In this document: piece by piece, positions 1 to 32,000 of the stretch
Position numbering within the stretch: position 1 is the stretch's first letter
How the letters are laid out: each line of letters begins with the position of its first letter
Assembly: GCA_008080745.1 (NCBI GenBank)
Contig: SHMX01000004.1
Location: 300,001-332,000 of the forward strand
DNA length: 32,000 bases
Direction of reading: 5' to 3'
DNA from: Candidatus Thorarchaeota archaeon
GTDB lineage: Archaea; Asgardarchaeota; Thorarchaeia; Thorarchaeales; Thorarchaeaceae
The notes under the pieces: generated by a model
Told to the model about the DNA's origin: nothing
The model's database searches: none
The model's input: only the letters and a program-made list of their open reading frames with translations
Made by a program: the position numbers and the translations under genes

Positions 1-1256
1 GTTCGATATTCTTCTTCTCTCTCTGAGGCTTTCAGGTATATCTTGATCATACCATCTATATCTGCAGAAGATAGATTCTTCTTCCATTCAGCAATGTCCT
101 TTCGAGCTTCAAGAACATCATCAATCCCACAATCATCAGGTTTATCTGTTGCCTTTGCCAACTCCTCTAGTGATTCTTCAATCTCTTGTTTGAGTGAGAT
201 TCGTACCTGACTTGTCCATTCTACCATTTTTTGATAGGAAGCAAGAAGATTTGCAATATCATTACCTTCCACTCCAACGGTAGGTGCCTCAGGGATAATA
301 TCTGAGGTTGTGGGGATTCCGCCTGCGACTATTTTTGTTGTTATCTCATGCTTTAGGTTGATAATTTTGTCACGGAGCATATTTCCCATTTGAAGTCTAG
401 CTGTCTGTAATTGGTTTTCTAGGCTTATCAGCGTGGTAAGATTTGATGCCTTTGAAGCATCACGAGCAAGAATCCTCAGTTTTTGAGTGAAATCCATGGG
501 GAGATCCAAACCAATTTTAGCAGCAGTTTCAACATATGCTTGTAAAGCTTCAACATCCGTCATGAGTGCTGTCGTAAGCATTCTACCGACTTCATCCTTT
601 CTTCCATCCAGATACGTTCTTTCAACCTGCAGTTTCTCCATGATTCGAATGAGGTCAGCTAGAGACATATGTGATACATCATCGTTTGAGATAGTGGTAG
701 TCACTTCTCCTCTATCGATAGTGATGTGTCGTTCATAGGTTTCAACAATTCTTTTGTTCTCATCAAGAAGAGATTTAACCTCACGGGCAAAGTCTTCATG
801 AAGCGATGTAACCATGCTTGAGAATTTTTTCATAAATTGATAAAGAGCATTAAGATCTTCTGGTTGCCCTGTCCCTACACTGGGTATTGATAGTCCCTTA
901 AGGGCACTTGCCTCCTTAGGCTTCAGGGTTTGAAGATTTGGTACAATAGACATAATTTTCCTGTGTTCTTTAGTTGAGAGGTCTCCAAAGTCTCGGGTGA
1001 CTCTCATAAAATCTTCTTCAAATTCAGATTGAACCTTTTCAAATTGACCTTCGACTTTTCGTTTTTTTAGAAATCCTGCTTCTTCAACTTCTTGTTCCAA
1101 TTTTGTTAGTGAGGCAAAAACGTCAAAGAGATGACGAACCTGTCTACTAACGTTCTCTTCCAGCGAAGGATTAAGAGAAATCAGTATTCCTTTCAAATCA
1201 GCGAGCTTATCCAGCTCACGCCTCCATGCATGAGTATCCAAATGAGTTTCCTCCAT
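1..1256 (-). CDS. Large all-alpha/coiled-coil hypothetical protein, 5' part only (at least 418 aa, runs off the window edge; absent from the ORF track)
   Basis: Manual translation from ATG at 1256 (MEETHLDTHAWRRELDKLADLKGILISLNPSLEENVSRQVRHLF...KIYLKASEREEEYR) stays open to position 1. An in-frame TGA a few codons upstream fixes the start. E/K/L-rich heptad-like composition. Confidence 0.85.
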   Translation of the reverse strand, partial: MEETHLDTHAWRRELDKLADLKGILISLNPSLEENVSRQVRHLFDVFASLTKLEQEVEEAGFLKKRKVEGQFEKVQSEFEEDFMRVTRDFGDLSTKEHRKIMSIVPNLQTLKPKEASALKGLSIPSVGTGQPEDLNALYQFMKKFSSMVTSLHEDFAREVKSLLDENKRIVETYERHITIDRGEVTTTISNDDVSHMSLADLIRIMEKLQVERTYLDGRKDEVGRMLTTALMTDVEALQAYVETAAKIGLDLPMDFTQKLRILARDASKASNLTTLISLENQLQTARLQMGNMLRDKIINLKHEITTKIVAGGIPTTSDIIPEAPTVGVEGNDIANLLASYQKMVEWTSQVRISLKQEIEESLEELAKATDKPDDCGIDDVLEARKDIAEWKKNLSSADIDGMIKIYLKASEREEEYR

Positions 1257-1484
1257 TAATAGAGCGGCTATAGATTCATTTCATATCTACTATATTAGTG
1301 TGTTTTGGCTGTTTAGATAAATCTTGGCGCGGTTTTTTGCTCCTTTTTCGAGCTATTTTCGATAAATCGACATATTTTTGCCATGAGAAACAACCTCTTA
1401 ACGGGTAAATGATACATGAGGAAATCCCTTAAGAGATTAAAAGTATCGATTTTGGTAGCGAATGTTTAGTAGGACTGAATAATT

Positions 1485-3455
1485 GTGTCCACAGCGGGAG
1501 GAGCAGCTGAAAGTCTGACTCTAATACATGAAACTGTTGCGGTTCTGGAAATGAATGCAACACATATTGTTCATGATACGAGTTATCTTTACGCTGCCTG
1601 TTCAGATCAGCGGGTGCGAGTAATATCTCGCGAAGATTGGCAGATTAAGGCTGTCTTAGGTGAGACTAGTTCTGAACCATTGTCTGTTCATGTTGACGAT
1701 GAGCACATCTATGCAACTTGTGAGAAACGTGTCTACGTTTGGAAGAAAGAGACCTGGGGCATGCTTGGATGGTTTGAATTGAGCTATCAAGCTGTAACTT
1801 CTACTCTCAGAGGCGATTATCTCTATGTGGGAGCTAAAGAAGGACGACTTGTAGCTATTAAAAAAGACACACATGAAACCTCAAGTTGGCAACTTCACAA
1901 AACCGACATAACGACTTTATGGTCAGATGAAACTCATATTTGCACGGGAACGAAAAAATCCGTGCCAACTGTCTGGTCTCACAAGAAGAATAATCAGCCG
2001 GAAGAACTCCATGTATTGAATCAAAAAATCAAAGGTGCAATCGTCACTGGCAATGAAGATTATATTATCGCAGGCGTTTCAGCCGATGCAATCCATGTCT
2101 GGGATAGAATAGATTGGAAACTTGTTCAGACATTCTCTTCTGATACCTCTGACCCACTCACTGGTTTGTGGGCAAACGAACATTTTGTTGTTGCATCGAT
2201 CAATTCCAATTATATTGGAGTGTGGGATATCAAACGGAGCATGTTCATTGGAAAGGTCAAGGTAAATGGTTACAAAGCTAATGATATAGACGCGGCTGGA
2301 AAACACGTCTTTCTTGCTTCTGATGACGGGCTCGTAATACTCGAACTTCTTCTTAACGAGCTTACTCTTGATTTATCAACCCCCGAAGCTCATGACCTCG
2401 GTGTCAGTCTTCTCAAGACCTCTCCTTATGATGTTCTTGAAGAGGTACTAAAACTGAGAAATAAAGGAGATAAGCTTGTTCAGAATGATGAGTTTCTAGA
2501 AGCTGTTACTGCATTTGAGAAAGCCCTACAATTATTGATTGATAATACTTCAGTCCTCAATGAGGTACCTGAAGAACGACAAAAAATGATGAACGAGATA
2601 AATTCTCGTCTTGGAACCGCTCTTCTAAAGACAAAAATTTCTGAGATTCAAAGATTGGATGCAGAGATTGAACAGATATCGGATGAATTGGACCTCACTG
2701 GGAGAACTGTTCGAGATGATGAAGCGGTGGACAAGCTCTGGGAAGAAGCATCCCGTGCCATAAAAGAAAGTAGAGTTCTAGCTGAAGCACAAGCAGGAAA
2801 TATTCTAAGTTATCAATTGTCTTTTGTCACCGATAATTTGGAGAATGACCTTGAAGACGCTCGTGAGAAGATGGCACAATACCGTGAAAAGATCAATCAG
2901 GCATTGGCTCTAACTCACAGTATCGATAGTGAATGGAGATGGATGGAACGTCGACGAACATCTCTGAATGAACGTAAATCTTTCTTGGAAGGAGCTATCT
3001 CTCAACTAGAGGATAGACTGGATGAGGCTGAGGAAGAAGATGAAGAAGAGGTCAAACAAATCATATCAACTGCTATAGCTGAACATAGACGTGTCCTTGA
3101 CCAGATATCCAGAATTCTCTCTGCATCCGAAAGTGATGACGAACTTCAATCTACACTTGATAGTAGGGATGAAGCATTGGATGCTATTTCTGGTCTACTC
3201 AGTGTTATGCCAAAGAAACGTATGGCAATGCTTCAGATGAAGAATCCAGAGGAGCAGAAACTCGAACTTGAAAGACTAATTTCCGCTATTCAGCAGGCTC
3301 TTCAGACTGCTCGCAAACATAAACTAAAGGAAGAAGTTATACAACTTCAAAATGAGATGAACGGTATCAATTCTCTCTATGAAGATATTGTAGGAAAAAT
3401 AGAGGATGAGTCTGCGGAAGAAACTACTACAACAAAAAAGGAAAAGGTGGCCTAG
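1485..3455 (+). CDS. WD40-like beta-propeller + TPR/MIT-like helical bundle + long coiled-coil protein (656 aa)
   Basis: The N-terminal ~290 aa carry repeated blade signatures (YLYAACSDQRVRVI, HIYATCEKRVYVWKKETW, YLYVGAKEGRLVAI, AGVSADAIHVWDRIDW, NYIGVWDIK). Then comes KGDKLVQNDEFLEAVTAFEKALQLL and an E/K/L-rich helical C-terminal half. GTG start. Confidence 0.85.
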   Translation: MSTAGGAAESLTLIHETVAVLEMNATHIVHDTSYLYAACSDQRVRVISREDWQIKAVLGETSSEPLSVHVDDEHIYATCEKRVYVWKKETWGMLGWFELSYQAVTSTLRGDYLYVGAKEGRLVAIKKDTHETSSWQLHKTDITTLWSDETHICTGTKKSVPTVWSHKKNNQPEELHVLNQKIKGAIVTGNEDYIIAGVSADAIHVWDRIDWKLVQTFSSDTSDPLTGLWANEHFVVASINSNYIGVWDIKRSMFIGKVKVNGYKANDIDAAGKHVFLASDDGLVILELLLNELTLDLSTPEAHDLGVSLLKTSPYDVLEEVLKLRNKGDKLVQNDEFLEAVTAFEKALQLLIDNTSVLNEVPEERQKMMNEINSRLGTALLKTKISEIQRLDAEIEQISDELDLTGRTVRDDEAVDKLWEEASRAIKESRVLAEAQAGNILSYQLSFVTDNLENDLEDAREKMAQYREKINQALALTHSIDSEWRWMERRRTSLNERKSFLEGAISQLEDRLDEAEEEDEEEVKQIISTAIAEHRRVLDQISRILSASESDDELQSTLDSRDEALDAISGLLSVMPKKRMAMLQMKNPEEQKLELERLISAIQQALQTARKHKLKEEVIQLQNEMNGINSLYEDIVGKIEDESAEETTTTKKEKVA

Positions 3456-3467
3456 AATCTTTGGCTA

Positions 3468-4097
3468 CTAACTAGCCAGTATATCGATTAGAAATATTTC
3501 ATCATCGTATTCTTCCAATTCCATTCGTGCCATCTCGATCCAATCTTGAGCAAGCTCTTGCAACAACGGGTCTATTGCAAATGCTTTTTCTGCAGCCATC
3601 AATGCTCTCTCATTATCCTCCAAAAAGAAATTACAGACTGCATAATTATACCATGCCATAGATGAATTTGGCTCAAGTTGAAGTACTATTTCGAGAGCGT
3701 CACAGGCATCTTCCCACATCTCATTTTGTATATATGCGGACGCGAGAAGTAACCAATCCCTTCCATTTCTTGGATTAAGCTCAAGGCTTCTTTCAAGAGC
3801 TTCCATGCCTGGTTCATCTTCTTTCAGTAAGAGGTGCATGAATGCTTTATCTGCCCAGACTATCCATGAATCGGGATTTATTGATAAGATAGTATCGAAA
3901 GTTTCCAAAGCTTCCTGGGGTTGTTTCAGTTCTAGATTACAAATAGCAATTCTCTCAAGAACCGCAATATTTTGCGGATCCATGGTAAGACCCTGCTTCA
4001 ACTTCTCAATGGCTCTGTCAAACTCACATCTATCCATGTATTTTGAAGCCTGAAGTAATATTTGTGATATGGAATCCTGAATGAGGGTCTCAGTCAT
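3468..4097 (-). CDS. Tetratricopeptide repeat protein (about 5 TPR units, acidic C-terminus)
   Basis: Repeated TPR pattern (AIEKLKQGLTMDPQN, ALETFDTILSINPDS, ALERSLELNPRN, ALEIVLQLEPNS). Start moved from 4157 to the ATG at 4097, which has GGAGGT 7 nt upstream. Confidence 0.9.
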   Translation of the reverse strand: MTETLIQDSISQILLQASKYMDRCEFDRAIEKLKQGLTMDPQNIAVLERIAICNLELKQPQEALETFDTILSINPDSWIVWADKAFMHLLLKEDEPGMEALERSLELNPRNGRDWLLLASAYIQNEMWEDACDALEIVLQLEPNSSMAWYNYAVCNFFLEDNERALMAAEKAFAIDPLLQELAQDWIEMARMELEEYDDEIFLIDILAS

Positions 4098-4293
4098 TTT
4101 GGTAACCTCCCAAATGCAATCCCTTGCAACTGATTTTGTTTCAGTCCTTAAAACCACCTTTCTTTTTCATGTAGAAAAGGTTTACTCTGATTGCTTACAA
4201 ATATCTACTACCACAAGCTCTAATAATTGTCTTATTAAATTGCTAATTTGGGCAATATATTTCTAGAGCATAAGAAACTGGAATGGTTGGAGA

Positions 4294-5742
4294 TTAGACA
4301 TCCCAACCATACATTCCAATTTTTACTACGCTATTAAAGACCAGACCATCAGCAGTGGCTAGGGTGAGAGGGCCATCCGCCTCCCCGATTAATACGCCGT
4401 CTAGCCAACCTGCGACAATATAGTCTGGACTTTGTGTAACATGAGAGATATAGAATGTTTCATTCTCTCCAGCTTCATTATACACTACAATAGAGTAATT
4501 TGAGAACACTATCGTTGTGTTGAATACAAAATGTTCGTCATCAGCACCATCCATCGCAGCAACAATGGTGTGAAGTGGGACACCCGTGAATGTATGCCCC
4601 TCAATTGTAATTGATGTTCTATGATGTGGACATGATGCGACCGCATAGAACTCGTGATGAGTCATATTCCATTCCTCAACACCTTCGAGTTGTAACTCCC
4701 AAGGGTCAACCAAATCGATGACATTGAGTTCAACTACATCCTTTGCCCAGAGATGGCCATCGGTGAGGTCTCCATTCTCATTTAGAGTAGCCATTCTAAA
4801 TGGTCCACCTGAAGGAATGGGTTCCCCTCCTTCGTTGTAAATTAATGTGAGATTGAACTGAACTAGACCTATAGACTCACCAGTTTCGCTATCATATGCA
4901 TCAAATTCACCATATGTTTGATCCATGGTATATACTGTACGGTATCCATCACCTGAAACTGCTTCTAGACTGAAATCAGCAGGAAGTGTTCCTGTATCTT
5001 GAAGTATATCCAAAACTCGGATACCCTCATAGGTATATGGCCCCTCTATCGTTCCAGATGATCGCTTGTACCCTCCTTGTGCTGTTATAGAATCCATCTC
5101 TTTCAAATCATCAGACGTATATCCTTTGGTAGTACCAGCAATATCTACAGTTAGTGCTATGCCTGGTCGAGTCTTTATGGTAATTTTAGCAACATTACTT
5201 ACCCACAATGCGCTAGCGCTGGTTGGTCTGTATTCCGGATCAGTCGTTGCAACCATATCCTCGTTAGAATGAAAGCCGTCTTCTTGCAGGAATGCTATTC
5301 GGTATCCGTCTTCATATTCTGGTACAACAGTACCATTGTAGGAATATGCAAGAATCATTTCACCTTGAATCGCTTCAATACTTGAATTAGGAAAAACGTT
5401 CATGTATGCAAGTTTGACTTTGTACCCATCACTAGCCTCTACTTCAATGATTTGGGATTCAGTCATTCCTCCAGCTAATTCTACCAATTCTGATACAGCA
5501 ACACCAATGTAGGTCCCATATCCACGAGTGTTATTTAGCCGGTTTTCAAAACTGCTAAATCCTTCTATCGTCTCCATTCCTTGTAAATCTGTGAGACTAA
5601 GTGTGGTTTCTATATTATCATCATCAATTATGGTTACTGCTGGACCTGGGTCGGCTCCTTGAAGTACCACTATTCCCACTATTGCAGTTCCTGAAATCAT
5701 TATAACAAGAAGCAAGACTCCATACATCTGTTTTTGATTCAT
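4294..5742 (-). CDS. N-terminally anchored/secreted protein with three tandem sulfite-oxidase-like (molybdopterin-binding fold) domains lacking the Mo-ligating Cys
   Basis: Hydrophobic N-terminus (YGVLLLVIMISGTAIVGIVVL). Three repeats of the (Y/F)xGVx(V/L)xxL(V/L) pattern, with ASDGY / SGDGY, MILAYSYNG, GGPFRM, GPLTL and WVSNV / WAKDV motifs typical of the Oxidored_molyb-type fold. Confidence 0.7.
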   Translation of the reverse strand: MNQKQMYGVLLLVIMISGTAIVGIVVLQGADPGPAVTIIDDDNIETTLSLTDLQGMETIEGFSSFENRLNNTRGYGTYIGVAVSELVELAGGMTESQIIEVEASDGYKVKLAYMNVFPNSSIEAIQGEMILAYSYNGTVVPEYEDGYRIAFLQEDGFHSNEDMVATTDPEYRPTSASALWVSNVAKITIKTRPGIALTVDIAGTTKGYTSDDLKEMDSITAQGGYKRSSGTIEGPYTYEGIRVLDILQDTGTLPADFSLEAVSGDGYRTVYTMDQTYGEFDAYDSETGESIGLVQFNLTLIYNEGGEPIPSGGPFRMATLNENGDLTDGHLWAKDVVELNVIDLVDPWELQLEGVEEWNMTHHEFYAVASCPHHRTSITIEGHTFTGVPLHTIVAAMDGADDEHFVFNTTIVFSNYSIVVYNEAGENETFYISHVTQSPDYIVAGWLDGVLIGEADGPLTLATADGLVFNSVVKIGMYGWDV

Positions 5743-5896
5743 TCAGATCTCTCCGTTATGTTCTCTTATGCACAACGAGCTACGTTTAAAATCTCTGGTA
5801 GTGTCAAAATATACTATTCATTACAATTACAGATATTTGTCTGAGTGTATTTTTCTTCTTGTGAGTAATTTGACTGGAGAATATCCATACCTCTTG

Positions 5897-6079
5897 ATGA
5901 GTCCCTCAAGTGACGTTATCCACCTTGCAATGAAGCATCCTGAATACGCCGACCATTATGTTACAAAATGCGGAAAAGTAATCACTACTGGCACCAGACG
6001 TTTTGAGACAAATTTCACTGGTTTTATTTTAATTCATGAAGGCGATTCCGACTGCAATGAGTGCTTATCTTCAGACTAG
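5897..6079 (+). CDS. Small putative zinc-binding protein (60 aa)
   Basis: MSPSSDVIHLAMKHPEYADHYVTKCGKV...DSDCNECLSSD has an H...TKCG...CxxC pattern. It fills the gap between two minus-strand genes. The start is uncertain (the ORF track extends to 5768). Confidence 0.45.
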   Translation: MSPSSDVIHLAMKHPEYADHYVTKCGKVITTGTRRFETNFTGFILIHEGDSDCNECLSSD

Positions 6080-6111
6080 TTCGTGCAGTTCATATTCTAT
6101 CCTGTATTTCT

Positions 6112-7221
6112 TTATGCTAGGATAACACTATCAAACTGTTTAGTTCTCCAGAAAACAAATAGCAGTAGGAATCCACCAATAATCGCGGATGCAATGGGAT
6201 AGACCGGATTTACCAAAGGGGCAAAGATATTTTCTCTTATTTCAATTTGACCGGTGACTGATGAAGATGCATTTGTCAATCGCAGATCAATAGAGTATAT
6301 TCCACCTTCTTCTACAGCAATCTGTATCCTAGTTTCTCTTTGTATATTGTAAAGATTGAATTCTTGAATGACACCCTCATTGTTACTTGATATTGTAACA
6401 TTGAAGGCCGAGGTCTCAGTGGCTGATATGATAACCAATAATGAACATCTTTCCCAATTCACATCACTACCAATATTTTCCTCTGAGTACTGTTGGTTGC
6501 CTGTGGTCAGACTGAAATTGTATTGTTGAATTTCAACGTCATTCCAAGTATTTTCAGAAATGGGATGAAAGGGATAAATTATGATAGGTGATATCAATAA
6601 GACACCTACGAAGGCGATTATGCCTATGATGAACGGGCTATCTCTCATTTTCAGTTCAATATAGTCTTCCTCTTTACTTTCTGTTCTCGATTCTAGATGT
6701 ATCATTCGATGACTATCCGTCCATAGTATCACCATTACAACCATAATGACAATAGTACCAATAATCAAGATTGGATATGGTATTGGATACCAAAAAGGAC
6801 GTGGAGCCGTTGGGGGATACTGTCCATCAAACATGGACAATGATACAGTACAATTGTTTCCCGCATATTCAAACTCAATGAAACCCGAACTCTCAATATC
6901 GATTTTTAGCTTCACGGTTTCATTGTAAATAAAATCGTCCAATGTAAAGATGGGGTCGTATGTATTATCCTCATAGACATTGATATCAATTGGGGAAATT
7001 CCAGTATCTAGCTCAGTTATCTCACACTGTCCCCAGATATCAATCGTATGCGATTTGTTTACAGAGTTTAATTCAAAGGAATAATTCTGGTATATTGGGC
7101 CATAAATTGGATTTAGCATTCTACTATAATAGATACTGGAAACAATCGTCCCAATTGGAATTGTAGCTACAATAAGAATTGCCAGTAAAACGGAAACTCT
7201 GAATCTTGTTCTCTGAAACAA
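6112..7221 (-). CDS. Four-TM membrane protein built from two TM-ectodomain-TM units
   Basis: Hydrophobic segments at the N-terminus, PYPILIIGTIVIMVVMVILW, PFIIGIIAFVGVLLISPIII and PIASAIIGGFLLLFVFW. Two beta-rich loops begin similarly (NYSFELNS / QYNFSLTT) and carry several N-x-S/T sequons. TTG start. Confidence 0.75.
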   Translation of the reverse strand: MFQRTRFRVSVLLAILIVATIPIGTIVSSIYYSRMLNPIYGPIYQNYSFELNSVNKSHTIDIWGQCEITELDTGISPIDINVYEDNTYDPIFTLDDFIYNETVKLKIDIESSGFIEFEYAGNNCTVSLSMFDGQYPPTAPRPFWYPIPYPILIIGTIVIMVVMVILWTDSHRMIHLESRTESKEEDYIELKMRDSPFIIGIIAFVGVLLISPIIIYPFHPISENTWNDVEIQQYNFSLTTGNQQYSEENIGSDVNWERCSLLVIISATETSAFNVTISSNNEGVIQEFNLYNIQRETRIQIAVEEGGIYSIDLRLTNASSSVTGQIEIRENIFAPLVNPVYPIASAIIGGFLLLFVFWRTKQFDSVILA

Positions 7222-7258
7222 TATATTTCCCTTTTTCTATTATTTTTGGATTTTAATA

Positions 7259-7278
7259 AAGATGCTCACCAGCATCTT
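7259..7278. terminator. Perfect 8-bp inverted repeat (AAGATGCT-CACC-AGCATCTT); possible terminator of the padR-peptidase unit, or an operator
   Basis: Seen directly in the intergenic gap 22 nt past the stop at 7301, flanked by A/T runs. Confidence 0.45.
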
Positions 7279-7300
7279 GGTATTTTTTGGTTCCAATGTT

Positions 7301-8491
7301 CTATATTATCGCTGTCAATTCCTCCATTGCGTTTTCCTCCAGATTTGCAACATGATGAAGCTTCTCTATGATTGGTTCAATTATTGATTGAAATCCAACA
7401 ATCTCTCTTTCAGCAGCCTGTGCAATCAAGGATGGTACCTCTTTTGCTAATTCTTCAGCATCTTTTACTCCAATAATTCCTTTAGTTTCTAGTATCTCAT
7501 TTACTTCGAATTGGATCTCTCTAAGTCTACCTAGAGCTTCAAATTCTTCAGGTAGAAATGCATTGGCTATTTCAGTCCAGATATCCGAGATTTTGGCATA
7601 TTCTCTTGACATTCTTCTCAGGTCTGAGTTCTTGAGAATATCAGCTGATTCTGAAAGAAAATCTGAATATAGTCTTCGGAAGAGTGCACCACCACTACCT
7701 CCCGTTTCGATGTAGATGTAGTGCTCCATCATTGCTCTTACGAGAGTTCTTGAGTTCTCAATAAACCCTGGATATTTAGGCAGTTCCCGTGCCCACTTTC
7801 TCATTCCTTCACAACCCATATTCTTGATTGGGGGATTGAGCATATATTCAGAATTATCCTTGATTGCGAAAGGTATCAACTGTTCCCAATTTGGTAGATT
7901 TTCAGGAAATGTGATATGCAGCATTTGATTTTTTGCTGGAAATGGTTGATGTTTTGATGCTCTAGCTTGTTGCAACCTAGAGAGTGGCATGGTTACTATT
8001 CCATCAAATCTATCTGATAGATAAACTTCGTTTTTAGGTTCATCTATACCAACTACTAGAAGGGTATGTTGGCCAAAATGATCTTCTTCTCCTGTCATAA
8101 GATGCGGTAGATATGCCATATCTGCGCAGATGAAAACAGGTTGGCCTTTTTCAAGAACGGACTTGAGATGAATGTGAGCACGTTTTACACTTGCTGTATT
8201 GAGAACCTTCCAACTCCCCCCTAATCTGTCCACGATTCTTCCAATTAGTCCAGGAAATTTTCCACTATTCATTCCACCTGCAAAAGGTGCATGCATTCTC
8301 TTCATATACCAATATATGAAACCTAATCCGGATCCTATACCTACTAACATTGGTTCCGATATCTTCAGTCTATAGTAGTTCATCTGTCTTTGGAGTGCGC
8401 TAGTCTGACAGTTCTGTCCTCCTCCATAATGCTCAAAGTCGAGAATTATTACATCTTCATTTATTCCTGCAGGTGTGAATTCCTTTCCCAT
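7301..8491 (-). CDS. BtrH N-terminal-like (C39/NlpC-P60-type papain fold) protein with a DUF4872-like C-terminal domain
   Basis: GQNCQTSAL (Cys), EPMLVGIGSGLGFIYW, HFGQHTLLVVGID (His), VYLSDRF (Asp) and GGSGGALFRRLYSDFL match my recollection of BtrH_N/DUF4872 proteins. Confidence 0.8.
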   Translation of the reverse strand: MGKEFTPAGINEDVIILDFEHYGGGQNCQTSALQRQMNYYRLKISEPMLVGIGSGLGFIYWYMKRMHAPFAGGMNSGKFPGLIGRIVDRLGGSWKVLNTASVKRAHIHLKSVLEKGQPVFICADMAYLPHLMTGEEDHFGQHTLLVVGIDEPKNEVYLSDRFDGIVTMPLSRLQQARASKHQPFPAKNQMLHITFPENLPNWEQLIPFAIKDNSEYMLNPPIKNMGCEGMRKWARELPKYPGFIENSRTLVRAMMEHYIYIETGGSGGALFRRLYSDFLSESADILKNSDLRRMSREYAKISDIWTEIANAFLPEEFEALGRLREIQFEVNEILETKGIIGVKDAEELAKEVPSLIAQAAEREIVGFQSIIEPIIEKLHHVANLEENAMEELTAII

Positions 8492-8497
8492 TTTACG

Positions 8498-9142
8498 TCA
8501 CCTTTTCTTGAATGGAATTTTGCAATCTTTACTACTGATTTCATTAAGAAATTTCTCAATCCATTGTTTCTCAGCTTGTAGAGTAAATAGAGGTCTCTCA
8601 AACAACGCACGAACAAGGGGTAGATTCTCCAGGTCCTCCTCCTTCATTAAAGGCCCCTCCTTCATGAGGTTTCCTTTTATCATGGTTTCAAGCAAGTCTC
8701 TATCACTTAGAATATGCACATTTGACTTGAGAAAGGTAATGCGTTCTTCTAGTCTTTCTAAATAGGTTTCAAGTGCGGCTACCGCTTCCTCTTTTGCGAG
8801 TTGCATCATTGAAGAAATTCCAAGATCCAAAAGATGTGTTCGTTTTGGGGGATTTGATAGACACTCTATAATTTGCTCTCTAAGAATCTTCTCACCCTGT
8901 TTGGTCAAGGAATATGTCTTTTTTGAGGACTGAATTTTTTCATCGCCTTTTGCTCCCTGAATCAAATTTCTCTTTTCCAATTCTGACAATGCCTTGTAGA
9001 CTGATGAGAATTTCACGTCCAACCAGTTATCATAACCTCTATCTCGAAGAAGATTATTGATTTCATAACCATACTTAGCCCCTGTGGCAACAAGTGACAG
9101 AACTGCCAAGTATGTTGTTGGTAATAGCTTCGAATCAGGCAT
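8498..9142 (-). CDS. PadR-family winged-helix transcriptional regulator with a helical C-terminal domain
   Basis: LAVLSLVATGAKYGYEI...SSVYKALSELEKRNLI...KKTYSLTKQGEKIL is a PadR wHTH signature. It ends 6 nt upstream of the BtrH-like gene, implying an operon. Confidence 0.92.
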   Translation of the reverse strand: MPDSKLLPTTYLAVLSLVATGAKYGYEINNLLRDRGYDNWLDVKFSSVYKALSELEKRNLIQGAKGDEKIQSSKKTYSLTKQGEKILREQIIECLSNPPKRTHLLDLGISSMMQLAKEEAVAALETYLERLEERITFLKSNVHILSDRDLLETMIKGNLMKEGPLMKEEDLENLPLVRALFERPLFTLQAEKQWIEKFLNEISSKDCKIPFKKR

Positions 9143-9157
9143 TGCAAATCAATCCAT

Positions 9158-9197
9158 TATTATGTTGGCATAATTATAATATTATGCTGGCATAATA
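9158..9197. promoter_or_regulatory. Tandem palindromic operator (2 x ATTATG-N4-CATAAT) flanking a TTATAA TATA-like box upstream of padR
   Basis: ATTATGttggCATAAT at 9159-9174 and ATTATGctggCATAAT at 9181-9196, period 22 bp. TTATAA lies at 9174-9179, about 35 nt upstream of the padR ATG. Confidence 0.75.
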
Positions 9198-9414
9198 GGA
9201 TAAAAACCTTTTCTTCAAATGCTCTGTAAGACTCTGCACAATCTATCTATGACGGTAAGAGATCCGCTTTTTCATAGGAGAAAAAGTAAAACAATAGATT
9301 TGAAGATCTACTTAGAATATCTACACTTTCTTCTTACAAATCATTCATTCAAATTCATCTTTAAAAAACAAATAATCTATTGGTTGTTTGTGTGTATATT
9401 TTAATTATTGAAAC

Positions 9415-9729
9415 ATGACTGCGATACATTATTATAAAACTAAGCGAATTATATACCCGGAGATTGCATTGGTGAGTTTCATAGGTGAAGGGGCTTCAAT
9501 TAATGACCCTATTCGTATAGTCGATGTTGTAACACATTTTGAGGCAATTGATGCGGAATATCATTTATTACGTGAATTGCACGGAAAAAAAGACGAGGAC
9601 TGGTTCTTGATAAAACAAACCTTACTATCAGAACAAGGCCGATACATTGATGTGCTTGATATTCAGTTGGCAGATGGTACATTGATGTCGATATTTTTTG
9701 ATATAACCGAATTTTGGGGAAAATTCTGA
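9415..9729 (+). CDS. Small conserved-looking hypothetical protein
   Basis: GEGASINDPI...AEYHLL...Q.L...GRYIDVLDI...DG...FFDITEFWGK reads like a real small globular family. The true start may be downstream of 9415. Confidence 0.7.
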   Translation: MTAIHYYKTKRIIYPEIALVSFIGEGASINDPIRIVDVVTHFEAIDAEYHLLRELHGKKDEDWFLIKQTLLSEQGRYIDVLDIQLADGTLMSIFFDITEFWGKF

Positions 9730-9755
9730 AGAGCCTGATTGGCTCTTTCAGTTAT

Positions 9756-10139
9756 TTATGCCAATGCAATGAGTTGAACTTCAATATCGACATCTTTTGG
9801 AAGTCTAGCAACTTCAACCGCAGCTCTTGCTGGTGGATTGTCTTTGAACCATTTTGCATATTCTTCATTCATTTCGTTGAAGTCATCCATATTCTTCAGG
9901 AATACTGTGACTTTGACCACTTTTTCCAATGTTGACCCCGCCTCGATCAGAACTTGTTGGAGATTAGCCAATACTTGCTTTGTTTGATCTGTGATAGATC
10001 CTGTTACCATCTTCTCGGTTTCAGGGTTGAAGGGTATCTGTCCTGAACAGAAAACAAAACCATTCGCCTTGATTGCCTGAGAATAAGGACCTATTGCTTT
10101 GGGAGCCTTATCTGTGGAAACTATTTCACGTGACATCAT
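9756..10139 (-). CDS. ridA: RidA/YjgF/UK114 enamine-imine deaminase
   Basis: APKAIGPYSQAI, FCSGQIP, VVKVTVFLKNMDDFNEMNEEY, PARAAVEVARLP..VDIEV, with the catalytic Arg retained. Confidence 0.95.
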   Translation of the reverse strand: MMSREIVSTDKAPKAIGPYSQAIKANGFVFCSGQIPFNPETEKMVTGSITDQTKQVLANLQQVLIEAGSTLEKVVKVTVFLKNMDDFNEMNEEYAKWFKDNPPARAAVEVARLPKDVDIEVQLIALA

Positions 10140-10240
10140 TATTCACATGTTCAAGAAATACATTCTTGACTTTAATCTAACGTATGGTGGTCCCAGCTCT
10201 TCTACCTCTTCTCAATTTTTCTGGCTATTTGGATTGATAG

Positions 10241-10268
10241 TATTCTAACAAATAGATTGTTTAGAATA
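10241..10268. promoter_or_regulatory. Inverted repeat TATTCTAA-N12-TTAGAATA in the divergent ridA / surface-operon intergenic region
   Basis: 8-bp perfect arms read directly from the sequence; function not established. Confidence 0.3.
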
Positions 10269-10492
10269 ACGTTTCATTGAATATGCGGGATATAAATCAA
10301 CAATTTCTATATAAGTGACAAAATTCTGAGATGGGTAATCGGTTTCAGTTAGGGGCTGAAACATATTAGAGATATAGGGATTCGCGTTTGGATCAATGGA
10401 ATATTGGTCGTCATAGGTGGAGATGTGAATACGTTCAATCACCAATACATTGGCAGTCGGAACCCTATTTCTATTTCTGGAGGAATCCTTTC

Positions 10493-13400
10493 TTGACATA
10501 CCGTGTTACTTCGTACAGAGTGGGTGTTATTGGTATAATTGCTTTGTTGTTAATTTCATCATTTGCCTTACCATCTGCCGCTATGCCAATTGAACATTCA
10601 TCTAACGAATCAACGATTGCAGAACATCAACCGTCTGTTTTGATTCTCTATGATTCTGGAGATACAGACTTAACAGCTTGTGCTGTTACGATTCGTACTG
10701 TTGTTTTTGATTCGGGAATACCCACGAGAATTCTTGGTGTTCAATCATATTCGTTCTTAGAATATGCTCTTTGTTGTGAAGCAGCAGAGATTATTATCTA
10801 CGTATTCCAGAGCAATTCTTATGGAATAATAATCCGTGATCAGGAGGTAAGTTGGAGTGACTTAACCTCTACGGTTAGTATATACTCGGATGTTGAACAT
10901 ATCGTGCCTTTGGGGAATTCAAATGAGATGAAGAAGATTAATCCAAATTCACCTAATCTTCATACCGAAACCGCCAATGTTGTAGACCTTAGATTAGCAC
11001 AAATATTCTCACTCTGGATCACTGCTGAGATTCTTGTAGATTATCCAAGCAAAACTGTACAGGAAAAAGGAAGAGAACTTCGCAATGTAGTGATGCATGA
11101 CTTTTGTGACAATATTAGCGAATTGATGTCTAAGAGTGCTTTTCCTGATGTATCAACTGGTGAAGATATTCCCGATCCGATAACTGATCCGCGATTGACA
11201 GAAACTTGGTCTGAAGTGATTCCGCAGTATGATGAAGAAGGAACTGAACTAAAACCCATACTCCGGCTATCATCAGAATCTGCACAGGATGAAGAGAGCG
11301 AGTATATCAGCCTTCGTGACATGACCCCTACTAGTGGAATCGGTGGAGCTATTGGCTGGGTTCTTGACCATTTACTCTCTGCAATTACAGGACAAGGAAT
11401 GGAAGATCTTCAGTTGAATATGGACGCAGCTAAGAATATCGTAGCTAAGATGGATTCAATTGTAGAAGATGTCCGACTTGATATTATTGACTGGTTTAAG
11501 GACAAAGGGTATAATGTGACAATGGCTAATATCTCTACAGCTATACCTCAGTTACTTCAAAGTGACATGTTTGAACTCTGGTCATTATCTGATCAATTAA
11601 TTCTTGACGCATGGTATGAAGCTGATGATTGGATTACTGAATTTATTGAACGAATTGTTGCTACACCTGTTCAGACTGATCTCAAGGGGCTTATACCTGT
11701 CTTTCTCTTTCGATTAGGAACACCCCTGAATCTTGGTTCCTCTTTTGCAAGTTTTGGTGCTGTCCTCCGCATCAAAGTTTTGCCAACCTTTGAGATTGAC
11801 AAGACTTTCTTTAAATCGTTCATGAATGACGTTATTTTTGGCAATGACACACTTGCCGCTTTAAATGATACAGAGGCGGCTTTTACTGAAGTTCACAAAT
11901 TTATTGATGTAATTCCGATAATGGATATCGACTTGGGTGTCTGTGCCTTTTTACCGAAGCAAAGCACATGGACCAAAGCGTTACTTGATGGGTTCACCCT
12001 TGATTTCTTTGGTTCTGCACATTTCCAAATTGCATTCCAACCTATTGATGCGAGTGGAACTGACCGTTCATTTATGGAAGTACGTGAGTGGGGCCTTCGA
12101 TTTGAGTTGGATGCATCATATGGAATGACGATTGCCACATTTCTAGCTCCTGGTGCAAGTGGTGCTATCAATACGATTCTTGAATATATTGAACCTCTGC
12201 TTCAGGCTACACTAACTCTCACTTTATCTGTCATATTTGAGATAAGTAAAAAGTATCAGGGACAGGGTCTTCCTGATCTCTCTACTCTTCTCCTTGATAT
12301 TGTTGTGGGGGTCACACTTGATATACGACTGCTTATTGCAGTATTCAAAGGAACCTTCAAAGTAGGAATGAGTTTCGAACAAAAGGAAGGAGTATTAGAT
12401 TCTGGCTCTACCGCCTTAGCCGAGGGGCCAATGTCACCATTCGTTCCTAGCGACACCTCGACCTCTACTATTGGGGTATATCTAACACTCTATTGTTCAC
12501 TCTATTTGGGTATTGATCTCTGGTTGGTTTCATTTGGCACACATTTTGGTGGACCATGGGAGGATACCTTTACTATTTACTCCGATTCTAGCTCTTCTGA
12601 ATATGGATCTGAGTCTGCAGATCTTACAGACACGGACAAGGATGGATTGCCTGACGCCTTTGAAACCCGAATGAATCAACTATATGGTTCAACCTATCTT
12701 GATCCAAATCTAGCAGATACTGATGGTGACGGTCTTAACGACAAACTTGAGCTTGAGATTAACACTTTCCCGAATGATGCTGATTCTGATGATGATCAGC
12801 TTTCAGATTATGCAGAACACATCACTCATGGAACAGATCCTTTACTCAATGATACAGAATTTGATGGACTCGACGATTATGAAGAGGTCGAGGTCTACGG
12901 GACTTCGCCCTTCATAATTGATACAGATGCAGATGGCCTCTCCGACTTTTTCGAAGTCAATGAGACCTATGATGTTACCTATACCAAGAATACCTATGGT
13001 GCAATTAATGAGATTCTTGTGGGAGGCGTTGTATACGATGATAAAACAGACCCACTCAATCCTGATACTGATAATGATATGTTACTTGATGGTGAAGAAT
13101 GGAAGAATGGTGTGGAGTATGCTAATCAGTCTGTAGTGAATGCTAATGATTACATCTACCTTCGTTGGACTCATCCACTTGATGCTGATTCTGACGACGA
13201 CTCTGTACTTTGGTTTGATGGTGGTGGTTATTTCTATCCTAGCAATAGTTTTCTCTATGATATGAATGATGGAATAGAGGTATTGGGCCAGTATATCACT
13301 TTCATTGATATCGAAGGTTATCCTGTGGTTGAATATGTAAAGTGTAACCCTGTAAATCCTGACACCGACTTTGATACTGTTGTTGCACTATTCTATACGG

Positions 13401-15118
13401 ATGGATACGAACTCAGTCGAGACCCACCAACCAATCCCACTAATGGGGATACAGATCATGATGGACTACTGGACGGTGGTGAAGTAATTGGGCCTGGTGC
13501 ATATGGTACTGATGCTCTTAATCCTGATACAGATAATGATAATCTACCCGATTATGAAGATTATATCCTTCCAACTGATCAACGCGATCCCGATACCGAC
13601 GATGACCAAATACTCGATGGTGATGAATACTATATCTATGGTACCAACCCTTGTTTGGCTGACTCCGATTTTGACGGTCTCACTGATTCAGAAGAGCTGT
13701 TCTTCTTCTATTGCAACCCAATGGTACGGGACTCGGATGCCGATGGATTAACTGATGGTGAAGAAATTCTGATTTACCTCACTGACCCCCTTCTGAATGA
13801 TACAGATGGGGATATGCTGGAGGACGGTTACGAAGTTGATGTTTCAGGAACGGATCCGCGATTATTTGATACTGATAATGACCAATTGGGTGATGGTGCT
13901 GAATTGTTTATCTACAAGACAAACCCATTAGATTGGGACTCTGACCATGATTCCCTCACATATCCTAATGAGAATGGAAGTATCACTTTAGCTCTGAGTG
14001 ACGGAGATGAAGTATTAGTCTATGGTACTAATCCCAATTCGGTAGATACGGATCTGGACGGGCTCACTGACTCACAGGAGATTTACCTTGCGATGGGCGC
14101 ACCTAGTTTTGACCCCATTCCACTCGACCCTCTAAATAATGACACGGACGGAGATTCACTACTAGATGGATATGAGATGATTATCAAGAATGTGACCCTT
14201 ATGACATATCCATATGAGGGTATTATGAAGGAGTTGCGTTTCGGCTCTTGTCCAGTTAAGAATGATACTGATGGTGATGGGCTATTAGATAATCTTGAGC
14301 TTGAGCTGATGTGCGATCCATCAGACCATGATACAGATGACGATACGCTTAGCGATTGGATGGAAGTGAACCAAACTGGGACATCTCCACTCTCAAACGA
14401 TACTGATGGTGATGAGATTCCTGATAATCTAGAGGCGTATAATATCACACTAAATACTACTACATCATCTATGTTCATGCTCTCTGCTGCAGGAGAACTT
14501 ACTGAGATATCTGCTAATCAATGGGTCTTTCCCACTTCTGCAACTGATAGTGATTCGGACGATGATCTCTTACCAGATGGGCTTGAGATAATCTATGGAA
14601 CCAATCCCTTCAATCCAGATGACAATAATAATGGTATTCTGGATGGTTATGAGTTCGATTTGGATGGTGACGGACTTAGTGACGCTGAAGAAATTTACAT
14701 TTACCAGACTCATCTTGCACCGCTCCCAATCTCCGATGATTGGACATGGATTGGTGACCCTGGGGGAATAGCCAATCCTGATTCGGATGGTGATTCCATT
14801 CCCGATGGTATAGAGGTTCACACATATGGTTCAGATCCAACCTCTACAGATTCAGATGGGGACGGAATATCCGATAGTGATGAGATTGCACTTGGTGGAG
14901 ACCCCCTAGTACCTATTACCAGCGGACTTCCGACATGGGTGATTATTGCAGCAGCTGGAGGAGTAGGATTGGTGGTTGGATTAGTGTTACCACCTTTGAT
15001 TAGTTTTACAAAAGGAAAGATATCCGACGTAAGAGGCTCTGGCTCAAAAAAGAGCAAAAAGCGTACTAAGAAAACGAAACGAAAGACCAAGTCCAAGAAG
15101 GAGGGTGATACCAAATGA
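10493..15118 (+). CDS. Giant type-I membrane surface protein (~1541 aa): signal peptide, alpha/beta domain, beta-rich region, about 26 Ca2+-binding thrombospondin type-3-like repeats, C-terminal TM and polybasic tail
   Basis: The in-frame TTG at 10493 with GGAGGA at 10479-10484 gives a signal peptide (YRVGVIGIIALLLISSFALPSAA). Repeats such as DTDKDGLPDAFE, DTDGDGLNDKLE and DSDADGLTDGEE. TM TWVIIAAAGGVGLVVGLVLPPLISF, then a K/R-rich tail. Confidence 0.9.
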   Translation: MTYRVTSYRVGVIGIIALLLISSFALPSAAMPIEHSSNESTIAEHQPSVLILYDSGDTDLTACAVTIRTVVFDSGIPTRILGVQSYSFLEYALCCEAAEIIIYVFQSNSYGIIIRDQEVSWSDLTSTVSIYSDVEHIVPLGNSNEMKKINPNSPNLHTETANVVDLRLAQIFSLWITAEILVDYPSKTVQEKGRELRNVVMHDFCDNISELMSKSAFPDVSTGEDIPDPITDPRLTETWSEVIPQYDEEGTELKPILRLSSESAQDEESEYISLRDMTPTSGIGGAIGWVLDHLLSAITGQGMEDLQLNMDAAKNIVAKMDSIVEDVRLDIIDWFKDKGYNVTMANISTAIPQLLQSDMFELWSLSDQLILDAWYEADDWITEFIERIVATPVQTDLKGLIPVFLFRLGTPLNLGSSFASFGAVLRIKVLPTFEIDKTFFKSFMNDVIFGNDTLAALNDTEAAFTEVHKFIDVIPIMDIDLGVCAFLPKQSTWTKALLDGFTLDFFGSAHFQIAFQPIDASGTDRSFMEVREWGLRFELDASYGMTIATFLAPGASGAINTILEYIEPLLQATLTLTLSVIFEISKKYQGQGLPDLSTLLLDIVVGVTLDIRLLIAVFKGTFKVGMSFEQKEGVLDSGSTALAEGPMSPFVPSDTSTSTIGVYLTLYCSLYLGIDLWLVSFGTHFGGPWEDTFTIYSDSSSSEYGSESADLTDTDKDGLPDAFETRMNQLYGSTYLDPNLADTDGDGLNDKLELEINTFPNDADSDDDQLSDYAEHITHGTDPLLNDTEFDGLDDYEEVEVYGTSPFIIDTDADGLSDFFEVNETYDVTYTKNTYGAINEILVGGVVYDDKTDPLNPDTDNDMLLDGEEWKNGVEYANQSVVNANDYIYLRWTHPLDADSDDDSVLWFDGGGYFYPSNSFLYDMNDGIEVLGQYITFIDIEGYPVVEYVKCNPVNPDTDFDTVVALFYTDGYELSRDPPTNPTNGDTDHDGLLDGGEVIGPGAYGTDALNPDTDNDNLPDYEDYILPTDQRDPDTDDDQILDGDEYYIYGTNPCLADSDFDGLTDSEELFFFYCNPMVRDSDADGLTDGEEILIYLTDPLLNDTDGDMLEDGYEVDVSGTDPRLFDTDNDQLGDGAELFIYKTNPLDWDSDHDSLTYPNENGSITLALSDGDEVLVYGTNPNSVDTDLDGLTDSQEIYLAMGAPSFDPIPLDPLNNDTDGDSLLDGYEMIIKNVTLMTYPYEGIMKELRFGSCPVKNDTDGDGLLDNLELELMCDPSDHDTDDDTLSDWMEVNQTGTSPLSNDTDGDEIPDNLEAYNITLNTTTSSMFMLSAAGELTEISANQWVFPTSATDSDSDDDLLPDGLEIIYGTNPFNPDDNNNGILDGYEFDLDGDGLSDAEEIYIYQTHLAPLPISDDWTWIGDPGGIANPDSDGDSIPDGIEVHTYGSDPTSTDSDGDGISDSDEIALGGDPLVPITSGLPTWVIIAAAGGVGLVVGLVLPPLISFTKGKISDVRGSGSKKSKKRTKKTKRKTKSKKEGDTK
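12629..14890 (+). repeat. Protein-level array of about 26 D-[TS]-D-x-D-G-[LI]-x-D-x-x-E Ca2+-binding repeats, many followed by G-T-[DN]-P
   Basis: Counted by eye in the translation. Codons are diverged, so this is not a recent DNA tandem repeat. Confidence 0.9.
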
Positions 15119-18100
15119 AGCAAACTACACACCGATTTATAGCGCTACTGTTAGCAATTGTAATGTTGACCACTATATCTCCTATAGGATTAATGGATTC
15201 TCTATCTCCTATCGAATCAGTAGATGAGACCTCTGTACCAAGTAATCCTACTATAGTGCTTGATCCAGCACCCTTCAATCTAACGAATGATTATCAAAAG
15301 ATTTGGGAACCAAATAATATCCGGGGTTCTACTCATGCAGTTGATGCCTCTCCCAGCAAGGACTTAGTGGCAACTGCAGGGGGATGGCTATCAGACACAG
15401 AAGTACACGTCTATAGGTGGGATCCTGATACATCCCAATACTACCATGTTGAATCGCTTGGAGATGGAATCTTCCAAGGAGATGTATTGGATGTCAAATT
15501 CATGGATGCCGATAACAATGGTAGATTAGAGATAGTTGCGGGTTGTGCGGATGGCACAATCTACGTATTTGAGGCTCTGTCTGTAGAGGATGGTGTATTT
15601 TCTGTATATAATTCTGCTAACTTTTTTGACCTAGTTTGGAATAGCAGTACAATTATCGATCGGCAAATATGGCAAATAGAGGTAGCAGATATAGACCATG
15701 ATGCACAGACTGAGATAATCGCTGGAGCATGGGATTCAAAGGTCTATGTCTTTGATTATGTTGACCACTCCGCTTGGCCTTATTGTTCTTATCATTGGAT
15801 GGATTTCGAATATGTCTGGGATAGTGGTGATACGATTTCTGGAAGAGTTAATTCTGTTGCAGTGGGAGATGCTGATGCAGACGGATTGACTGAAATCTAT
15901 GCAGGCAGTCAAGATTGCAAGGTATATAGATTTGAAGAAATTCCCTGTCTGAAACATACCTATGTCTACAGATGGGATAGCGGCGATAGTATATATCGTC
16001 CAATTAATTCGATAACTATCTCAAATAATATTGATAATGATGTATTCGGGGAACTCGTTGTTTCTGCTTATGGACAAGGTGTGTTTATCTTCCATTACGA
16101 TGATAGCATAGACGACTTCACAATCCGTAAGATAAATCAGCAGCTTGCAACCTGGGAGCAGGGCGTTGTGCCTACAACTGGTGTATACTCCGGCTATGAG
16201 GCGGACCCCTATGCCGACAAGAAGATTTACGGCTGGAACCCTCAAGGTATCTATGAACTTGATACATATCCTTATCCTTGGAATAATACCTACTTGGGCG
16301 GTGACTCAGCTCTAGGTGGTCCACCAGATCATGCACTAACGACATTTGATGCAACCGGTCCATACCAATATCTTGGAGAGTGGGTTTACCCAGTTGGTAC
16401 GGATTTGAATGAATTTGGTTTTGTAGGAGCTCTTACCGTAGATGTAGATGGATTTACCTATGTGTGTGATGCAAATACGGATGTCATAAAGAAAATTGAT
16501 GTATTTGGTGAAGTTATTCTTCAATGGGGTGGTACAGGCTCTAATGTGAGTGAATTAGATACTCCATTAGGAATTGCGATTGGAATCGATGGCTGTGTCT
16601 ACGTTTCTGATGCATATAATCACAGGATTCAGAAATTCACTGCTGAAGGTACTTTCATTACTGCATGGGGTGAAAACGGGACTGAACCGGGCCAATTCCA
16701 AATTCCTTATGGAATTGATGTTGATAGCAATGGCTCCGTGTACGTTGCTGATGCATTGAATAACCGAATCCAGAAATTCACATCGGATGGAGAGTTCATC
16801 ACTGCTTGGGGTACTCTAGGTACTGGAGATGGTGAACTGAATACTCCCTACGATGTTGCAGTGAATGATGAGTTTGTGGTAGTTTCAGATCATGAAAACG
16901 ATAGACTCCAGATATTTACTCACTGTGGGGAGTTCATTCGAGAAATGGGTGGTGCAGCTGATATCGACCTACCGGCTGGGCTAGATATAGATCCGGATGG
17001 TTTCATTTACGTCGCTGATTTCGAATATGATCAGGTTGTTAAATTCACAAAATACGGTGAAATAATCGATAAAATTGGTGTTCCTGGTATTGGACCCTTA
17101 GAATTCTCGAACCCCTATAGTATTGAGATTACTGAAACGGGTATTCTTGTATCGGATACATCAAATAACAGAATTCAAAAAGTCGGTTATCTCACTGTTG
17201 AGAATGACGTTCTCAGTTCACTTGATCCATTCTATAATTTGGGTGGTATTGTTGATGTTGCAACTAGCCCCGAGGGATACATCTATGTAAGTGATTTATC
17301 TAATGACTCGGTCATTAAATATGACTACGAAGGGAACTATGTGCGGTCTTGGGAGGTACCCAGTGATATTGGTGGAGAACCCGCTGACATCTATGGGATT
17401 GGTACTGACATTGATGGCAATGTCTATGTCTGTGATTATGATCGGGATATTGTACAGAAATTCAGTAGTACAGGGACACTCCTAGACGAAATTGGAAGTG
17501 GCTATCTTAGTTATCCTTACGATGTGACCATCGATGAGGCCGGATATATCTATGTATCCGATTATTTCGGAAATAGAATAGGTGTCTTTAATCCCAGTGG
17601 TACCTACGTGAGAACCATTGGCAGTTCAGGATCAGGATTTGGATATCTATCATCACCCGGTGGTATTACCATTGGTACTGACGGATTACTCTATGTATGC
17701 GACATTGGCAATAGTCGTGTCCACTCCTTTGAAACTGACGGTACTCCGATTGATGAATGGCCCGTGGGCTACACTGCAGCATTTTGGATTGCATCTTCTC
17801 CTGACGGATATCTATATACTTCGGGTAATGATGATGCGGTTCATGTCCATACACTATCAGGTCATGAAGTAATGTCGATTCCATCAAATATAGGACCTGA
17901 TTCAGAACTGATTTCACCCTATGGATTATCGATTGATTCATCAGGCAATCTGTTCGTGGTTGATTATACAAGCCACACCATCTGGGGATTCTCTTCTGCA
18001 TATTCTTACACGTTCAAAGCCACTGCTATTGTTGACTTTGGAGAATGGGAAGAACTGGGTGGGGACTCGACAGCATCTACCGATTTAGTGGTCTATTCTC

Positions 18101-28291: not shown

Positions 28292-30124
28292 GTGCCTAAT
28301 TCACAACATCACAAGATAGCAGAAAAATTAAGAGAAGAGGAATGGTTCAAATCCACTCTTGATGCAATTCCTGAACCAGCATATCTTTTTGAACTTGACA
28401 ACGATGGTGATATTCGTCTTGTCATGATCAATCAGCATGTTCAAACATTAACTGAAGGTGCAATTCTGTCAGAGATCGGTTCCAAAATTGAAGATATTTT
28501 TCCAAAAACACCTGAAGTCCTCAATGCCATTCGTCATGCGGTAGATAAAATGAAACTTACACGAATAGAAGGACAAATGAAGGGGAGTGGCTTACATGGA
28601 GACCGTTGGTTCATCTGGACCGTTACACCCTTCTCAGAGAACACAATTCTTCTTATCACATCAGACATAACTGAGAGTAAAATCGCTTCCGAAGCACTGG
28701 AAGAAAGTGAGCGCGAAAAATCTATCGTCTTAGATTCAATGATACAACATGTGAATTACTATGGAACCGATGATATGAGCTTACTATGGAGCAACAAAGC
28801 AGCTGCTGATTCTTTAGGTTTATCAATTGATGATATGAAAGGAAAGACATGTCATGAACTATGGCACGGACGAGCTGAACCATGTGAAATTTGTCCAGTT
28901 ATCAAGGCTAGAGAAACAGGAGAGAAACAAGAGGCTGAAGTAATAACCCCTGATGGGAGATTATGGCACATAGAAGGTATACCCGTATTTGATGAGACCG
29001 AGCTTGTAGGTTTAGTTGAAATAACCATGGAAATAACTGAGAAACGGAAAAGCGAAGAGGTGCTTAAGAAAAACCATGAGAACCTTCGTACTCTATTTGA
29101 CACAATCGACGATATGGTATTTATTCTATCAAAAGATGGGCTAATACTGGAGATAAACTCAGCAGTTCTCTCAAAATTAGGATATTCTCGAAATGAACTG
29201 ATTACAGAGAATTTTCTAATGGTCCATCCTCCTGAACAACACCAAGAAGCCGAGGAAATCATGCATGAGATGCTTGGTGAGACACGGGAATCTTGTAACA
29301 TTCCACTATTAACAAAGAATGGTGAGAGGATTCCAGTAGAAACTCAAGTAACCATTGGGCTTTGGGGAAATGAAACAGCGATATTTGGAATATCTCGTGA
29401 TATCTCTATCCAAGAAGAAGCTATGCGTCAAGTCCGAGAGGCTAAAATGCGAGTCGAGTTATTCAACGACTTGATGGTGCATGATCTAAATAACATCAAT
29501 CAAGGTGTAATGGCAGGTCTCGAATTACTTTTGTTTGATCCTGCCACCCCAAAACATTTCCATGAACGTATTGAGATTGCTTTGCAACAGATAAAGAGAA
29601 GTATCGATTTGATATCGAAAGTGCGAAAGTTCTCTCACGTAGATAAGGAACCTATCAGGCTAATTCCAGTAAAAGTGGTGCCCGTTCTCAAGAGTGCTAT
29701 TGAATCAAATCGTCATACTTTCCCAGACAAAAAAGTTCATCTGACCTTCTATGCACAAGACGAGGATATTCAGGTTATGGCTGACGACTTCATCTATGAT
29801 GCCTTTTACAATATAATTCATAATGCCTTCAAACATTCCCGTTCCAAAGAAATCATTCTCGAAATTGAGGTTCTTCCGTTTAATAATGATTACATATCAA
29901 TCTCAATTGCAGATGATGGTCCTGGAATATCGGAAGATATCAAAGAGAGTCTATTTCATAGAATGGATGAAAAGAAAAGAGTATCTTCTGGAATCGGATT
30001 TACACTTGTAAATCGAATAATGGAACGTTGTCAAGGGAAGATCCTGATTGAAGATAGAGCTGTAGATGGTAGATCTCAGGGAACTAAATTTATTATACAT
30101 ATTCCCCGTGTGCGTGGGGGATAA
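28292..30124 (+). CDS. Cytoplasmic PAS-domain sensor histidine kinase (three PAS/PAC domains + HisKA + HATPase)
   Basis: PAS signatures (WSNKAAADSLGLSIDDMKGKTC, EINSAVLSKLGYSRNELI). H-box LMVHDLNN, N-box NIIHNAFKH, G1 IADDGPGI, G2 SGIGFTLV. No TM segment. Confidence 0.93.
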   Translation: MPNSQHHKIAEKLREEEWFKSTLDAIPEPAYLFELDNDGDIRLVMINQHVQTLTEGAILSEIGSKIEDIFPKTPEVLNAIRHAVDKMKLTRIEGQMKGSGLHGDRWFIWTVTPFSENTILLITSDITESKIASEALEESEREKSIVLDSMIQHVNYYGTDDMSLLWSNKAAADSLGLSIDDMKGKTCHELWHGRAEPCEICPVIKARETGEKQEAEVITPDGRLWHIEGIPVFDETELVGLVEITMEITEKRKSEEVLKKNHENLRTLFDTIDDMVFILSKDGLILEINSAVLSKLGYSRNELITENFLMVHPPEQHQEAEEIMHEMLGETRESCNIPLLTKNGERIPVETQVTIGLWGNETAIFGISRDISIQEEAMRQVREAKMRVELFNDLMVHDLNNINQGVMAGLELLLFDPATPKHFHERIEIALQQIKRSIDLISKVRKFSHVDKEPIRLIPVKVVPVLKSAIESNRHTFPDKKVHLTFYAQDEDIQVMADDFIYDAFYNIIHNAFKHSRSKEIILEIEVLPFNNDYISISIADDGPGISEDIKESLFHRMDEKKRVSSGIGFTLVNRIMERCQGKILIEDRAVDGRSQGTKFIIHIPRVRGG

Positions 30125-30130
30125 TTATTC

Positions 30131-30496
30131 TTATCGAGATTCGTAGTCTTCTATTGCTTTATGCAATGCCTCTGCTGCAAGATTGCTACAGTGCATCTTT
30201 TGTGGTGGTAGCCCATCTAAAGCCTCAGCAACCTGACTACGTGTAATCTCCTTTGCTTCTTCTAAGGTCTTACCGATTGCCATCTGTGTCGTCATAGAGG
30301 AGGTTGCAATTGCAGCTACACAACCAAATGTTTCCACCTTGATATCCTTTATCACACCATCAATGACTCGGATATACATTTTCAGCATATCTCCACAAAC
30401 GGGATTTCCCACAGTTCCTACGCCGTCAGGGTTTTCCATTTTTCCCATATTTTGGGGGTCTCTAAAATTTTCCATTACCTTTTTGGAGTATGCCAT
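30131..30496 (-). CDS. iscU: Fe-S cluster scaffold IscU/NifU-N
   Basis: YSKKVMENFRDPQNMG, GNPVCGD, FGCVAAIATSS, PPQKMHCSNLA. All three Cys plus the conserved Asp and His are present. Confidence 0.97.
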   Translation of the reverse strand: MAYSKKVMENFRDPQNMGKMENPDGVGTVGNPVCGDMLKMYIRVIDGVIKDIKVETFGCVAAIATSSMTTQMAIGKTLEEAKEITRSQVAEALDGLPPQKMHCSNLAAEALHKAIEDYESR

Positions 30497-30555
30497 TGAG
30501 AATACCTCTTGTTTTCCCGGTTAATTGGTATCTATAATATTTGCTCTGATGGCAT

Positions 30556-31773
30556 TTACCAATCATCTTCTGGGAGATCGTGATGATGATCATGCTCATC
30601 AGAATCGTCATTTGCAAAATATACTCCTGTTTTGAGTGGGCTAAATTCTCTCAGTCTTTCTACTGCAGGAACTAATGATTCTACTAATTCATCTATTTCT
30701 TCTAGAGTGTTATATCTGGAGAATGACACTCGAACTGACCCATGTGATATTTCAGGGGGAAGTCCGATTGCTTTCAATACATGACTACCCTGCAGAGTCT
30801 TTGATGAACATGCTGAACCAGTAGAAACAGAGAAACCATCCATATCTAATTGGACTAGTATTGATTCTCCTTCTATTTGTTCTATAACAATACTGAAAAT
30901 ATTAGGTAATCTCTTTTCCGGGTGGCCGGTTACTCGATAATCTGTTAGATTTTCTGCTAGCTTTTCCTTTAGATGTTTACTAAGTTTTTCAAAGTGTTCA
31001 ATCTCATTGGCACTCCAGATTTCCACTGCTTTCGCAAAACCCACTGCTCCCGGAATATTCTCAATGCCTGGTCTCAGCCTTCGTTCTTCGTCTCCACCTT
31101 GCGTAATATTGGATATTTTGGTCCCTCTTTTGATATAGAGCACTCCAATCCCTTTAGGACCATGGATTCTGTGTGCGTCGATACTAATCAAATCCACAGG
31201 AATTTTCTTTGTATCCAATGGTATCTTCAAGTAACTTTGGCTTGCATCTGTATGAAATATTATCCCGTTCTTCGATGTGATCTTTGCAATATCTTCAATG
31301 GGTTGAATGGTGCCAATCTCTCCATTTGCATGTTGGATAGATATTAGAAATGTATCCTTTTGGATTAAATCTTTGAGATGGTCAAGGTCAACTCGTCCAG
31401 TTTCATCAACATTGACAGTGTCGATTTCAAAATTAAATTCCTTCAATGAATGAATCGTCTTTAGTACCGATTGTGTTTCTATGGGGCTAGTAATGACATG
31501 TTTTCGAGAACCGCTCTTTGCCTTTACTGACCCTTGGATAGCAATATTGTTTGATTCAGTTACACCTGATGTAAAAACAATTGCTCTAGAATCTGCATTA
31601 AGGGATTCTGCTATTATCTTTCGGGCATTTTCCAGTCCGGTTAATGCCCCAACATCTTGTGCATGACTTAGCTCAAGTCCTGCGGTCCCATAAAACTCCC
31701 GAAAATAAGGGAGCATGGCTTCAATGACTCGTTCGTCAACTCTGCTTGAATTTGCACTATCAAAATATGCCAT
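30556..31773 (-). CDS. IscS/NifS-like cysteine desulfurase homologue lacking the PLP-binding residues; His/Asp-rich tail
   Basis: Fold-type I motifs TSGVTESNN, HTDASQ, GPKGIG, STGSACSS and GSVRVSFSR are present, but EH->ET, NNEIG->NGEIG, SxHK->DAHR and RSGT->RPGI. Start placed at ATG 31773, directly after the upstream TGA. Confidence 0.88.
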   Translation of the reverse strand: MAYFDSANSSRVDERVIEAMLPYFREFYGTAGLELSHAQDVGALTGLENARKIIAESLNADSRAIVFTSGVTESNNIAIQGSVKAKSGSRKHVITSPIETQSVLKTIHSLKEFNFEIDTVNVDETGRVDLDHLKDLIQKDTFLISIQHANGEIGTIQPIEDIAKITSKNGIIFHTDASQSYLKIPLDTKKIPVDLISIDAHRIHGPKGIGVLYIKRGTKISNITQGGDEERRLRPGIENIPGAVGFAKAVEIWSANEIEHFEKLSKHLKEKLAENLTDYRVTGHPEKRLPNIFSIVIEQIEGESILVQLDMDGFSVSTGSACSSKTLQGSHVLKAIGLPPEISHGSVRVSFSRYNTLEEIDELVESLVPAVERLREFSPLKTGVYFANDDSDEHDHHHDLPEDDW

Positions 31774-31774
31774 A

Positions 31775-32000
31775 TCACTTGACACCGTCTTTACATGCCC
31801 TGCAATCCTCTGGAACATGTACACAGTGCTCGCGATGTATGTCACACATTATTCCCTTATCACGGAGAACCTTAATTATTCGATTAATCTCGTGAGTCAT
31901 ATTTTCGTAAATTTTAGACCTTTCTTCTTCGTTTTCTACTTTATCCCAAGTATCAAGAATTTTATCAACTGATTTGTCTATCTCCGGTTGGACCTCATCT
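31775..32000 (-). CDS. 3' end of an unidentified gene with a Cys/His-rich C-terminus (absent from the ORF track)
   Basis: Manual translation of 31999-31775: DEVQPEIDKSVDKILDTWDKVENEEERSKIYENMTHEINRIIKVLRDKGIMCDIHREHCVHVPEDCRACKDGVK*. The stop lies 1 nt before the iscS-like ATG. Confidence 0.8.
   Translation of the reverse strand, partial: DEVQPEIDKSVDKILDTWDKVENEEERSKIYENMTHEINRIIKVLRDKGIMCDIHREHCVHVPEDCRACKDGVK

Follow-up and report, generated by a model that had tools for sequence, protein, structure and literature searches.

A conserved IscS-like protein lacking the PLP lysine is encoded beside a canonical IscU in an Asgard archaeon

The window, a stretch of 32,000 nucleotides from the contig SHMX01000004.1 of a Candidatus Thorarchaeota archaeon, carries on its minus strand a gene (30556..31773; 405 amino acids plus stop) for an IscS-like protein with the fold of a type I cysteine desulfurase and without the PLP lysine. 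We refer to this Lys-less protein as IscS*. As judged from the sequences, it is probably an IscS without desulfurase activity which docks to IscU and provides it with the loop Cys, while the sulfur is supplied by sulfide or by another persulfide donor. In this Asgard archaeon, it would represent the Lys-less half of a minimal, MIS-like system made up of the two genes for IscS and IscU.

The IscS*-IscU locus

The source DNA is a marine sediment metagenome. Read directly on the minus strand, the IscS* frame is open throughout from the ATG at 31773 to the stop codon at 30558-30556. A longer ORF with a GTG start is superfluous, as the protein starting from the ATG already aligns with Archaeoglobus fulgidus IscS2 from residue 1. 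The iscU gene (30131..30496, minus strand, 121 amino acids) lies 59 nt downstream. Its product matches NifU_N with an E-value of 2.4e-43, and all the cluster ligands (three Cys, Asp and His) are present and invariant among the orthologues. The pairing of a Lys-less IscS with a canonical IscU, as proposed in a preliminary description of this DNA, is thus confirmed.

Upstream lies the 3' part of a gene for an HTH regulator (31775..32000, minus strand), which extends beyond the window and encodes 150 amino acids in full. Its stop codon overlaps the ATG of IscS*. The family matches to HTH are only weak; at its C-terminus the regulator has a Cys/His motif, in which three Cys and one His do not vary across the loci of the clade described below. 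The operon is probably controlled by the Cys/His-bearing regulator that leads it. The element TTCACTAT(A/T)GTGAA is a candidate binding site for this regulator. A GGCAAT/ATTGCC palindrome upstream of the regulator gene was considered as an operator and discarded because it is not conserved in the orthologous loci. In a scan for sigma-70 promoters and terminators, a model which is not applicable to archaea, sites were no more common than in shuffled sequence. A GC-rich hairpin with a stem of 10 pairs (30100..30123, no strand assigned) is found where iscU and the gene for a PAS histidine kinase converge. Apart from the regulator and the PAS kinase, the neighbours of the pair are SIR2 and enoyl-CoA hydratase genes; HscAB, IscA, Fdx or other carriers are absent from its vicinity.

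Residues of the cofactor site and overall fold

Canonical residues were matched through residue-by-residue alignments to solved IscS structures and through a profile built from 127 relatives that have the Lys. The numbering of E. coli IscS (H104, N155, S203, K206 and T243) was obtained by offset from the structure alignments and from the literature (PMC9978102). Conservation is given for type A, the clade which comprises IscS* and 68 orthologues from Asgard archaea (62-80% identical). Direct reading of the minus strand bore out the codons of all the residues that had been named in the preliminary description, namely the first six treated below.

Arg202 (codon AGA, 31168..31170) occupies the position of the Schiff-base Lys, which is K206 in E. 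coli IscS, within the motif D-A-H-R-I-H-G-P-K-G. Lys is found in 100% of the 127 Lys-bearing relatives and in none of the 68 type-A orthologues, in which the column holds His (60%), Leu (22%), Arg (13%) or Val.

Thr100 (ACA, 31474..31476; motif P-I-E-T-Q-S) is equivalent to the PLP-stacking H104, which is His in 99% of the Lys-bearing relatives and has been described as essential to stable PLP binding (PMC9978102). In type A, the column contains Thr (44%), Val (43%) and His (10%). The desulfurase activity of E. coli IscS is absent from the variants K206A, H104Q and Q183E and is likewise abolished when Asp180 is mutated (PMC9978102).

Asp199 (GAC, 31177..31179) stands at the position of the phosphate-binding Ser203 (Ser in 77% of the Lys-bearing relatives) and places a negative charge at the phosphate site. 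Asp is fixed here in type A (97%). Gly151 (GGA, 31321..31323) replaces the second Asn of the NNE motif, N155, which is Asn in 97% of the Lys-bearing relatives; 81% of type A have Gly. Ile237 (ATT, 31063..31065) corresponds to the Thr of RSGT, T243, which is Thr in 97% of the Lys-bearing relatives; the motif here is R-P-G-I, and the type-A column is Val (69%) or Ile (25%). The GNPSS loop is also remodelled in the clade, with an insertion of two residues.

Cys322 (TGT, 30808..30810) lies in the mobile loop G-S-A-C-S-S and is kept in 68/68 type-A orthologues. Arg348 (codon at 30730..30732) is equivalent to the substrate-carboxylate Arg354. It is retained in 100% of type A and of the bacterial Thr-type clade introduced below, and is Gln, Leu or Glu in Asp-type relatives. 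The equivalents of Asp180, Gln183, His205 and Arg354, i.e., Asp176, Gln179, His201 and Arg348, are all present in IscS*. As Asp176 (the partner of the pyridine N1), His201, Thr72 and Arg348 are 99-100% conserved across type A, some ligand may still be bound.

Among the features of a type I cysteine desulfurase (EC 2.8.1.7), IscS* therefore has the fold and the mobile-loop catalytic Cys and lacks the Lys (K206), the His (H104) and the set Asn155/Ser203/Thr243'. Having lost the Lys and the stacking His along with three other contacts to the cofactor, it should be incapable of PLP-dependent C-S cleavage. From these residues, we infer that IscS* carries no PLP cofactor.

The fold itself is well supported. 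IscS* matches Aminotran_5 (PF00266) with an E-value of 5.8e-74, and scores under every NCBIfam equivalog cut-off (411 vs 530.75 for TIGR03402, NifS; 330.7 vs 643.2 for TIGR02006, IscS; 336 vs 548 for NF010611). The AF2 model has a pLDDT of 89.6, and Foldseek TM values are 0.9-0.96 against NFS1, AfIscS and EcIscS and about 0.9 against NifS. The low pLDDT of the Cys322 loop is expected because this loop is mobile. The C-terminal tail (residues 385-405; 30559..30621, minus strand) consists of YF, an acidic run and the sequence D-H-H-H-D-L-P-E-D-D-W. It is conserved in type A only; at its columns, 54-100% of the members of the Thr-type and canonical groups have gaps.

Conservation and relatives of IscS*

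All 68 type-A orthologues are full length. The substitutions are common to the whole clade and hence beyond chance. Compared with a congeneric genome, IscS* is 79% identical (neighbouring genes range from 61 to 97%), with a pN of 0.127, a pS of 0.80, which is saturated, and a raw pN/pS of 0.16. A genome closer than this congeneric one was not found for the dN/dS analysis. For nearly every pair of orthologues, pS lies above 0.75 and the Nei-Gojobori dS therefore has no defined value; the one dN/dS estimate, 0.08, is saturated as well. These comparisons indicate that IscS* is under purifying selection. Two assemblies have an identical IscS* sequence (the contigs come from two runs within one study, at 44x and 121x). 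The runs are possibly the source samples, however, and thus give no independent confirmation. That the gene is a decaying pseudogene, or that its substitutions are sequencing errors, is practically negligible as a reading given the open full-length frame, the state shared by 68/68 orthologues and the low raw pN/pS (with saturated pS), and nothing in its support was found. The preliminary description had already argued against a sequencing error. Of the R/T/D/I/G set, the conservation of which it wanted checked, only Asp199 and a hydrophobic residue at 237 are fixed; the Lys and His sites drift. In sister genomes, these two sites carry Arg/Thr or His, Leu and Val, never the Lys/His pairing. Such drift is consistent with a loss of the chemistry there.

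The gene order regulator-IscS*-IscU was found in 11/11 type-A loci searched, with IscU 74-91% identical. Type A is present in 11/25 family genomes searched, most of which have an Asp-type copy as well. Being an accessory copy, it may serve a conditional or specialised purpose and not Fe-S assembly in general.

The genome of the window is 98% complete and contains no Lys-bearing type I IscS. Its second type I IscS has Asp at the Lys site as in A. fulgidus IscS2 and lies beside an IscU, so that each of the only two IscU genes adjoins a Lys-less IscS. A check for a canonical IscS or SufS, which had been recommended earlier, therefore came out negative for type I IscS and positive for one canonical type II SufS-like enzyme, which stands alone (contig 2, 280198-281331) and is 25% identical to IscS*. 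There is one SufB gene. The second IscS and the widespread Asgard Asp-type (SSND) resemble IscS* in being Lys-less, in lying beside IscU and in having the loop Cys. They differ in being only about 40% identical and of the A. fulgidus type, without HTH regulator and tail. In the loci of Asp-type/ANS-type relatives, TusA precedes IscS in 14 of the 17 listed, in 11 of these together with DsrE; the genome's own Asp-type IscS is likewise preceded by TusA-DsrE. The IscU that comes after the Asp-type IscS carries an additional fused domain. A Lys-less IscS is no lone oddity: among the best type I IscS-like matches in the 30 Asgard genomes inspected, Lys is absent in 27 and present in 3.

A. fulgidus IscS2 (PDB 4eb5 and 4hvk; D199K variant 4r5f) is the best solved relative of IscS* (E 1e-94, about 42% identity; TMt 0.96, rmsd 1.6). 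Here, too, the Schiff-base Lys is missing, the loop Cys is kept and the gene lies next to that of IscU. Two publications (PMC7585200, PMC8918507) describe it as devoid of desulfurase activity, with its loop Cys serving as a ligand of the [2Fe-2S] cluster on IscU, and propose that it acts as a scaffold partner and Cys ligand while sulfide supplies the sulfur. According to PMC8918507, it binds PMP or PLP non-covalently. In A. fulgidus IscS2, the Lys is replaced by the Asp of SSND and the stacking His, Asn, Ser and Ser/Thr are kept; IscS* has DAHR instead and has lost those four. Conversely, the carboxylate Arg is lost and a tail is absent in A. fulgidus IscS2, whereas IscS* has the Arg and an acidic His-rich tail. 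IscS* is the more degenerate of the two, as previously suggested. What is new with respect to A. fulgidus, by sequence comparison, is the more dismantled cofactor site and the clade-specific tail. The conserved His-rich tail lies outside what the A. fulgidus model explains.

In the best tree, IscS* falls outside the A. fulgidus clade, and the Asp-type is separate (SH-aLRT 95). Joining type A and the Asp-type in one clade, a group that was named post hoc, is not rejected by an AU test (p 0.09, lnL difference 37), and we therefore do not claim that type A arose independently of the A. fulgidus type. For the loss of the Lys, the FastTree topology gives 5 changes of state, and the starred branches force 3.

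The nearest large group to type A is a Thr-type clade of bacteria (Chloroflexota, Anaerolineae and Halanaerobiales MAGs; 47-50% identity), with which it forms one clade (FastTree 97, SH-aLRT 94). Here, the Lys is replaced by Thr and the His by Asp, and the Cys, Arg348 and His204 are kept as in IscS*. In contrast to type A, the substitutions are fixed (Thr, Asp, Gln) and there is no tail. The one Thr-type locus that was read contains radical SAM, TusA, DsrE, IscS and IscU-FeS_assembly_P genes. Canonical type I enzymes (E. coli IscS, NifS and human NFS1) resemble IscS* in fold, in the mobile GSAC loop, in being paired with IscU and in the residues Asp176, Gln179, His201 and Arg348. Unlike in these enzymes, the PLP site of IscS* has none of the five residues Lys, His, Asn, Ser and Thr.

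Methanosarcina acetivorans IscS1 is another protein which is reported to lack the essential Lys; it was suggested to work like AfIscS and formed inclusion bodies. By gene content, the IscS* locus resembles MIS (MisS-MisU), which consists of an IscS and an IscU gene and lacks chaperones and carriers. However, reviews describe MIS with a cysteine desulfurase, which IscS* cannot be. For SMS, complementation of an E. coli strain devoid of ISC and SUF has been tested in both the presence and the absence of sulfide (PMC12192291). In the literature searched, the coverage of which is incomplete, neither the Asgard clade nor the Thr-type clade nor a link of TusA-DsrE to a Lys-less IscS is described.

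Proposed function and alternatives

IscS* retains the type I fold and the mobile Cys322, and presumably the dimer and the docking of IscU too. It would bind IscU and give Cys322 to the nascent cluster, either as the fourth ligand or as a persulfide carrier. The sulfur could come from ambient sediment sulfide or through trans-persulfuration by another donor. Within the genome, candidates for such a donor are the canonical SufS-like enzyme, which is encoded on its own, and TusA and DsrE from the second operon. Loss of the cofactor, binding of IscU, the part played by Cys322 and the origin of the sulfur are what we infer from the analysis as a whole. For the pairing, a complex prediction of IscS* with IscU gave a score of 0.42, compared with 0.01 for the best of 3 controls. 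The contacts agreed by at least 72% between runs, and the partner pLDDT was at least 88. The same mark is reached by 58/80 solved complexes and by 2/110 mismatched pairs; scores of 0.60 or below comprise 7/80 solved complexes and both passing mismatches. As a like complex has already been solved, the pass may reflect memory, and the prediction backs the pairing weakly.

There is an outside chance that the old PLP pocket has become a new metal or sulfide/persulfide site and that the tail delivers Fe(II), so that IscS* would actively assemble clusters independently of PLP, as a frataxin-like iron donor combined with a sulfur relay, instead of being a passive scaffold. The clade-fixed Asp199, His201 and His204 cluster in sequence near the Lys site with His202 (60%) and His179 (59%), and Asp176 and Arg348 are retained as described. 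The D-H-H-H-D...W tail, with each His 66-88% conserved, is confined to the clade. However, positions 202 and 179 are not fixed, IscS* itself having Arg202 and Gln179, and the Leu or Val at 202 in some orthologues is incapable of ligating metal. The tail, moreover, is predicted to be disordered, and its His run is missing from one type-A orthologue. It is rather improbable that IscS* holds PLP or PMP non-covalently and catalyzes a slow or altered PLP-type reaction. A. fulgidus IscS2 does so bind PMP/PLP without the Lys, as cited above, and E. coli IscS K206A still holds some PLP (PMC9978102); the conserved Asp176, Thr72, His201 and Arg348 would suit such binding. Against it stand the Thr or Val in place of the stacking His, the Asp at the phosphate-binding Ser position, the changes of Asn to Gly and of Thr to Ile/Val, and the remodelled GNPSS loop.

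The loop Cys conserved in type A could also serve a persulfide relay outside Fe-S assembly, e.g., in tRNA thiolation or for a sulfur cofactor, with IscU a mere neighbour, and IscS is described in the literature as a general sulfur hub in bacteria. We regard this as very unlikely, as IscU adjoins in 11/11 loci and is very highly conserved, and as the operon contains no thiolation genes. Type I desulfurases are dimers in which each active site borrows a residue from the partner subunit, as established structures show. On this ground, IscS* might be an inactive subunit that forms a heterodimer with a canonical IscS from another locus, as the preliminary description had offered. The other type I copy of the genome, which is 98% complete, carries Asp in place of the Lys, and the sole canonical enzyme is the distant type II one, which leaves this idea hardly credible.

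Our preferred reading, a desulfurase-dead partner of IscU, bears on the question of how anaerobes with minimal IscS-IscU systems build clusters without cysteine desulfuration, which has been posed by A. fulgidus IscS2 and by the sulfide-dependent SMS work. In type A, the cofactor site is far more dismantled, yet the protein is strongly conserved and has a His-rich tail and its own Cys/His regulator. As the bound PMP confuses the A. fulgidus picture, IscS* would be a cleaner test case and may be used to ask what IscS gives IscU besides sulfur. Among archaea, the Asgard group is the one closest to eukaryotes, which makes its Fe-S machinery evolutionarily interesting. If the old pocket does serve as a new ligand site and the tail does bring iron to IscU, Asgard archaea would have a self-contained, regulator-controlled cluster builder that uses inorganic sulfide and Fe(II).

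The iscS*-iscU operon and its altered cofactor site

Three abutting genes lie on the minus strand in the order HTH regulator, IscS*, IscU. The 150-aa regulator has its 3' end at window position 31775 and runs off the window at 32000; its full gene was read in L002, a locus of the same genome (2591-3043), and its TGA overlaps the ATG of the IscS* gene. The latter is an open frame of 405 aa (ATG at 31773, stop at 30558-30556), followed after 59 nt by the 121-aa IscU gene (30496-30131). IscS* belongs to the class V aminotransferases (PF00266, E 5.8e-74), and its scores lie under all curated NCBIfam cut-offs for NifS, IscS, DndA and similar models. IscU consists of a clean NifU_N domain, and its orthologues have three Cys, one Asp and one His, all invariant. 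The iscU gene converges on a PAS histidine-kinase gene, and exactly between their stops sits a 10-pair GC-rich hairpin (window 30100-30123).

The preliminary description had read Arg for the Schiff-base Lys (K206 in E. coli IscS), Thr for the stacking His (H104) and a retained loop Cys. The codons confirm all three (Arg202, AGA 31170-31168; Thr100, ACA 31476-31474; Cys322, TGT 30810-30808), and its calls of Asp for S203, Gly for N155 and Ile for T243 are equally correct (Asp199, Gly151, and Ile237). In 127 Lys-bearing relatives, these five columns hold Lys (100%), His (99%), Ser (77%), Asn (97%), and Thr (97%). When aligned to solved structures, Arg202 falls on Asp199 of A. fulgidus IscS2, the position at which its D199K variant and other desulfurases carry Lys. 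In the Asgard orthologues of IscS* (type A), the GNPSS loop is remodelled by replacement of Asn30 with Thr, a two-residue insertion and replacement of Gly40 with Asp, all fixed in the clade, as is His204. Type A still has Asp176, His201, Thr72, and Arg348, the last of which is lost in Asp-type relatives (A. fulgidus IscS2-like, SSND). A conserved acidic C-terminal tail ending in D-H-H-H-D-L-P-E-D-D-W is confined to type A.

The regulator lies upstream of IscS* in every type-A locus and leads the operon (11 of 11); IscU is downstream in 9 of the 10 relatives' loci, namely those with the flank covered. The regulator matches no Pfam family above the cut-off. In its C-terminal motif, C-x-[IV]-H-[RK]-x2-[CS]-x2-V-x3-C-x-A-C, three Cys and one His are invariant, and it is a candidate Fe-S or metal sensor. 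Upstream of it (L002 about 3045-3110; same place in the relatives' loci L018-L027), most of the 10 loci read have a TATA-like CTTATAT or near variant and, about 20 nt beyond, a palindrome-like TTCACTAT(A/T)GTGAA. The version in this genome, AACAATAGTGAA, has one good half-site only. The element is a candidate operator for autoregulation.

Elsewhere in the window, 23939-25984 (plus strand) encodes a bacterial-type LigA (NAD-dependent DNA ligase) that is complete, with adenylation, OB, zinc finger, HhH, and BRCT domains, in an Asgard archaeon. Giant surface proteins are the probable products of three consecutive large ORFs at 10388-22763 (plus strand; 1576, 1939, and 624 aa), which carry TSP3, NHL/beta-propeller, FG-GAP, and fn3 repeats.

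Conservation and distribution of type A

A word-indexed search gave about 64 proteins that share 62-79% identity with IscS*, labelled Thorarchaeota, Lokiarchaeota, Hermodarchaeota or Promethearchaeota, none of which has the Lys. Adding ten loci taken from genomes of relatives brings the type-A orthologues to 68. Conservation of the substitution set, a question raised earlier, is partial: the Lys is gone throughout, Asp199 is kept in 97%, Val or Ile occupies position 237 in 94% and Cys322 is present in 100%, while the Lys column (His 60%, Leu 22%, Arg 13%, plus Val) and the stacking-His column (Thr 44%, Val 43%, His 10%) drift.

Since the Lys is absent in all type-A orthologues, sequencing error, against which the preliminary description had argued from the five substitutions, is ruled out. 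An identical stretch in 215-kb contigs comes from two runs of one marine-sediment study, possibly the source samples, and hence is not independent confirmation. Comparison with a congeneric genome gave pN 0.127 and pS 0.80 (saturated), in agreement with purifying selection. IscS* is 79% identical there, within the range of its neighbours (IscU 91%, enoyl-CoA hydratase 83%, regulator 77%, SIR2 73%, kinase 61%). Its AF2 model is confident (pLDDT 89.6), with disorder confined to the loop that bears the Cys and to the C-terminal tail; NFS1, A. fulgidus IscS, and E. coli IscS all superpose on it with a TM of about 0.9. Conserved orthologues, the low pN and this confident model led us to reject a decaying pseudogene.

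Among 40 related genomes searched, 24 are from the same family, and 10 of these have type A, as has our own genome, mostly together with an Asp-type copy. The best type I match in each of 30 Asgard genomes was type A in 11, SSND in 14, ANS in 2, and Lys-bearing in 3; of the 149 nearest representatives of 50%-identity clusters, 13 are without the Lys. The tree recovers type A as a monophyletic group (support 100) with a long stem of 0.47 changes per site. Grouped with it (FastTree 97, SH-aLRT 94) are a large Thr-type clade of bacteria, a few further rows without the Lys and two that have it. The Asp-type forms a separate clade (SH-aLRT 95). By the AU test, a single clade of the two is not rejected (p 0.09), so they may share one Lys loss or have lost the residue independently.

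Other IscS, SufS, and IscU genes

Exactly two IscU genes are present in the assembly (3.16 Mb, 98% complete), and both adjoin a Lys-less IscS. The second operon (contig 1, locus L004, 868-3458) has the order TusA, DsrE, IscS with SSND (its Asp is the A. fulgidus motif), and IscU fused to an extra domain; this IscU (2667-3458) carries about 130 extra residues without a Pfam match. A SufS/CsdA-like protein (contig 2, locus L003, 383517-384629) has SGNI where SxHK is expected and has also lost the stacking His; it keeps the type II Cys loop and is the third Lys-less class V protein of the genome. There is one SufB. The suggested search for a canonical IscS or SufS yielded one stand-alone SufS-type gene with the complete set (EHHS, Asn, Asp..Gln, SVHK, RSGAHC) and no canonical type I IscS. 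IscS* had also been proposed as the inactive half of a heterodimer with a canonical IscS; because both IscU-linked copies are Lys-less and only the SufS-type gene is canonical, this assembly offers no such type I partner, and the proposal is not supported.

Of the 17 Asp-type or ANS-type Asgard loci listed, 14 have TusA ahead of IscS (11 of these 14 also have DsrE), as does our own copy. TusA and usually DsrE lie ahead of Asp-type and Thr-type Lys-less IscS (own L004 868-3458; relatives' L031-L044; L015), and a Halanaerobiales MAG has the matching TusA-DsrE-IscS order with a radical SAM gene upstream. This order, together with the absence of TusA/DsrE from type-A and Lys-bearing loci, suggests that the sulfur-relay pair feeds Lys-less IscS.

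Proposed role at IscU

In E. coli IscS, the K206A, H104Q, and Q183E variants have zero desulfurase activity, mutation of Asp180 likewise abolishes it, and stable PLP binding is reported to need the stacking His (PMC9978102). In type A, the columns once occupied by Lys and His drift, which argues that these sites are without chemistry; the Asp fixed at the position for phosphate binding speaks against a cofactor that bears phosphate. A. fulgidus IscS2 is inactive; it contributes its loop Cys as a ligand to the [2Fe-2S] cluster on IscU, and its proposed source of sulfur is sulfide (PMC7585200; PMC8918507). Because of homology, strict gene pairing and the conserved Cys, we infer that IscS* would dock IscU and contribute Cys322, which would serve either as a ligand or to carry persulfide; the sulfur would derive from sulfide or a different persulfide donor.

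Complex prediction lends weak support to an IscS*-IscU complex, with a score of 0.42 (best control 0.01) that may reflect the predictor's prior exposure to a similar, already solved complex. The runs share at least 72% of contacts, and the partner has a pLDDT of 88 or more. Of 80 solved complexes, 58 reached the mark, as did 2 of 110 mismatched pairs; those that reached it at 0.60 or under were only 7 of the solved complexes and both mismatches. Docking does not account for Asp176, Arg348, and the His-rich tail, which leaves room for a reading beyond this model.

A further Lys-less IscS, M. acetivorans IscS1, has been reported and is uncharacterised (PMC7585200). The literature searched, incomplete in coverage and with some key papers outside it, contains no description of the type-A Asgard clade. 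By analogy, we infer that IscS* acts like A. fulgidus IscS2, yet is a different type: its motif differs and other cofactor contacts are gone, whereas it retains the carboxylate Arg, adds a tail and has a dedicated regulator.
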